The notes: generated from the letters alone by a model not told the origin. A DNA stretch of 64,000 bases from Candidatus Latescibacterota bacterium (GCA_965248355.1 OZ252098.1:576001-640000), one strand, 5' to 3'. Positions 1 through 64,000 are shown, counted from the stretch's first letter. Program-made: numbers and translations.

Positions 1-87
1 GAGATCGACAAGGCCCTGGCCAGCGGCAGCACGAGCAAGTCGGAGGATTCGCTGGCCCAGCTCAAGTCGAAGATGGGCATCAGCTGA
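1..87 (+). CDS. 3' end of a probable PspA/IM30 family protein (partial)
   Basis: Frame 1 reads EIDKALASGSTSKSEDSLAQLKSKMGIS*, resembling the 'LAxLKxKMG' C-terminus of PspA/IM30. The neighbourhood (SpeE, DUF350, DUF4178) matches known PspA contexts. Confidence 0.55.
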   Translation, partial: EIDKALASGSTSKSEDSLAQLKSKMGIS

Positions 88-154
88 CGGCGGCCCTACT
101 CCGCTCCGCAGCAGACCGTCGCCCGCAGTTCCCTGTCATACAGAGTACCCGCCG

Positions 155-1834
155 ATGACGCAGGTGCCGCGCAGGAGCTTCCTCAAGAGGCTCCTGGCCG
201 GCTCCGTGTGCCTGCCCTGGGCCTGTACCGAGGGCCGGCCATCGCGCCATGACGTCGATGTCGAGGCGCGCTTCGTCGATGCCGTGTCGCCGGAGCGTGG
301 CCACCTGCTGCGGCGCCCCGTCGAGCCCACGGAGTTTGCCGCGGCGGCCGGCCCCCCCGTCGATGTGCTCGTCGTCGGCGGCGGCGTGTCGGGGCTGGCG
401 GCCTGCTGGAAGCTCCGGCAGGCCGGGGTGGAGCGCCTGCTCCTGGTGGAGCTCGCCGACCGCCTCGGCGGCAATGCCATGGCCGGGCAGGCAGGAGACC
501 TGGTCTTTCCCTGGGGGGCCCACTACATCAACGTGCCGCCATCGGAGGCCGACTGCGTACACGAGGTGTTGTCCGATCTCGACGTGATCTCCGGGTACGA
601 CGCGGCCGGGCGCCCCATGGTGAACCCCGACCACCTGTTGCGCTGGCCCGCCGAGAGGTTGTGGGTGGACGGAGACTGGGTCGAGGGACTCGACCCCTTC
701 GCCGACGCCGGAGACGGGGAGAGGGAGGACCTGTGGGCCTTCGAGGACGACATGTTGCGCTGGACTCTGCACCACGGGCAGGATGGACGCCGGGCCTTCG
801 CCATGCCCCTGGCCTACAGCACGGCCGATGCCCGGGTGCGCCAGTTGGACGGCCAGACCATGGCGGAGTACGTGGAGAGCCGCGGTTGGCGCGGAGGCCG
901 CCTTGCATGGCTCATCGACCAGGCCTGCAAGGACGACTACGGCAGCCTCGCTGCCGACGTCTCGGCCTGGGCGGGCATCCACTACTTCGCCTGCCGCTAC
1001 TACGACCGCCGCTTGCGGGAAGACTACCCCTCCGACACGCTCACCTGGCCCCAGGGCAACCAGTTCCTCGTCGACGGCCTGGGGCGCGGGCTGACGGCCG
1101 GAGAGCAATGGCTGGCGACGGGGGTCGTCGGCCTGCGCGGAGAGGGAACGACGGCCGAGGCCCTGTGCATCCACGCCCCCACGGGAGAGCGGCGGCGGGT
1201 CCGGGCCCGGTCCGTCGTCTACGCCGGCAAGCTGCACACGGCCGCGCGCGTGGTCGCGGATCTGCCCGGTGCCCAACGGCGCGCCATCGAGCGGCTGAGC
1301 TACGTCCCCTGGGTCGTGGCCGCGGTGAGGCTGTCCGCAGAGCTGGGCGACGCGGGTCTGGCCTGGGACAACGTGGTGATGGACAGCCCTTCCGTCGGGT
1401 ATGTCTCCGCCCGTCACCAGACCTCACCGGCCCCGGAGCGGGCGGGTGAGGTGCTCGTCTACTACCTGCCCCTGGTCGAGGATCCGGCCGCGGCCCGACA
1501 GGAGCTGCTGGGGGAGGATCCGCAGCCGTGGGCCCGAAGGGTGATGGCCGACCTGTCGCGCGTCCATCCCCAGTTGCCCGGTCTGGTGGAAGGAATCGAC
1601 ATCTGCCGCTGGGGCCACGGCATGGTCCGTCCGGCCCCGGGCGTCATCTGGGGGCCCGAGAGCCATCTGCGGCGCCAGCCGTGCGGGGCCGTGGCCTTCG
1701 CCTCGTGCGACGCCACCGGGCTGCCCCTCTTCGAAGAGTCCCTGTTCGCCGGCATCGCCGCGGCCGAGCGCTGTCTCGACGTGCTCGACGCTCCCTACAC
1801 GACCTCTCTCCACGGCATGCCGGCCCATGGATGA
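155..1834 (+). CDS. Tat-signal FAD-dependent oxidoreductase (flavin amine oxidase-like)
   Basis: N-terminal PRRSFLK twin-arginine motif, VLVVGGGVSG Rossmann motif, ELADRLGG, GAHY and a C-terminal RWGHG. Confidence 0.8.
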   Translation: MTQVPRRSFLKRLLAGSVCLPWACTEGRPSRHDVDVEARFVDAVSPERGHLLRRPVEPTEFAAAAGPPVDVLVVGGGVSGLAACWKLRQAGVERLLLVELADRLGGNAMAGQAGDLVFPWGAHYINVPPSEADCVHEVLSDLDVISGYDAAGRPMVNPDHLLRWPAERLWVDGDWVEGLDPFADAGDGEREDLWAFEDDMLRWTLHHGQDGRRAFAMPLAYSTADARVRQLDGQTMAEYVESRGWRGGRLAWLIDQACKDDYGSLAADVSAWAGIHYFACRYYDRRLREDYPSDTLTWPQGNQFLVDGLGRGLTAGEQWLATGVVGLRGEGTTAEALCIHAPTGERRRVRARSVVYAGKLHTAARVVADLPGAQRRAIERLSYVPWVVAAVRLSAELGDAGLAWDNVVMDSPSVGYVSARHQTSPAPERAGEVLVYYLPLVEDPAAARQELLGEDPQPWARRVMADLSRVHPQLPGLVEGIDICRWGHGMVRPAPGVIWGPESHLRRQPCGAVAFASCDATGLPLFEESLFAGIAAAERCLDVLDAPYTTSLHGMPAHG

Positions 1835-3368
1835 GCCGGCGGTGGACCGCGGCCCCTGGGGGACGGCGCTGCTCCTGGCCGCCATCTTCTCGGCGGCGGC
1901 CTGCGCCATCGTCTACGAGCTCCTCATCGGCAGCACCTCGGCCTACTTCCTCGGTGACAGCGTCGAGCAGTTCTCCGTCACCATCGGCCTCTTCCTCGCC
2001 TCCATGGGCCTGGGCTCCTGGGTGTCGCGGGCCATCACGGACCGGCTGCTGGAGCGCTTCATCGCCTTCGAGCTGTGGCTGGCGGCCGTGGGAGGATGCT
2101 CCGTGCCGGTCCTCTACCTCGCGTACCTCCACAGCGGCCAATTCCGCTACGTCATGGTCCTCCTCATCGTCGCCGTGGGCGCCCTCGTCGGCCTGGAGCT
2201 GCCGCTGCTGACCCGCATGCTGCAGCGCTACGGCGAGCTGCGCACGGTGCTGTCCAACGTCCTGTTCCTCGACTACCTGGGCTCTCTGCTGGCGGCCCTG
2301 CTCTTTCCCTATCTGCTGCTGCCCCTGCTGGGCGCCTTCGACACCGCCCTGGCGGCCGGACTGCTCAACGCCGGCGTCGGGCTCGTGCTGCTGGCCGGGT
2401 TCTGGTCCAGGCTGTCGCCCGGACCGCGGCGGAGGCTCCTGGCATTGGGGGTCGTCGTCGCCGGCGGGCTGGGCCTGACCCTGGCGGCGGCCAACCCCCT
2501 CCGCGAGCGGCTGGAGAGCGATCTCTACACCGACCAGATCGTCTACAGCGAGCGCTCGCCGTACCAGCAGATCGTCCTCACCCAGTGGCGGGACGACGTC
2601 CGACTCTACCTGGACCGGCACCTGCAGTTCTCCTCCGTCGACGAGTACCGCTATCACGAGGCCCTCGTCCACCCGGCCATGGCCATGGCCCGCCACCGGC
2701 AGCGGGTGCTCGTCATCGGCGGCGGCGACGGGCTCTCGGTGAGGGAGGTGCTGCGCCACGGCGACGTGGAGCAGGTCGACCTGGTGGATCTGGATCCCGC
2801 CGTCACGGACCTCGCCCGCCGTGACCTGCGCCTGACGCGCCTCAACGACAACGCTCTCAGCCGGCCGGGAGTCCGTATCTTCTCCGAGGACGGTTTCGCC
2901 TTCCTCCAGCGCGCGCACGAGGCCTACGGGGTCATCATCATCGACCTGCCGGATCCCCGGGACGAGGCCCTGTCCAAGCTCTACTCGGTCGAGGTCTACC
3001 GCCTGTGCTCCCGCCATCTCTCTCCTGACGGGGTGGTGGTCACGCAGGCCTCGAGTCCCTACTATGCGAGGACCACGTTCTGGAGCATAGCCGCCACCAT
3101 GGCCGAGGCCGGGTTGCGCGTCGTGCCCTACCACACACTCGTGCCGTCCTTCGGCGAGTGGGGGTTCGTGGCCGGCTTCAGCGGTGGCCGTGGAGAGCCG
3201 GCGGATGTGACCTTCCATGTGGCCGGCCTTCGTTTCATGACACCGGGGATGTTCCGGCAGATGCTGATCTTCCCCAGCGACATGAGCCGGCCCGCCGACG
3301 TCGTCGTCAACCGCCTCGACCGGCCTGTGCTGGCGCGGCAGTACCGGGAAGACTGGAGCCGCTGGTAG
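1827..3368 (+). CDS. speE: Polyamine aminopropyltransferase (spermidine synthase) with N-terminal multi-TM domain
   Basis: About 7 hydrophobic helices followed by SPYQQI, YHEALVHP, LVIGGGDG, VDLDP and IIDLPDP motifs. Confidence 0.9.
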   Translation: MDEPAVDRGPWGTALLLAAIFSAAACAIVYELLIGSTSAYFLGDSVEQFSVTIGLFLASMGLGSWVSRAITDRLLERFIAFELWLAAVGGCSVPVLYLAYLHSGQFRYVMVLLIVAVGALVGLELPLLTRMLQRYGELRTVLSNVLFLDYLGSLLAALLFPYLLLPLLGAFDTALAAGLLNAGVGLVLLAGFWSRLSPGPRRRLLALGVVVAGGLGLTLAAANPLRERLESDLYTDQIVYSERSPYQQIVLTQWRDDVRLYLDRHLQFSSVDEYRYHEALVHPAMAMARHRQRVLVIGGGDGLSVREVLRHGDVEQVDLVDLDPAVTDLARRDLRLTRLNDNALSRPGVRIFSEDGFAFLQRAHEAYGVIIIDLPDPRDEALSKLYSVEVYRLCSRHLSPDGVVVTQASSPYYARTTFWSIAATMAEAGLRVVPYHTLVPSFGEWGFVAGFSGGRGEPADVTFHVAGLRFMTPGMFRQMLIFPSDMSRPADVVVNRLDRPVLARQYREDWSRW

Positions 3369-3386
3369 CGGGGGGAGGGAGATCCG

Positions 3387-3959
3387 ATGATCAGCCTGGG
3401 CCGAAAGTGGTTCGGGGGCAAGGACCCCGAGGATGAAAACGCCGGTCTCGCCGACCTGCGGCTCGATTCCATGCGCAACGGCGATCTGGTCGACTACGAC
3501 CTGAAGACCTGGGAGGTCACCGGCCGGAGCGTCTACGACTACGACGGCGTCCCGGGCCGGGAGTGGCAGCTGACCTGCGGCGACGAGGTGCGTTTCCTCG
3601 AGCGCTCCGAGGAGGACGGGCGGGTCGAGTGGACGTTGACGCGGAGCATCTCCATCGGTGACATTCAGGAGGACGTGACCGCCGCCATCGCCGCTGACGA
3701 GGACCCGCCCGGGTCGATCCACTTCGAGGGCCGGCGGTACGAGGCGTCGGAGTCGACCGCCGGGGTGCAGTGGGACATGGCAGACGACGGTTCGAAGGAC
3801 GAGGGAGCCGGACGCGAGTTCGTCAACTGGAGCTACGAGGCCGGGGACGGGCGCGTCCTGTTTCTCGTGCAATGGGGTGAACAGCGGTTCTCCGCCTACG
3901 AAGGGGAGAACGTCGAGGAGTACTCCTTCACCGACATCCTGCCTGGAGGCGAGCGGTGA
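3387..3959 (+). CDS. DUF4178-like acidic protein
   Basis: GDLVDYDLKTWEVTG...YD...REW-L and PPxxIxFEGxxY patterns; strong RBS; usual partner of SpeE/DUF350. Confidence 0.6.
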   Translation: MISLGRKWFGGKDPEDENAGLADLRLDSMRNGDLVDYDLKTWEVTGRSVYDYDGVPGREWQLTCGDEVRFLERSEEDGRVEWTLTRSISIGDIQEDVTAAIAADEDPPGSIHFEGRRYEASESTAGVQWDMADDGSKDEGAGREFVNWSYEAGDGRVLFLVQWGEQRFSAYEGENVEEYSFTDILPGGER

Positions 3960-4702
3960 GCCAAGAGAGGGATCCCCGAAGGGCCGAGACCCGTACGGCT
4001 CCGATCTGCCGGGCGGCGGTCGTGGGGGCCGCCCTGACCGCCATGGCCGTCATCACCGGGTGCGGCCGCACCCCGGATCCGGTGGAGCAGGCGAGCCGCG
4101 ACCTGGAACGCTACCCGGAATATGCCGTCATGATCGAGGATCTGAAGGTGGAGGACGGATTCTTCCCCGACTACTTCCTCCGCCTGCGGATCATGACGGC
4201 CAGCGGCCAGCGAGTCGCCGGGAAGGACACGCTGGTCTACGAGGACCGGGTCACGAAGTGGCAGGAGGTGGAGGAGGAGGTCATGGCCCGCTACCAGCAC
4301 TACCTGGGCATGGTGGTGGCCAGCAAGACCCTCGACGGCCAGCGCACCACGGCCCGGCAGGCCCACCCGCCGGGGTATCAGTACGTCGGCAACAGCCAGT
4401 ACGGGTCCTGGGGCGGCGGCGGGTTCTGGCAGTTCTACGGCCAGTACGCCTTCATGAGTCACATGCTCGGCGGCTTCGGGGTAGGCCGCCGCGACTACGA
4501 CGGCTACCGTCGCAACCGCGAGGTCGGCCGCCCCCACTTCGGCCCCACCCGCCAGGGGCGGCAGACCTTCGGCACCGCCGGGACCCAGACCCAGAAGACC
4601 CGTCCCAGCTTCTACAAGCGCTACCGGCAGCGCTCCGCGGGGGGTGGGCGCGGCTTCACCTCGCGGGCCGTCAGCCGCGGCGGAAGCCGCTTCGGCAAGT
4701 GA
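3956..4702 (+). CDS. Hypothetical lipoprotein with Gly/Arg-rich C-terminal tail
   Basis: Hydrophobic stretch ending VITG-C (lipobox-like), PPGYQYVGNxxYGxW motif, SRGGSRFGK tail; overlaps the upstream stop (GTGA). Confidence 0.65.
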   Translation: MSQERDPRRAETRTAPICRAAVVGAALTAMAVITGCGRTPDPVEQASRDLERYPEYAVMIEDLKVEDGFFPDYFLRLRIMTASGQRVAGKDTLVYEDRVTKWQEVEEEVMARYQHYLGMVVASKTLDGQRTTARQAHPPGYQYVGNSQYGSWGGGGFWQFYGQYAFMSHMLGGFGVGRRDYDGYRRNREVGRPHFGPTRQGRQTFGTAGTQTQKTRPSFYKRYRQRSAGGGRGFTSRAVSRGGSRFGK

Positions 4703-4733
4703 AGCCCCGAGAATGTTGAGAGGGAGGTAGCCA

Positions 4734-5582
4734 GTGGAATACGACATGCTGATTCCCATGGGCAGGTCCGCCGTGTACCTGATCGAGGCCTTCGTTCTGC
4801 TCGTCATCGCCAAGTGGGCGTACACCCGTCTCTACCGACGGGTGCATCTGAAGGAGGAGCTCTTCGACAAGGGCAACGCCGCCCTCGCGGTGTCGACGGC
4901 CGGCTACCTCTTCGGCATCGTCATCGCCCTGGGAGGCGTACTTGCAGGGCCCTCCGCGGGATGGCAGGCGGATCTGACGGCCACCGCCCTCTACGGCCTC
5001 ATGACCATCGCCATGATGCTGGCCGCCAGCTGGCTGTGCGAGAAGGTCCTGCTCTCCCGCTTCGACAATACCAAGGAAGTCGTGGAGGACCAGAACCTGG
5101 GCACGGCCTTCGTCGAAGCCGGGGTCCACATCGCCAACGGTCTCATCCTGCTGGCCATTCAGCAGGGCGCCGGTCCCTGGTGGGCGGGCCTCGTGTTCTG
5201 GGCCCTGGCCCAAGCCGTGCTGGTGCTCCTCGGGCGGCTCTACGAGATGGCCACGCCCCACAGCATCCACGACGAGCTCGAGCGCGACAACGCCGCCGTG
5301 GGACTCGCCCTTGCGGGCGCGCTGGTGGGGATGGGCAACATCATCAGCATCGCCGTGGCCGGTGACTTCGCCGGCTGGCGGGAGGGTTTGATCACCTTTG
5401 CCGCCGATGCCGCCTTCGGTCTGGTCATCCTCCTCATCATCAGGCGACTGAGCGACGTCCTGCTGGCTCCCGGCGTCAGCCTGGCCGCTCAGCAGACGCA
5501 CGAGACGCCCCGCATCGGGGCCGGTCTGCTGGAGGCCTTCGGTTACGTGGGCGGCAGCATGCTGGTCGTCTGGGTACTCTGA
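4734..5582 (+). CDS. DUF350 family membrane protein (internally repeated)
   Basis: About 8 TM helices with repeated 'EELFDKGNAALAV', 'EVVEDQNLGTA' and 'DELERDNAAVG' motifs; GGAGG RBS. Confidence 0.75.
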   Translation: MEYDMLIPMGRSAVYLIEAFVLLVIAKWAYTRLYRRVHLKEELFDKGNAALAVSTAGYLFGIVIALGGVLAGPSAGWQADLTATALYGLMTIAMMLAASWLCEKVLLSRFDNTKEVVEDQNLGTAFVEAGVHIANGLILLAIQQGAGPWWAGLVFWALAQAVLVLLGRLYEMATPHSIHDELERDNAAVGLALAGALVGMGNIISIAVAGDFAGWREGLITFAADAAFGLVILLIIRRLSDVLLAPGVSLAAQQTHETPRIGAGLLEAFGYVGGSMLVVWVL

Positions 5583-5648
5583 CACCCGAGCCCGGGCCCC
5601 CTCCGAGAGATCCCGCTCCGGAAGAGGCGCGCCCGACCCGAGATCTCC

Positions 5649-6689
5649 GTGCCCCTCTGGCTGCCCCTTGTGCGCGCCTGGCGCCGGGTCGTCCATCGCC
5701 ATTCGCTGGCGTGGATCTCCCTGCTGTCGGCCTCGCTCATCGTCGTCGGTGGTGTGCTGTTCTCGGTTCTCGAGGACCAGCCGCTCGGCGTCGGGCTATG
5801 GTGGGCGGTCGTAACGACGACGACCGTCGGCTACGGGGACTACTCTCCGGTGACCGCCCTGGGCCGGGCGGTGGGCGCCGTTCTGATGGTGCTCGGTATC
5901 GGCGTTCTCGGCGGTTTCACGGCGGAGCTGGCCACCTTCATCATCGAGCACCGGAGCAAGAAAGACAGGGGGATCAAGCCCGTGAAGACGAGTGGACACG
6001 TCCTGGTCTGCGGCTGGAACGAGACCGGCGAGGACCTGGTCCGCAACATCCTCGCCGACAGTCTCCGGGTGGAAGTCGTGGTTCTCGCCGAGCTTCCCTC
6101 TCACCCCATGCCCGCCAAGGGCGAGGCCGGCCGTGTGAATTTCGTCCGCGGGAGGGTGGACGCGGAGGCCCTGGACCACGCTAGCGCCCGGAACTGCTCG
6201 GGGGCGGTGATCCTGGGAGATCAGGAGATCGAGGACACGGCCGGCCGCGATGCCAAGACGCTGATCGGGGCCCTGACGGTCAAGGAGTACGAGCCGGGCC
6301 TCCACGTCTGCATTCAGCTCTTCGATGCCGGCTCCACACGGCACGCCGGCATCTCCGGGGCCGACGAGGTCGTGGTCGTGGGCGCCCTCTCCAGCGGGCT
6401 GCTGAGCCGCGCCGTCCTCGACCCGGGCAGCTCGCGGGCGATCTCGAGTCTGGTGCGCGCCGAGGAGCAGTGCGAGATCTACCTTGTCGACGTGCCCTCC
6501 GACTGGCCGGGAAGGCGCTTCGATGAGATGCTGCAGGTCGCCAAGGAGACGCACGATGTGCTGCTGGTCGGCGTCGAACCGGCGGCAGGGGGCCTGGTGG
6601 TGAATCCCCCTGGCGACTACGCCTTCTCCACCGGGGACCGGCTGGCCGTCATCGCCGAGGACCGCCCCGACATCCGGACCCGGCACTGA
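5649..6689 (+). CDS. 2-TM potassium channel with TrkA-N/RCK domains
   Basis: WWAVVTTTTVGYGD pore signature and HVLVCGW Rossmann-type RCK start. Confidence 0.9.
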   Translation: MPLWLPLVRAWRRVVHRHSLAWISLLSASLIVVGGVLFSVLEDQPLGVGLWWAVVTTTTVGYGDYSPVTALGRAVGAVLMVLGIGVLGGFTAELATFIIEHRSKKDRGIKPVKTSGHVLVCGWNETGEDLVRNILADSLRVEVVVLAELPSHPMPAKGEAGRVNFVRGRVDAEALDHASARNCSGAVILGDQEIEDTAGRDAKTLIGALTVKEYEPGLHVCIQLFDAGSTRHAGISGADEVVVVGALSSGLLSRAVLDPGSSRAISSLVRAEEQCEIYLVDVPSDWPGRRFDEMLQVAKETHDVLLVGVEPAAGGLVVNPPGDYAFSTGDRLAVIAEDRPDIRTRH

Positions 6690-7060
6690 TGAGCCCCCCG
6701 CCGAGCTCCGCCCTGGGCCGCCATCTCCTGGTCGATCTCTACGGTTGTGCCCGGGGGCGGCTGGACGACGTGGACTACGTCCGCCAGGGCCTGCTGGCCG
6801 CGGCCGGGCAGGTCGGCGCCACCGTCGTGGACGCCCACTTCCACAGCTTCTCGCCATGCGGCGTCACCGGGACCGTGTCGATTCAGGAGAGCCATCTCTC
6901 CATCCACACCTGGCCCGAGCACCTGTACGCCGCCGTCGACATCTTCACCTGCGGCGACTCCATCGATCCGTGGCGCGCCTACGAGTCTCTCAAGACTGCG
7001 CTCGAGGCCGACAGGGGCTCCGCCATGGAGATCCACCGCGGCAGACCCGACCTGTTGTAG
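6689..7060 (+). CDS. speD: S-adenosylmethionine decarboxylase proenzyme
   Basis: LGRHLLVDLYGC, the ESHLSIHTWPE self-cleavage (pyruvoyl) motif and VDIFTCG. Confidence 0.93.
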   Translation: MSPPPSSALGRHLLVDLYGCARGRLDDVDYVRQGLLAAAGQVGATVVDAHFHSFSPCGVTGTVSIQESHLSIHTWPEHLYAAVDIFTCGDSIDPWRAYESLKTALEADRGSAMEIHRGRPDLL

Positions 7061-7180
7061 CGGTCCTGTCGAAGCGGTCGCGCCAGATCCGGGCGTTCTT
7101 CCCAAGGGCGCCGGTGAAGAGCGGCTTTCCGGGTCACGGTTTCCGCCCTTGGCCCGGATCTACTCTCATATGTGCTCCCC

Positions 7181-7261
7181 ATGAGTCTGCCGGAGAGACC
7201 TCCGAAACCAGGTGAGCTGGTCCTCGTCCGCTCGCGCCGCTGGTTGGTCGAGGAAGTAGCC
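7181..7261 (+). pseudogene. N-terminal relic of a DISARM DrmD-like SNF2 helicase
   Basis: MSLPERPPKPGELVLVRSRRWLVEEV matches my recollection of DrmD N-termini (PxxGxLVxVRxRxWxVxxV); the frame then degenerates. Confidence 0.5.
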
Positions 7262-7378
7262 AAACTCGCTTCGATGAGCTGGTCACAGACAACCGGAGGG
7301 GAGAGTCGCCGTGACTGGGGCCATACGTCTTCAGGGTGGGATACGGCCTCGGTCGAAGAGGCGGAGTGAGGACCGTTC

Positions 7379-7462
7379 GGTGAATCCGTGACCGACAGCC
7401 CCCAGAACCGCAAGCCCGCCGCCTCCGCCGACGTGCGCGGGCGCCTCATCGAGGCGCTGAAT
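7379..7462 (+). repeat. 84-bp imperfect direct repeat, copy 1 (5' end of a drmA-like gene)
   Basis: 77 of 84 bases match 8237-8320 by manual alignment. Confidence 0.9.
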
Positions 7463-7479
7463 TGTCAGAACCCTTGGGA

Positions 7480-7508
7480 TTGACGCTCGACGCAAACATA
7501 CCTAGGCT
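7480..7508 (+). promoter_or_regulatory. Sigma70-type promoter of the phd-vapC operon
   Basis: TTGACG-N17-TAGGCT, overlapped and followed by the imperfect palindrome CTGATAGCTAGTCAG (possible autorepression operator). Confidence 0.55.
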
Positions 7509-7545
7509 GATAGCTAGTCAGTCAGGATGCCAGAGGAGGTCGGAC

Positions 7546-7806
7546 ATGAGCAGGAAATGGCCAGTCCAGGACGCCAAGATGCGGTTCAGCGAACTCTTGG
7601 ATACAGCTCTCGCCGAGGGGCCCCAGATCGTCACCAAACGAGGTGTCGAGACCGCTGTGCTCCTTCCCATTGAGCAGTGGCGCAGGATGGAGCGCATGAC
7701 CAGACCCAACCTGAAGGAACTCCTTCTTGTATCCGGAGCGCGCACCGACAACCTCACTCCACCGCGCCAGCAGCGCCGCCGTCGCGGACCCTTGGCGATG
7801 GAGTAA
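7546..7806 (+). CDS. Phd/YefM family antitoxin
   Basis: WPVQDAKMRFSELL...GPQIVTKRG...AVLL; GAGGAGG RBS. Confidence 0.88.
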   Translation: MSRKWPVQDAKMRFSELLDTALAEGPQIVTKRGVETAVLLPIEQWRRMERMTRPNLKELLLVSGARTDNLTPPRQQRRRRGPLAME

Positions 7807-7811
7807 GTTGC

Positions 7812-8219
7812 ATGTATCTCCTCGACACCAACGTGGTGTCCGAGCTGCGCCGTCCCCGTCCGCACGGAGCCGTAATGGAATGGCTCGCAGACGTGCCCGC
7901 GGAGCAGCTCTTCGTGTCCGCCGTCACGATAGGTGAGATTCAGGCGGGTATCGAGATTACCCGTGAGCAGGATGCAGTCAAGGCGGGGGAGCTGGAAGCG
8001 TGGCTGGACATGGTCCTGGGCTCCTACGGCGTATTGCCGATGGACGCAGCCGCCTTTCGTGAATGGGCGCGGCTCATGCACGGGACGTCGGACTCCTTGA
8101 GCGAGGACGCCATGATTGCGGCGACGGCTACGGTTCACAGGCTGAGGATGGTCACCCGCAATGTCGGTGATTTCGCGCAGTTCGGCGTGGACTTGCTGAA
8201 CCCCTTCGAAACGGAATAG
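7812..8219 (+). CDS. vapC: VapC PIN-domain toxin
   Basis: MYLLDTNVVSE, SAVTIGEI, EDAMIAATA and VTRNVGDF motifs. Confidence 0.9.
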   Translation: MYLLDTNVVSELRRPRPHGAVMEWLADVPAEQLFVSAVTIGEIQAGIEITREQDAVKAGELEAWLDMVLGSYGVLPMDAAAFREWARLMHGTSDSLSEDAMIAATATVHRLRMVTRNVGDFAQFGVDLLNPFETE

Positions 8220-8236
8220 TGAGGATCCCATTCGGT

Positions 8237-8320
8237 GGTGAATCGGTGACCGACAGCCCCCAGAACCGCAAACCCGCCGCCTCCGCCGAGGTGCGCCAGC
8301 GCCTGATCGAGGCGCTCAAT
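8237..8320 (+). repeat. 84-bp imperfect direct repeat, copy 2
   Basis: Matches 7379-7462. Confidence 0.9.
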
Positions 8321-8646
8321 CTCGACCTCGTCGGACCCTGGGCCGCCACTCCTTGGCCGGCGAGCGCCTGCCGGGGTGGATCCGGCCCTCGAACTGGTAC
8401 CTGACCGGTTTCATGATTCCCTCCGGGGCCGCGGCCGGGCAGAGCGCCGACAAGGAAGAAGACGCACTCGAAGTCACCGTCTCCTGGGGTGACTACGAGC
8501 CGGTGAAGCTCGAAGATGACGGGGGCAGGATCGTGTCGGTCTGGCAGCGGATCCCCCGCCTGGAGAAGCTCCGCCGGAAGCTCGGGGATGAAGACCCTGG
8601 TGTCAGCAATGTCCCGGAGTCCGGCGGTCTCGTGCTTCATCTTGAA
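8246..8646 (+). pseudogene. Frameshifted N-terminal relic of a DISARM DrmA-like helicase
   Basis: EVRQRLIEALNLDLVGP, then in a shifted frame ERLPGWIRPSNWYLTGFMIP, VTVSWGDY, SVWQRIPR and VPESGGL, as recalled for DrmA N-termini; no helicase core follows. Confidence 0.55.
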
Positions 8647-8833
8647 GGCCCTGTTGCGGTTGCCGGCCCACGTGCGCCGCGGCCTGGCGAGCGCACTCGA
8701 GGCGGGCATGCTGCCGGAACATCGAGATGGGCCTGGTGCTGCGGGACCGCGCCTTGGCCGCGAGCGTGACCAGACATTTCCGCGGGCTGATCGAACGGGG
8801 ATTGTTGCGGGCGCTCCCAATGGATTGATCGAC

Positions 8834-10528
8834 GTGCACCGCCCCCCCGCCTCCCTCCCCCTGGCCCTCCTCCTGGCCATCACCGCCCCGCCCGCCGATG
8901 GCCAGGTGACCTTCGTCGACGCGACCGACCAGGCCGGCATCGGCTTCCACTACACCCACGGCGGCACCGGCCGCAAGCACTTCATCGAGACCATGGGTCC
9001 GGGCTGCGCCTTCCTCGACTACGACGGCGACGGCCGCCTCGACATCTACGCCGTCAACGGGCACGCCCTCGACGGCTCCGAGCCGGCCGAGACCAACGAG
9101 CTCTACCGCAACCTGGGGGACGGCACCTTCCGCGAGGTCGGCCGCGAGACCGGCGCCGCCGACCGGGGCTACGGCGTGGGGGTGACCGCCGCCGACTACG
9201 ACAACGACGGCGACGCCGACCTCTACCTCACCAACTACGGGCCCAACGTCCTCCTGCGCGGCAAGGGCGACGGGACCTTCCGCGACCACACCGCCCGGGC
9301 CGGGGTGGGGGACGCGTCGTGGGGCACGGGCTGCGCCTTCCTCGACTACGACAACGACGGTCTCCTCGACCTCTACGTGGCCAACTACGTGGGGTACTCC
9401 CTCGACGCCGAAGGCCAGGACCTCACGCCGTACTTCCTCGCCGCTCCGGGCCAGGACCCGTCGGCCGACCTGCGGGCCTATCCCAGCCCGGAGAATTTCC
9501 CCGGCTCTCCCGACGTCCTCTACCGCAACGCCGGCGACGGCACCTTCGCCGACGTCACCGCCGCGGCCGGGGTCCTCGATCCCTCGGGCAAGGGGATGGG
9601 CCTGGCCACCTCCGACTACGACCGCGACGGCGACATGGACGTCTTCGTGGCCAACGACCAGACCGCCAACTTCCTCTACCGCAATGACGGCGACGGCACC
9701 TTCACCGACGTGGCCCTGCTGGCGGGGGTGGGCTACAGCGGGGACGGCCGGCCGGAAGCCAGCATGGGCGCCGACTTCGGCGACTACGACAACGACGGCT
9801 TCCTCGACCTCGTGGTCCCCAACTTCCACCGCGAGCCCACCAGCCTCTACCGCAACGAGGGGGACGGCCTGTTCTCCTGGGAGTCGATGCGGTCGGGCCT
9901 CGGACGCCCGTCGCTGGCCTACGTCGGCTGGGGGACCGCCTTCCTCGACTACGACAACGACGGGTTCCTGGATGTCTTCGTCGCCAACGGCCATACCCTG
10001 GACAATGTGCGGCTCTTCGATGCCGCCGCGTCGTACCCGCAGCCCGACCAGCTCTTCCGCAACACCGGGGCTGGCCGCTTCGAGGATGTCTCGCTCTCCT
10101 CGGGGGAAGCCCTCGCCGCGGCCAAGGTCAGCCGGGGAGCGGCCTTCGGTGATTATGACGACGACGGCGATACGGATATCTTCGTGGTCCATTCCACGGG
10201 CCGCGCCGATCTGCTGAGGAACGAGGGAGGCAACGCGGGCCACTGGCTCCAGGTCCGGACGGTGGGCGTGCGCGCCAACCGCGACGGCGTGGGGGCCCGG
10301 ATCGAGGTCCTCGCCGGCGGTCTGCGCCAGGTTCGGGAAATTCGCACCGGCTCCGGCCTCTACAGCCAGAACGACCCGCGGGCCTGCTTCGGCTTGGGGG
10401 CGCGCGAGTCGGTGGACCTGCTCGAGGTGCGGTGGCCGGGCGGCGGGGTGGACCGCGTGCAGGGCCTGGCCGCCAACCAGAGGGTTGTGATGGGGGAGGG
10501 AGTCGGGCTGGTGGAGGGACCGGAGTAA
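8834..10528 (+). CDS. Secreted CRTAC1/ASPIC-UnbV family FG-GAP repeat protein
   Basis: Multiple DYDNDGxxD repeats, C-terminal GxGARI...FGLG...LEVRWP (UnbV) and a signal peptide after GTG 8834; the start is estimated. Confidence 0.85.
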   Translation: MHRPPASLPLALLLAITAPPADGQVTFVDATDQAGIGFHYTHGGTGRKHFIETMGPGCAFLDYDGDGRLDIYAVNGHALDGSEPAETNELYRNLGDGTFREVGRETGAADRGYGVGVTAADYDNDGDADLYLTNYGPNVLLRGKGDGTFRDHTARAGVGDASWGTGCAFLDYDNDGLLDLYVANYVGYSLDAEGQDLTPYFLAAPGQDPSADLRAYPSPENFPGSPDVLYRNAGDGTFADVTAAAGVLDPSGKGMGLATSDYDRDGDMDVFVANDQTANFLYRNDGDGTFTDVALLAGVGYSGDGRPEASMGADFGDYDNDGFLDLVVPNFHREPTSLYRNEGDGLFSWESMRSGLGRPSLAYVGWGTAFLDYDNDGFLDVFVANGHTLDNVRLFDAAASYPQPDQLFRNTGAGRFEDVSLSSGEALAAAKVSRGAAFGDYDDDGDTDIFVVHSTGRADLLRNEGGNAGHWLQVRTVGVRANRDGVGARIEVLAGGLRQVREIRTGSGLYSQNDPRACFGLGARESVDLLEVRWPGGGVDRVQGLAANQRVVMGEGVGLVEGPE

Positions 10529-10565
10529 AGGCATCGGTCACCATGCAACAAGGAGTCCATCGAGC

Positions 10566-11843
10566 ATGAGCAGGGGTGGTGTGCTGGTCTGGCTGGTCCT
10601 TCTGTCGGCGGGGCCGAGCCTCGGCGAGGTGACGCTCTCCCTGGGCGAGCGCGACGGCCAGCCGATCTACGTCTTCGAGAACGAGTACCTGCGCAGCGAG
10701 ATCGCCCATACGCGCGGCCGCTCTCCCCTCAGCTACTTCGACAAGATCTCGGGGGTGGAGCAACTGCGGCAGCTCGAGCCCCTGGACCGCAACCACGGCC
10801 GGCACTACTCCCACGGCGGCGTCGCCGAGTGCGTCCCCTGGACCGGGGGATCGCCCTACATGGGCTACCTGTGGACCCAGCCCTGGGAGATGACGGCGCG
10901 CACCCACGACCGCCGCGCGGAACTCGTGGGGGAGGTGACCTTCCCCTATGCCGACCCGGTCACCGGCCGGCTCTGCGAGCTGAGGTTCGAGAAGCGCATG
11001 ACCGCGTACGAGGGCTCCACGCGCCTGAAGATGGACTACCGCATCGAGAACGTGGGACAGCGCCGGGCCCGCTTCCAGCACTGCGTCCACGGCAGCCCCT
11101 GCGTCGGGGGGGAATGCGACGAGGGCGACTACTTCTACGCCCCCGGGACCCGCTGCTGGGTCGCCTGGAGCGGCCTCCTGCCCCAGTACGAGATCCCGGA
11201 CGAGTCCTGGCACGACTGGCCCATCCCCGAGGCCATCGACTTCCGCCCGGGAGGGGAGGGCGGCCTGCAGCTCTTCGTGCCGGCCTCGTGGGGCGTCGTG
11301 GGCGACGACAAGACCCGGGAGGTGATGGCCATGGTCAGCTCCCCCGTGCTCGCCGGCGGCGAGGAGATCCCCGTGTACATGGGCTACACCCGGGGCGAGG
11401 AGACCTACTACCTCGAGCCCTCCATCACGAAGCACATCTCCAACCAGGCCGAGCGCTGGGAGCGGGAGGGATACTCCGTCGACCTCGAGCGGGGCGAGGC
11501 CTGCGTCTACACCGTGGACATGGCCATGTTCCACGGAATCACCAAAAAGCAGATCCGTTCCGTGCACGCCCTCACCGGGGACTACGTGCTGCTGGAGGAG
11601 CCCCGCCTGGGGTCGAGGGAGGGCGCCGCGGCCGTGGAGATCGCCCTCGGCGTCTCCGGCGATGCGCGGGTCGTCCTCCGGCCGGCGGCGGGCGGGCCGG
11701 CCCTGCTCGAGCGGGACCTCCGCCCGGGCGAGGTGGCCCGCATCTCGGAGAAGGTCCCCCTGCCCGAAGGCGCGGGAGAGCTGGTCCTGCTGCTGCAGAA
11801 CGCGGCCGGGGAGCAGGTCCTGGCCCGGGGAGGTGGGGAGTGA
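10566..11843 (+). CDS. Secreted hypothetical protein, galactose-mutarotase-like N-terminal region
   Basis: Signal peptide; FENEYLR, FEKRMT...LKMDYRIEN beta-sandwich pattern; AGGAG RBS. Confidence 0.5.
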   Translation: MSRGGVLVWLVLLSAGPSLGEVTLSLGERDGQPIYVFENEYLRSEIAHTRGRSPLSYFDKISGVEQLRQLEPLDRNHGRHYSHGGVAECVPWTGGSPYMGYLWTQPWEMTARTHDRRAELVGEVTFPYADPVTGRLCELRFEKRMTAYEGSTRLKMDYRIENVGQRRARFQHCVHGSPCVGGECDEGDYFYAPGTRCWVAWSGLLPQYEIPDESWHDWPIPEAIDFRPGGEGGLQLFVPASWGVVGDDKTREVMAMVSSPVLAGGEEIPVYMGYTRGEETYYLEPSITKHISNQAERWEREGYSVDLERGEACVYTVDMAMFHGITKKQIRSVHALTGDYVLLEEPRLGSREGAAAVEIALGVSGDARVVLRPAAGGPALLERDLRPGEVARISEKVPLPEGAGELVLLLQNAAGEQVLARGGGE

Positions 11844-12853
11844 CCGCTCCGAAGCTGAGATCGCGGAACTACCCTCCCGAGCACGGGATCGTCGTGCCCG
11901 TGGAGCACCAGGGGCGCGTGATCCGGGACCTCCTCGCCACCACGGCCATGCGCCCCTCGGACGCGGACTACCTGGCCGAGCGCCTCCTGACCAACGACGC
12001 CCGCTGCCTCTTCAGCCACGGCAGCCGGCAGCTTCGCCACTACCTGGAGAGCCTGAAGGACGGCCGCGTCAACCCCGAGCCGGAGGTCCGGGTGATCTCC
12101 AGCGACGGCGCCACCACCGTGGTCGACGGCGACGGCGGCCTGGGATACATGGCCTGCCGTGTGGGCATGGAGCAGGTCCTGGAGCGCGCCCGGTCCCTGG
12201 GCGTGGGCGCCTGCTCCACGGGCCATCACTTCCACATCGGCTCGGCCGGGATCTGGTCGCGCATGGCCGTGGAGCGGGGCTACATCGGCATGGCCATGTC
12301 CGCGCACCGGAACCCCCTCGACCCAGGGAAGACGGTCGTGGGAGTGATGAACTCCTCCCCCCTGAGCATCGGCTTCCCCTCGGGGGGCCAGCCGCCCTTC
12401 ATCCTCGACATGGGGAGCGCCATCCTCCCGGGCCGGCAGGACCTGATGGAGGAGATCCCCCACAGCTTCTTCAAGGCCATGGGGGTCTCCACGGCGGTCC
12501 AGGTCTTCTCCGGCATCCTCGCCGGCATCTACCGGACGAGCGTGGCTCCCCCCGAGTCGAGGTGGACGGCCAACCAGGGCGCCTTCCTCTGCGCCTGGGA
12601 CGTGGGGCGCTTCATGGACCTCGGCGAGTTCACGGCGGAGATGGACCGCTTCATCGGCGAGGCGCGCGCCATGCGGCCCCTGCCCGGCCTCGAGCGGGCC
12701 GAGTTGCCGGGGGGCATGGAGTGGCAGTGGGAGAGGGAGAACCGGGAGCGGGGCATCCCCCTCGGGGACCCGCACCGCCGGGAACTGGAGGAGCTGGCCC
12801 GGGAGGCCGGCGTCGACTGCGGTTACGACAAATACGAGGAGACGAGGTTCTGA
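11840..12853 (+). CDS. Ldh_2 family (malate/L-lactate/sulfolactate-type) dehydrogenase
   Basis: SHG, VVDGDGGLG, PLSIGFP, ILDM, LPGxxE motifs; GTG overlaps the upstream stop. Confidence 0.8.
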   Translation: MTAPKLRSRNYPPEHGIVVPVEHQGRVIRDLLATTAMRPSDADYLAERLLTNDARCLFSHGSRQLRHYLESLKDGRVNPEPEVRVISSDGATTVVDGDGGLGYMACRVGMEQVLERARSLGVGACSTGHHFHIGSAGIWSRMAVERGYIGMAMSAHRNPLDPGKTVVGVMNSSPLSIGFPSGGQPPFILDMGSAILPGRQDLMEEIPHSFFKAMGVSTAVQVFSGILAGIYRTSVAPPESRWTANQGAFLCAWDVGRFMDLGEFTAEMDRFIGEARAMRPLPGLERAELPGGMEWQWERENRERGIPLGDPHRRELEELAREAGVDCGYDKYEETRF

Positions 12854-14139
12854 TGGCGGACACGTGGCGCACCGGGCTCTACCTGACCCCCGATGTCATC
12901 GAGAAGCACCCCGACTACCTGAGGCGGCTGCGCGACGAGATCGGCCTCGACACGGTGGTCATCCCCTTCACCGGGGAGCTGCCGCCGGAGGTGGAGGCCC
13001 TGAGCCCCTACGCCAGCCGCACCCCTGACGACGCCGAGCTCGACCGCCTGGTGCTGCGCCACTTCGACGGCCGTCCCGTGGACCCGCGGGAGTACCCCCA
13101 GGCCCGCGGCTACGGTCCCGCCGTCTCCGCCCCCGGCGACGACGGGGCCTTCCGCGCGACGGTGGGGCGGCTCAAGGAGATCGGCCTCGAGGTCTGGACC
13201 TACGGCGGCGCCTGGACGATCCGGCGCCTCATGTACTGCCCTTCCCAGGAGGGGACGCGGCGCTGGTTCGAGGCCGTGTACGTGCACTGGGCGACGCAGT
13301 ACGGCCTCGACGCCCTCGACAACACCCACTCGCGCTACCCCATGGGCAGCTTCCCCCTCGGCCTCTTCGGCTGCACCTGCGCCTCCTGCGCCGCCGCCGC
13401 GGGCGAGCTGGGCTACGACATGGACCGCATGGTGGCCGATCTCAAGGGCGCCCGCCAGGGGCTCAACCAGCTCGACGGCGCCCGTCTCGGCGAGGTGACC
13501 CGCCTCGGCTTCGGGTTCTTCGACGTGGTCCACGCCCTGGGCATGAAGTCGGGCGTCCTGGATTGGGTCCGCTTCCGCTGCGACCTGCTCACCCGCAACC
13601 TCGCCCACTTCCGGTCGGTGGTGCAGGCGGCGGCGCCGGAGGTGGCCTTCGGCACCGACACCTATCCCAGCTCCATGGCCCTCACCGCCGGCCACGACCA
13701 CCGCCGCTGGGGGGAGATGGCCGACTTCGCCAGCCCTCTCGTGTCGCACATCTCCGCCTTCGTCTGCAACACCTTCATCGAGTGGGCGCGCTTCCTCCAG
13801 GAGGAGGTGCCCGGCCTGACGGAGGAGGACGCCCTGCAGGTCGTCTACCGCTTCAACGGCTACGACGGCATGGGCCTGCCCGAGACGATCGCGGCCTTCC
13901 GCGCCGAGGAGGCGGGGACCCTGGCCTACCGCATTCCCACGGCCGACCTCGTGCTGCGGGACCTGACCAAGGCGAAGCTCTACCTGCCGCCCGAGATGCC
14001 CTCCTATCCGATCATCCACGGCGAGGGCTGGCCGCGCCAGGCGATCGACCGCATCGTCGGCGAGGCCCGCCGCCTGGGGCACGACGGCATCATGTGGCAG
14101 GGCACGAAGGAGTTGATGGAGTACGACTTCAACGGTTGA
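12853..14139 (+). CDS. Hypothetical protein, putative glycoside-hydrolase-like TIM barrel
   Basis: Translationally coupled (TGATG); MYCPS, CTCASC and DWVRFR resemble GHL-type barrels. Confidence 0.5.
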   Translation: MADTWRTGLYLTPDVIEKHPDYLRRLRDEIGLDTVVIPFTGELPPEVEALSPYASRTPDDAELDRLVLRHFDGRPVDPREYPQARGYGPAVSAPGDDGAFRATVGRLKEIGLEVWTYGGAWTIRRLMYCPSQEGTRRWFEAVYVHWATQYGLDALDNTHSRYPMGSFPLGLFGCTCASCAAAAGELGYDMDRMVADLKGARQGLNQLDGARLGEVTRLGFGFFDVVHALGMKSGVLDWVRFRCDLLTRNLAHFRSVVQAAAPEVAFGTDTYPSSMALTAGHDHRRWGEMADFASPLVSHISAFVCNTFIEWARFLQEEVPGLTEEDALQVVYRFNGYDGMGLPETIAAFRAEEAGTLAYRIPTADLVLRDLTKAKLYLPPEMPSYPIIHGEGWPRQAIDRIVGEARRLGHDGIMWQGTKELMEYDFNG

Positions 14140-14153
14140 GAGGAGAGGACGCC

Positions 14154-15364
<1,211 letters not shown>

Positions 15365-15373
15365 TGATTGCCC

Positions 15374-15511
15374 ATGCGAGTCAAGTTGGACGAGAATCTG
15401 CCGATTCAGCTGAAGCGTCTGTTCACGAATTCCGGCCATGACGCGGTCACGGTCCTCGAGGCCCCGGCGGCAACCCTTACCGGGGAGACGCGAGATGATG
15501 CCGGAGCTTGA
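15374..15511 (+). pseudogene. Truncated DUF5615 PIN-like toxin
   Basis: Manual translation gives MRVKLDENLP...GHDAVTV, then unrelated sequence and a stop after 45 aa. Confidence 0.7.
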
Positions 15512-15824
15512 GGAGAGGGGCGACGAGTTGAGACGTCTCTGTCTCCAATACGGCGTCCAGCGGCTCGCCCTGTTCGGTTCTTCGGCAGGCGGTCGGTTCG
15601 ATGAGGACAAGAGCGACCTTGACTTTGTAGTCGAGTTCCAGCCGGCGGCCCTCGACGCCTATGCGGACGCCTACTTCGGCCTGCTGGAGGCTCTCGGGCG
15701 GCTTTTTGGACGCCCGGTGGACCTGGTGGTGGAGTCGGCCATCAAGAACCCCTACTTCCTCCAGTCCGTGCAGCAGACGAGGACTCCCGTCTATGACCTC
15801 AGGGCGCCGCGCCGCCTGCCTTGA
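15495..15824 (+). CDS. Minimal nucleotidyltransferase (MNT antitoxin), HEPN partner absent
   Basis: LALFGS...SDLDFVVEF...LFGRPVDLV...IKNPYF. Confidence 0.85.
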   Translation: MMPELEERGDELRRLCLQYGVQRLALFGSSAGGRFDEDKSDLDFVVEFQPAALDAYADAYFGLLEALGRLFGRPVDLVVESAIKNPYFLQSVQQTRTPVYDLRAPRRLP

Positions 15825-16389
15825 CCCGGCCCCAGCTCGACAGCTCCACCGCCGTGGCCCCGCCGTCGCGCACCCGCACCTCCACCTCATGGAAGACGAT
15901 CGTGCCCAGGGCCAGCAGTTCGATGTTGTCGGCCCGGGTGCCGGGGGGGAAGGAGACCTCCGTCCACCCGCCCGTCACCCTCGAGTGGTTCGCCACCGAA
16001 GCGGTCCTCGTGCCTTCGGGCTCGCGGAGGGTGCCGTTCTCGTCGAGACGGCCTCCCAGGTAGGCGCGGACCTCGTAGTCGTTGCCGATGGCGCCGATGT
16101 AGGCGCGCACCGACTCCAGGACGAGAGGCTCCTCCCACTCGAAGACCAGGACGCCCCCGCCATGCCAGAGGAAGGCCCGGGCTTCCGGATCGTCGGCGGG
16201 GGTCTCGCCGTCCACGAGCGAGGCGAGATCGCCGTCGTAGGTGTTCCAGGTCGTGGCCCGGGTCACGGCATCGGGGGCGACGTTGAGGCTGTCCCCGGTC
16301 AGCGCGGGAGAGGCGGCCACCAGCCAGACCAACGCGGCGGCCAGCGCCAGCGCGCTGGTTTTGCTTTCCAGGAGTGAAGAGGATGTCAC
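15799..16389 (-). CDS. Secreted discoidin/galactose-binding-like protein with C-terminal TAVExxSWGxVK motif
   Basis: Signal peptide (ALALAAALVWLVAASPA), LVDG.../WTEVSF/HEVEV beta-sandwich pattern and tail ATAVELSSWGRVKA; the start codon is uncertain. Confidence 0.6.
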   Translation of the reverse strand: MTSSSLLESKTSALALAAALVWLVAASPALTGDSLNVAPDAVTRATTWNTYDGDLASLVDGETPADDPEARAFLWHGGGVLVFEWEEPLVLESVRAYIGAIGNDYEVRAYLGGRLDENGTLREPEGTRTASVANHSRVTGGWTEVSFPPGTRADNIELLALGTIVFHEVEVRVRDGGATAVELSSWGRVKAGGAAP

Positions 16390-18575
16390 GACGAAAGAAG
16401 AGGACGCTCGCCGCGGTCGCCCTGCTGATCGCCGCCCTGGCGGGCTGGGACATCCATGCCCATCGCGCCACCATCTGGTTCGTCGGACCGGCCGCGGCCG
16501 CCCTGGGCGAGGACCAGCCGGTCCGGGTAGAGGGCCTGCCCATCATCCGGCCCAACACCCTCACCCTGGGCGAGGGCCATCCCACCGTGGCCATCGCCGC
16601 CTCCATCGACACCGAGCTGCCCGAGCCCGCGCCGCTCGACGCGGCCCTGAGCTACGAGCAGGTCGACGCCGTGGTCCGCCGCGCCCTGGACCTGGACCGG
16701 TCGGGCCGCTCCCTGCGCGACGTCATCGGGGCCGGCGACGAGGTGCTGATCAAGGTGAACAACATCACCAACCGGGGCAATCCCAACTCCTCGTACCACG
16801 CCCGGGGCTTCGAGCATCCGGGCCAGATCACCGATCTGCGCGTGGTGAAGAGCGTCATCGCCTACCTCGTGCGGCACGTGGGGCCCGAGAGGATCACCGT
16901 CGTCGAGGGCGGCTCCCAGTCGCCCCGCAAGGGGGCCCCCGGGTTCCCCACCAACGCCACGGAGGACAGCTGGTCGGTCACCTACCCGGAGTTCGACGAT
17001 CTCTCCTATGTGAAGATCCTGGAGGAGTTCGCCGCCATGGAGGTGGCCACCGTCGTCGATACGGCCGATCTCAACTACGCCCCCTTCAGCCGCAAGTACG
17101 TGCCCGGCGGCGCCTTCCAGCGGCTGGGCGTGACCCGCCTGACCTACCCCAACGCCCAGCAGGGCTTTCACGTGGCCGGCACCGGCAGGTTCCGCGACGC
17201 CCCCCTGACGGTGCCCACGATCCTGCTCGAAGCGGACAAGGTCATCTCCCTGCCGGCCATGAAGACCCACGTATACGGCCCGACCCTGGGCATCAAGAAC
17301 TTCGTGGGCGCCCTCTCGCCCCGGGGCCGCGGCACCAGCAGCCTCTCCAAGGGCGAGCTCTTCCAGTTCAACCCGGAGCACGGCCAGGTCGACATCTACA
17401 CCTTCCACCCGGCGGACTACACGATCATCGAGGGGTTCTGGGGCACCGAGGGCGACGGGCCGCAGGACGGCCTCAACATCCAGCACAACATCGTCGTCGC
17501 CGGCAGCGACCCGCTGGCCACCGAGGCGTTGGCCAGCGTGACCATGGGATACAACCCCCTCGATCTGGAGCTGCTCTACCTGGCCGCGATCAAGGGCTTC
17601 GGCACCTTCGACCTCGACAGGGTTCAGGTGGCGGGCAGGCCCGCGGAGAGCGTGCAGCGCAACTTCGCCAAGTCGCGGATCCACACCCTCGGCGCCCGCC
17701 ATCCCCCCTTTTACGGCCGCGGTATCCGCCGCTGGCTGGTGGCCGGGCCTTTCCCGGGGGCCGACCTCGACGCCGTGCACCTGCCCGACGAGGCCGGACT
17801 GCGGCCCGTGGAGGGGCAGGCGGCCCTCGACCGCACCTGGACCCGCGTGGAGCATCTGGGCTACTCGGCCGAGGTCCTCGACCTGGGCCAGGTCAACGGC
17901 GAGGACGAGGACGCCGCCCACTACGCCTTCACCCTCGTGCACGCGGAGCGGGCCATGGAGGGGTTCCTCGCCCTGGGCTACGGGGACCTGGTGCCCCTCG
18001 GACAGGGCGGCGGCGACGTGGCGCGGGTCTGGCTGAACGGGGAGGTGGTCCACGACGGCACCGAACGGCGCGGCTTCCGGCTCGCGGACAAGACCTTCCC
18101 GCCGGTCCCCGTTCACCTGCGGCCCGGCGAGAACCGGCTGCTCTTCAAGGTCGGCAACTTCGAGCGCGACGCGTGGCTGGCGGCCCACCTGGTGGACGAG
18201 GACGGCGACCGGCTCTTCGGCATCGAATACTCTCTGACCGGCGGGGTCCCCACGGCCGTGGAAGAGGAGTCGACGATGTCGGAAGCCCTTTCGGCCCAAC
18301 CGGTTCTGCTGCCCAACCACCCCAATCCCTTTAACCCGGTCACCCGCATCCGGTTCGTGATGCCTCACGCCGCCAGCGTTCGCCTGGAGATCTACGATCT
18401 GGCCGGACAGCGGCTGCGCAGGCTGATGGAAGGGACGGTGGGGCCGGGGCGCTACGAGGTCACCTGGGACGGGCGGGACGGGTCCGGCTTCAACGCCGCC
18501 AGCGGCGTCTACCACGCCGTGCTGCGGGACGACGGGGGCCGGCGCTGGTCCAGGGCGATGACCCTGATCCGATGA
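16383..18575 (+). CDS. Secreted DUF362-domain protein with beta-sandwich and FlgD-Ig/T9SS-like CTD (paralog 1)
   Basis: GDEVLIKVN, TDLRVV, ADKVISLPAMKTH, TLGIKN, AGSDPLATE (DUF362); RVWLNG/GENRLLFK; PNPFN...WDGRD...SGVY. Confidence 0.75.
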   Translation: MSRRKKRTLAAVALLIAALAGWDIHAHRATIWFVGPAAAALGEDQPVRVEGLPIIRPNTLTLGEGHPTVAIAASIDTELPEPAPLDAALSYEQVDAVVRRALDLDRSGRSLRDVIGAGDEVLIKVNNITNRGNPNSSYHARGFEHPGQITDLRVVKSVIAYLVRHVGPERITVVEGGSQSPRKGAPGFPTNATEDSWSVTYPEFDDLSYVKILEEFAAMEVATVVDTADLNYAPFSRKYVPGGAFQRLGVTRLTYPNAQQGFHVAGTGRFRDAPLTVPTILLEADKVISLPAMKTHVYGPTLGIKNFVGALSPRGRGTSSLSKGELFQFNPEHGQVDIYTFHPADYTIIEGFWGTEGDGPQDGLNIQHNIVVAGSDPLATEALASVTMGYNPLDLELLYLAAIKGFGTFDLDRVQVAGRPAESVQRNFAKSRIHTLGARHPPFYGRGIRRWLVAGPFPGADLDAVHLPDEAGLRPVEGQAALDRTWTRVEHLGYSAEVLDLGQVNGEDEDAAHYAFTLVHAERAMEGFLALGYGDLVPLGQGGGDVARVWLNGEVVHDGTERRGFRLADKTFPPVPVHLRPGENRLLFKVGNFERDAWLAAHLVDEDGDRLFGIEYSLTGGVPTAVEEESTMSEALSAQPVLLPNHPNPFNPVTRIRFVMPHAASVRLEIYDLAGQRLRRLMEGTVGPGRYEVTWDGRDGSGFNAASGVYHAVLRDDGGRRWSRAMTLIR

Positions 18576-20542
18576 AGCGGGGAGCCGGGCCGGCTCAGAG
18601 CGTCACACCGCCCCGCCGCCTGAGGACCCTGGCCTTCGGCCTCACCGGCTGCCTGTGCATCGGTCTCGGCACCCAGTTCGGCGAGATGATCACCGGTGGG
18701 TCGCGCATGGCCAGCGGCTTCACCACCGGGGCGGCCCTGGTCCTGTTCTTCCTGATCGCCGGCGGGCTCAACCCGGCCCTGAAGCTGCTGCGTCCGGCCT
18801 GGGCCCTGGGGCGGGGCGAGCTGATGGTGGCCCACGGCATGATGATGGTCGCCTGCGCGCTGCCCACCACCGGGCTGGTGGCCTATCACCTGCCGATCCT
18901 GATCCTCGGCTTCTACTACGCCACCCCCGAAAACGAGTGGGCCGAGGTGATCCACCCCCACATCCCGGAGTGGATGGCGCCCCGGGACCCGGGGGCGATC
19001 CGCTACTTCTTCGAGGGGCTGCCCGAGGGGGAGAGCATCCCCTGGGACGCCTGGGCCCTGCCCCTGGCCTGCTGGGCCGCCTTCTTCGCCGCCCTCTACC
19101 TGGTGATGATCTCGGTGGCGGTCATCCTGCGCCGCCAGTGGATGGAGCGGGAGCACCTCATCTACCCGGTGGCCCAGGTGCCCCTGGCCATGGCCCGCGA
19201 GGAGCCGGGCGCGGCGGTGAACCCCTTCTTCAAGAGCGGGCTCATGTGGCTGGGCTTCTCCCTGCCCGTGCTGCTGACGACGTCGGAGGCCCTGCACCAG
19301 TACGACCCCATCTTCCCCTCGGCCCGGAGTCTCCTGTACCCGGGCACGAGCCTGCCCATCCTGAGGAACACCACGGCCATCGGCTTCCTCCTCAGCTTCC
19401 CCATCCTGGGGTTCTCCTACCTGATCCGGCTCGACATCGCCTTCGGCCTGTGGTTCTTCAACCTCCTGGCCAAGCTCCTGCTGGGGGTCTTCCGGGTCAC
19501 GGGGATCCACAGCACCGAGCACCTGGACTTCGCCGCCAACTCGCCCATTCTGGCGCACCAGGGGATTGGGGCCATGATCGTCCTCTGCTTGGGCGGGTTG
19601 TGGATGGCCCGCGGCCACCTGAGGGGGGTGCTGCGGTCGGCCCTCGGCCGCCGGGAGGGACGGATCGACGACAGCGGCGAGATCATGTCCTGCCGCGCCG
19701 CCGTGCTGTCCACCCTGGGTGGCTCCGCCGCCATGCTCCTCTTCCTGCGCGCCGGCGGCCTGCCCCTGTGGGCGGGGGCGACGATGCTGTTCATCGCCTT
19801 CGTGCTCTTCATCGGCATCACCCGGATCGTCGTCGAAGGGGGGATGGCCTCGTGCCGGGCGCCGCTGATCGCCCCGAACTTCGTCGTCTCGGGGATGGGG
19901 ACCGGCGCCGTGGGGGCGCGGGGCCTGACGACCCTGGTCTACACCTACTCCTGGACCGGCGACATCCGCACCTTCGTCATGGCTTCCGCGGCCCACGCCC
20001 TCAAGCTGCTGGAGGAGGTGCGGGTGGCCGGCGGCCGCCGGTGGGTCTTCGGGAGCCTGGCCGCGGCCGTGGCGGTGACCACGACCGCCTCGTGCTGGAT
20101 GATGATGACCCTGGCCTACGAGTACGGGGGCATCAACCTCAACGCCGGCTACTTCCAGCTCATCACCATGATCCCCATCCGCTACCTCGACTTCCACCTC
20201 AAGAACCCGGCGCTCCCCAACTGGGACGGGTGGATGCACACCGGCCTCGGGGCCGGGCTCATGGCCCTGCTCATGTTCGTTCGCCAGCGCTTCCTGTGGT
20301 GGCCTCTGCACCCCCTGGGGCTGCCCATCAGCGCCACCCGGATCATGGACCTGGTCTGGTTCAGCGTCTTCCTGGCGTGGCTCGCCAAGCTCTCGATCAT
20401 CAAGTACGGCGGCCCCCGGCTGTTCCTGCGGCTGCGGCCGTTCTTTCTGGGCATGATTCTCGGGCAGTTCGTGGTGGCCGGCGTGTGGATCGTCATCGAC
20501 TACCTTACCGGCATGAGAGACAACATGGTCTTCGTCATCTGA
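18572..20542 (+). CDS. DUF6785/DUF6784 family multi-TM putative transporter (copy 1)
   Basis: YYATPENEW, ILRRQWxxxEHLIYP, WWPLHPLG, KYGG and PFFLGMILG motifs; many TM helices. Confidence 0.7.
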   Translation: MKRGAGPAQSVTPPRRLRTLAFGLTGCLCIGLGTQFGEMITGGSRMASGFTTGAALVLFFLIAGGLNPALKLLRPAWALGRGELMVAHGMMMVACALPTTGLVAYHLPILILGFYYATPENEWAEVIHPHIPEWMAPRDPGAIRYFFEGLPEGESIPWDAWALPLACWAAFFAALYLVMISVAVILRRQWMEREHLIYPVAQVPLAMAREEPGAAVNPFFKSGLMWLGFSLPVLLTTSEALHQYDPIFPSARSLLYPGTSLPILRNTTAIGFLLSFPILGFSYLIRLDIAFGLWFFNLLAKLLLGVFRVTGIHSTEHLDFAANSPILAHQGIGAMIVLCLGGLWMARGHLRGVLRSALGRREGRIDDSGEIMSCRAAVLSTLGGSAAMLLFLRAGGLPLWAGATMLFIAFVLFIGITRIVVEGGMASCRAPLIAPNFVVSGMGTGAVGARGLTTLVYTYSWTGDIRTFVMASAAHALKLLEEVRVAGGRRWVFGSLAAAVAVTTTASCWMMMTLAYEYGGINLNAGYFQLITMIPIRYLDFHLKNPALPNWDGWMHTGLGAGLMALLMFVRQRFLWWPLHPLGLPISATRIMDLVWFSVFLAWLAKLSIIKYGGPRLFLRLRPFFLGMILGQFVVAGVWIVIDYLTGMRDNMVFVI

Positions 20543-20555
20543 CGCGGAGAGGCGG

Positions 20556-21323
20556 ATGGAGCGAATCGATTTCCAGACCTGGATGCCCGGCGCCTTCGAC
20601 GGGAAGCCCTTCGGACCGGGGGACCTGGAGGCCCTGGAAGAGGAGGCCGGCGTCGGGCGCTGCGTGGTCATGCCCGAGGCGCGGCACCGGCCCGACAACG
20701 CGGGCCTGGCCGCCCGCATACAGGACCGGTCCCGCATGATCGGCTGCGCCGCCGTGAACCCGCTCGGGGGGGAGGCGGTGGAGGAGCTGGAGCGGGCCGT
20801 CCTCGAGCTGGGCTTCCGGGGGCTGCGCCTGTTCCCGGCGGACCACGGTTTCCCCATGGACGGGGCGGCCGTCGATCCCGTGCTGGACAAGGCCCGGGAG
20901 CTGGGGGTGCCCGTCACCGTGGACGGATGCCGCCAGGGCAGCGAGCCCGCCCGGATCGCCGCCGCGGCCACGAGGTTCCCCGAGGTGCCCTTCATCGTCG
21001 ACGTGGGCTTCCGCCCGAGCGCGCCCCCGGCGTCGATGCAGGTGCCCCTGCCCCCGGAGGGGCGCATCGCCGAGACCGCCCGGGAGATCCCCAACGTCTA
21101 CCTGGGGCTCACCGCCATGGCGGCGGTGGAGCTCTACTGCATCAAGCGGCTCATGGGGGTCTGCGGACCGGAGAAGCTCATCTTCGGCTCCAACGCCCCC
21201 TGCGGCCTGCCTCGGCTCGCCGTGAGCGGGTTCCGGCTGGTCCGCCTGCCGCGCCACCAGGAGGAGGCGGTCCTGGGCGGCACCCTGGCCGCCCTCTACC
21301 GGATCTCCGGAGGTGAAGCGTGA
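20556..21323 (+). CDS. Amidohydrolase_2 family protein (metal ligands degenerate)
   Basis: VNP..AVEELERAV..LGFRGL, PNVY, KLIFGSNAP, VLGG. Confidence 0.7.
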   Translation: MERIDFQTWMPGAFDGKPFGPGDLEALEEEAGVGRCVVMPEARHRPDNAGLAARIQDRSRMIGCAAVNPLGGEAVEELERAVLELGFRGLRLFPADHGFPMDGAAVDPVLDKARELGVPVTVDGCRQGSEPARIAAAATRFPEVPFIVDVGFRPSAPPASMQVPLPPEGRIAETAREIPNVYLGLTAMAAVELYCIKRLMGVCGPEKLIFGSNAPCGLPRLAVSGFRLVRLPRHQEEAVLGGTLAALYRISGGEA

Positions 21324-22066
21324 GGATCTTCGACTGCGAGGCCTACCTGCCCAACAGCGGCAACCCCTACCTGTGCGGTGACTCCTTCGAGCCGGCGGAC
21401 CTGATCCGCCTGGTGGACGAGGTCGACACCGAGGCCGTGCTGACCATCCCCGCGCCCGAGGCGCCGCTGGAGGGCTCGGGGTGGGAGCAGACGAACAACC
21501 GCACCCTGAAGCGGGCCATGGACGAGTACCCCGGCCGGCTCCTGGGCTGCTGCGTCGTCAGTGCCGCCGCGGGGCCGGCGGCCGTCGACGAGTTCGAGAT
21601 GACCGTGAAGGAGTGGGGGTTCTCGGGCCTGAAGTACGCCCCGGGCCTCGAGGGCACGGCGGCCGATCTGGCCAAGGCGGCCGAGGAGATGGAGGTTCCC
21701 GTCACCATCCACACCAACGGATCTGCCGAGACCTACGAGCGCATCGCGGCCCTGGCCCGGCGCCATCCCCGCCTGGTCATGGTTCTGGAGCACATGGGGT
21801 ACCGTTTCAACGTGGACCTGGCCGTCGACCTGGCCCGGCGCTTCGAGTACGTCCATCTCGCGCCCACGGTGACTGCGGCGGCGGAGCCGGGCGCCGTGCG
21901 GAAGGCGATCGAGGATGTGGGAGCGGAACGGGTCGTCTTCGGGTCCAACGCGCCCTGGGTGTCGCCCGTCCTCGGCGTCGAGGGGGTCCGGAGCCTCGGC
22001 CTGGGCGCAGCGGTGGAGGAGCTGATCTTCCGCGAGAACTTCCGCCGGATCTACAGATTGCCGTGA
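21320..22066 (+). CDS. Amidohydrolase_2 family protein
   Basis: YPGRLLG, GFSGLK, VTIHT, LEHMG, RVVFGSNAP, IFREN. Confidence 0.75.
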   Translation: MRIFDCEAYLPNSGNPYLCGDSFEPADLIRLVDEVDTEAVLTIPAPEAPLEGSGWEQTNNRTLKRAMDEYPGRLLGCCVVSAAAGPAAVDEFEMTVKEWGFSGLKYAPGLEGTAADLAKAAEEMEVPVTIHTNGSAETYERIAALARRHPRLVMVLEHMGYRFNVDLAVDLARRFEYVHLAPTVTAAAEPGAVRKAIEDVGAERVVFGSNAPWVSPVLGVEGVRSLGLGAAVEELIFRENFRRIYRLP

Positions 22067-22129
22067 GAGCCAAGCCGGGGCGCATCGATCCGCCCGGAAC
22101 CGCGCTGAAGAAGCGGTCCACCTCCGGCG

Positions 22130-23128
22130 CTACTCGCACCCCAGCAGCCGCGCGGCGTTGTTGTGGAACACGTCCTCCACCTGCGAGTCGGTGAGGCCCA
22201 CCGCCTGGCACGCCCACTTGAGGGAGCGCAGGTGCTCCAGCACGATGAGCACCGGCCGGATGGTCGTGTGCTTCTCCTGCCACACCGGGGCGTCGTCGTA
22301 GAGCCACAGGAAGGTGTCGGCCACGGGCACGCTGCGGCCGTGCTGGTGGCTGGCGGGCCCGAAGTCGGTGCCCATCATGAAACGCTCGTGGCCCATGATC
22401 TTGAGGATGGCCACGTGGGCCATGGCGTCGCAGTTGGCGCTGGAGTCGAAGTAGAGGTTGTCCAGGCCCCGCAGCGCCGGCAGGCCGTCGAAGTTGTGGG
22501 CCGGCTGGAATCCCCGGGCCGAGTGCGCCAGGACCAGCTTCATGTCGGGATAGGTCTCGCAGTAGTGGCGGATCCAGTGCTGGTTGCCCGGGTCGGCGGC
22601 GGCGCGGCTCTTGACCATGTGCAGGGTGACGATCCAGCCCTCCTCGTGGGCCACCCGCACCAGCTCCTCCGGCAGGTAGTCGGGGATGTCCGCCTCCCAG
22701 GTGGGCTTCGTGCGCGAGAAGGTGTGGTAGCACTTGAGCCCCCGCAGGCCGAGCCGCTTCCCCTGCTCCCGCACCCACTCCGGGTCGTCGCCGGGCCGGA
22801 TCAGGAAGGCCCCGGCGAACCGGGGCCGGCCGGCGATCGTGTCGGACACCCACTCGCACTGCACCAGCGACGTGGCCGGGTCCCGGAGGGCCACCGTCGG
22901 CAGGATTCAGGCGCCCACCTCCCGCCCCGGGAAGACCGGCTCGATGAGCTTCAGGTACTCGTCGCAGCCCACGTCCTCCGGGAACCCCGGGGGCGTCATG
23001 GCCCGGTTGGACTCGCGGCTCCACAGGTGGCAGTGCATGTCGATGACGCGCTCCGGGAGGAAGGCGGCCAGCTCGCGCTCGAAGAACTCCTGGTCGTGTT
23101 CCTGGAAGGAGGCTGCGGGATCCAGCAT
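22130..23128 (-). pseudogene. Amidohydrolase family gene interrupted by an in-frame TGA (22907-22909)
   Basis: The N-terminal part with DMHCH reads EVGA*ILPTVALRDP directly into the frame carrying GLKCYH, TLH, LAHSARGF and GTDF. Confidence 0.75.
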
Positions 23129-23188
23129 GGGGGGCGCTCCGGGGATGGGAGTGGCCGGGGCTCCCAAGCCTAAGGCGCCCTTGGACCG

Positions 23189-23819
23189 CTAGCAAAGCCG
23201 GTCCCCACCGGTCTCACCAGGATGAGGGCGAGCTTGCCGACCCGCACCTCGCCGCCGCGACCGACGGCAGAGGTAGATGCCGGAGCCGACTGGCCGCCCG
23301 TCGAGGTCGGTCCCGTTCCAGTCCATGGCGTAGGTCCCCGGCTGGAAGGGATCGCCGGCCAGCCGGACCCGGAAGGTATAGGCCAGGCTGTTGCTGATCC
23401 CGGTCTTTGCGTAGCTGGTGCTGGTGCCCACCGAGGTCCAGCCCAGCCAGGTGTCTCCTCCAGCTCGTCCACTTCATACGCTCGATCGCGGACCCCGTTG
23501 GCTGGGGCCGCACTCCAACTCACCGTGATCGAGTTGCCCCTTCGAGCCGTGGCCACGCCGGCAGGCCAACCGGGGTGGCCGAGGCGCTGGACGCCGGGGC
23601 CGCGCCGCCGACGTTGCGGGCCCGGATCTGGAAGTGATGGAGCTTGCCGTTGGTCAGGGTATCCGGACGGTCCGCTCCGCTCCGATACAAGCCCCATCCT
23701 CCGAGCTTGAGCGTCGGACGGAAGGAGTCACCATCTGCGTCGATCCGCGAGCGATACCGCTCATTTGTCAGCCAGTAGTCGTAGTCTGCACGGAGTAGAT
23801 CCGACTCGTCAAGGGTCAC
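23189..23819 (-). pseudogene. Decayed FN3 / FlgD-CTD surface protein fragments
   Basis: Scattered over three frames: LTNGKLHHFQIRARN, ITVSWSAAP.NG, AYTFRVR and GTYAMDWNGTDLDGRPVGSGIYLCR. Confidence 0.6.
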
Positions 23820-24042
23820 AGCGACAGTCCGTCACCACGCGGTTCACACTTGGTATTGACCCCAATGATGTAGCGGAACCATCCGTATGCGTGAACAAGC
23901 CGACAGAAGAGCCATCCGGGCTTCTGCCCCAGAGCATATCGTCAGAGGTCAACTCCAAACAGGGTCGCCGGAGGGCCCGGCGGGCACACGGGGATCGAGT
24001 GCTTGATCGCACGGTCTCTTGTCCTATATTGATGCATACAGT

Positions 24043-24089
24043 GGGTTACAGCAAAGGGTTACAGCAAATTTTGGGTTACAGCAAATTTT
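24043..24089 (+). repeat. Three tandem copies of GGGTTACAGCAAA(TTTT)
   Basis: Exact 13-mers at 24043, 24056 and 24073 within an AT-rich intergenic patch. Confidence 0.85.
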
Positions 24090-24420
24090 GTGTCCTTCGA
24101 CGACGGTCGTTTCGTCGGGCGGGTGCTACGCCCCGGGGTGCGTCGCAGACCCCCCTTCCCCGTGCCACGCTATACCCGACCTCCAACACCAAGGGGCGGG
24201 CGAATCTGGATGTCTCTTGCCGGCACCCGGCGGTGACCGGCTCGAGCAAGGCGTTGAGATCCGACAACAGCTTCACGTCCGTATCGGCTCGCCGCTTGCA
24301 GGCGGCGAGGAGGACAGCTTGACTGTCGGCGAGACGACCATGACCGAAAGCTCCAATACCCCGGAGCTGTGTCGAACAGGCGCAGATCAGAAGACGGTTT
24401 CGTCCCGGAAGGAGATTCCA

Positions 24421-27400
24421 ATGAGAACCTTCCCATGGCCGATGTTCATCGGCGCATGCTTCGCCGCCGCCGCCCTGCTGCCCGGCTTCACGGCGCCGGC
24501 GCACGCGCAGCAGATCGTGGAGTTCGTGAGCAACACGGGGCAAAGTACAGGTAGCGATGGCACTTTGGAATTACGTAACGACGATTCCGGTGCTCAGGCG
24601 TTTACCACGGGCAGCAATCGAACGGGCTACGAACTGGAAAGTATCGTAGTGGTCATGGACGCCTTTCCAACTCCCGCACTGTGGACCGTGGCGGTAAAGT
24701 TGTGGTCCAGCACCGCAACCGGAGAGCCGGACAGCGAGTTATGCACCTTGACCAACCCGGCCACCCTGGGGGCGGGAGAACTGACCTTCACCAACAACAA
24801 CTGTGCCACGCTGGAAAGAGATACCCTATTCGTGGTCATGAGTGCTAATCTCAGCAGTAACCAGACTGCCCAACCCCCTGAGTGGGCGTTTACGACATCC
24901 GACAGCGAAGATTCCGGCGCCGACGCCGGGTGGACCATCAGTGATGATTCCTACTACCGCACTAGCAGTACCGGCCCTTGGATAGGGTCTGGCAGTTCGC
25001 TCAAAATCAAGGTCAACGGGGCGTACGCCAATAAGGACAGAGAGGCTTTGGTCGCGCTCTACAACGCGACCAACGGGGGCAGCTGGAGAAACGATAGCAA
25101 ATGGAACAGTACCGACCCCCTCGATGATTGGCACGGCGTCACCACCAATGCCGCCGGACGGGTGGACTCTCTGCATCTCCACGACCACTTCCTGTCGGGG
25201 TCGATCCCGGCGGCGTTGGGCGATTTGACCCACCTCGAATACCTGAATCTGGGCAAGAACGACAACCTGACGGGGTCGATCCCGGCGGATTTGGGCGACT
25301 TGACCAACCTCAAAAACCTGAATCTCTCTTTAAACGCCCACACGGGGTCGATCCCGGCGGATTTGGGCGACTTGACCAGCCTCGAAGAGCTGTCTCTTGC
25401 CAACAACAAGCTGACGGGGTCGATCCCGGCGGCGTTGGGCGACTTGACCAGCCTCGAAAAGCTGAATCTCTTCACCAACCAACTGTCGGGGTCGATCCCG
25501 GCGGCGTTGGGCGACTTGACCAACCTCACGCACCTGCATCTTGCCAACAACAAGCTGACGGGGTCGATCCCGGCGGCGTTGGGCGACTTGACCAGCCTCG
25601 AAGAGCTGTTTCTCTACACCAACCAACTGTCGGGGTCGATCCCGGCGGCGTTGGGCGATTTGGACTCCCTCAAATTCCTGTACCTCTATTTTAACTCCTT
25701 GTCTGGGCGGATCCCGGCGGCGTTGGGCGACTTGACCAGCCTCGAAGGGCTGGAGCTCAACAACAACTCCCTGACGGGGTGGATCCCGGCGTTGGGCGAG
25801 TTGACGAACCTGGAGAGCCTGGCTCTCAACAACAACTCCCTGACGGGGTCGATCCCGGCGGAGTTGGGCGACTTGACCAACCTCAAGTACCTGGCTCTCA
25901 GTTACAACTCCCTGACGGGGTCGATCCCGGCGGCGTTGGGCGACTTGACCGACCTCGAAGAGCTGTATCTCCACAACAACTCCCTGACGGGGTCGATCCC
26001 GGCGGTGTTTCTCAACTTGAGAAACCTCTCGAACCTGTATGTCGACAACGATCTGTGCGTGCCGGGGGATACCGCATTCCAGGAATGGCTTGAGGATTTT
26101 GAGGATATCTATGACTTCGAAGGCGACAGCGACAACATCTGCACCCCCCCGGTGGCGACGGATGACGACGTAGTGACCAACGAGGACACTCCCATCGTCA
26201 TTCGCGTGTTGGCCAACGACTCGGACGTGAACCCGAATACTATCCTCAGCGTGACCGCGGTGGGCACACCGAGGGCCCCGAGGACCGGCACCGCCGCGAT
26301 CACGGCGGGGTCAACGACTACGGTCACCTACACGCCCAACGCCAACTTCATCGGCACCGACACGTTCAGCTACACCGTCTCGGACGGGACCGACACCGAC
26401 ACCGGCACCGGCACGGTGACCGTGACGGTGAATGCGGTGAACGACCCGCCGCTGGCGACAGATGACGCCGCCAGCGTGGTTCAAAGCGGGTCGGTGAACA
26501 TCAACGTGATCGCGAACGACACCGATGTCGAGAACGACCCTCTTAGCGTGAGCAGGGTGGGCACACCGACGGCCCCGAGGGCCGGCACCGCCGCGATCAC
26601 GGCGGGGTCAACGACTACGGTCACCTACACGCCCAACCTCAACTTCATCGGCACCGACACGTTCAGCTACACCGTCTCGGACGGGACCGGCACCGCCACC
26701 GGTACGGTGCGGATCACGGTGACGGTCCCCCCAACCACCGTGCCGACCCCACCTCGGTTCCTGAAGGCAGTCGCCGGGGACGGCGCGGTGACACTGGTCT
26801 GGACGGCCCCGGCAAGCGACGGCGGCTCGGCGCTGCGCAGCTACCAGTACCGGCAGAAGCCGCAGAGCGGGTCCTTCGACGCTTGGACCGCCATCGCCGA
26901 CACCGCCTTCAGGCAGGAGCCGGCCACTCGATATACGGTTACGGGCCTGCGCAACGGCACGGCCTACACCTTCCAGGTGCGGGCGGTCAACGACCAAGGC
27001 CCCAGTTCCGCCTCCGGTCTGGCCCGGGCCACGCCGTTGATGGCGGCGCCGAGCGAGCTGACGGCGCGCGGCGTTGACGACGGGGTCCTGCTGACTTGGA
27101 CGCCCCCGGCAACCGCCAGTGAGGTCCGCAGCTATCAGTACCGGCAGAAGCCGCAGAGCGGGTCCTTCGGCGTCTGGACCGCCATCGCCGACACCGCCTT
27201 CAGGCAGGAGCCGGCCACTCGATATACGGTTACGGGCCTGCGCAACGGCACGGCCTACACCTTCCAGGTGCGGGGGGTGAGCGCGGGCGTCCCTGGAGCC
27301 GCTTCCAAGGAGGCGCGGGCCACTGCCGCCGTCACCGCCGGCATTTGCGGGCGCACCCCCGCCGTACGGGCCGCGCTTGTGGCGGCCCTTGCCGATGTTG

Positions 27401-28926
27401 GCGATTGCGCGGCGGTGACGCCCGCACATCTGTCGGCGCCTACGGGCCGGCTTGGGATTGGGGGGGCTGGCCTCCAGAGCTTGAAGCCGGGTGATTTCGC
27501 CGGGCTCACGGGGTTGACCCATCTCGACCTGCGTGGCAACGCCCTGACCGGGCTGCCTCCCGGCCTTTTCGAAGAGGTGCGCTCGCTGAGGCAGCTGGAC
27601 CTGCGCGACAATCAGCTGACGGTCTTCCCGTTTGCGGTGTTTGCGGCGTTGCCGGCGTTGACCGAGTTGCGCTTGGCCGGCAATCCCGCCTACCTCGCTT
27701 CGGTCTGGGTGGCGCCTTCGAGGCTGACGATAACAAGGGGCGACTCGGGGGTTTACCGGATGCGGCTGAACACCGCCCCGGACACCCCCGAGGTGACGGT
27801 CTCGGTGGCCGTGGACGGCGCTTTGGCGACGATCTCGCCGGTCGCGCTGACCTTCACGGGTTCGAACTGGTTCCGCTTGCAGCCGGTGGTGGTCCACCTG
27901 GCCGAGCATGAGGACGCTGAGCCGGTGACGCTCCGTCACACGGTGAGCGGCTACGGAGCCGTGGCGACGGCCCCTCCGGTGACGGTGACCCCCTTCGAGA
28001 TCGTCCCGGCGGCAAGGCAGTGGACCACCGAGACGGCGATCATCTCCACCCCGAGCGGGGGCACTTACGCGGTGGGCGAACGCATCGTGGCGACGGTGCG
28101 CTTCGGCGCTGCGGTGATGGTCGATACCTCGCAGGGGACGCCGACGATTCGCCTGAGCGTCGGGGGCGTGTCGCGACCGGCGTCGTATCGCGGCGGCTCG
28201 GGTACCCGGACGCTGATGTTCGTCTATCGGGTGGCGGCAGGCGACACCGGAGAGGTGGGTGTCGTTGAGGGGAGCCTGGCACTGAATGGCGGACGGATCG
28301 AGGGCCAGGACGCCACAACAGTAGAGGCCAGCGTGCTGGGCGCCGCGGTCCAAGGCTTGACCGTCGAGTTTGCCCGCTCCATCTCCGGCCGCCCGACCCC
28401 CTACGTCTGGAGCGCGGTCACCGACACCGCCGGGCACGTGGAACTGACCATCACCAGCGGCGAACGGCACCGCGTCAGCGGCTATTACAAGGCGCGCGCC
28501 CGCACCGCCGAGGGCGAGGTGGTGGGCCAGTGGAACAGCATCCCCCTCAACCGCGCCCGGCGCCAGTTTCTGGAACTGACCTTGGGCGGGGGGATGCGGG
28601 TGGTGGGGGTCGAACCATTCGCCGCGGCCAAGGCGGTGGCCGCTCCGACCCTCAGCGGCCTGGCGCCCAATGTGCCCAACCCCTTCAACAGCACCACGCA
28701 GATCGCCTACCGGTTAGCCCAGTCCGGCCCGGTGAGGCTGGAGCTCTACAATGTCTTGGGCCAGCGCCTGCGCACCTTGGTGGACCGGGTCCAGGCCGCC
28801 GGCACCTACCAGGTCGCTTGGGACGCCCGCGACCAGCGCGGGGCGGCGGTGGCGGCGGGCGTCTATATGGCCCGTCTACACTATCCCGGCGGCAGGCAGA
28901 CGCGGCGGCTGCTCTACCTCAAGTAG
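24421..28926 (+). CDS. Large secreted LRR / Ig-like (cadherin/Big_9) / FN3 / LRR / FlgD-CTD surface protein
   Basis: AGGAG RBS, signal peptide ending APAHA, DREALVALYNATNG cap, 12 LxGSIPxxLGDL repeats, two PVAxDD/TDTFSYTVSDG repeats, two FN3 repeats (VTGLRNGTAYTFQVR) and a PNPFN CTD. Confidence 0.85.
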   Translation: MRTFPWPMFIGACFAAAALLPGFTAPAHAQQIVEFVSNTGQSTGSDGTLELRNDDSGAQAFTTGSNRTGYELESIVVVMDAFPTPALWTVAVKLWSSTATGEPDSELCTLTNPATLGAGELTFTNNNCATLERDTLFVVMSANLSSNQTAQPPEWAFTTSDSEDSGADAGWTISDDSYYRTSSTGPWIGSGSSLKIKVNGAYANKDREALVALYNATNGGSWRNDSKWNSTDPLDDWHGVTTNAAGRVDSLHLHDHFLSGSIPAALGDLTHLEYLNLGKNDNLTGSIPADLGDLTNLKNLNLSLNAHTGSIPADLGDLTSLEELSLANNKLTGSIPAALGDLTSLEKLNLFTNQLSGSIPAALGDLTNLTHLHLANNKLTGSIPAALGDLTSLEELFLYTNQLSGSIPAALGDLDSLKFLYLYFNSLSGRIPAALGDLTSLEGLELNNNSLTGWIPALGELTNLESLALNNNSLTGSIPAELGDLTNLKYLALSYNSLTGSIPAALGDLTDLEELYLHNNSLTGSIPAVFLNLRNLSNLYVDNDLCVPGDTAFQEWLEDFEDIYDFEGDSDNICTPPVATDDDVVTNEDTPIVIRVLANDSDVNPNTILSVTAVGTPRAPRTGTAAITAGSTTTVTYTPNANFIGTDTFSYTVSDGTDTDTGTGTVTVTVNAVNDPPLATDDAASVVQSGSVNINVIANDTDVENDPLSVSRVGTPTAPRAGTAAITAGSTTTVTYTPNLNFIGTDTFSYTVSDGTGTATGTVRITVTVPPTTVPTPPRFLKAVAGDGAVTLVWTAPASDGGSALRSYQYRQKPQSGSFDAWTAIADTAFRQEPATRYTVTGLRNGTAYTFQVRAVNDQGPSSASGLARATPLMAAPSELTARGVDDGVLLTWTPPATASEVRSYQYRQKPQSGSFGVWTAIADTAFRQEPATRYTVTGLRNGTAYTFQVRGVSAGVPGAASKEARATAAVTAGICGRTPAVRAALVAALADVGDCAAVTPAHLSAPTGRLGIGGAGLQSLKPGDFAGLTGLTHLDLRGNALTGLPPGLFEEVRSLRQLDLRDNQLTVFPFAVFAALPALTELRLAGNPAYLASVWVAPSRLTITRGDSGVYRMRLNTAPDTPEVTVSVAVDGALATISPVALTFTGSNWFRLQPVVVHLAEHEDAEPVTLRHTVSGYGAVATAPPVTVTPFEIVPAARQWTTETAIISTPSGGTYAVGERIVATVRFGAAVMVDTSQGTPTIRLSVGGVSRPASYRGGSGTRTLMFVYRVAAGDTGEVGVVEGSLALNGGRIEGQDATTVEASVLGAAVQGLTVEFARSISGRPTPYVWSAVTDTAGHVELTITSGERHRVSGYYKARARTAEGEVVGQWNSIPLNRARRQFLELTLGGGMRVVGVEPFAAAKAVAAPTLSGLAPNVPNPFNSTTQIAYRLAQSGPVRLELYNVLGQRLRTLVDRVQAAGTYQVAWDARDQRGAAVAAGVYMARLHYPGGRQTRRLLYLK
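25192..26049 (+). repeat. Intragenic ~72-bp tandem LRR array (12 units)
   Basis: Near-invariant core CTGACGGGGTCGATCCCGGCGGCGTTGGGCGACTTGACC alternating with variable segments, all in frame. Confidence 0.9.
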
Positions 28927-29008
28927 CCGGGAGAGTCTGAATCAGATGCAGGCACCTCGGCGTCGGCGTGGGTCAAGTGCCGCCTTGGAGACTGAGCAGG
29001 AGATCGAA

Positions 29009-30013
29009 ATGCCATTCCAAGACATACTGAGAGCCGTCCACTATCAGGACGTAGATCCCGGAACCCAGTGGATCAAGGACGCCGACATCGCCATCGATTC
29101 CGACGGGCCTCTCGATTCGGACCGCACCCTCACGCCGAACGTGGTCAAGATGGGAGACGGATACCGGATGTACTATCACGGCCTCGGGCCGGAGCGCCCA
29201 AACCCGGCTTCAAAGGGCTACATCCTGAGTGCCTTCTCCACCGATGCCGAGCACTGGGAGAAGGAGCCGGGTGTCAGGATGGATGCGGGCGGCGACGGCG
29301 CACAGCACTACATCTGGAGCCCGGACGTCATTCCTTTGGCGGATGGCCGCTACCGCATGTATTACGAAGGAAAGACAGAGAAGGAGGACGGCGCGGTCAA
29401 GGCCGCAATTGTGAGCTCCCTTTCCGACGACGGTCTGGTCTGGGAACGAGAGCCGGGCCTGCGCCTGGCTGGAGAGAGGGTCTCCTATCTGGCGCCTCGA
29501 TGCCTTCACCTCGACCCGGCCGCAGACAAAGGCGGCCCCCGCTTTCGCCTCTACGCCAGCGCCTATCCGTATCCGGACGTTTCGCGGCCAGGCGCTTTCA
29601 ACAACAGGAACATCGTCAGCGCAGTGTCAGAAGACGGCTTGGTGTTCGAGTTGGAGCCCGGCGTTCGCATACCGCAGGACCACGCTCTCGAAACCGTCGC
29701 CGTCTATGCCCCGGAGGTCCTGCGCCTGGGCGAGGGCGGCTTCCGGATGTACTACGCAGGCTGGACATCCGCTCCGGAGGTACTTCGTGGATCAAAGTAT
29801 CACGGCAGAATCTTCAGCGCGTTTTCCGGGGACGGTCTGCAGTGGGTCAAGGATCCGGGAATCTGCATTGACAATGGGGGACGATGGGACGCAGCCAAGG
29901 CCTCAGAGCCGTGCGTGATCGACCTTGCCGACGGCCGCTTCCGCATGTTCTACGAAGCCTGTGATCTCGACGGACGTTGGCGCATTGCCAGCGCGACCTC
30001 CAGGTGTGGATAG
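29009..30013 (+). CDS. Five-bladed beta-propeller glycoside-hydrolase-like protein
   Basis: Repeated P.V.....G.YRMYY.G...I.SA.S.DG..W.KEPG blades; AGGAG RBS. Confidence 0.7.
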   Translation: MPFQDILRAVHYQDVDPGTQWIKDADIAIDSDGPLDSDRTLTPNVVKMGDGYRMYYHGLGPERPNPASKGYILSAFSTDAEHWEKEPGVRMDAGGDGAQHYIWSPDVIPLADGRYRMYYEGKTEKEDGAVKAAIVSSLSDDGLVWEREPGLRLAGERVSYLAPRCLHLDPAADKGGPRFRLYASAYPYPDVSRPGAFNNRNIVSAVSEDGLVFELEPGVRIPQDHALETVAVYAPEVLRLGEGGFRMYYAGWTSAPEVLRGSKYHGRIFSAFSGDGLQWVKDPGICIDNGGRWDAAKASEPCVIDLADGRFRMFYEACDLDGRWRIASATSRCG

Positions 30014-30074
30014 CCCCTATATGCCCTCTGCAGGACGTCAACGGCGGGGTGAACAGCGTGCGCCGCGGCGTGAG

Positions 30075-31265
30075 TCAGCCGGGGCGCGACGGGATCGTGC
30101 GCAGCAGCGCCAGGAACCCTCCGGCCATCGATACGGCCGCCGCCAGGTAGAACACGGCGTCGAGGGAGGACGCCTGCGCCAGGTACCCCGAGGCGGCGGG
30201 GCCGGCGATCATTCCGGTGGCGTAGATCGCTTGGTAGACGCCCATCCCGGTGGCCCGGTCCTCCGGAGCGATGGCCCGCAGGCTCAGGGAGATGAGCACC
30301 GTGTTGGCCACGCCGCGGGCCAATCCGCCCAGCCCCTGCAGCGCCATGAGCGTCCACACCGACGTCGAGCACGGGACCAGGAGCATGCTCAGGCTCACGA
30401 GCACCGACGCCAGGAAGAGGGCGGACCGGTTGCCCAGGCCCGCGACGATGCGCGTCGTCGCCATGGTTCCGAGGACCTGGGCGAAGAGCATGGCCGTGGT
30501 CACGTACCCGACCTCGGCGTCGCTGGCGCCGAGGCGCTCGGCGTGGAGGGGCACGAAGCCGTAGCTGCCCCCGAAGGTGACGAACTGCGCGAGGATGCCG
30601 ATGCCGCCGGCGAGCAGCAGCAACGGAGTGCGCGCAACCCGCACGAAGGTCGCTGACGAGTAGGTGCCCCGGCGCCGGGATGCCGGTTCCCGGGCGGCCA
30701 GCATCAGCGCCATGCCCGCGACGCCGATGGCGGCGGCGGCGTAGAAGGCGGTCCCGGTCCCGAGGTGCTCGGAGATCAGTCCCCCGGCGAAGGTGGCGGC
30801 GAGCAGGCCGGTGGTGTTGATCGTCATCAGGCGCGACAGGGCGTGCAGGGTGCGGTGGGTCGGGTAGTAGGAGGAGAACAGGACGCTGATCACCACCCAC
30901 CCCGCGGCCCCGATGCCGACCACGGTCCTCGCCGCGAACAGGCTCCAGGGGTCGGGGGAGAGGGCCAGCCCGACGGCCCCCGCCGCGCAGCAGGCCAGGG
31001 CGCCGGCGGCGAAGGGCTTGCGGCGCCCGAGGATGTCGGCCGCGACCCCGATGGGGATGCGCAGCAGCAACTGGGCGATGGCGTAGGAGGCGACCACGAG
31101 GCCCACCATGGACAAGCTGGCGCCCAGCTCCTCGGCGTGCAGCGGCAGCACCGGCACGTAGAGATAGAGGGACAGCCAGAAGGCGAAGGTCCCGGCCCCC
31201 ACCAGAACCACGGACGGCCGGTCGAGGGGCGGATGCCGTTCCTGGTCGGCGGTGGAGGCTTCCAT
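30075..31265 (-). CDS. MFS transporter
   Basis: About 12 TM helices; GVAADILGRRK motif A. Confidence 0.9.
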   Translation of the reverse strand: MEASTADQERHPPLDRPSVVLVGAGTFAFWLSLYLYVPVLPLHAEELGASLSMVGLVVASYAIAQLLLRIPIGVAADILGRRKPFAAGALACCAAGAVGLALSPDPWSLFAARTVVGIGAAGWVVISVLFSSYYPTHRTLHALSRLMTINTTGLLAATFAGGLISEHLGTGTAFYAAAAIGVAGMALMLAAREPASRRRGTYSSATFVRVARTPLLLLAGGIGILAQFVTFGGSYGFVPLHAERLGASDAEVGYVTTAMLFAQVLGTMATTRIVAGLGNRSALFLASVLVSLSMLLVPCSTSVWTLMALQGLGGLARGVANTVLISLSLRAIAPEDRATGMGVYQAIYATGMIAGPAASGYLAQASSLDAVFYLAAAVSMAGGFLALLRTIPSRPG

Positions 31266-31337
31266 CTCTCCTGGAATCCCGGTCGGTCCGCGCGGAAGCC
31301 GCCCGTCTACCGCGGGGGGCCGCCGCCTCGGTCGGCC

Positions 31338-32435
31338 TCAGTCCGGCAGCCGGTGCTCGTCCACGACCCGCATGTCCAGCTCCACCCCCAGGCCGGGCGC
31401 CCCGCTCACGGCGAGGCGGCCTCCGGCGATCCTCTCGGGCGGCTGGATCAGCTGCGCCCGCCAGGGCGTCTCCCCCCAGGCGTACTCGAGGATCAGGAAC
31501 TCGGGATGGGCGGCCATGGCCTGCACCGCGGCGGCGATGGCCACGGGGCCGAAGGGACCGTGGGGCGCCGTGGGGATTCCACGCGAGGCGGCCATGGCGG
31601 CCACCTGGTGCAGCTCGGAGAGGCCGCCCACGATGGTGACATCCGGCATGGCCACGTCGAGGGCGCGCCGGTGCAGGACCTCCCACCAGCCGCGGCAAAG
31701 GGCGCGGCTCTCGCCGCCGGCCACCGGCATCCCGCATCCGGCCTTCACCCGCTCGTAGCCGTCGTAATCGTCCTGGGGAAGGGGCTCCTCGAACCAGAAC
31801 AGGTCGAGATCGCCCAGGGCCTCGGCCGTCTCCAGGGCTCCCCGGGCCGTGAAGCGGGAGTGACAGTCCACGAGGACATCGACACCGGGCCCGATGGTGT
31901 CGCGCACCGCCCGCAGGCACTCGATGCCGGCGCCGGCGGGACCGACGCCGTCGAGGGCGGGAGGCAGGTGGTCGAAGGGGGCCAGTTTGACGGCGTCGTG
32001 GCCGTCGCGAACCGCGGCCATCGCGTTCCGGGCGAATGCTTCGGGGGACCGGTCCGGGCGGGTGGCGCGGTTGATGTTGGCGTAGGTCCGGACCTCCCCG
32101 CGGCAGGCGCCGCCGAGCAGGGCGTGCACCGGCGCCTGCAGGGACTTGCCGAGCAGGTCCCACAGGGCCTGCTCCAGACCGCTGAGCACGCGGACCCCCG
32201 CGGCGTCCAGCTCGGCCGGCCGGAACCCGTCCACGAGGTGCCGGATTCGCCGGGGGTCCCGGCCGACGAGGGAGTCGGCCATCCGCCGCGCCAGGGGCAG
32301 GCGGCCCCCGCGCCGCACCGAGGGGTTCAACTCCCCGAGGCCGCTCAGGCCGTCATCGGTGAGCACCTGCACGAAGGTCCAGTCCACCAGGGGGCTCACG
32401 CGGACGGTGTGGAACTCGACGTTCTCGATTCTCAT
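31338..32435 (-). CDS. Mandelate racemase/MLE family dehydratase (DgoD-like)
   Basis: TDDGLSGLGE, ALWDLLGK...PVHALLGG, VDCH, WFEEP, AGGE, MPD and APH motifs. Confidence 0.85.
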   Translation of the reverse strand: MRIENVEFHTVRVSPLVDWTFVQVLTDDGLSGLGELNPSVRRGGRLPLARRMADSLVGRDPRRIRHLVDGFRPAELDAAGVRVLSGLEQALWDLLGKSLQAPVHALLGGACRGEVRTYANINRATRPDRSPEAFARNAMAAVRDGHDAVKLAPFDHLPPALDGVGPAGAGIECLRAVRDTIGPGVDVLVDCHSRFTARGALETAEALGDLDLFWFEEPLPQDDYDGYERVKAGCGMPVAGGESRALCRGWWEVLHRRALDVAMPDVTIVGGLSELHQVAAMAASRGIPTAPHGPFGPVAIAAAVQAMAAHPEFLILEYAWGETPWRAQLIQPPERIAGGRLAVSGAPGLGVELDMRVVDEHRLPD

Positions 32436-32442
32436 GCCGCTC

Positions 32443-34416
32443 TCAATAGACGGGAATCACGTTGCCCACCTTGCCGGTGAAGGCGTCGACCACGAGCCAC
32501 AGGCCGCCGGAGACGATCTGCCCCAGGGCCATCCCGAGGAACAGGGGCCGGCTGCGCGTGTAGGTGCGGGCCCCGCCGAAGCGCAGCACCAGCACCTTGA
32601 AGACCCAGGCGAGGAAGACGGGGAACCAGAGACGGCTCATGGCCCAGCCCATGCCCACGGGGTAGCCGATGGGATGCAGGGGCCACCAGGGAAGCTGCTG
32701 GCGGGCCAGGAAGAGCAGGGCCATGACCGCCGCCCCGGCGCCGGTATGAATCCATCCCTCGATGCTGAGCTGCACCGGGGCGACCAGCTGCTTGGCGGCG
32801 AACTCCGCGGGCCCCACGGCGAAGCTCTTGAAGTACTGGGGGTGCAGGTTGATGCCCCCGTGCTCGTGGGCCAGCTCCAGAAGGAACCAGCAGGAGGCGA
32901 CGAGGGCGGCCACCATGGCCAGGGCCACGGCCCCGGAGATTCGCCGGCGGTGAGGGCCGGTGTCGCTGGCCAACCGCAGGCCGTTGGCGAGGGGGGCGCT
33001 CATGAAGACCAGAAAGTCCCCGGTCCAGATGTAGGAGTAGCCGAGGGCCACGAGGCCCGTCGGGCCCAGGGCCGGAGCGCCCACGCCGGAGAGCACGAAG
33101 CCGGCGGGGATCATGGCCGGCGTCACCGTGGGCAGGCCGGCTTCGGCGATGACCCGCGCCAGACCGATGAACAGGACCAGGGCGCAGGCCACCACCAGCG
33201 GCACCACGAGGGGAGGCAGCCCGGAGCGCCAGAGCCAGAGGGACATGATCGCAACGCCGGCGGCCAGGCCGAGGAGGGCGGCGCGGTAGGAGAGGATCTC
33301 CGCCGAGTCGTCGACCTCGGGGGCCCGCCCGAAGGCCTTGGCCAGAGCCTGGCGGAGATGGCCCCGCGCCGTCCACAGGCCGAAGAGGACGAGCACGGCG
33401 AGGGCCCCCGTCATCTCGTGGCCGACGCCCGGCTGGCTCCAGTCGCCCACCTCCTGCTCGTACCCCCGGATCCCGAAGAGGTGGAAGACCCGGTCCTGGA
33501 CGCGGTGCAGCAGGTAGAAGAACCACAGCCCCATGGAGACGGAGGAGCCGATGAGATAGGAAAACCCGAGGATCAGGAAGTTCACCGACAGGTCCAGGGA
33601 GATGCCGAAGACGAGGATGCTGTCCGACAACCTGAGGGAGGGGAAGGAGGCGTTGTACTTCGACAGGCCGTTGCTCAGATTGACGGCCAGGGGGATGGAC
33701 ATGCCGATCCAGGTCAGGGGATTGGTGAAGAACGGCGGCAGCCAGCGGCGCCCCGCGCCTTCGAGCATGGCCATGGGCACCTGGGCCATGGGGAAGGCGA
33801 GGCGCTCGCGGTCCACCCACTGTCGGCGCAGCAGCACCAGGGCGCACAGCTGCGCCAGGTAGAGCCCGAGGTAGAACACGGCCCACGAGGCCAGGGCCGG
33901 GAGCCAGGACTCCCAGCGCACGGCGCCGCCGCCCTCGAAGAACAGCAGCGCCGCCTCCGCATCGGAGACCACCATCCACTGCGGCAGATGGGGGTGGACC
34001 AGCTCCTCCCATCGATTCTCCGGGGTGGCGTAGTACTCGTGGCCGCTGATCATGGGCAGCAGCATGCCCATCACCCCCCGGGTGGGGATGGCGGAGGCCA
34101 CCATCATCATGAAGAACACGACGATCAGCTCGCCGCGGCGCAGGGCCCACCCGGCCCGCAGGCCGCGCAGCAGCGGCTGTATGAAGAGGAGCAGCAGGAA
34201 GAGGGCGAAGAAGGCGGCCGGGGTGGAGGAGCTGAGCCCCATGCGGCTGCCGCGGATCAGCATGCTCCCGTAGGGCACGCAGACGGCGATGATCACGCAG
34301 AAGGCGAGACCGTAAGCGAGGCTTCGGAAGGTGACCGCCGGGCCGGTGGCGGAGGCCGCGGCGTCTCCGCGCCGCTCGAGATGGGCGCGGTATTCGGGGG
34401 GCAGGATGCGTCTCAC
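32443..34416 (-). CDS. DUF6785/DUF6784 family multi-TM putative transporter (copy 2)
   Basis: YYATPENRW, LLRRQWxxxERLAFP, WWPLHPIG and PLFLGMALG; the start may lie as far upstream as 34545. Confidence 0.7.
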   Translation of the reverse strand: MRRILPPEYRAHLERRGDAAASATGPAVTFRSLAYGLAFCVIIAVCVPYGSMLIRGSRMGLSSSTPAAFFALFLLLLFIQPLLRGLRAGWALRRGELIVVFFMMMVASAIPTRGVMGMLLPMISGHEYYATPENRWEELVHPHLPQWMVVSDAEAALLFFEGGGAVRWESWLPALASWAVFYLGLYLAQLCALVLLRRQWVDRERLAFPMAQVPMAMLEGAGRRWLPPFFTNPLTWIGMSIPLAVNLSNGLSKYNASFPSLRLSDSILVFGISLDLSVNFLILGFSYLIGSSVSMGLWFFYLLHRVQDRVFHLFGIRGYEQEVGDWSQPGVGHEMTGALAVLVLFGLWTARGHLRQALAKAFGRAPEVDDSAEILSYRAALLGLAAGVAIMSLWLWRSGLPPLVVPLVVACALVLFIGLARVIAEAGLPTVTPAMIPAGFVLSGVGAPALGPTGLVALGYSYIWTGDFLVFMSAPLANGLRLASDTGPHRRRISGAVALAMVAALVASCWFLLELAHEHGGINLHPQYFKSFAVGPAEFAAKQLVAPVQLSIEGWIHTGAGAAVMALLFLARQQLPWWPLHPIGYPVGMGWAMSRLWFPVFLAWVFKVLVLRFGGARTYTRSRPLFLGMALGQIVSGGLWLVVDAFTGKVGNVIPVY

Positions 34417-34684
34417 CGGGGGCGAAGATAGCGGCCCCGCGCCGGGCCCCCCAACGGCCGGTGCCCCTGCGGAGACGCCGTGCCCCTTCTGAGGCCGTCC
34501 GGTTCGGAGCGGCGGGCCGAAACGTGTCGACGCGGATTCCGCCAACGATGCGGCGGGCGGCCGAGAGGATTTCGGAGCGAGTCCCGCCGGCGATGCAGGG
34601 GGCGGCCGGTCGCGTCGGCCTCAGAGGCCCTCGTCCCCCGGCCGGTCGGCGGTGCACCCCAAGAGCGGCTCGTCCCCGCCTGGC

Positions 34685-35980
34685 TCAGAGACTCTGGTCA
34701 GCCGACTCGGCGGCTTCTTCCGACTCCTTGCCGGACCATCCCTCGCCGCCGCCGGGTTCGTGCAGGTCGCCGGCGATGGGCAGCACCTCCACGCCCTCGC
34801 CCTCCGCCTCGCCGAGGATGCGGAAGCGGCTGGCCACCACCTCGGCGCCGAAGGGTCCGAAGCGGTTGGGGAAGCCCTGGTGGTCGCCGACCATGAACAC
34901 GCTGTCGTCGGGCATCACGCAGGCCGAGGGATAGTAGGCGAGGGGGTCGGCCTGGAAGCCCCGGTCGGCGGCGGGCGTCACCCAGGTCTCGCCGCAGTCG
35001 CGGCTGTAGAGGACCTGGCCGTTGCCGCCGGGGCCGCTGCAGGTGAGCAGCACCACGGTGCCGTCCGAGAGCACCAGCAGGTCGCCCTTCTTCACGGCGT
35101 TCGGATGAGGCCGGTCATCGGGCACGGGCAGATCCAGCAACGGCCGCGGCGCCGACCAGGTGCGCCCGTCGTCGCCGCTCGTCGTCCACAGCCCCCAGGG
35201 GCGGGAGGCCGTGGCCAGACGGCCGTCGGGCAGCCGCGCCAGGTGCCCCTCCTCCATGTCCCGCTCCGGGTCGCCGAAGATCGACCCGGTCTCCCAGGTG
35301 GCGCCGCCGTCGCCGGAGTGCAGCAGGGCCATCACCCAGCGCGTCTCGGCGGCTCCCGGCACGGCGTGGCCGTCGACCAGCATCCACAGGCCGCCGCCGG
35401 GAGCCTCGGAGAGCGAGCAGGGGTGCTCCAGCCGCGTCAGGAAGGGTCCGCTCGTGCGCCCCGTCTCCTCCCAGGTCTCGCCCCCGTCCCGGCTGCGGAA
35501 GACGGCGATCTGCTCGGGGAAGGAGAGGTCCATGCGCCGCAGGAACTCCACCGGGTCGGTGGGCAGGCGTCCGGCCCAGTACCAGCCGCTCTGGATCAGG
35601 GCGGCCATGTACAGGGTGCCGTCGCCGTGCTGGAAGAGGGCGCCGGGGCCGTAGGCGTCGGGCAGGTCGGCCAGCACCCGGGGCCGCGACCAGGTGGCGC
35701 CGTCGTCGCGGCTGCGGGTCCAGAGGATGCGCCCGCCCGTGGGCGCATCCCAGGCGCCGCCGCCCTCGAACTGGGACTCCATGTACTCGGCGTGGTCCGG
35801 CAGCTCGGGCCGCGGGTTGACCCAGGAGGCGTGCCAGTACCCGGCGCTGAAGGCGACGAAGAGGGTGCCGTCCCGCAGCCGGCAGATGCGCGGCCAGCCG
35901 CAGAACCCGCCGAAGCCGGGGAAGGGGTCCGGGGGGTTGACCTCGGGGGAGACGACGATCTTGCGGAGTCCGGTTGGCAT
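34685..35980 (-). CDS. Sialidase-like / BNR (Asp-box) repeat protein
   Basis: Five SxDxGxTW Asp-boxes, GWP at the N-terminus and YYP near the C-terminus. Confidence 0.75.
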   Translation of the reverse strand: MPTGLRKIVVSPEVNPPDPFPGFGGFCGWPRICRLRDGTLFVAFSAGYWHASWVNPRPELPDHAEYMESQFEGGGAWDAPTGGRILWTRSRDDGATWSRPRVLADLPDAYGPGALFQHGDGTLYMAALIQSGWYWAGRLPTDPVEFLRRMDLSFPEQIAVFRSRDGGETWEETGRTSGPFLTRLEHPCSLSEAPGGGLWMLVDGHAVPGAAETRWVMALLHSGDGGATWETGSIFGDPERDMEEGHLARLPDGRLATASRPWGLWTTSGDDGRTWSAPRPLLDLPVPDDRPHPNAVKKGDLLVLSDGTVVLLTCSGPGGNGQVLYSRDCGETWVTPAADRGFQADPLAYYPSACVMPDDSVFMVGDHQGFPNRFGPFGAEVVASRFRILGEAEGEGVEVLPIAGDLHEPGGGEGWSGKESEEAAESADQSL

Positions 35981-35985
35981 GGGAA

Positions 35986-36282
35986 TCAGTAGTGGTACCG
36001 GGCCTGGAGGAAGTCGACGCCGTCGTCGAGGACGCGGTAGACGAGGCGGTCCCGGGCCGTGATCCGCCGCGACCAGATGTCGGAGCCGAGGTGTCTCAGA
36101 GGCTCGGGCTTTCCCGGGCCGTCAAAGGGGTCCCGGCGAACCGCCTTCATGAGAGCGAGAACCCGCAGGGCCGTCTTGCGGTCGGTCCGCACCCAGAATC
36201 CGAGATCCTCCATGCACTCCTCCTGAATGATGGTGCGTCGCGCTCGCCGTGGCTCCCGGCTCGTGGCGCGCCGGCGGGCCAA
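35986..36282 (-). CDS. yoeB: Txe/YoeB family toxin
   Basis: DPFDGPGKPEPLRH...WSRRIT..DRLVY...LQARYHY. Confidence 0.9.
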   Translation of the reverse strand: MARRRATSREPRRARRTIIQEECMEDLGFWVRTDRKTALRVLALMKAVRRDPFDGPGKPEPLRHLGSDIWSRRITARDRLVYRVLDDGVDFLQARYHY

Positions 36283-36286
36283 GGAG

Positions 36287-36577
36287 TCAGTCCGGCGGCT
36301 CGGGGAGACCGAGCTCCCTGGCGAGGGACTCCAGGTCGGCCGGGGAGGTCCGGCCCTGGCGGGACCGGTGCAGGGCCGACAGCAGCCGGGAGGCGTTCCT
36401 GGGAGAGCGCAGAAGGTACGCGGTCTCCTGAAGGCTCTCCAACTCGTCCGCCGGCAGGAGGACCATGGTGTCGTGGCCCCGGCGTTCGAGGATGGCCGGC
36501 TCCCGGCTGTTCTCCACCTCGTCCCAGATCTCGGCCAGCTTTTCTCTCGCCAAGCTGTAGGAAGCCCTCACGCTCAT
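36287..36577 (-). CDS. yefM: YefM family antitoxin
   Basis: SYSLAREKLAEIWDEV...ESLQETAYLLRSPRNASRL; GGAG RBS. Confidence 0.9.
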   Translation of the reverse strand: MSVRASYSLAREKLAEIWDEVENSREPAILERRGHDTMVLLPADELESLQETAYLLRSPRNASRLLSALHRSRQGRTSPADLESLARELGLPEPPD

Positions 36578-36596
36578 GACTCTCCGCTCCTGAAGA

Positions 36597-36636
36597 CGTA
36601 CAGGAATACTGTACGATTTCTGTCGTGCATGGTCAA
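36597..36636 (-). promoter_or_regulatory. yefM-yoeB promoter with overlapping palindromic operator
   Basis: TTGACC-N17-TACAGT on the minus strand; the perfect inverted repeat CGTACAG-N5-CTGTACG (36597-36615) covers the -10. Confidence 0.7.
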
Positions 36637-37554
36637 TCAGAGCAACTGCGCGGCGACTACACCCTTTCCCGCCCGCCGCCGCAGCTCTCCCAGGCGGCGT
36701 CCCAGCTTCTCCACCTCCTCCTCGAGGAGACGGATCTCGTCGCCGACGCTGATCTCGCCGTCGCGCTCGAGGTGCCGTCTCCGTTCCTCGGCCTCCTTCT
36801 CGGCCTTGGCCTCGGACATGGAGTTGATGATCACGCCGATGAACAGGTTCAGCATGATCATGGTCCCGAGCATCACGAAGGAGACGAAGAAGGCGGCCCC
36901 GAGGAGGGGCCGGCCCAGGGAGGCTTCGCGCAGGTGGGCCTGGGCGAAGTCGGCGTAACCCGGATAGGCGTCGCTGCCGTACATCTGGATGTACATCACG
37001 TCCGTCCAGTCCTCCAGGGTCACCACCCGGAAGAGGGTGAGCAGCGACGTGGACAGGTCCTGGAAGTGGACGGGGTCGTTGCCCCGGAAGAGAAAGATCC
37101 CCATCACCGAGTACACCTAGAACAGCACCGTCAGCAGCAACCCCACGTAGCCCAGGGAGGGGATCGACTTGAGCAGCGAGCTGACCAGCAGCTGCAGCCT
37201 GGGAACGGCCGTCACCAGCCGCAGGGCCCGCAGCACCCGCGCCAGCCGCAGCACCGCCGCGTACTGCCCTCCCACCGGCAGCAGGCAGACGACCACGATG
37301 AGGAAGTCGAAGACGTTCCAGGGGTCCGCGAAGTAGCGGTACCAGCCCCGGCCGTGGCGCCCGATCTTGAGGGCCGCCTCGAGGATGAAGATCCCCAGGA
37401 CCACCTTGTCGAGGCCGTGCAGAAGGGCCCCGTGGGAGGCCACCAGGTCGCGCGAGGTCTCCAGCCCCACCAGCAGCGCCGCCATGACGATGACGGCCAG
37501 GACCCCGTGCTGGAAGGGGTCGGAGTCCACCAGTCGGCCGAGTGGTTCGGTCAC
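36637..37554 (-). pseudogene. Bacterial voltage-gated Na+/Ca2+ channel (BacNav-like) interrupted by an in-frame TAG (37117-37119)
   Basis: WNVFDF (S3), RLARVLRALRL (S4), then LLTVLF*VYSVMG in the same frame, filter TLEDWTD and S6 MLNLFIGVII. Confidence 0.85.
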
Positions 37555-37641
37555 CGCCGCATCCGGGCGACAGGTCCCGCCAAGTCATGGACATCCCTTG
37601 TATGTGGAGCAGGGATGATGTCAGGGCTGCGACCTGAACTC

Positions 37642-38462
37642 TCAAGGAAGTCTCAGAGTGGCAAGCCACTTCTCGAACTCTCCGTTTCGCCTGGGCAAGA
37701 TGGGGGACTTGCCCTGCTTCAGGGCTTCGCATGTCCTGGCGTCCGCAAAGCCGAGGTCACAGTACGCCATTCCGGCTATATGGGACTGATCTTCGTAGTC
37801 GGATAACTGAGAACCACTCATTTTGGACATCCCCTGGTTGTAGGCTGCACACATTGAGAAGGCGGGCAGGGCCATGATGTCGACCTCCTCGGCGAACTCG
37901 CGACGTGTCGACTCACCCACGAAGAGACCCGATCCCGGCAAGTATTTCGGGATGTGATAGAGAACACGTTCCCTGGGTTCTCGGAGCGCGCCAGTTCGAA
38001 ACCCGGGAAATACCTCTGTGCGTTCGGGGAGGTATTCCTGTATGAAGACTGGGTTCTGCGAGAGTGTCTCAACTTGGCTCTCGACTGGTTCATTCTTCAA
38101 CTTCTCGGTAATGGGCTCGTGGGGAAGGTCGGGCATTGTCTCGACAAGAGAGTCCCTGAAGGGCTGGATCCTCGGAGGCTCGATTCTGAGGAACCGGGCA
38201 AAGGCTGCTTCAACCTCAGCCTGCTCTATTCTGTCCCGAAATCGGGCCCATTGAGTCGTACCCATATTCCTGACTCGGTCGAGGTACTTCGCAACGGTCC
38301 TCCATCCATCCTCTCTTGCTGTGCCAGTTCAAGGAGATGGGTGTAGGAAAGAACGGGTGCCACCTTGCCATCAGAGACTGCCTCCTCGAAGTCGACGACC
38401 CGGCAATTGCCTTCAGCGAGATCGATCCAGTTCGCTGTATCCAGATACGCTTTCTTGCACAT
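37642..38462 (-). pseudogene. Lower-GC hypothetical gene with PIN-like start, frameshifted
   Basis: AYLDTANWIDLA...VLSYTHLLEL. Removing 2 nt from the GAGAG run near 38311 joins it to the 207-aa downstream ORF (QEDGWRTVAKYLDRVRNMGTTQW). Confidence 0.45.
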
Positions 38463-38519
38463 TGTGAATTCTTCAAATTCGCCTGGGAATGTGGGGTTGC
38501 AAGAAGCTGAGTGCAGCAA

Positions 38520-39095
38520 TCATTGCTCTGAAGGCACCGAGGCGAAGAGCCGCCGCACGGCGCACCCGAAGCCCGGCAGAACATCTCCGCCCCCGAGATC
38601 CTGCTCCGTTCCGACCACCTCGACCTCGCGTGCCGACCGGTATACGTGGACCATCCGGGTTTCCGGTTCCACGAGCCAGACCAGGCGAGTCCCGGCCGCG
38701 AAGTACTCGGCGATCTTGACGTGGACATCCGCGAGGCGGTCCGACGGTGAGACGACTTCGACAGCGAGGTCGGGAGCGAAGGGCCAGTAACGGGCGGGGA
38801 TGCCTGTGTCCGGAATACGGGACTTCAGCACGACTGCGGCGTCTGGAGCGCGTACCGTATCAGGGTCCCGCTTCAGGATGAACCCGGTCTCGGCGCCGCA
38901 GCAGACGCCGAGGTCGTGTGCTTCGACGTACTCGTCGAGCAGGCGCCCGATGCGGACCGCCAGGGCGCCATGCCTGCCGCCAGTCGGGGTCATGGGAACA
39001 AGCTCTCCTTCGACGAGCTCAGAACGACCGTCATCGTCCGGCAGGTCGAACAGCTCTTCGGCAGTCATGCGTGAACGGGGGGCGGTGACGGTCAT
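38520..39095 (-). CDS. Uma2 (DUF820) family endonuclease
   Basis: ELVEGEL..M.P...HG, VRAPDAA, APDLAVEVVSPSD, KIAEYFAAG and VLPGF. Confidence 0.9.
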   Translation of the reverse strand: MTVTAPRSRMTAEELFDLPDDDGRSELVEGELVPMTPTGGRHGALAVRIGRLLDEYVEAHDLGVCCGAETGFILKRDPDTVRAPDAAVVLKSRIPDTGIPARYWPFAPDLAVEVVSPSDRLADVHVKIAEYFAAGTRLVWLVEPETRMVHVYRSAREVEVVGTEQDLGGGDVLPGFGCAVRRLFASVPSEQ

Positions 39096-39247
39096 CGAGT
39101 CCTCCTGACATCAAAATGGAGCTCATCGAGATGACAGAATCGAAGGAAGGAGTCGCTCACCGGGCAAGGAGCCCGAAGCACCTCGACGCCCTCGGGTACT
39201 TGGGAGAGCGGCAACAGGGCGGATGCGGCGAAGGCCCGGAAAAGGCG

Positions 39248-39281
39248 ACAGGCACTTGACCTCCCTGGGCCAAGTGCCTGT
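39248..39281 (-). terminator. Hairpin downstream of tRNA-Phe (probable intrinsic terminator)
   Basis: ACAGGCACTTG / CAAGTGCCTGT 11-bp inverted repeat with short T/A runs on both sides. Confidence 0.6.
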
Positions 39282-39298
39282 TTTCCCTTGAGAATAAG

Positions 39299-39374
39299 TG
39301 GTGGCTCCTCGCGGAATCGAACCGCGGACACAGGGATTTTCAGTCCCCTGCTCTACCAACTGAGCTAAAGAGCC
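39299..39374 (-). tRNA. tRNA-Phe (GAA)
   Basis: GGCTCTTTAGCTCAGTTGGTAGAGCAGGGGACTGAAAATCCCTGTGTCCGCGGTTCGATTCCGCGAGGAGCCACCA: 76 nt, folds as a cloverleaf, CCA encoded. Confidence 0.97.
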
Positions 39375-39393
39375 AAGCTCCAAAGAGGCGCGG

Positions 39394-39423
39394 AATATAT
39401 CCGCGCCCGAGAAAGAGTGTCAA
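39394..39423 (-). promoter_or_regulatory. Sigma70-type promoter of tRNA-Phe
   Basis: TTGACA-N18-TATATT followed by a GC-rich discriminator. Confidence 0.6.
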
Positions 39424-39434
39424 GGAGAGCCCCA

Positions 39435-40001
39435 ATGGCGGTCAGCGTGATCCCTTTCCGGATGCCGGAGCCGGGCCAGATTCCGGAGCACATCGCCGGG
39501 CACCTGCGGCAGATGCCGGCCCACGAGGCCGTGCGCCGCGGCATGGAGCTGCTCATGCAGATCGAGGTGGCCCACGTCATGCTCTGGGAGCGGGTCGACG
39601 GCGAGGGCCGGCTGCACCTGCAGGAGGTCCTGGTCAAGGATGGGCGGCCGGAAGAGCTGAAGGAGAGGCTGGGCTCCGAGCCCTTCTACGGAGAGCCGCT
39701 CGACGGGGCCGCCTCGGGGCTGGCGGGCCGGGCCTTCGAGGCCGGCCAGTCGCTGCTGATCATGGGCCAGCAGGCCGCCGGGGAGGAGCCGGGGCTGCCG
39801 CCGGCGCTGGCCGCCCACCTGCTGCCGGAGGGCGCCGGAAATGTGGGATTCCTCTACGTGCTCACCCTGGCCGCCGCGGACAGCCGGCCCCTGGGGGCGC
39901 TGACCCTCGTGAGGCCCGCCTCGGAGGGGCCCCTCAACCACGAGCAGCCCAACATCACCGAAGCGATGCGCCGTCTCCTGTCGGAGATCCTGGCCGGCTG
40001 A
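39435..40001 (+). CDS. Hypothetical protein, GAF-like
   Basis: AGGAG RBS; GLAGRAFEAGQSLLI and PLGALTL resemble GAF elements. Confidence 0.55.
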   Translation: MAVSVIPFRMPEPGQIPEHIAGHLRQMPAHEAVRRGMELLMQIEVAHVMLWERVDGEGRLHLQEVLVKDGRPEELKERLGSEPFYGEPLDGAASGLAGRAFEAGQSLLIMGQQAAGEEPGLPPALAAHLLPEGAGNVGFLYVLTLAAADSRPLGALTLVRPASEGPLNHEQPNITEAMRRLLSEILAG

Positions 40002-40073
40002 CGGGTCTCCGTACACACGAACGCCCGCCACCCCCGAGAGGGCTGCGGGCGTTTGTCGGTGCGGGACCTCGGC

Positions 40074-40343
40074 CTAGCGGGCGACGGCCTCGAGGACCTG
40101 GTTCTGCACTATCCACGCCTCCACCTCTTCGCCGCTCACATCGGCCAGCATCCGGCCGTTGATCTCGACGCACGGAGAGAGGGGCTGGCCGCTCTTCTGG
40201 ACCATCTCGGCGTAGTTTTGGGGGTTGTTGATGATGTCACGGTCTTCGTACGCCAGTCCGTGCCGGTCGAAGACCTCGCGAACCCCGGCGCTCCAGCCAC
40301 AGACGGGCTTGAGCCAAGCGATGATCTTGGGTGCTTCGGCCAT
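40074..40343 (-). CDS. Monothiol glutaredoxin-like protein
   Basis: KPVCGWS, KSGQPLSPCVEING; AGGAGG RBS. Confidence 0.8.
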   Translation of the reverse strand: MAEAPKIIAWLKPVCGWSAGVREVFDRHGLAYEDRDIINNPQNYAEMVQKSGQPLSPCVEINGRMLADVSGEEVEAWIVQNQVLEAVAR

Positions 40344-40410
40344 GCGGTGAGCCTCCTGAGAGAGGTGGAGAGGGTGTTCCGAGGGGGGTACGGCAGCCTG
40401 TTGAAGGGCG

Positions 40411-40438
40411 AATATACACAGGCCTATCTATCTGTCAA
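40411..40438 (-). promoter_or_regulatory. Sigma70-type promoter of the glutaredoxin gene
   Basis: TTGACA-N16-TATATT on the minus strand. Confidence 0.5.
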
Positions 40439-40565
40439 GCCAATGTGTTAGGTACATTTCACCGATTGACGGAACGGGGCCGCCCCCATTACATTAGCGG
40501 TCACCCCCTCCCAGGTTTTCCCGTCCGTCCGCCCTCGCTCCCCGCGGAAAAGCGAATCCAACGAG

Positions 40566-41837
40566 ATGGCCGAAGAAGCACTCTTCATCGAGGGCGCCCG
40601 GCCCCTGGGGGGCGAGACTGCGATCCAGGGCTCCAAGAACGCGGCCCTGCCCATGATCGCCGCCTCCCTGCTGGCCTCCGAGGGACAGACCGTCCTGCAT
40701 CGGGTGCCGCCCGTCAAGGACGTGCTCGTGGCGCTGGAGATCCTGCGCCGGCTCGGCGCCCGCGTCGAATTCGATCCCGCCGTCGGCACCGCCGTCATCG
40801 ACACGACCACCGTCAACTCCACCGAGCTGCCGCCGGAGATGGGCGCGCGCATGCGGGCCTCGCTGCTCTTCGTGGGGCCCATGATCAGCCGCTTCCGCAC
40901 CGCCACGATCGACGAGGTGGGGGGCTGCACCATCGGGGAGCGCGGCACCGACTACCACTACCGCGGGTTCGCGCGCATGGGGGCCACCGTCGAGGGCACG
41001 CCCTCGGGCGGCTACGTGGTCCGCGCCGAGGACCTGCGCGGAGCCGACATGTACTGCGACGTGCCGAGCCACACCGGCACCGAGAACCTGGTCATGGCCG
41101 CCAGCCTCAGCGAGGGCGAGTCGGTCATCGTCAACGCCGCCTCCGACCCCGAGATCGTCGACTTCGGGGAGCTCCTGGCCAAGATGGGGGCCCGCGTCGA
41201 CGGCCTGGGCACGCGCAGGGTGCGCATCACCGGCGTCGACCGCCTCCGGGGCGCCGAGCACACGGTCATGCACGACCGCCTCGACGCCGGCCTGATGCTC
41301 ATGGCGGCGGCCATCACGCGCGGCGAGGCCACCCTCACGGGGGTCCGTTTCGACCACCTGGAGATCTTCGAGGCCAAGCTCAGGCAGATGGGCGTGGAGC
41401 TTCAGCCCCGGGACGGCGGGCGGGTGACGGTGCGCGGCCCCGAGCGGCTGTCGCCGATCAACGTGGTGGCCACCTTCTACCCCGGCATGCCCACCGATCT
41501 GCAGCCCGGGCTCACCGCCCTGGCCTGCACGGCCCACGGCGACAGCTTCATCCGCGAGACCGTCTTCGAGAACCGCATGGGCCACCTGAAGAACCTGCGT
41601 CAGTTCGGGGCCCGGGTCTCGCCGGAGAAGGACCAGCTCATGATCGTCCACGGCCCGGCCCGGCTGAAGGCGACCCGGGTGAGGGCCAGCGACATCCGCG
41701 CCGGCGCCGCCTGCGTGCTGGCCGGACTGGCGGCCGAGGGGCGCACGGAGATCACCAATCTCTACCAGCTCGACCGGGGCCACACCCGCCTCGAGGAGCG
41801 CCTGGTCCAGCTCGGGGCCCGGCTCGAGCGCCTGTGA
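40566..41837 (+). CDS. murA: UDP-N-acetylglucosamine 1-carboxyvinyltransferase
   Basis: GSKNAALP, MRAS, GGCTIGER (Cys115-equivalent present), PGMPTDLQP, FENR, DIRAG, LDRG. Confidence 0.93.
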   Translation: MAEEALFIEGARPLGGETAIQGSKNAALPMIAASLLASEGQTVLHRVPPVKDVLVALEILRRLGARVEFDPAVGTAVIDTTTVNSTELPPEMGARMRASLLFVGPMISRFRTATIDEVGGCTIGERGTDYHYRGFARMGATVEGTPSGGYVVRAEDLRGADMYCDVPSHTGTENLVMAASLSEGESVIVNAASDPEIVDFGELLAKMGARVDGLGTRRVRITGVDRLRGAEHTVMHDRLDAGLMLMAAAITRGEATLTGVRFDHLEIFEAKLRQMGVELQPRDGGRVTVRGPERLSPINVVATFYPGMPTDLQPGLTALACTAHGDSFIRETVFENRMGHLKNLRQFGARVSPEKDQLMIVHGPARLKATRVRASDIRAGAACVLAGLAAEGRTEITNLYQLDRGHTRLEERLVQLGARLERL

Positions 41838-42973
41838 TCGAGCTGAGGACCGACACCGTGTACCTGGCGCGGGTCCCCGTTCAGGGGGACACGGCGCCCT
41901 GGGAGAGCTACCGCGAGCTGGCTCTCGCCGCCCTGGACGGCCTCGATCTCGACCTGCCCGAGGACGGCACGGTCTGCATCAAGCCCAACGCCACCGTCCT
42001 CTATCCCGCCGACAAGCGGATCATCACCCATCCCGGGTTCCTGGCCGGGCTCGTCGAGTCCTTCGCCGCCCGCGGCGTGGCGCCGTCGCGCATCGAGGTC
42101 GGCGACGGCCAGTCGGGAGAGAACCCGGGCGGCGGCCACACCTGGAAGCTCACCGGATACGCCGACTCAGTGGCCGGCGCCGGGGCGCGGCTGGTGCCCT
42201 TCAACGACACCCCGGCGCGCGAGGTGGAGGTCCCGGGCGGTGTCGTCTTCCAGAGCTATCCCGTGTACACCGCGGTCACCGACTGCGCCTTCCTGGTCAA
42301 CGCCCCCCTGGCCAAGTGCCACAACCTCGGCTGCACCACCCTGGCCATAAAGAACCTCATGGGCGTCCTCGGCCGGCCGCAGAGGCACCTGTGCACGGTG
42401 CAGCCCTGCGACGAGCCCCTCGGCGAGGAGGCCCTCTACCGCCTCGGCGATTCCGGGCTGAGCGTCTTCGAGGAGCGCTTCTACCACAAGCTGTGCGACA
42501 TCGTGGCGGCCGTGCGCGCCCTCGGCATGCCTCGGCTTTGCGTGGTGGACGGGCTCATCGGACGCGACGGCACGGCCTTCAACGAAGGCGAGAACTATCC
42601 CCTCGGTTGGTCCCTGGCCGGCGTCGACGAGGTCCGCGTCGATGCCGTGGCCACCTGGCTCATGGGCCTGGATCCCGTGCGCACGCCCTACCTGCAGTTC
42701 GCCGAGGCCCGCGGCCTTGGCTGCATCCGCCCCGACCAGACCGACGTCGTCGACCTGTCCAGGGGAGACCGCATGTCCGCCGCGCAACTGGCGGCGGTTC
42801 GCCGCCCCGAGCCGCTGATGCCCGTCAGCCGCTGCCAGGGCGGCTACTACGCCCGCTTCCGCGAAGACGGCTCCGCCGTGCCGTGGCGCATCGACGACGT
42901 CAACGCGCAGCGCCGGCGCGACGGCCTCGAGCCGGTTCCCGTCCACGTCCTCGAGAGCCTGGCCGCCGGCTAG
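41834..42973 (+). CDS. DUF362 family protein (cytoplasmic, Cys-containing)
   Basis: VCIKPN, ITHP, NAPLAKCH, TLAIKNLMG, VVDGLIG, VDAVA; GTGA overlap with murA. Confidence 0.75.
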   Translation: MIELRTDTVYLARVPVQGDTAPWESYRELALAALDGLDLDLPEDGTVCIKPNATVLYPADKRIITHPGFLAGLVESFAARGVAPSRIEVGDGQSGENPGGGHTWKLTGYADSVAGAGARLVPFNDTPAREVEVPGGVVFQSYPVYTAVTDCAFLVNAPLAKCHNLGCTTLAIKNLMGVLGRPQRHLCTVQPCDEPLGEEALYRLGDSGLSVFEERFYHKLCDIVAAVRALGMPRLCVVDGLIGRDGTAFNEGENYPLGWSLAGVDEVRVDAVATWLMGLDPVRTPYLQFAEARGLGCIRPDQTDVVDLSRGDRMSAAQLAAVRRPEPLMPVSRCQGGYYARFREDGSAVPWRIDDVNAQRRRDGLEPVPVHVLESLAAG

Positions 42974-42986
42974 CCGGGACGCCCCC

Positions 42987-43328
42987 TTGTCCGACGCCAC
43001 CCTGGCCGGGCTCCAGCGGCAGGTGGACGAGTGGATCCGGACCGTCGGCGTGCGCTACTACGGCGAGCTGACGAACACCGCCATCCTCGCCGAGGAGGTG
43101 GGCGAGGTGGCCCGCCTCATGGCCCGCCTCTACGGCGAGCAGAGCTTCAAGCCGGGCGAGGAGCAGGGCCGCCAGGCCCTGGCCGCGGAGATGGCCGACG
43201 TCCTCTTCGTGCTGATCTGCCTGGCCAACCAGACCGGCGTCGACCTGGATGAGGCCTTCGCCCGGAGGCTTGAGGCCAGGACGAGCCGCGACCGCGAGCG
43301 GCACTCCTCGAATCCCAAGCTGCGCTGA
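42987..43328 (+). CDS. MazG-like nucleotide pyrophosphohydrolase (YpjD type)
   Basis: LAEEVGEVAR...EMADVLFVLICLANQTGVDL. Confidence 0.88.
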   Translation: MSDATLAGLQRQVDEWIRTVGVRYYGELTNTAILAEEVGEVARLMARLYGEQSFKPGEEQGRQALAAEMADVLFVLICLANQTGVDLDEAFARRLEARTSRDRERHSSNPKLR

Positions 43329-43851
43329 GCCCCGCGCCCAGGCGCGCCGGACTGCTCACTCCGCTTCCCGATACAAACATCAGCCTCCAACCGGCAGGTC
43401 CGCCGGCTGGATCGCGGGGTCAGGTAGCCCAGGATGAGCACCGAGGGCAGGCTTCGGACCAGAAGGGCGGTCTTGGCGGAGGGACAAAGCGCTGGCTTAC
43501 AGCAGCGGCGTTGAATGCCGCAATCGCGTTTGCTCCCGAGAAATGCGTATCGGGCACGGGGTCAATGGGGTTACGATCATACGGGCCAAGGGACGGGTTC
43601 GTAGCCGTTGTCGCTTGAGGGCAACTCCGGCAGTGTGCCGACGTCGACGGCGCCCCCTGCGGGCGGGGACAGGGGATTTATCGTGGGCGGGGGTCAACGC
43701 GAACGCCGTGGGATCGGTGAACGACACGGTCCGCACACTCCTGCTTGCGGTTCCCTCCCGCCGTGCCCTTCGCAGCGCCGGTCTCTCTCATCGCCGGAAT
43801 CACGGATCGACCTGGGCGCCGAAGACCCAGGGGCGGGCCTGCTTTGAGGAG

Positions 43852-45277
43852 GGGGCAAGTCCCATTTTCAGTTGAAACGTAGCCCAGGCTCGAGTGGATG
43901 AGTCAGCCCGTCATCGCGAGCTGCTGGATGCCGAGCTCGGCTTGGAGCGCTTGCCGGAGCATCGGCAGGTGGTGGTAGCCGTTGATCCGGCGCAGGCGAG
44001 GTTCGATGTCAAGCAACGCCGTGGCGACCCAGCGGTGACGCTGCGACGAGTTGGTCCAGCGCCGCACGTTGTGCGTCAACTGCTCCAGGAGACTGTTGAC
44101 GTTCTCGATACAGTTGGTGGTACGGAAGGAGGCCTTCAGCATCGGCATCAGGCCCAGGCGGTGGAGCGTGAGGGTTTCTTGCTGGCCTTCCTCCAAGCTG
44201 CGCAGGGCCGACTGGTTCATCAACTGCAACCCCGGTTTCAGCGCCTCCAGGGCGGCTTGGGCCTCCTCGTACGTCGAGTGCCCATACGCCGCTTCCAGCT
44301 TTCGACGAAGGCCGGCCTGCTCGCTCTTGGGCAGGTACGAGACCACGTTCTGGCGCTTGTGATACTGGCATCGCTGCACGCAGGCATGGCCCTGGAGCAC
44401 CGACCGCACCGCCTTGTACAGGCCCTTGCCTCCATCGATCACCACGAGCAGCCCGGCTTCGTATTGCAGGCCCCGCTCGACCAGCTCCGCCAGGAAGCGG
44501 CGACAGACGCGCTCGTTCTCGGTGGCCGCCTGCACGAAGCCCAAGGGCACCTTCTGGCCCTCCAGAGTCACACCCAGGGCGATGAGGATCTCCTCGTCGG
44601 CGAAGCTCTTGCCGTCCAGAAACAGCGCCACCAGGTCGTAGCCTTCCAAGGATCGCTGCTGGAATTCGGCCAGCTTGCGCGCCGTGCCTTTCACGTACCG
44701 GCGAGAGACCGAGGAACGGGACAGACCGAAGGCTTGCGGGACGGTCTCGGCGCAGGCCTCGTAGTTGCGCGTGGCCAAGCCCTTCAGCACCCGCAACAAC
44801 AGCCCCTGGTCCATCTGCCTCGGCGTCTGCAGGGCCTGATAGGCCTCCAGCGGGACCTCGGTGCCGCGGACCACATCGCGCACGCGCGGCACCTCGACCG
44901 GCAGTTTCTGATCGCCCAGGTACACCGACCCGGCCTGCGCCCCCCAGCGGCGCAACGCCTGATCCGGACCCTTGCGCTGATACCGAGGTCCGGCCAAGGC
45001 CTCGACCGACTGCTGCAGCTCCTCCGAGACCGCCTGCAGACCCAAAGGGATCAGCAGCTGGATGACCTCGATGCGAGTCTCCAGATCGTCCATCGACGCG
45101 GTGGCTTGGCGGTTCACGGGGCCGATGGCCACGGTCCGTTTGACGCCCTTCTTCCGTGCTTGTAGCTTGCTCATGGCAGGCTCCTTGGGTTACCGATACG
45201 AGGCTTCTTGGGGATTTCTCGTATCAAACGTAACGATGGGAGCCTGTGCTATTTCAACTAAGATCGGGACAATGCCC
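43852..45277 (-). mobile_element. IS256-family insertion sequence
   Basis: Imperfect 26-bp terminal inverted repeats (GGG...GTCCC...AGTTGAAA, 18/26 match) around the transposase. Confidence 0.8.
43903..45174 (-). CDS. IS256/Mutator-family DDE transposase
   Basis: VPRVR, LFLDG, VIDGGKGL, QRCQYHK and RTTNCIE motifs. Confidence 0.9.
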   Translation of the reverse strand: MSKLQARKKGVKRTVAIGPVNRQATASMDDLETRIEVIQLLIPLGLQAVSEELQQSVEALAGPRYQRKGPDQALRRWGAQAGSVYLGDQKLPVEVPRVRDVVRGTEVPLEAYQALQTPRQMDQGLLLRVLKGLATRNYEACAETVPQAFGLSRSSVSRRYVKGTARKLAEFQQRSLEGYDLVALFLDGKSFADEEILIALGVTLEGQKVPLGFVQAATENERVCRRFLAELVERGLQYEAGLLVVIDGGKGLYKAVRSVLQGHACVQRCQYHKRQNVVSYLPKSEQAGLRRKLEAAYGHSTYEEAQAALEALKPGLQLMNQSALRSLEEGQQETLTLHRLGLMPMLKASFRTTNCIENVNSLLEQLTHNVRRWTNSSQRHRWVATALLDIEPRLRRINGYHHLPMLRQALQAELGIQQLAMTG

Positions 45278-45489
45278 TAAGAAAAATGGACCGGGGAAAG
45301 TCAGCAAAATCAGAGGCGATTTCATCTGCGGTGTACTCAGCGTTGATATAACCCCTAACTCGTATCAAGGCGTCGTGCAGGTTCTCAAAGATGCACCGGT
45401 TGGCTTTCACTAGCGCTTGGAGGGTCGCGGTTGTCGCGGCGATTGAGTATAGGGTACACGTCCGTGACATTTGGGTGACTCATAATCGC

Positions 45490-45850
45490 TCCGCATGGCG
45501 CTGACCAGAGTGGTCACCGAGCCGACGTCGGGGACCTGGATGACGATCTGCCCGGCGCGGACGGTCTCGCCCGTACTCAGCGCCTGCGCCAGGGGGAACT
45601 CGTCCAGGCCCATCTGGCGCCCGTCGCCGCGCCGGAGGGTCAGGATCTCCAACAGCTGCTCGCCGCCGCCTTCCGGCGTCGGCAGGCCGCCGCAGAGTGG
45701 CCCAGGCCCTGGCCCCGGTGACGGATCGGGGCCGTCAGCAGGGAACTCAGCGCCGCAGGGGGCCGAAGCTCCGGAAGGCCCATCGACCGGGCGTGGCCGG
45801 CGAAGTCTCGGACTCGGAGCGGTCCCGGCAGGTTGCCGAGGTACTCCTCT
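45490..45850 (-). pseudogene. Fragments of a GAF/PAS sensor protein
   Basis: YLGNLPGPLRVRD and LLEILTLRRGDGRQMGLDEFPLAQALSTGETVRA...VPD..SVTTLV in different frames. Confidence 0.45.
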
Positions 45851-46488
45851 GGAACTGCGTTCACGGCGGCTGGATGCACCAAGGGCCGCGGCCGTTCCGG
45901 GCGGCGGCCGCCTCGCCCGCGCCGGGATCTCTGGCCCTTCCCTTATAGGAATGCAAAACCTGTGCCGCTTCGTGAAGCAGAGGGGGTAGAAACTCGTCAA
46001 CTCATTGTAGATAAACGAGTTGGATCATACGCGAGGACCATGGAATTCGTCGGCTTGAATCTCTCGGCGTGTCGCAGAATGCTACACATGGCAAGCCGCC
46101 GGAGAGGCCGCGTTGCCCCTGGGAACTGACTGTAAATGGCGCTGCAAAAAGGACTTATGAAAGAGCCCGAGGGGCCCGGACCGGGGTCGTGTGTCAATTT
46201 GAACCTCGGGGGCGCATTTTGCTACACAGCCTGGCAGGCGCCTCGGTTTCGGTGAGCCCCTTTCGGGGGCCCAGCCCGGAGAACGGGTCGGCGATCGAGA
46301 GCTGTGAAGTGGACGAGCGGGAGGGGATCACCCGGGCTGGACCCAGGTCGGCACCAGGACCAGCCGCCGGAGGATCCGGGTCCGTCCCAGCCGTGCCTTC
46401 GGCTTGCGGGTTCGGGCGAGGAACGGGTCGGCTCTGGCCCCGCGGTGGAAGTCACCTCCGCGCCGCCGGCCGGGATGCTGCGACCCTG

Positions 46489-47915
<1,427 letters not shown>

Positions 47916-47919
<4 letters not shown>

Positions 47920-49277
47920 ACCATCTCTCCGAAGGCCTCGGTCTCGCGGGCCCGGGTGAGGGCCACGTCGACGAAGGAGTTCGCCCGCACCATGGCGCCC
48001 GTCTCGAAGCGGACGCGGATGTAGTTGTCGGTCAGCCCCGCCGCCAGACCGTCGCGGCCCTCCTCCTCCACCAGCACCCGCACCCGGCGGCCGAGGTGAC
48101 GGCGGTGGAAGGCGAGGCGCTTGCCCTCGCCGAGGGCGATGAGCTCGCGCACCCGGCGGCGCTTCACCTGCCCGCCGTGGTGCCCCTCGAGGCGCTGGGC
48201 CGGGGTGCCCTCGCGCTCGGAGTAGGGGAAGACGTGCAGGTAGGTGACCGGCAGCCGCTCCAGGAGGCTACGCGTCGAAGCGAAGTGCTCCTCGCCCTCG
48301 CCGGGGAAGCCGGCCATGACGTCGGCGCCGATGGCGCAGCCGGGGAGGCGGTGGGCGATGCGGGTGATGCGTTCGGCGTAGTGCGCCGCCGAGTAGCGCC
48401 GCCCCATGCGCCGCAGGACGCGGTCGTCGCCGCTCTGCAGGGGCACGTGGAAGTGGCGGCAGACGCTCTCGGTGTCGGCGGCGAAGTCGATGAGGCGGTC
48501 GCTCACGTAGGCCGGCTCGATCGAGTTCAGGCGGATGCGCTCGAGTCCCTCGACGGCGGCCAGCTGCCGCACCAGGTCGGCGAAGGTGTCGGCCCCGTCC
48601 AGGTCGCTGCCGTAGGCGCCGGTGTGCACGCCGGTGAGGGCCAGCTCGCGGTAGCCGGCCTCCACCATGTTGCGGGCCTGGGCCAGGACCTCGGCCGGCG
48701 GGCGGCTGACGCCGGGGCCGCGGACGGTGGGGATGATGCAGAAGGTGCAGTGCTCGTTGCAGCCGTCCTGGACCTGCAGGGTGCCGCGGGTGCGGCCCTC
48801 GGCCACGGCGCCGTCGATCTGCAGGAAGCGCCGGGTGGGGGGCCGCCGGCCGGAGGTGGGGCCCGGTGCGGGGGCCGCCGGGGGGTCCTGGCGGAGGCCG
48901 GCGGCGCCCGACCCGAGATGGGCGCGCACCCGGTCGACGAGACCGGCCTTGTCGGTATTGGGGACCACCAGGCCGGCCCCGGCCCCACTCAACTCCTCGG
49001 GCCGGCGCTGGGCGTAACAGCCGGTGGCCACCACCAGGGCCTCGGGATTGCACCGGCGGGCCCGGCGCACGGCGCGGCGCGAATCGGCGTCGCCGGAGCC
49101 GGTGACCGTGCAGGTGTTGACCACGTACACGTCGGCTTCCTCGGCGAAGGGCACCACTTGCCAGCCGCTGCGGTCGAACCCGGCCTTGAGGGCCTCGGCC
49201 TCGTACTGGTTCAGCTTGCAGCCGAGGTGGTGGACGGCGACGCGCGGAAGCGGGGCGCCCTGGCAGGCTTCGGACAC
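47916..49277 (-). CDS. mtaB: tRNA-t6A37 methylthiotransferase
   Basis: LGCKLNQYE, NTCTVT, QDGCNEHCTFCIIP, HVFPYSEREGT; the start is estimated. Confidence 0.9.
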
Positions 49278-49369
49278 CGGCGGAAGACCTTGTGGGAGAA
49301 GGAGTAGCAAGGAACCGTGAGAACTCGCCGGAAAGTACGCCCAGGGGCCGGGAGGCGCAACGGGCCGCT

Positions 49370-49398
49370 TTGACGGGAAGGGGGGGCGCCGGTAGCCT
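49370..49398 (+). promoter_or_regulatory. Putative sigma70 promoter of DUF362-FlgD paralog 2
   Basis: TTGACG-N17-TAGCCT. Confidence 0.4.
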
Positions 49399-49448
49399 AT
49401 TCGGGAATCCCACTCCCGGCCGCGAGGCCGCCTCCGAAGGCATCCGTC

Positions 49449-51626
49449 ATGTCAAGAACCACCCATCCCCTGCGGCGCTGGCTTCGCGCCGGCCTCGCGG
49501 TCTCGGTCCTCGCCGCCCTCGTGGCCCTGGACCTGCGCCTCAACCTCGCCCGCACCCTCTTCGTCGGACCCGCCGAGTCGCAGGCCGCCTCCGAGGAGCC
49601 GCTGCAGGTGCAGGGGCTGCCGATCCTGCGGCCCGGGACCCTGACCCTGGGGGAGGGGAGCCCCACCGTCGCCGTGGCCGCCTCCATCGACGAGGCCCTG
49701 CCCGAATCGGCGCCCATCGACCAGGCGCTGAGCTACGGGCAGGTCGACGCCATCGTCCGCCGGGCTCTCGACCTCGACCGCTCCGGGGCCTCGATTCGCG
49801 ATGTCATCGAAGCCGGCGACGGGGTGCTGATCAAGGTGAACTCGGTGACCAACCGCGGGCGCCTCGACCAGAAGCAGAGCGGCTCCGGCTATTACCACGG
49901 CGGCTTCGAGCACCCGGGGCAGATCACCGACCTGCGCGTGGTGAAGAGCCTGGTCAACTATCTGGTGGAGCACGTGGGCCCGCGGCGCATCCTCATCGCC
50001 GAGGGCGGGGCCGAGTCCCCGCGCCGCGGCGAGCGCGGGTTCCCGTCGGGCCTGGAGGACGACTCCTGGTCGGTGACCTACCCCGAGTTCGACGACCTCT
50101 CCTACACCGGGATCGTGGAGGAGTTCCGGGCCCTGGGCGTGGAGACCGTGGTCGACACGTCGGACCTCAACTACGCCTCGTACCGGCGCGAGCCGGTTCC
50201 CGGCGGCGCCCTCCAGCGTCTCGGGGTCACCCGCCTGACCTATCCCGGCGCCCAGTTCGGTTTCCACGTCGAGGGCTCCGGCTCCTTCCGCGACGCCGGC
50301 TACTACATGCCCGAGCCGGTCCTCGAAGCCGACAAGGTGATCTCGGTGCCGGCCATGAAGACGACGATCTACGGCACCACCCTGGCGGTGAAGAACTACG
50401 TGGGCACCCTGGCCTCGCGCGCCTACGGCGACGGCACCTCCAAGCGCGAGCACTACCAGAACAACCCGGAGCACGGCTACGTCGACCTCTTCGCCTACAA
50501 CCCGCCCGCCTACTCCGTGATCGAGGGGTTCTGGGGTACCGAGGGCCACGGTCCCCAGTGGGGCCTCAACGTCCAGCACAACGTCGTCGTCGCCGGCTCC
50601 GACCCGCTGGCCACGGAGGCGATCGCCAACGCCGTCATGGGCTTCGACGCCCTCGACCTGGAGGCCCTCTACCTGGCGGCGGCCAAGGGTTACGGCACCA
50701 TCGACCGGGAGCGGATCCAGATCGTGGGCCGCGCGCCCGAGAGCGTGCGGCGCGACTTCCTCAAGTCGGGCGGCGGCTCGGGCCGCGGGTTCTTCTACGG
50801 CCGCGGCATCCGCCGCTGGCTGGTGGCCGGGCCCTTCGAGGGCCGCCGCGTGGACGAGGTCCACCTGCCCGGCGAGCCGGCCCTGCGGCCCCTGGAGGGC
50901 GAGACCGCCGGCGCCAACCGCTGGGTCCGCGCCGAGCATCTGGGATACAGCGCCGAGATCCTCGACCTCGGCGGGATCACCGGGGAGGCGGACAACTCGA
51001 CGAGCTACGCCTTCACCCTCGTGCACTCGCCGCAGGACCAGGAGGGCTTCCTGTGGCTGGGATTCGAGGAGGTCCTGAGGGTCTGGCTCAACGGCGACGA
51101 GGTATACACGCGGACCTCGCCCACCTTCCTTGCGCTGGCGGGCGAGAAGGTCCCCATCCGGCTGCGGTCGGGCGAGAACCGCCTGCTCTTCAAGGCGGGC
51201 AGCCTTTCGGGGGAGACGAGGCTGGCGGCCCATGTAGTGGATGAAGACGGCGACCGCCTGCCCGGCATCCGCTTCGTCCTTCCCGGGGAGGTGGTCACCG
51301 CCGCGGCGGCCCCGGAGGACGGCCCTCTCCCGGGGAGCCACGCCCTGCTGGGCAACTACCCGAACCCCTTCAACGCCTCCACCCACCTGCGCTTCGCCCT
51401 GGCCGCCCCGGCCGATCTCCGCATCGCCGTGTACAACGTGGCCGGACAGCGCCTGCGGCAACTCGTGGAAGGACCGGCGCCGGCCGGCGTCCACGAGGTC
51501 GCCTGGGACGGCCGCGACGACAGCGGCGCCAGCGCCGCGAGCGGGGTCTACGTGGCGGTGATGGAGGCCCGCGCCGGCAGGGGATCCCCCTTCCGGCAGA
51601 GCCGGTCGATGGCGTTGCTGCGTTAG
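49449..51626 (+). CDS. Secreted DUF362-domain protein with FlgD-Ig/T9SS-like CTD (paralog 2)
   Basis: Colinear with 16383-18575, sharing long identical blocks (GFEHPGQITDLRVVKS, SWSVTYPEFDDLSY, FYGRGIRRWLVAGPF); PNPFN CTD. Confidence 0.78.
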   Translation: MSRTTHPLRRWLRAGLAVSVLAALVALDLRLNLARTLFVGPAESQAASEEPLQVQGLPILRPGTLTLGEGSPTVAVAASIDEALPESAPIDQALSYGQVDAIVRRALDLDRSGASIRDVIEAGDGVLIKVNSVTNRGRLDQKQSGSGYYHGGFEHPGQITDLRVVKSLVNYLVEHVGPRRILIAEGGAESPRRGERGFPSGLEDDSWSVTYPEFDDLSYTGIVEEFRALGVETVVDTSDLNYASYRREPVPGGALQRLGVTRLTYPGAQFGFHVEGSGSFRDAGYYMPEPVLEADKVISVPAMKTTIYGTTLAVKNYVGTLASRAYGDGTSKREHYQNNPEHGYVDLFAYNPPAYSVIEGFWGTEGHGPQWGLNVQHNVVVAGSDPLATEAIANAVMGFDALDLEALYLAAAKGYGTIDRERIQIVGRAPESVRRDFLKSGGGSGRGFFYGRGIRRWLVAGPFEGRRVDEVHLPGEPALRPLEGETAGANRWVRAEHLGYSAEILDLGGITGEADNSTSYAFTLVHSPQDQEGFLWLGFEEVLRVWLNGDEVYTRTSPTFLALAGEKVPIRLRSGENRLLFKAGSLSGETRLAAHVVDEDGDRLPGIRFVLPGEVVTAAAAPEDGPLPGSHALLGNYPNPFNASTHLRFALAAPADLRIAVYNVAGQRLRQLVEGPAPAGVHEVAWDGRDDSGASAASGVYVAVMEARAGRGSPFRQSRSMALLR

Positions 51627-53941
51627 GGCGGGGCCGGCCTCATGCCGGCCGCAACGGCGGGGGCCGCCATGACGCGCTTGGTGGTGCCGCCGAAGCGGAT
51701 GGAGAGCTTGGTCTTCTCGCCGCGGCCCTCGCGCTCGACGATCTCCCCCCGCCCCCACATGGGATGGGCGACCCAGCGGCCCACGGCCAGGGGGTCCTCG
51801 CCGTCGGCCGCGAAGTCCTCCCCGGCGGGGGAGTCCTCGTCGGGCACGTAGTGAACGCCCTTCTGGGGCGCCTCGGCGGCCCGGACCTCGCGCGCCGGCC
51901 GCGGCGGTCCGGACCGCTGGCGCCGGCGGCGGCCGCCGCCGGGGGGTGAGCCCCAGGCGAGGTCGGCCTCGACCTCCTCCTTCTCCACCAGCTCCCCGGG
52001 GATCTCGGAGAGGAACCGGGAGGGCTCCATCTCCCGGGCCTGGCCGAAGAGGTAGCGCCAGCGCGCCCAGCCGAGCAGGAGGTGGCGGCGGGCCCGGGTG
52101 ATGCCCACGTAGCAGAGCCGCCGCTCCTCCTCGATGGCGCCCGGGTCGGTCCGGGAGGCCTCGATGGCCCGCTGCGTCGGGAAGACCTCCTCCTCGAGGC
52201 CGCAGATGGCGACCACCGGGTACTCCAGGCCCTTGGCGCCGTGCAGGGTCATCAGGGTCAGGATGCCCTCGTCGCCGCCCGCGGCCCCGGCCTCGTCCTC
52301 GGAGGTCATGAGCGCCACCCCCTCGAGGAACTCGCTGAGCCCGATACCCTCGCCCTCGTACTCGGCGGCGAACTCGGCCATGCCGTTGATCAGCTCCTCG
52401 AGGTTCTCCCTGCGGGCCTCGGCGTCGGGACCGTCCTGCGACGCCAGGGCTTCGAGGTAGCCGGTGCGCTCCATGACTTCCCGGGCCAGCTCGGGGAGGG
52501 TGAGCCCGCCGCCGCCGGCGGCGCCGGCCAGGGCCTCCATCACCCCGGCGAACTCCGCCACGGCCCGGGCCGACCGGCCCCCGAGACCGGGGACCTCGGC
52601 GGCGTGCAGGGCCGCCTGGATCAGGTTGGTGGGCCCGCGCGCCGCGTGGGCGGCCAGGCGCTCGACCGTCTTCTCGCCGATGCCCCGCCGGGGGGTGTTG
52701 ATCACCCGCAGCAGGCTGATGTCGTCGGACGGGTTGACCAGCAGCCGCAGGTAGGCGAGCACGTCCTTGATCTCCCGGCGCTCGTAGAACCGGATGCCGC
52801 CCACGAGGGTGTAGGGGACGGCCAGGCGCCGCAGCTCCTCCTCGAGCACGCGGGACTGGGCGTTGACGCGGTAGAGGATGGCCGCGTCGGACAGGCTCAG
52901 CCCCTCCTCCCGGCAATGGTGGCGCACGCCGGCCACGAGATGGCGCGCCTCGGCGCGGTCGTCGCCGCACTCGGCCAGCTGGATCGCCGGGCCCTCCTCG
53001 CCGCGGGTCCACAGGCTCTTGCCCTTGCGGTCGAGGTTGTGGCCGATGACGGCGTTGGCGGCGGCGAGGATGCGGCTCGTGGAGCGGTAGTTCTGCTCCA
53101 GGCGCACGACCACGGCCTCGGGGTAGTCCTTCTCGAAGTCGAGGATGTTGCGGATGTCGGCGCCGCGGAACCGGTAGATCGACTGGTCGTCGTCGCCGAC
53201 GACGCACAGGTTGCGGTGCTCGGCGGCCAGCAGCCGGGTGAGCAGGTACTGGGGCCGGTTGGTGTCCTGGTACTCGTCGACCAGGACGTGCTGCCAGCGG
53301 TCCCGCCACTTCTCCAGCACCTCCTCGTGGCGCCGCAGCTGGCGCACCGGCTCGACGATGAGGTCGTCGAAGTCGAAGGCGTTGTTGGCCCGCAGACCCT
53401 CCTCGTACGCGGAGAACACCTCGGCCAGGCGCCGCTGGCGGGGGTTGCCGTCGGCGCGCCGGGCGAACTCCTCGGTGTCGATCATGGCGTTCTTGGCGCG
53501 GCTGATCTCGCCGTAGACCTGCCGGGGGGGGAAGTCCTGCTCGGCCAGGTCCAGGCCGTCGAGGACGCGGCGCACCAGGGCGCGGCAGTCCTCGGTGTCG
53601 TAGATGGTGAAATCGCCGTGCAGGCCGAAGGCGGCGGACTCGTAGCGCAGCAGGCGGGCGCAGATCGAGTGGAAGGTGCCGATCCACAACCTCCCGGCGC
53701 AGTCCTCGCCCACGAGCCGCTCGATCCGTTCCCGCATCTCGCCGGCGGCCTTGTTGGTGAAGGTGACGGCGAGGATGTGCCAGGGCGCCACCCCGGCCTC
53801 GTCGACGAGGTGGGCGATGCGGTGGGTGAGGACCCGCGTCTTGCCCGAGCCGGCGCCGGCCAGCACCAGCAGGGGACCCGAGGTCTGCTCGACGGCCTGC
53901 CGCTGGTCCGGGTTCAGCCCGGCGAGATGCCGGCCCTCCAT
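51623..53941 (-). CDS. pcrA: UvrD/PcrA DNA helicase
   Basis: AGAGSGKT, TFTNKAA, VDEYQD, VGDDDQSIY, LEQNYRS, TLHGAKGLE, EERRLCYVGITRA and a C-terminal Tudor-like VxHPxWGxG. Confidence 0.93.
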   Translation of the reverse strand: MEGRHLAGLNPDQRQAVEQTSGPLLVLAGAGSGKTRVLTHRIAHLVDEAGVAPWHILAVTFTNKAAGEMRERIERLVGEDCAGRLWIGTFHSICARLLRYESAAFGLHGDFTIYDTEDCRALVRRVLDGLDLAEQDFPPRQVYGEISRAKNAMIDTEEFARRADGNPRQRRLAEVFSAYEEGLRANNAFDFDDLIVEPVRQLRRHEEVLEKWRDRWQHVLVDEYQDTNRPQYLLTRLLAAEHRNLCVVGDDDQSIYRFRGADIRNILDFEKDYPEAVVVRLEQNYRSTSRILAAANAVIGHNLDRKGKSLWTRGEEGPAIQLAECGDDRAEARHLVAGVRHHCREEGLSLSDAAILYRVNAQSRVLEEELRRLAVPYTLVGGIRFYERREIKDVLAYLRLLVNPSDDISLLRVINTPRRGIGEKTVERLAAHAARGPTNLIQAALHAAEVPGLGGRSARAVAEFAGVMEALAGAAGGGGLTLPELAREVMERTGYLEALASQDGPDAEARRENLEELINGMAEFAAEYEGEGIGLSEFLEGVALMTSEDEAGAAGGDEGILTLMTLHGAKGLEYPVVAICGLEEEVFPTQRAIEASRTDPGAIEEERRLCYVGITRARRHLLLGWARWRYLFGQAREMEPSRFLSEIPGELVEKEEVEADLAWGSPPGGGRRRRQRSGPPRPAREVRAAEAPQKGVHYVPDEDSPAGEDFAADGEDPLAVGRWVAHPMWGRGEIVEREGRGEKTKLSIRFGGTTKRVMAAPAVAAGMRPAPP

Positions 53942-54957
53942 CAGTTGAGCCCCGCCCGGCGCCGGATCTGGATCTGGCGCTTGGCGGCCTCGTGCTCGCG
54001 GTTCGTGCGGCTGAACTCGTGGGTGCCATCGCCGCGGGCCACGAAGAAGAAGTAGTCGGTCTGCGGCGGATGCAGCGCCGCGTGCAGGGAGGCCCGCCCG
54101 GGGTTGCAGATCGGCCCCGGCGGAAGCCCGCTGTGGCGGTAGGTGTTGTAGGGGGAGACGACCAGCAGGTCCTCGTTGGTGAGCCGCTCCTTCTGCACCC
54201 CGAGAGCGAACTCGACGGTGGCGCAGGACTCGAGGCGGCGGTTCAGGCCCAGGCGGCGGTGGAAGATGGCGGCGATGACGGGGCGCTCCTCGGCGACCAT
54301 GGCCTCGCCCTCGACGATGGAGGCCAGGGTGACGGCCTGGTGCAGGGAGAGGCCCAGCCCCGGCAGCTTCGCGGCCAGGGAGTCGTCGAAGACGCGGAAG
54401 AACTCGGCCACCATGTGGCGCGCGATCTCCTCCTCGGTGACGTCCGGCGGCAGGAAGTAGGTCTCGGGGAAGAGGTAGCCCTCGAGGGTCCCGGCCTCGA
54501 CGCCCAGCTCGGAGAGCAGCCGCAGGGACTCCGTGGCGGCGACGAATCGCGCCGAGTCGGCCAGGCCTGCCGCCCGCAGCCGACCCGCGGTCTGCCGGCG
54601 GGTGAGCCCCTCGGGGATCGTGACCCGCACCATCTCCAGGGGGGCGTCGAGGAGATCGTCGAGGAGCTGGTCCAGGGACCGCGAGCCGTCGAGTCGGTAG
54701 CGCCCCGCTTCGAGGCGGCCGGCCAGCCCCCGGTAACGCGCCGCGGCCTCGAAGAACAGGGCGCTGCGCACCAGTCCGAAGGCCTCGAGACGGACCCCGA
54801 TGGCGCGGGCGCTCATGCCCGCGTCGATGGTGACGGCCACGGGCGGGCCCCCCGTGGGCCGGCCCAGATGCCACAGGAGGGCCGCGCCGGCGCCGGCCCC
54901 GGCGGCGGCGAGAACCGCGGCCAGTACGAGCCAGCGTCGGATGGAGGGATGAGCCAA
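53941..54957 (-). CDS. mltG: Endolytic transglycosylase
   Basis: N-terminal TM, VTIPEG, LEGYLFPETY, LASIVEGE, SPYNTY..GLPPGPICNPG. Confidence 0.92.
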   Translation of the reverse strand: MAHPSIRRWLVLAAVLAAAGAGAGAALLWHLGRPTGGPPVAVTIDAGMSARAIGVRLEAFGLVRSALFFEAAARYRGLAGRLEAGRYRLDGSRSLDQLLDDLLDAPLEMVRVTIPEGLTRRQTAGRLRAAGLADSARFVAATESLRLLSELGVEAGTLEGYLFPETYFLPPDVTEEEIARHMVAEFFRVFDDSLAAKLPGLGLSLHQAVTLASIVEGEAMVAEERPVIAAIFHRRLGLNRRLESCATVEFALGVQKERLTNEDLLVVSPYNTYRHSGLPPGPICNPGRASLHAALHPPQTDYFFFVARGDGTHEFSRTNREHEAAKRQIQIRRRAGLN

Positions 54958-55022
54958 GAGGATCGGCGGTCAGGAGGAGGTGCGGATGGTTCGTGAGCCA
55001 GGGCGGCGATGCGTGGAAGGGG

Positions 55023-55051
55023 ATTCTACCGGAGGCCCTCTGGACTGTCAA
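55023..55051 (-). promoter_or_regulatory. Sigma70 promoter of mltG-pcrA
   Basis: TTGACA-N17-TAGAAT on the minus strand. Confidence 0.65.
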
Positions 55052-55209
55052 GCAGGTCTCCCGGGGCCGCCGCGGGTCCCGGAGAGGGCCGGGCCCGCCC
55101 CCCTCAGGTGGCCCGCCTCTCCGCGAGAATCCTCTTGCCGGGGTCCACCTTATCCGCCTGTATTTTCGCCTGAATCCGGCGATACCCGCCCCCCGCCCGG
55201 CGCCCCTCC

Positions 55210-56712
55210 ATGATCTCCGCCATCGCCCGCAAGGAGTTCCTCCAGGCCCTCCTGACCCTGCGCTTCGCCGTGGGCCTGATCCTGTGCGTCGTCGCCGTGG
55301 CCGCCGGCACCCTGGCCATGATCGAGGACTACGACTCGCGGCGCGAGGCCTACCTGAAGCAGGTCGGCGAATACGAGACCGAGGTGCTGGAGCAGGAGGG
55401 GCCGTACGCCCGGCTCGTCTGGGATCTGAAGGCCTTCCGCGCGCCCCGGCAGCTGGCCGTGTTCAGCGTCGGCTCCGACCGCTGGCAGGGAAACCAGGTC
55501 ACCGTCACCCATCACGAGGTGCCGGTGCGGTCGCAGTGGCTGGGCGTCTCCAACCCCTACATGGTCCTCTTCCGCACCGTCGACCTGTCGCTCATCGTGC
55601 AGATCATCCTCGGCCTGCTGGCCCTGCTCTTCGCCCACGACGCGGTCTGCGGCGAGCGCGAGGGGGGGACCCTGCGGCTCATGCTGGCCAATCCCGTGGC
55701 CCGCGACCAGGTCCTGCTCGGCAAGGCGGCCGGCCACCTGGTCCTGCTCATGGTGCTGCTGGCCGTCACCTACGTGGTGGGCCTGCTCTTCGTGCAGGCC
55801 TCGCCCGCGCTCCACCTCGGGGCCGGCGAGATCGGCCGCGTGGCCCTCATGCTCGCCGCCTCGGGCCTCTACGTGGCGGCCATGTACGCGGCCGGGCTGC
55901 TGCTGTCGATCTGCACGCGGCGCTCGGCCACGGCCCTGGTCCTGGCCGTCTTCGGTTGGCTCCTGGGCGTCGCCGTCTATCCCAACGTGGTCGGCTTCGC
56001 CGTCGACGCCTACGCCCGTGCGCGCCTGTCGGTGGAGTCGGCCCGGGACCTCGAGGGTCAGCTTCACGCGAGCTTCGGCGAGTGGATCCGCCAGCGCGGC
56101 AAGAGCGAGGATCTGGTCACCGATTGGGGGGTGCAGTTCGGAGGATCTACAGCGACCAGCAACTGGAGCCACCCCCGGGGGTTCGCGGTGGGCGGGTTCT
56201 CCCATGACGCGGAGGAGGAGGAGGAGGCCGACGTCGAACGCAACGTACGGGCGCTGACCCCGTTCTTCGCCGAGGTCGAGCAGCAGCGCACCGCCTACGC
56301 GGACCGGGTGTGGCGGGAGGCCTGGGAGCCGCTGGAGAGGGGCATGAAGGGCCTCCACGCGGTGGCCGCGGGGCTGTCCCTGCTCTCCCCGGCGGGCGCC
56401 CACGGCCGGGCCACGGCGGCCCTGGCCCGCACCGACCGCGGCGACTACTGGCGCTTCCTGGAGTCGGCGCGGGGCTACCGGGGCCAGTTGATCGCCTTCT
56501 ACGAGCAGCAGGGCTGGTTCGGATCGCGGGAGTGGTTCGACCAGTCCAGGACGGCCACCCTCGAGCATCTGCCCCGCTACCGCGAGCCCGGCGGTTCCAT
56601 CGCCGAGAGTCTGGCCCGCGCCGCGCCGCCGCTGCTGGTGCTGGCCGGCTTCACGGCCGCGGCCTTCCTGGCCGCGTACTGGCGGTTCCGGCGCTACGAC
56701 CTGGCGGCCTAG
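55210..56712 (+). CDS. ABC-2 type transporter permease with extracellular loops
   Basis: IARKEF, DAVCGEREGGTLRLMLANPVARxxVLLGK, LLSP, FRRYD. Confidence 0.85.
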   Translation: MISAIARKEFLQALLTLRFAVGLILCVVAVAAGTLAMIEDYDSRREAYLKQVGEYETEVLEQEGPYARLVWDLKAFRAPRQLAVFSVGSDRWQGNQVTVTHHEVPVRSQWLGVSNPYMVLFRTVDLSLIVQIILGLLALLFAHDAVCGEREGGTLRLMLANPVARDQVLLGKAAGHLVLLMVLLAVTYVVGLLFVQASPALHLGAGEIGRVALMLAASGLYVAAMYAAGLLLSICTRRSATALVLAVFGWLLGVAVYPNVVGFAVDAYARARLSVESARDLEGQLHASFGEWIRQRGKSEDLVTDWGVQFGGSTATSNWSHPRGFAVGGFSHDAEEEEEADVERNVRALTPFFAEVEQQRTAYADRVWREAWEPLERGMKGLHAVAAGLSLLSPAGAHGRATAALARTDRGDYWRFLESARGYRGQLIAFYEQQGWFGSREWFDQSRTATLEHLPRYREPGGSIAESLARAAPPLLVLAGFTAAAFLAAYWRFRRYDLAA

Positions 56713-56758
56713 GAGGGGTCATGGACCACCGGAGGATCCGAAGCCTGGAGGAGCGGCC

Positions 56759-58195
56759 GTGATCGCGGCGATCCTGCGGCGGGAGCTGGCCGATCACCTC
56801 ACCAGTCTGCGCTTTGCCCTGACCCTGCTGATCACGGCGGCCCTCATGGTGGTGAATGGGGTCGTCTTCAGCGGCTCAGGTCACGAGCGGGCGATGACGG
56901 AGTACCGCGATCATCTGAAGGCGGTCGACGACCGCTTCGAGGGACTGGCCGGCAGCCTCGGCGAGCTGGCGGTGAAAGGGCCCGGGACCCTGGCCAAGCG
57001 GCCGAGCGCCCTCTCCTTCGTCGCCTTCGGCCGCGAGGACTTCCTGCCCTCGACGATCCGGGCCCAGGCGACGAGCAGGTACGGCGGCGACTGGGGCTTC
57101 ATGATCGACATGCCGTGGAGACTCGGCTACCAGGAGCCGGCGGCGCCGCCCGCCGCCGGCATGGTGCCGGACTTCGTCGAGGTCGACTGGGTCTTCATCG
57201 TCGGCTTCTGCCTCAGCCTCATGGCCCTGCTGCTCACCTACGACGGGATCTGCGGCGAGCGCCGGGAGGGCACCCTCAAGCTCGCCCTCTCGGGGCCGGT
57301 GCCGCGTCACAACCTCCTGCTGGGCAAGTTCGCCGCCGCCTGGATCGTGCTCGCCGCGGCCCTCACCCTGGGGGTCGTCCTCAACCTCCTCGTCCTCGGT
57401 CTGACCGGCCCCGTCGAGCTGGGCCCGGACCTCTTCCTGCGCCTGGCACCCGTCTATCTCGCCTGCCTGCTCTACCTGGCCTGCTTCGTCGGCCTCGGCC
57501 TGCTCGTCTCCTGTCTGAGCGAGCGGCCCTCCTCGGCCCTGGTCGTGCTGCTCCTGGTGTGGACGGTGCTGCTCGTGCTGCTGCCGAACACGGTCTCGGG
57601 GGCGGTGAGCTACTTCCAGGAGCCGCAGATGGACTGGCGGAGTCGCAACTCTCAGCGGCAGGCCCTGATGGAGGAGCATCAGCTCTGGGGCAAGACCAGT
57701 CCCGTCGAGCAGGGCGAGCGCCCTCCCGCCGCCTTCGTGGCTGAGTTCAGCGACTTCCTGCGGGAGCGCCTGCGGCTGGATCTCGATTTCTCAGAGGAGA
57801 AGCTGCGCCGGCAGCTGCGGCCGGTCGAGGCGGGCGCGCTGGTCAACCGCATCAGCCCCTACGGCATCCTCCAGTACGCCCTGGAGTCCCTGGCCGGGAC
57901 GGGCATGCCCCGGCACCAGCGCTTCATCGACGCCGCCCGCCGCTACACCCTGGACTTCCGCCGCTTCGCCGAGGAGCGCGACCAGGCCGACCCGGACAGC
58001 TACCACCTCTTCGGGCTGGTCCCGGGCCTGTCGGAGCGGCCCGTCCCCGTGGAGGCGATCCCCCGCTTCCGCGAGCAACTCTCCGCCGGAGCGGTGCTCG
58101 ACGACGCCTCGACCGACCTGGCGCTGCTGGCCCTGTTCGCGCTGCTGGCCTTCATGGCGGCCAACACCGCCTTCCTGCGTTCGGAGATCGCCTGA
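56759..58195 (+). CDS. ABC-2 type transporter permease (paralog)
   Basis: ILRREL, DGICGERREGTLKLALSGPVPRHNLLLGK, RISP, FLRSEI. Confidence 0.85.
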   Translation: MIAAILRRELADHLTSLRFALTLLITAALMVVNGVVFSGSGHERAMTEYRDHLKAVDDRFEGLAGSLGELAVKGPGTLAKRPSALSFVAFGREDFLPSTIRAQATSRYGGDWGFMIDMPWRLGYQEPAAPPAAGMVPDFVEVDWVFIVGFCLSLMALLLTYDGICGERREGTLKLALSGPVPRHNLLLGKFAAAWIVLAAALTLGVVLNLLVLGLTGPVELGPDLFLRLAPVYLACLLYLACFVGLGLLVSCLSERPSSALVVLLLVWTVLLVLLPNTVSGAVSYFQEPQMDWRSRNSQRQALMEEHQLWGKTSPVEQGERPPAAFVAEFSDFLRERLRLDLDFSEEKLRRQLRPVEAGALVNRISPYGILQYALESLAGTGMPRHQRFIDAARRYTLDFRRFAEERDQADPDSYHLFGLVPGLSERPVPVEAIPRFREQLSAGAVLDDASTDLALLALFALLAFMAANTAFLRSEIA

Positions 58196-58215
58196 GCCGG
58201 GCGCGCCGGCTCAGG
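58191..58215. terminator. GC-rich hairpin after the ABC permeases
   Basis: CCTGAGCCGG-N5-CCGGCTCAGG perfect inverted repeat; no U-tract. Confidence 0.35.
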
Positions 58216-58349
58216 TGGTCTGCGGCAGCGCTCCCTGGCCGCCGGCGGGCGGACTCGCCTCGCCCCTCCGCTCCAGCTCCCCGGGATCTCGTCCGGCAGG
58301 CCGGTGAGCGCCGTGCTCGCCCAGGAGCCACTGGGGACGGAGCGCAGCC

Positions 58350-58789
58350 CGTAAGGGACGCGACTCCCGCCACGGCGCCGTCGTCGATGACCACGTAGTC
58401 CTGCTGGTTCGGCACCCAGTCGTCGACGAATTCCCGGATCGTCATGGTCGAGTGGGGATAGGTCCGGGTGCGGTCGAGGACGTGGTGTACGGTCACCCCC
58501 TCCAGGGCGTAATGGGCGAAGGACGGGACCATGGCCCGGGGCCTCGTGGCGCGGTGCGACGGCGCCGCCCGGTGACCGTGATGCTGATCGCCTGGGGCAC
58601 CAGGACGATGTAGGCGATCATGACGAGCACGAGCGTCGGCTCCACCAGTCCGCCCACGGGGCCGAGGAGGATTCCGGTGGCCGTATAGACGAGGATGGAG
58701 GTCATGCCGAACCGGACCAGGACCCCCTCGGCGAGCTTGCCCACGAGGACGATCAGGCCGATGGAGAGCAGGGCTTGGTGCATGTGCAT
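58350..58789 (-). pseudogene. Internally deleted cation:proton antiporter (CPA2)/CBS relic
   Basis: The first two TMs (LLSIGLIVLVGKLAEG...TGILLGP) join directly to a last-TM-like LVLVMIAYIVLVP, followed by a CBS-like YVVIDDGAVAGVASL in another frame. Confidence 0.45.
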
Positions 58790-59045
58790 GGATCGGTCTC
58801 CCGGAAGGCGGCTAACGGAGCACCTGCACCCGCAGGGTTTCAAGGTCCGAGCCCTCTGAGATGCAATCCCGCCCAAGGGGTTGGCTCTCCAGGAGGGACG
58901 GCGGTATTCTTGTGTGTGTGTCCCCTGCCCGCTGTGGCGGCACCCCTTCCAGCCGCCCGAGTCCCTTCCCCCGGGCTCATCGCGGGCGGGCGGCCCTCCC
59001 GCGGACACACCCCATCCCCGTCCAACGCCGAAAGGCGGCCGTACC

Positions 59046-61658
59046 ATGCGTGTTTCCAAGGCTCTTCCGCCCGGGGCGGCCCTGGCCGTTACCCTCGGGC
59101 TCCTGCTGTCCGCCGCCGCCGGGCCCGCATCCTCCCAGACCCTGCCCGCCGAGACCCATCCGAGCCTGCTCTTCACCTCCGGGGACCTGCCCGCGCTCCG
59201 GGACCGCATCAACCGGGAGCCGTACGCGACCTGGTGGCGCACGGTGCGCGAGCGGGCCGATTCCGTGCCCTCCGACATCCCCGACGAGCGCGACAAGGTG
59301 CGCTACGCCAAGAGCTCGGCCTTCGCCTGGCTGATGACCGGCGACGAGAGCTACGCACGGCGGGCGGTGGAGCTGCTGCTCGACGTCCGCTTCCCTCCCC
59401 GCGGCGGAGACCTGGGAGAGCCCCACGCCGAGGGCGAGGTGGTGGCCCAGTACGCCGTCGCCTACGACATGATCCACGAGTACGCCGCCAACGATCCGGA
59501 TCAGCTCGAAGAGATCCGCGCGATCCTGGCGGAGGAGGCCCAGCGCATCCACGAGGGCATCGTCGTCCTGGAGGTCAACCTCGGGCTGGTCACGCTCACG
59601 ATCCGGCTCCACGAGACCCCGGACCCGCGCAATCCTCTGAAGCTGCACCTCAACAACTGGCACGTGCGCGCCTACGGCGGCCTCGGACTGGCGGCCATGG
59701 CCCTGGCCGACCACACGGGCGAGGCGAACTCGCCCCAGGAGTGGGCGGACCACGCCTTCGACCTGGTGACCCGCTCCCTGTGGCACCAGATCGACGACGT
59801 GGACGGGGGCTACGCCGAGGGGCCGTTCTACAGCCGCTACGCCGCCGACGTCTACCTGCCTTACATGTTCGCCTTGAAGAGCCTGACGGGCGTCGACCTG
59901 TTCGTCGATCCCCAGATCGAACGCATGCACCGGTGGTCCCTCAACCTGCGCCTGCCCAGCGGCCGCCGTCCCAACATCGACGACGGCCACCTCGACGACT
60001 GGTACGGGCACTACCTCTCGGCGGCTTACGAGGACGGCGGGGTCCACCGCTGGGACTGGGAGCAGAACGAGGACGGGCCGTACACCCGCCAGTTCTCCGA
60101 GATGGACGCCATCGCCATCTACGACGACTCGGTGGAGGCGGAGGCACCGGACCACGGCCCCACCGTCTTCATGCCCGATGCCGGCGACGCCGTCTTCCGC
60201 AGCGACTGGGGCGCCGGCGCCACCTACCTGCTGCTGAGGGCGGAGCACGGAACGGCCCGGGAGCAGGGATTCAGCCACGAGCACCCGGACGAGACCAGCT
60301 TCCTCCTCTACGCCGGCGGCGAGATGCTGGCCCTGGACGCCGGGTACATCAACTTCACCAACCACCACAAGATCAACCAGGGCCACAACCACAACCTGAT
60401 CCTGGTGGACGGCGAAGGGCCGCCCCTGCTCGTCGTCGAAGGGCAGTCCATCGACGGCGGCAACGACGCCTTCCTGCAGGAGACCTTCACCAGCGGCCTG
60501 GTCGAGTACGCCGAGGCGCGGGCCGGGTACGCCGGGGCCGACTTCCTGCGCAGCGTCATGTTCGTGGACGGGAGCTACTTCGTGGTGGTGGACGAGGTCC
60601 GCGGCGACGGCGCCCACACCTACCAATGGCGGCTCCACGGCCACGGCGGCGGCGACAGCGGCGGCACCTACGAACGCGATGGGAGCCTGGCCCGGTGGAC
60701 CCGGCCGCAGGCGGAGCTGCTCGCCTTCATGGCCGGGCCGGAGGGCACCACCTTCAGCGAGGCCGAGGCCCTCCACTCCTTCGACTACCTGCAGGAGTCG
60801 ACCCACACCGTGCTGCGGGTCGAGCGCGAGGGGGAGGACGTGGAGTTCCTCAGCCTGCTCTACCCGCGGCCTGCGTCGGCCCCCGAGCCCGGGCTGAGCC
60901 AGGTCGAGACGGACAGCGGCCAGGTGGTGAGGATGGGCCTGGGCGATCTCGTCGACCTGGCCTGGTCGCGCGGCGATGACCCGGGCGTGCGGTTCCCGGC
61001 GCCCGCCGGCGAGGTGGCCAGCGACGGCCGCCTGGGACTGGTGCGCTACGAGGGGGCGGAGCTGACCGGCTTCAGCTTCCAGGACGGGACCCGCCTGGAG
61101 GCCGGCGGCGAACCGGTGCTCACCGCCTCCGAGCCCGTGGACGCGAGTCTGCAGTTGGCTCCGGAGAGGGTGAAGGGGTTTCTCCGCGGGCCGTACTCGA
61201 GCTACACCGTGGCCCTGCCCATGGCCGGCTCGCTGGAAGGGGTCACCTTCAGCGGAGTCCTGCTCGCCAAGGCCGTGGAGGGGGACGTTCTCACCCTGGA
61301 GCTGGCCGGCGAGGGAATCCTGGAGATGTCCGGCGGCACCGGCGTTCTCGAGGATCTCGAGAATCGGGAGACGACGCCAGGGGAGTTCCGCCTGTCTCCG
61401 AACTATCCCAATCCCTTCAACGCCGGGACGGTCATCCCCTTCGGGCTGGCGGACCACGGGCCGGTGCGGATGACCGTCTTCAACTCCGTCGGCCGGCGGG
61501 TCCGCACCCTGGTGAACGGCGAGCTGCCGGCCGGCGCCCACCAGGCCGCCTGGGACGGCCGGGACGAGGGCGGGGAGGCGGTGGCCAGCGGCGTGTACCT
61601 GGCTCGGCTGCGCGCGGGGTCCGGCACGGCCACGAGGCGGCTGCTGCTGCTGCGGTAG
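59046..61658 (+). CDS. Secreted heparinase II/III-like polysaccharide lyase with FlgD-Ig CTD
   Basis: Signal peptide, HPSLLF, LNNW, DGGYAEGPFY, FRSDW, HEHPD, DAG, HNLILVDG; PNPFN CTD. Confidence 0.78.
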   Translation: MRVSKALPPGAALAVTLGLLLSAAAGPASSQTLPAETHPSLLFTSGDLPALRDRINREPYATWWRTVRERADSVPSDIPDERDKVRYAKSSAFAWLMTGDESYARRAVELLLDVRFPPRGGDLGEPHAEGEVVAQYAVAYDMIHEYAANDPDQLEEIRAILAEEAQRIHEGIVVLEVNLGLVTLTIRLHETPDPRNPLKLHLNNWHVRAYGGLGLAAMALADHTGEANSPQEWADHAFDLVTRSLWHQIDDVDGGYAEGPFYSRYAADVYLPYMFALKSLTGVDLFVDPQIERMHRWSLNLRLPSGRRPNIDDGHLDDWYGHYLSAAYEDGGVHRWDWEQNEDGPYTRQFSEMDAIAIYDDSVEAEAPDHGPTVFMPDAGDAVFRSDWGAGATYLLLRAEHGTAREQGFSHEHPDETSFLLYAGGEMLALDAGYINFTNHHKINQGHNHNLILVDGEGPPLLVVEGQSIDGGNDAFLQETFTSGLVEYAEARAGYAGADFLRSVMFVDGSYFVVVDEVRGDGAHTYQWRLHGHGGGDSGGTYERDGSLARWTRPQAELLAFMAGPEGTTFSEAEALHSFDYLQESTHTVLRVEREGEDVEFLSLLYPRPASAPEPGLSQVETDSGQVVRMGLGDLVDLAWSRGDDPGVRFPAPAGEVASDGRLGLVRYEGAELTGFSFQDGTRLEAGGEPVLTASEPVDASLQLAPERVKGFLRGPYSSYTVALPMAGSLEGVTFSGVLLAKAVEGDVLTLELAGEGILEMSGGTGVLEDLENRETTPGEFRLSPNYPNPFNAGTVIPFGLADHGPVRMTVFNSVGRRVRTLVNGELPAGAHQAAWDGRDEGGEAVASGVYLARLRAGSGTATRRLLLLR

Positions 61659-61686
61659 CGCCCGAACCCCACGAAAGGAGGCGTTG

Positions 61687-62748
61687 GTGAAGAAGCGCAC
61701 CTTCCGGGGCTCGCCCGCCGAGGTGGGCGCCGCCCAGGGCGCGATGGATCCCGAAGCGGCCCGGGCCTACGTGGATTTCTGGCTGGCTCGGCCGCACGAT
61801 TTCGAGGCCGCGTACTTCCGCAAGAACCTGGCCTTCATGCGGCGCGAGTTCCCGGACATGGTGGAGCAGATCGAGGCCTTCGCCGAGGCCGCCGGCCTGC
61901 CCTTCGACCACGCCTGGTACAGCCACGTGCACTGGACGGGGGCGGCGTCGGAGGCCTGCTCGACCCTGGGGATCGTCCTGGAGGAAGACGGGCCGGCCAT
62001 GCTGTCGACCAACGACGGACACGACGACACGGTGCCGGGCACGGTGGCCAACACCGTGGTCTCCATCTTCCCCGACGCCCGGCCCCACGGGATGATGGGA
62101 CTCGGCGGCCAGCGGCACGTCACCCTGGGGGCGGCCGTGAACGACTCCGGGTTGGCGGTGGGGGCCAACTCGGGGCACCGCAGGTTCAACCCCGTCTCCA
62201 ACCCCGAGTGTCTCAACCTCTACTTCATCGTCCACCTGCTGGCCCAGCACTGCGCCGACTGCGGCGACGTGCGCCACTTCGTCGAGCAGTACCGCCTCTC
62301 CGGACAGAAGGGGATGATCCTGGTCACCGTCGACGCCGCGGGCAACATCCTCGGCCTGGAGCTGGAGTCGGAGAACATCGCCGTCTCCGAGGCCCAGGAC
62401 GGCCTGCTCCTGGAGGTCAACCACTGGCAGCACCCCAGCCTCCAGGTGCCCTCCCGCCAGGCGAATCCCGACTGGTGGAACGGGTCCTACTACTACAACT
62501 CCCAGGCGCGGGTCATGTACTTCCACCACTTCCGCAACGTCTTCGCGCGCATGAGGACCATGCAGGAGCTGGTCGATTTCTCCTTCGACGTCCACGCGCC
62601 GGGGCGCATCCTGCAGATGCCGGGACTGAACGTGGACGACCTGATCTCCTGTCAGGTGATGTTCGCCTCCGCGAGGCAGCGGATGATGAGGATCTACCTC
62701 CATCCCCTGGGCAAGGACGAGTACGAGGAGTTCCGCTATCCGGAGTGA
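61687..62748 (+). CDS. Peptidase C45 / Ntn-hydrolase (acyl-CoA:6-APA acyltransferase-like)
   Basis: GSPAEVGAAQG, A-CST nucleophile site, VNDSGLAVGAN, VNHW; AAGGAGG RBS favours the GTG at 61687. Confidence 0.65.
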   Translation: MKKRTFRGSPAEVGAAQGAMDPEAARAYVDFWLARPHDFEAAYFRKNLAFMRREFPDMVEQIEAFAEAAGLPFDHAWYSHVHWTGAASEACSTLGIVLEEDGPAMLSTNDGHDDTVPGTVANTVVSIFPDARPHGMMGLGGQRHVTLGAAVNDSGLAVGANSGHRRFNPVSNPECLNLYFIVHLLAQHCADCGDVRHFVEQYRLSGQKGMILVTVDAAGNILGLELESENIAVSEAQDGLLLEVNHWQHPSLQVPSRQANPDWWNGSYYYNSQARVMYFHHFRNVFARMRTMQELVDFSFDVHAPGRILQMPGLNVDDLISCQVMFASARQRMMRIYLHPLGKDEYEEFRYPE

Positions 62749-62758
62749 GGCGCGGCCC

Positions 62759-64000
62759 ATGACGATCGAGATCGAGGGCAGGGTGCGGGAGGCGGGCTCC
62801 GGCCGGGGGCTGGCGGATGTGTGTGTCTCCAACGGCGAGCACGTGGTCAGGACCGATGCCGGGGGCCGCTACGAGCTGGAGATCGAGCCGGGGGAGCACC
62901 GGTTCGTGTGGGTCACGGTGCCCGGGGGCTTCCGGCTGCCCGCGGACTTCCACCGCTCCACCCGCGGCTGGGACGCCTCCCGGCGGGACGTCGACTTCGA
63001 TCTCGTGCCTGAGCCCGGGGGGGAGAGCCGGACCTTCCGGCTGGCCCACGTGACCGATACCCACGTGGGAGCGGTGGGGTACCGCATGACGGGCGAGATC
63101 GTGCAGGGGGACCTGCGCGACCTGATCGGCGAGGCGGCGCCGGACCTGATCGTGGTGACCGGCGATCTGACCGACTGGGGGACGCCGCCGGAGCTGGAGA
63201 GCTTCCGCGAGGCGGCCGGGTCCGTGGCGACCCCGGTGCTGCCCATGTTCGGCGGCCACGACGGCAACCGGGAGCGCTTCGGAGATCTGTCGGCCGACCG
63301 GCTCGCGGAGTTGAAGCGCAACCGCCAGCAGGAGGAGATCCGGCGGATCGTGCGGCGGCAGGAAGGCGTCAGCTTCACCCGGAACTACGAGGAGGTCCTC
63401 GGGCCCGCCTGGTACAGCTTCGACCGGGGAGGCCGGCACTTCGTCCTCTATCCCAACGAGGAGAACTTCCTCTCCCCTCGCGACCGGGAGCGGAAGCAGG
63501 CCTGGCTGCTGAGCGACCTGGCCGCGCAGCCCGCCGGCCGGGAGGTGGTCGTCTTCACTCACATCCCCCCGTCGGCGGCGCTGCTGGACCTCCTGAGCGG
63601 CTCCGGCGCGCGGCTGGTCCTGCACGGGCACTGGCACTCGAGCAAGCTCTTCGTCCACGGCGGGATGGTGATCGCCGGGACGCCCCCCATCGGCATCGGG
63701 GGCCTCGACACCCGCCCCCGGGGCTACCGTCTCGTCGACTTCGGGGAAGGGGAGGCGCAGATCGCCCTCAGGCCCCTGGTCCGGGGCGGCTCCCCCGCCT
63801 CCCGGGAAGAGCCGCCGATCACGCTGGAGGAGGGCAGCGGACCTCTGGAGATCCGCTGGACGCACCGGCTGCCGGCGGGGCTGCACCGGGCGGCGCCGGT
63901 GGCCTCGGACGGCCGGGTCCTGGTGAGCCTGGCTCACGAGGAAGATCCCGGTGGCAGCGGCGTGGCCTGTGTCGACGGCCGCAGCGGCGAGCGGCAGTGG
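62759..64000 (+). CDS. Metallophosphoesterase with N-terminal MetallophosN and start of a PQQ-like beta-propeller (partial)
   Basis: Manual translation: VCVSNG..VVRTDAGGRY, HVTDTH, VTGDLTD, GGHD, FTHIP, LHGHWH, then APVASDGRVLV...VDGRSGERQW; runs off the window. Confidence 0.78.
   Translation, partial: MTIEIEGRVREAGSGRGLADVCVSNGEHVVRTDAGGRYELEIEPGEHRFVWVTVPGGFRLPADFHRSTRGWDASRRDVDFDLVPEPGGESRTFRLAHVTDTHVGAVGYRMTGEIVQGDLRDLIGEAAPDLIVVTGDLTDWGTPPELESFREAAGSVATPVLPMFGGHDGNRERFGDLSADRLAELKRNRQQEEIRRIVRRQEGVSFTRNYEEVLGPAWYSFDRGGRHFVLYPNEENFLSPRDRERKQAWLLSDLAAQPAGREVVVFTHIPPSAALLDLLSGSGARLVLHGHWHSSKLFVHGGMVIAGTPPIGIGGLDTRPRGYRLVDFGEGEAQIALRPLVRGGSPASREEPPITLEEGSGPLEIRWTHRLPAGLHRAAPVASDGRVLVSLAHEEDPGGSGVACVDGRSGERQW

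Follow-up and report, generated by a model that had tools for sequence, protein, structure and literature searches.

The 5′ end of the window, a 64,000-nt stretch of the genome of a Candidatus Latescibacterota bacterium (GCA_965248355.1, OZ252098.1:576001-640000), carries a compact run of plus-strand genes, whose families were assigned by Pfam and NCBIfam profile searches. A gene for a PspA_IM30 protein of 235 aa (PF04012, E 4.1e-43) reaches into positions 1-87 with its last 28 codons. Next come a flavin amine-oxidase-like protein of 559 aa that is predicted to be exported (155-1834; a FAD/NAD-binding oxidoreductase by Pfam) and a membrane-fused aminopropyltransferase of 513 aa (1827-3368; PF01564, E 3.4e-38; NF002956, 608.9 bits against a cut-off of 472). 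They are followed by a 190-aa DUF4178 protein (3387-3959; PF13785, E 1e-20), a 248-aa lipoprotein without a catalogued family (3956-4702) and a 282-aa DUF350 (YjfL-family) membrane protein (4734-5582; PF03994, E 2.1e-46, in two stretches). The run closes with a 346-aa two-TM K+ channel bearing an RCK domain (5649-6689; PF07885, E 4.3e-14; PF22614, E 3e-7) and SpeD, a 123-aa class 1b pyruvoyl S-adenosylmethionine decarboxylase (AdoMetDC) proenzyme (6689-7060; PF02675, E 5.8e-40; TIGR03330, 138.8 bits against a cut-off of 75.65).

A preliminary description of this DNA had reported eight same-strand genes with overlapping or near-abutting junctions and expected pspA upstream. The ORF listing bore out the junctions, with seven complete genes and the end of pspA: neighbouring genes overlap by 8 nt at 1827/1834, 4 nt at 3956/3959 and 1 nt at 6689, and the remaining gaps between the complete genes are 18, 31 and 66 nt. 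The whole pspA gene, which begins outside the window, was found on the retrieved flanking contig (C1:575380-576087, equal to L003:9380-10087). The cluster itself was real but its count was one short: a CesT/Tir-like chaperone gene (CesT_Tir_1/YbjN, 131 aa; PF22550, E 3.8e-41) lies outside the window at L003:8940-9335, 44 nt before pspA, and brings the genes to nine. A scan of positions 1-7600 found two terminator-like sites against 1.7 expected, which gives no argument against a single transcription unit. Most of the operon is covered by RNA-library contigs from relatives of ~95% identity; a 3,301-nt contig among them corresponds to 2385-5698.

The nine-gene operon is genuine. Its order is identical in all three same-genus genomes fetched. 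Beyond the genus, we considered the best-scoring 80 of 596 related loci from many phyla, a non-random sample with many loci on truncated contigs. Within 6 kb of the enzyme and on its strand, these best 80 of 596 carried DUF350 and DUF4178 genes in 59 loci each, the oxidase in 48, SpeD in 45, a Band-7 gene in 31 and PspA in 6. The co-occurrence in other genomes that had been anticipated is thus present, and because the nine-gene order is repeated within the genus and the core genes stay together across many phyla, the arrangement is not due to chance. We newly recognise the flavin amine oxidase as one of the conserved partners in the operon. The commonest architecture in the sample (22 of the best 80 of 596 loci) is headed by Band-7 and, in one locus checked by Pfam, runs Band-7, SpeD, two DUF4178 genes, a microprotein, DUF350 (~70 aa), fusion enzyme and amine oxidase.

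The operon type is already in print, without a functional explanation. Ravi et al. 2024 (mSystems, PMC11237479) divide CesT/Tir-PspA operons into groups, the "second group" having a 7TM-spermine/spermidine-synthase fusion; the paper calls the N-terminal domain of the fusion "transporter-like", and suggests that the enzyme may aminopropylate "other substrates" and that covalent modifications affect membrane stability. Common to the second group and the window operon are the dyad of CesT/Tir and PspA, the SpdSyn-like enzyme fused to a membrane domain, an 8TM YjfL/DUF350 protein, a lipoprotein and DUF4178. The window operon adds the Tat-exported amine oxidase, the RCK K+ channel and AdoMetDC, all three listed there for other operon groups; its gene order differs and, unlike the second group as described, it shows no RHH regulator. 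Its lipoprotein sits at the place expected for the "Ctha_1186 domain" lipoprotein named in that paper, and no Pfam or NCBIfam model matched it. We are confident in classing the nine genes as an operon of the CesT/Tir-PspA and 7TM-aminopropyltransferase type already in the literature, to which, in this genus, the exported amine oxidase, the K+ channel and the AdoMetDC gene have been added.

Further cluster types resemble it. By the paper's description, the E. coli yjfIJKLMC-type operons ("third group", PMC11237479) also have a CesT/Tir-like YjfI, a PspA-like YjfJ, DUF350 (YjfL), a lipoprotein and sometimes a K+ channel; they are set apart by an ATP-grasp ligase related to glutathionylspermidine synthetase in place of the aminopropyltransferase, and by DUF2491 and DUF1190 in place of DUF4178 and the window lipoprotein. 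The Band-7-headed variant has the enzyme, SpeD, DUF4178 and DUF350 in common with the window operon, and also an oxidase bearing the export signal and, beside DUF350, a tail protein that ends in Lys; but its scaffold is Band-7 instead of CesT/PspA, its DUF350 protein is a single two-helix unit, and the tail sits on a membrane microprotein of ~60 aa, not on a lipoprotein. By the account of citing papers, Li, Kurihara, Kim, Liang and Michael (2019; Biochem J 476:2579) reportedly found clusters of AdoMetDC, a membrane-fused SpdSyn-like enzyme and DUF350, obtained negative complementation tests, saw no spermidine made by the fusions, and proposed a role of dcSAM outside polyamine synthesis. Those clusters are said to share with ours a class 1b AdoMetDC linked to the fusion and DUF350; the window cluster is headed by PspA, and the present analysis contributes the leads on Lys tail and topology. 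The earlier remark that no functional characterisation of such neighbourhoods was known is not quite right, given these reported complementation tests.

The fusion enzyme consists of an N-terminal domain of six or seven helices (~residues 10-222) and a C-terminal spermidine-synthase-fold domain (PF01564 match, residues 274-448) with GGGDG and DLPDP motifs. In its AF2 model (pLDDT 93.2), the best Foldseek matches were 1uir, 3anx, 7xif and 6qmm (TM-score on target 0.75-0.83), the nearest solved domains being broad-specificity triamine/agmatine aminopropyltransferases. An alignment of 55 sequences showed Q247, D272-E278, G298-G302, D321, D355, D373, D376 and P377 to be invariant or nearly so; D301, within the GGGDG at 298-302, is conserved in at least 90% of them, and D373, D376 and P377 of the D-x-x-D-P loop, whose Asp we take to be catalytic, are invariant. 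Judged by these motifs and by the fold match, the catalytic machinery is intact. An acidic residue in GxG(D/E)G marks aminopropyltransferases, excluding SAM and favouring dcSAM (PMC10349129), so that the Asp of GGGDG points to a dcSAM-type enzyme. The only characterised enzyme of like architecture appears to be the fungal NHMT (A. nidulans AN4663), presumably equivalent to the P. oryzae fusion protein. According to PMC10349129, NHMT works in the ER, where it modifies secreted proteins at their N-terminus, and likewise joins a seven-helix N-terminal membrane domain of ~215 residues to a spermidine-synthase-like Rossmann domain, acting on proteins that have crossed a membrane. It differs in carrying Ile in GxG(D/E)G and methylating with SAM, whereas the window enzyme keeps D301 and is linked to AdoMetDC; having Asp at that place, it resembles NHMT in architecture alone.

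The topology of the fusion bears on where its active site lies. Hydropathy gave six strong hydrophobic peaks and one weaker, and over the 55 sequences the even-numbered loops (2, 4 and 6) have 2.9, 3.3 and 3.0 Lys plus Arg per loop, the odd-numbered ones (1, 3 and 5) 0.0, 0.7 and 0.5; the stretch past the last helix has 1.2 Lys plus Arg and 3.4 Asp plus Glu. These charges would place the catalytic domain in the periplasm. The AF2 model, which leaves the choice between six and seven helices, draws residues 138-191 as one unbroken helix where hydropathy sees two segments; if that helix crossed the membrane once, there would be six helices and the catalytic domain would be cytoplasmic. Synthesis of dcSAM is cytoplasmic. 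To our knowledge no dcSAM exporter has been described, so a periplasmic active site would need an unproven transport step. The helix bundle holds four conserved buried acidic residues.

The lipoprotein carries a lipobox (ITGC, Cys36); it has a small N-terminal domain, and its tail, rich in Arg, Gly and Ser, ends in Gly-Lys. It had no Pfam, NCBIfam or PDB match and no match to the LPP family, and its 254 homologs are all unnamed. The Gly-Lys C-terminus is nevertheless near-invariant: it is present in 117 of 120 homologs (a lipobox-like motif in 99 of 120) and in all 12 kin and locus orthologs. Within the best 80 of 596 loci, 52 of the 59 bearing DUF350 have an ORF that ends in [G/H]K with its stop no more than 400 nt upstream of DUF350, against a chance expectation of ~1.8 loci (background, 160 of 25,757 ORFs). 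No Lys-ending ORF was seen in the 400-nt window at the other seven, of which one meets a contig end and another has such an ORF before a second DUF350 match. Other operon types carry the same kind of tail on a membrane microprotein of ~60 aa, whose orientation, judged by eye, is ambiguous, and firmicute-type operons carry a Lys tail on a DUF4178 extension. The conserved ending is a concrete lead for the lipoprotein as acceptor. In Braun's lipoprotein Lpp, the ε-amino group of the C-terminal lysine bonds covalently to peptidoglycan diaminopimelate. The window protein would resemble Lpp as a lipoprotein whose function rests on that group; Lpp, however, is a short coiled coil unrelated in sequence or family, whereas the window protein combines a small domain with a long tail rich in Arg and Gly. 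Lpp-like attachment to peptidoglycan is an alternative use for the lysine, which we counted against a role as acceptor.

The oxidase begins with a twin-arginine motif (RRSFLK, residues 6-11) followed by a hydrophobic stretch and a Cys, a predicted Tat signal, and 38 of 47 orthologs show the RR signal pattern. For the window protein itself, relaxing the threshold to E 10 still gave no matches other than to models of the FAD-binding N-terminus; PF01593 (Amino_oxidase) matched 44 of 51 aligned family members, and the family profile matched MAO (MAO-B) and putrescine oxidase in PDB, the latter over profile positions 39-345. The DUF4178 protein is all-beta (AF2 pLDDT 91.2) and is predicted to be cytoplasmic, with no signal peptide and no TM or hydrophobic segment; its model found no clear solved relative (Foldseek TM ~0.2; best VIA Z 6.1). 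The DUF350 protein has ~8 TM helices arranged as four two-helix repeats (seven hydrophobic peaks) and repeated motifs containing Asn/Asp in the alignment, while its relatives in other operon types measure ~70 aa.

Profile searches of the genome, rated 95.7% complete, found a single AdoMet_dc match, the operon SpeD, and five Spermine_synth matches, of which only the operon enzyme has the acidic GxGxG residue (read by eye). Nothing exceeded the cut-off for ornithine, arginine or lysine decarboxylases, agmatinase/arginase or carboxy(nor)spermidine enzymes (nspC, Sacchrp_dh_C, OKR_DC_1, PvlArgDC and Arginase models), and these searches revealed no route to putrescine or agmatine. The single Orn_Arg_deC_N gene, a fold-III decarboxylase, is best matched by LysA (251.8 bits). 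A gene split over two frames, for a group II PLP decarboxylase with weak similarity to DABA decarboxylase, may be a source of 1,3-diaminopropane. The preliminary description held that this is not housekeeping spermidine synthesis, and that its reading would suffer if the enzyme were the genome's only spermidine synthase and a plain putrescine enzyme. Of the latter, the first half was found, in that the enzyme is the sole dcSAM-type aminopropyltransferase (one of five Spermine_synth matches). The claim itself fits both the single AdoMetDC, with no diamine-forming enzyme above cut-off, and PMC12803844, where bacterial membrane-APT fusions were shown experimentally to make neither spermidine nor spermine.

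Modification of an envelope protein is a more probable task for the operon enzyme than ordinary spermidine synthesis. Gene content, conservation, motifs, export signals and the conserved Lys tail are shown by the data above. In a scheme built on them, whose chemical steps, topology and direction of control we infer, SpeD, judged by its family, would make decarboxylated SAM in the cytoplasm, and the helix bundle with its buried acidic residues would bring it across the membrane. At the periplasmic face, where the catalytic domain would emerge beyond the final helix, on the side with few positive charges, the fusion enzyme would move the aminopropyl group to the ε-amino group of the lipoprotein's C-terminal lysine instead of to putrescine. 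The Tat-exported oxidase could then act on the aminopropylated tail, removing the group or converting it to an aldehyde, and DUF350 as membrane partner, with DUF4178 and CesT/PspA on the cytoplasmic side, might together link the modification to membrane stress. That the enzyme aminopropylates the tail lysine outside the cytoplasm is a tentative proposal, falling somewhat short of an even chance. A non-putrescine acceptor, lipoprotein or lipid, had been suggested beforehand; the Gly-Lys tail now gives a lead for the lipoprotein, while the idea itself already stands in PMC11237479.

The cytoplasmic origin of dcSAM, and the unbroken helix 138-191 that fits six helices with the C-terminus inside, would suit an enzyme facing the cytoplasm and aminopropylating a small metabolite other than putrescine. 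The product, an envelope-protecting or signalling amine that the periplasmic oxidase degrades or converts, would leave the cell interior through the helix bundle and/or DUF350, and the Lys-tailed protein would be structural or regulatory. The "transporter-like" domain (PMC11237479), the predicted export of the oxidase and the broad specificity of the nearest solved domains point the same way. We nonetheless consider this unlikely: the Lys/Arg-rich loop 6 (3.0 per 11 residues, 55 sequences) would end up on the outer face, contrary to the positive-inside rule, the genome shows no evident acceptor pathway, and the near-invariant Gly-Lys end with its fixed place beside DUF350 is left unexplained. 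Similarly improbable is an acceptor amine on a lipid or polymer of the envelope, for instance the head group of phosphatidylethanolamine, the meso-diaminopimelate of peptidoglycan or LPS, with the Lys-tailed protein as an Lpp-like peptidoglycan tether holding the complex at the wall. A lipobox with a C-terminal Lys is a hallmark of Lpp-type linkage, and the joining of membrane domain to transferase, the exported partners and the PspA and Band-7 scaffolds, which point to membrane physiology, agree with it. So does the suggestion of modifications affecting membrane stability in PMC11237479. But the lipoprotein matches neither Lpp nor any other Pfam family, the present data identify no lipid or glycan acceptor, and the firmicute-type tail on a DUF4178 extension is foreign to known Lpp biology.

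Very unlikely, in our judgement, is an ordinary membrane-anchored polyamine synthase releasing free spermidine- or norspermidine-type products from imported or unrecognised diamines, with the oxidase serving polyamine catabolism. It would account for the NCBI model name ("polyamine aminopropyltransferase"), the intact motifs, the sole dcSAM-type enzyme and the split DABA-decarboxylase-like gene. It sits poorly with the fusions' experimental non-involvement in spermidine or spermine synthesis (PMC12803844), with the lack of a diamine-forming enzyme above cut-off in the genome, and with a cross-phyla linkage to DUF350, DUF4178, the Lys-tailed protein and the exported oxidase that is unexpected for housekeeping.

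The tail-lysine proposal can be extended to a complete extracytoplasmic modification system, in which the helix bundle, perhaps with DUF350, carries dcSAM through the inner membrane to an active site facing the periplasm, one or more aminopropyl units are placed there on the lysine of the membrane-anchored tail protein, the Tat-exported oxidase trims or activates them, and PspA or Band-7 couples the process to membrane stress; this fuller version is rather doubtful. Were it to prove true, bacteria would have their first known case of SAM-type transferase chemistry outside the cytoplasm, and thousands of "orphan" AdoMetDC genes would gain the acceptor that has long been sought for them. What is new here is a genome with one AdoMetDC and one dcSAM-type enzyme, the partnership with the oxidase and its Tat signal, the Gly-Lys tail, and the topology suggested by loop charges.

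The K+ channel combines a two-helix pore and a TVGYGD filter with an RCK/TrkA domain that senses ligands in the cytoplasm. Only 3 of the best 80 of 596 related loci have it, as do 4 of 9 kin loci. It is thus an accessory specific to the lineage, which weakens the earlier suggestion that the system couples to ion flux; in the proposed scheme it would likewise be accessory.

The operon that opens the window very probably encodes a dcSAM-dependent envelope aminopropylation system tied to PspA, and not housekeeping polyamine synthesis. The ORF listing of the window holds seven complete plus-strand ORFs between 155 and 7060, which Pfam and NCBIfam describe, in order, as an FAD-binding oxidoreductase with an RRSFLK twin-arginine signal (the oxidase, 155..1834, 559 aa), a membrane-fused aminopropyltransferase of 513 aa (the enzyme, 1827..3368; PF01564, and NF002956 at 608.9 bits against a cut-off of 472), a DUF4178 protein, a 248-aa protein without a family (3956..4702), a 282-aa DUF350 protein, a two-helix K+ channel with an RCK domain, and the class 1b AdoMetDC SpeD (TIGR03330, 138.8 bits, cut-off 75.65). 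The preliminary description had placed pspA upstream, and the fetched DNA indeed contains a gene for a 235-aa PspA_IM30 protein ending at window bases 1-87 (+), preceded by a CesT_Tir_1/YbjN gene. The unit therefore comprises nine genes, not the eight first counted; the junctions named at that time hold, with overlaps of 8 nt (1827/1834), 4 nt (3956/3959) and 1 nt (6689) and remaining gaps of 18, 31 and 66 nt. Scanning of 1-7600 revealed no internal terminator signals above chance and no sigma-70-like promoter, and an Rfam search of the 11 kb upstream gave no match over the gathering score.

The operon ends about 400 nt before a VapBC-like pair (7462-8219, +), in which a Phd/YefM antitoxin gene (PF02604, E 1.3e-13) overlaps that of a PIN-domain toxin (PF01850, E 3.1e-15), followed by a 670-aa FG-GAP repeat protein with a C-terminal ASPIC/UnbV domain (8516-10528, +). 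On the other side, the fetched upstream locus L003 carries a DUF4340 protein and then very large TPR-repeat proteins of 794 and 1,093 aa (L003:770-6635), and about 2 kb of overlapping long ORFs on both strands (547 aa on +, 384 aa on -; no Pfam match) before the CesT-like gene (L003:6724-8604).

Operons of this kind are already published, and the nine-gene composition found here is a variant. The paper of Ravi et al. 2024 (PMC11237479) describes a "second major group" of CesT/Tir-PspA operons with a 7TM-fused spermine/spermidine-synthase-like protein, an 8TM YjfL/DUF350 protein, a novel lipoprotein and DUF4178, and attributes a K+ channel, AdoMetDC and "polyamine oxidase" to other groups; the window operon unites parts assigned there to separate groups. 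Citing Li et al. 2019, the same paper proposes that the systems monitor polyamines or "aminopropylation of other substrates". The central inference of the preliminary description, a non-housekeeping system possibly with a non-putrescine acceptor, had thus been published before. For the mycobacterial homolog operon Rv2597-Rv2601 our literature search found no functional study among the papers it listed; one paper names Rv2601 simply spermidine synthase.

The gene content of the genome argues against housekeeping spermidine synthesis. The genome is a single contig of 5.5 Mb rated 95.7% complete, in which the window spans G000:C1:576001-640000. The operon's own gene gives the only AdoMet_dc match. 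Spermine_synth matches number five: besides the enzyme, there are a 276-aa protein and three giant multi-helix fusions, and by eye the GxG(D/E)G site of these four has Ser or Leu in place of the Asp/Glu of aminopropyltransferases, a distinction taken from the study on the fungal methyltransferase NHMT (PMC10349129 and its preprint). The operon enzyme is therefore the sole evident consumer of dcSAM. The giant fusions (G000:C1:3161819-3164968, 4211334-4213847 and 4389778-4393122(-); about 815-1,076 aa, two with TPR tails) are probably methyltransferase-like "fused MFS/spermidine synthase" proteins. Six-frame searches of the whole genome found no nspC match over cut-off and no Sacchrp_dh_C, OKR_DC_1, PvlArgDC or Arginase-family match, and the one Orn_Arg_deC_N gene has LysA as its best model (251.8 bits). 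One group II PLP decarboxylase (PF00282) lies at G000:C1:4703008-4704112 (L119:1501-2605 in the locus fetched around it), split over two frames by a frameshift or assembly indel; its best NCBIfam model, DABA decarboxylase, matches weakly (61 and 56 bits; cut-off 900). With no diamine-forming match over cut-off, a diamine acceptor is not evidently made in this genome, although diamines may be taken up and, at 95.7% completeness, genes may have been missed.

Membrane-fused enzymes of this family are widespread: of the 8,000 candidates scored, at least 6,093 are homologs at E up to 1e-10. A scan of a genome collection confirmed 596 of 600 matched stretches, and the best 80 of the 596 loci were compared using iterative HMMs built from the window proteins, plus seeds from locus L029 (a Bryobacterales MAG) for DUF4178 and Band-7. 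These 80 loci, which are top-scoring and not a random sample, with many short contigs, come from Latescibacterota, Acidobacteriota, Gemmatimonadota, Proteobacteria, Myxococcota, Bacteroidota, Bacillota, Spirochaetota and other phyla. Co-occurrence of DUF350, DUF4178 and the TM-fused SpeE across phyla, a check suggested with the preliminary description, was borne out: counting genes within 6 kb of the enzyme on its strand, DUF350 was present at 59/80 loci and DUF4178 likewise at 59/80 (36 and 39 of the 47 full-flank loci, whose contigs reach 6 kb or more upstream and 3 kb or more downstream), followed by the oxidase (48/80; 34/47), SpeD (45/80; 30/47), Band-7 (31/80; 20/47) and PspA (6/80; 6/47). 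CesT, the window's lipoprotein and the K+ channel each reached 3/80 and 3/47; their models were built from a small number of close sequences and could overlook more distant relatives. Counting on both strands left the numbers nearly unchanged. The commonest architecture, seen in 22/80 loci and checked with Pfam in L029, is Band-7, SpeD, DUF4178, DUF4178, DUF350, enzyme, oxidase; in loci of the L055 type an 8TM DUF350 comes after the enzyme. L029 also carries two Uma2-family genes before the Band-7 gene (L029:5092-6290) and a TIR-NACHT STAND protein directly 3' of, and overlapping, the oxidase gene (L029:12995-15346).

At closer range, the enzyme was detected at E up to 1e-50 in 22 of 31 genomes (the source genome counted), including seven of the nine other genomes of the genus. 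Among nine kin loci fetched, three from the same genus have all nine genes in the same order; two from other genera of the family have no SpeD next to the operon, and one of these has no channel either; and four class-level relatives show CesT-PspA-DUF4178 facing lipoprotein-DUF350-enzyme with no oxidase nearby. Each of the five kin genomes tested has exactly one AdoMet_dc match, located elsewhere in the genome. The channel and the adjacent SpeD are thus recent local additions, which weakens the coupling to ion flux proposed in the preliminary description.

In an alignment of 55 sequences, the catalytic residues of the enzyme are invariant or nearly so (Q247, D272-E278, G298-G302 including D301, D321, D355, D373, D376 and P377). 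Its AF2 model (pLDDT 93.2) resembles in the C-terminal half the Thermus triamine/agmatine aminopropyltransferase and other SpeE structures (target TM-scores 0.75-0.83), and in the same comparison no solved structure covered the membrane half. Within the membrane helices many polar residues do not vary (Y30, E82, E124, D149, Y150 and N181), and E31, Q48 and R130 are conserved in at least 90% of the sequences. Fungal NHMT (PMC10349129) is the one protein with this architecture that has been characterised. A seven-helix domain of about 215 residues precedes its spermidine-synthase-like domain, and it is an ER protein that methylates secreted LPMOs at their N-terminal histidine. In contrast to D301 of the window enzyme, NHMT has Ile at the position of the motif acid. 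The fusion protein of P. oryzae is presumably an ortholog of NHMT.

Hydropathy reveals six strong segments and one weaker, in agreement with the 7TM assignment of Ravi et al. 2024. In the alignment of 55, loops 2, 4 and 6 have K+R counts of 2.9, 3.3 and 3.0 per loop and loops 1, 3 and 5 counts of 0.0, 0.7 and 0.5, and the stretch past the last helix has K+R 1.2 and D+E 3.4. By the positive-inside rule these loop charges indicate an N-in/C-out protein with a periplasmic catalytic domain. The AF2 secondary structure, however, contains an unbroken helix at 138-191, where hydropathy places two segments with a conserved Pro/Gly turn between them; a single membrane pass of this helix would leave the protein with six helices and put the catalytic domain in the cytoplasm. 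On balance we lean slightly towards the periplasmic orientation. A complex prediction for enzyme residues 1-235 with DUF350 scored 0.00 with no verdict from the tool and is uninformative either way. Natural fusions were rejected as topology evidence, as all three longer forms found read as frameshift or gene-model artefacts: two enzyme-oxidase "fusions" retain by eye, where the domains join, the oxidase signal peptide or an Arg-rich stretch that is out of frame, and P0393 (1,287 aa, eukaryote-labelled), with two DUF4178 domains, the membrane enzyme and the oxidase in one chain, most likely represents a bacterial operon whose genes a eukaryotic gene model has joined.

The oxidase of the window matches only FAD-binding N-terminal models; PF01593 (Amino_oxidase) is matched by 44 of 51 aligned family members, and among PDB entries the family profile finds monoamine, putrescine and polyamine oxidases. 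Of 47 full-length orthologs, 38 show a twin-arginine pattern ahead of the FAD motif; inspection by eye of the nine missing it showed RR in a variant context in three and a cut-off N-terminus in two. In many orthologs the hydrophobic stretch is followed by a Cys. From these signals the oxidase is predicted to be exported, in which case its substrate should lie outside the cytoplasm.

The family-less 248-aa protein is a lipoprotein by its lipobox (Cys36), and its small N-terminal domain is followed by a low-complexity Arg/Gly/Ser tail. It gave no Pfam, NCBIfam or PDB sequence match, and the Atlas returned only unnamed look-alike clusters plus a 0.86 lead to UPF0323. Among the 120 homologs listed of 254 (none named), 117 end in GK and 99 have a lipobox-like motif; the GK ending is also present in 12/12 kin and locus copies. 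Operons without the lipoprotein have, just before DUF350, an ORF of about 55-65 aa with one N-terminal hydrophobic helix, whose flank charges are ambiguous by eye, and a conserved tail that finishes in GGK or YHK; some firmicute loci carry this tail on the second DUF4178 protein, as part of its C-terminal extension. Within the 400 nt before DUF350, the stop of an ORF ending in [G/H]K is present in 52 of 59 DUF350-bearing loci, against 1.8 expected by chance (294 candidate ORFs at a background of 160/25,757). Of the seven exceptions, L031 ends at the contig end and L035 has such an ORF before its second DUF350 match. With a looser limit, counted from the enzyme and reaching 2.5 kb before or 3.5 kb after it, the number was 68/80 loci against an estimated 22 or so. 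These counts make a Lys-ending tail protein beside DUF350 a conserved core part. The literature searched, which covered few subscription journals and did not extend to Li et al. 2019, yielded no mention of such a protein or of protein-lysine aminopropylation by these enzymes.

AdoMetDC with the membrane-fused enzyme as its only partner occurs in thousands of bacterial genomes. This genome offers a clean case, in which a single decarboxylase and a single competent transferase share an operon with PspA and a diamine supply is not evident; the value of the window instance lies in this background and in the quantified conservation of the Lys tail and export signal. Together, the Gly-Lys tails and the exported oxidase make the identity of the aminopropyl acceptor directly testable. 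We tentatively propose, as a reading that could well prove wrong, that the enzyme would aminopropylate the terminal lysine of the tail protein at the periplasmic face and that the exported oxidase would then process the product. An acceptor of this type, a lysine in a protein on the outer side of the membrane, would represent a new kind of envelope modification and would give PspA- and Band-7-linked stress modules a defined biochemical output.

Other readings share parts of this evidence. The unbroken helix would suit an enzyme that faces the cytoplasm and makes an exported small molecule, which the predicted export of the oxidase would also accommodate; with the loop charges pointing to the opposite orientation, we consider it unlikely. 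The lipobox and the terminal Lys would also fit a Braun-lipoprotein-like peptidoglycan anchor, with a lipid or the wall as acceptor; this reading seems doubtful to us. A plain, membrane-anchored polyamine synthase would render the finding routine. It would depend on diamines that may be taken up or made by genes missed at 95.7% completeness. We regard it as quite improbable, and the preliminary description's view that this is not housekeeping spermidine synthesis fits the single AdoMet_dc within the operon and the lack of evident diamine synthesis in the genome.

Among the remaining components, the window DUF350 consists of four copies of a two-helix unit with repeated Asn/Asp motifs, whereas that of Band-7 operons is a single 70-aa unit. 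The DUF4178 model is all-beta (pLDDT 91.2). Foldseek found no fold relatives at E up to 0.001 (TM about 0.2), and a wide VIA search reached at best Z 6.1, under the level the tool calls common; resemblance to small beta-barrels (EF-P domain I, CarD) is accordingly not claimed. Hydropathy gave no signal peptide or TM segment for DUF4178; since it accompanies CesT-PspA in kin, it is probably a cytoplasmic adaptor.

Four RNA-library runs, three labelled as sponge metatranscriptomes, contain contigs 90-99% identical to the operon. These derive from close relatives, from libraries that can contain DNA, and a multi-gene contig is not proof of one transcript; read in this way, they lend weak support to expression of the operon. 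One of them, of 3,301 nt, covers 2385-5698 (enzyme, DUF4178, lipoprotein, DUF350 and the start of the channel), and others cover 3319-5099 and 1-284, the last continuing upstream.
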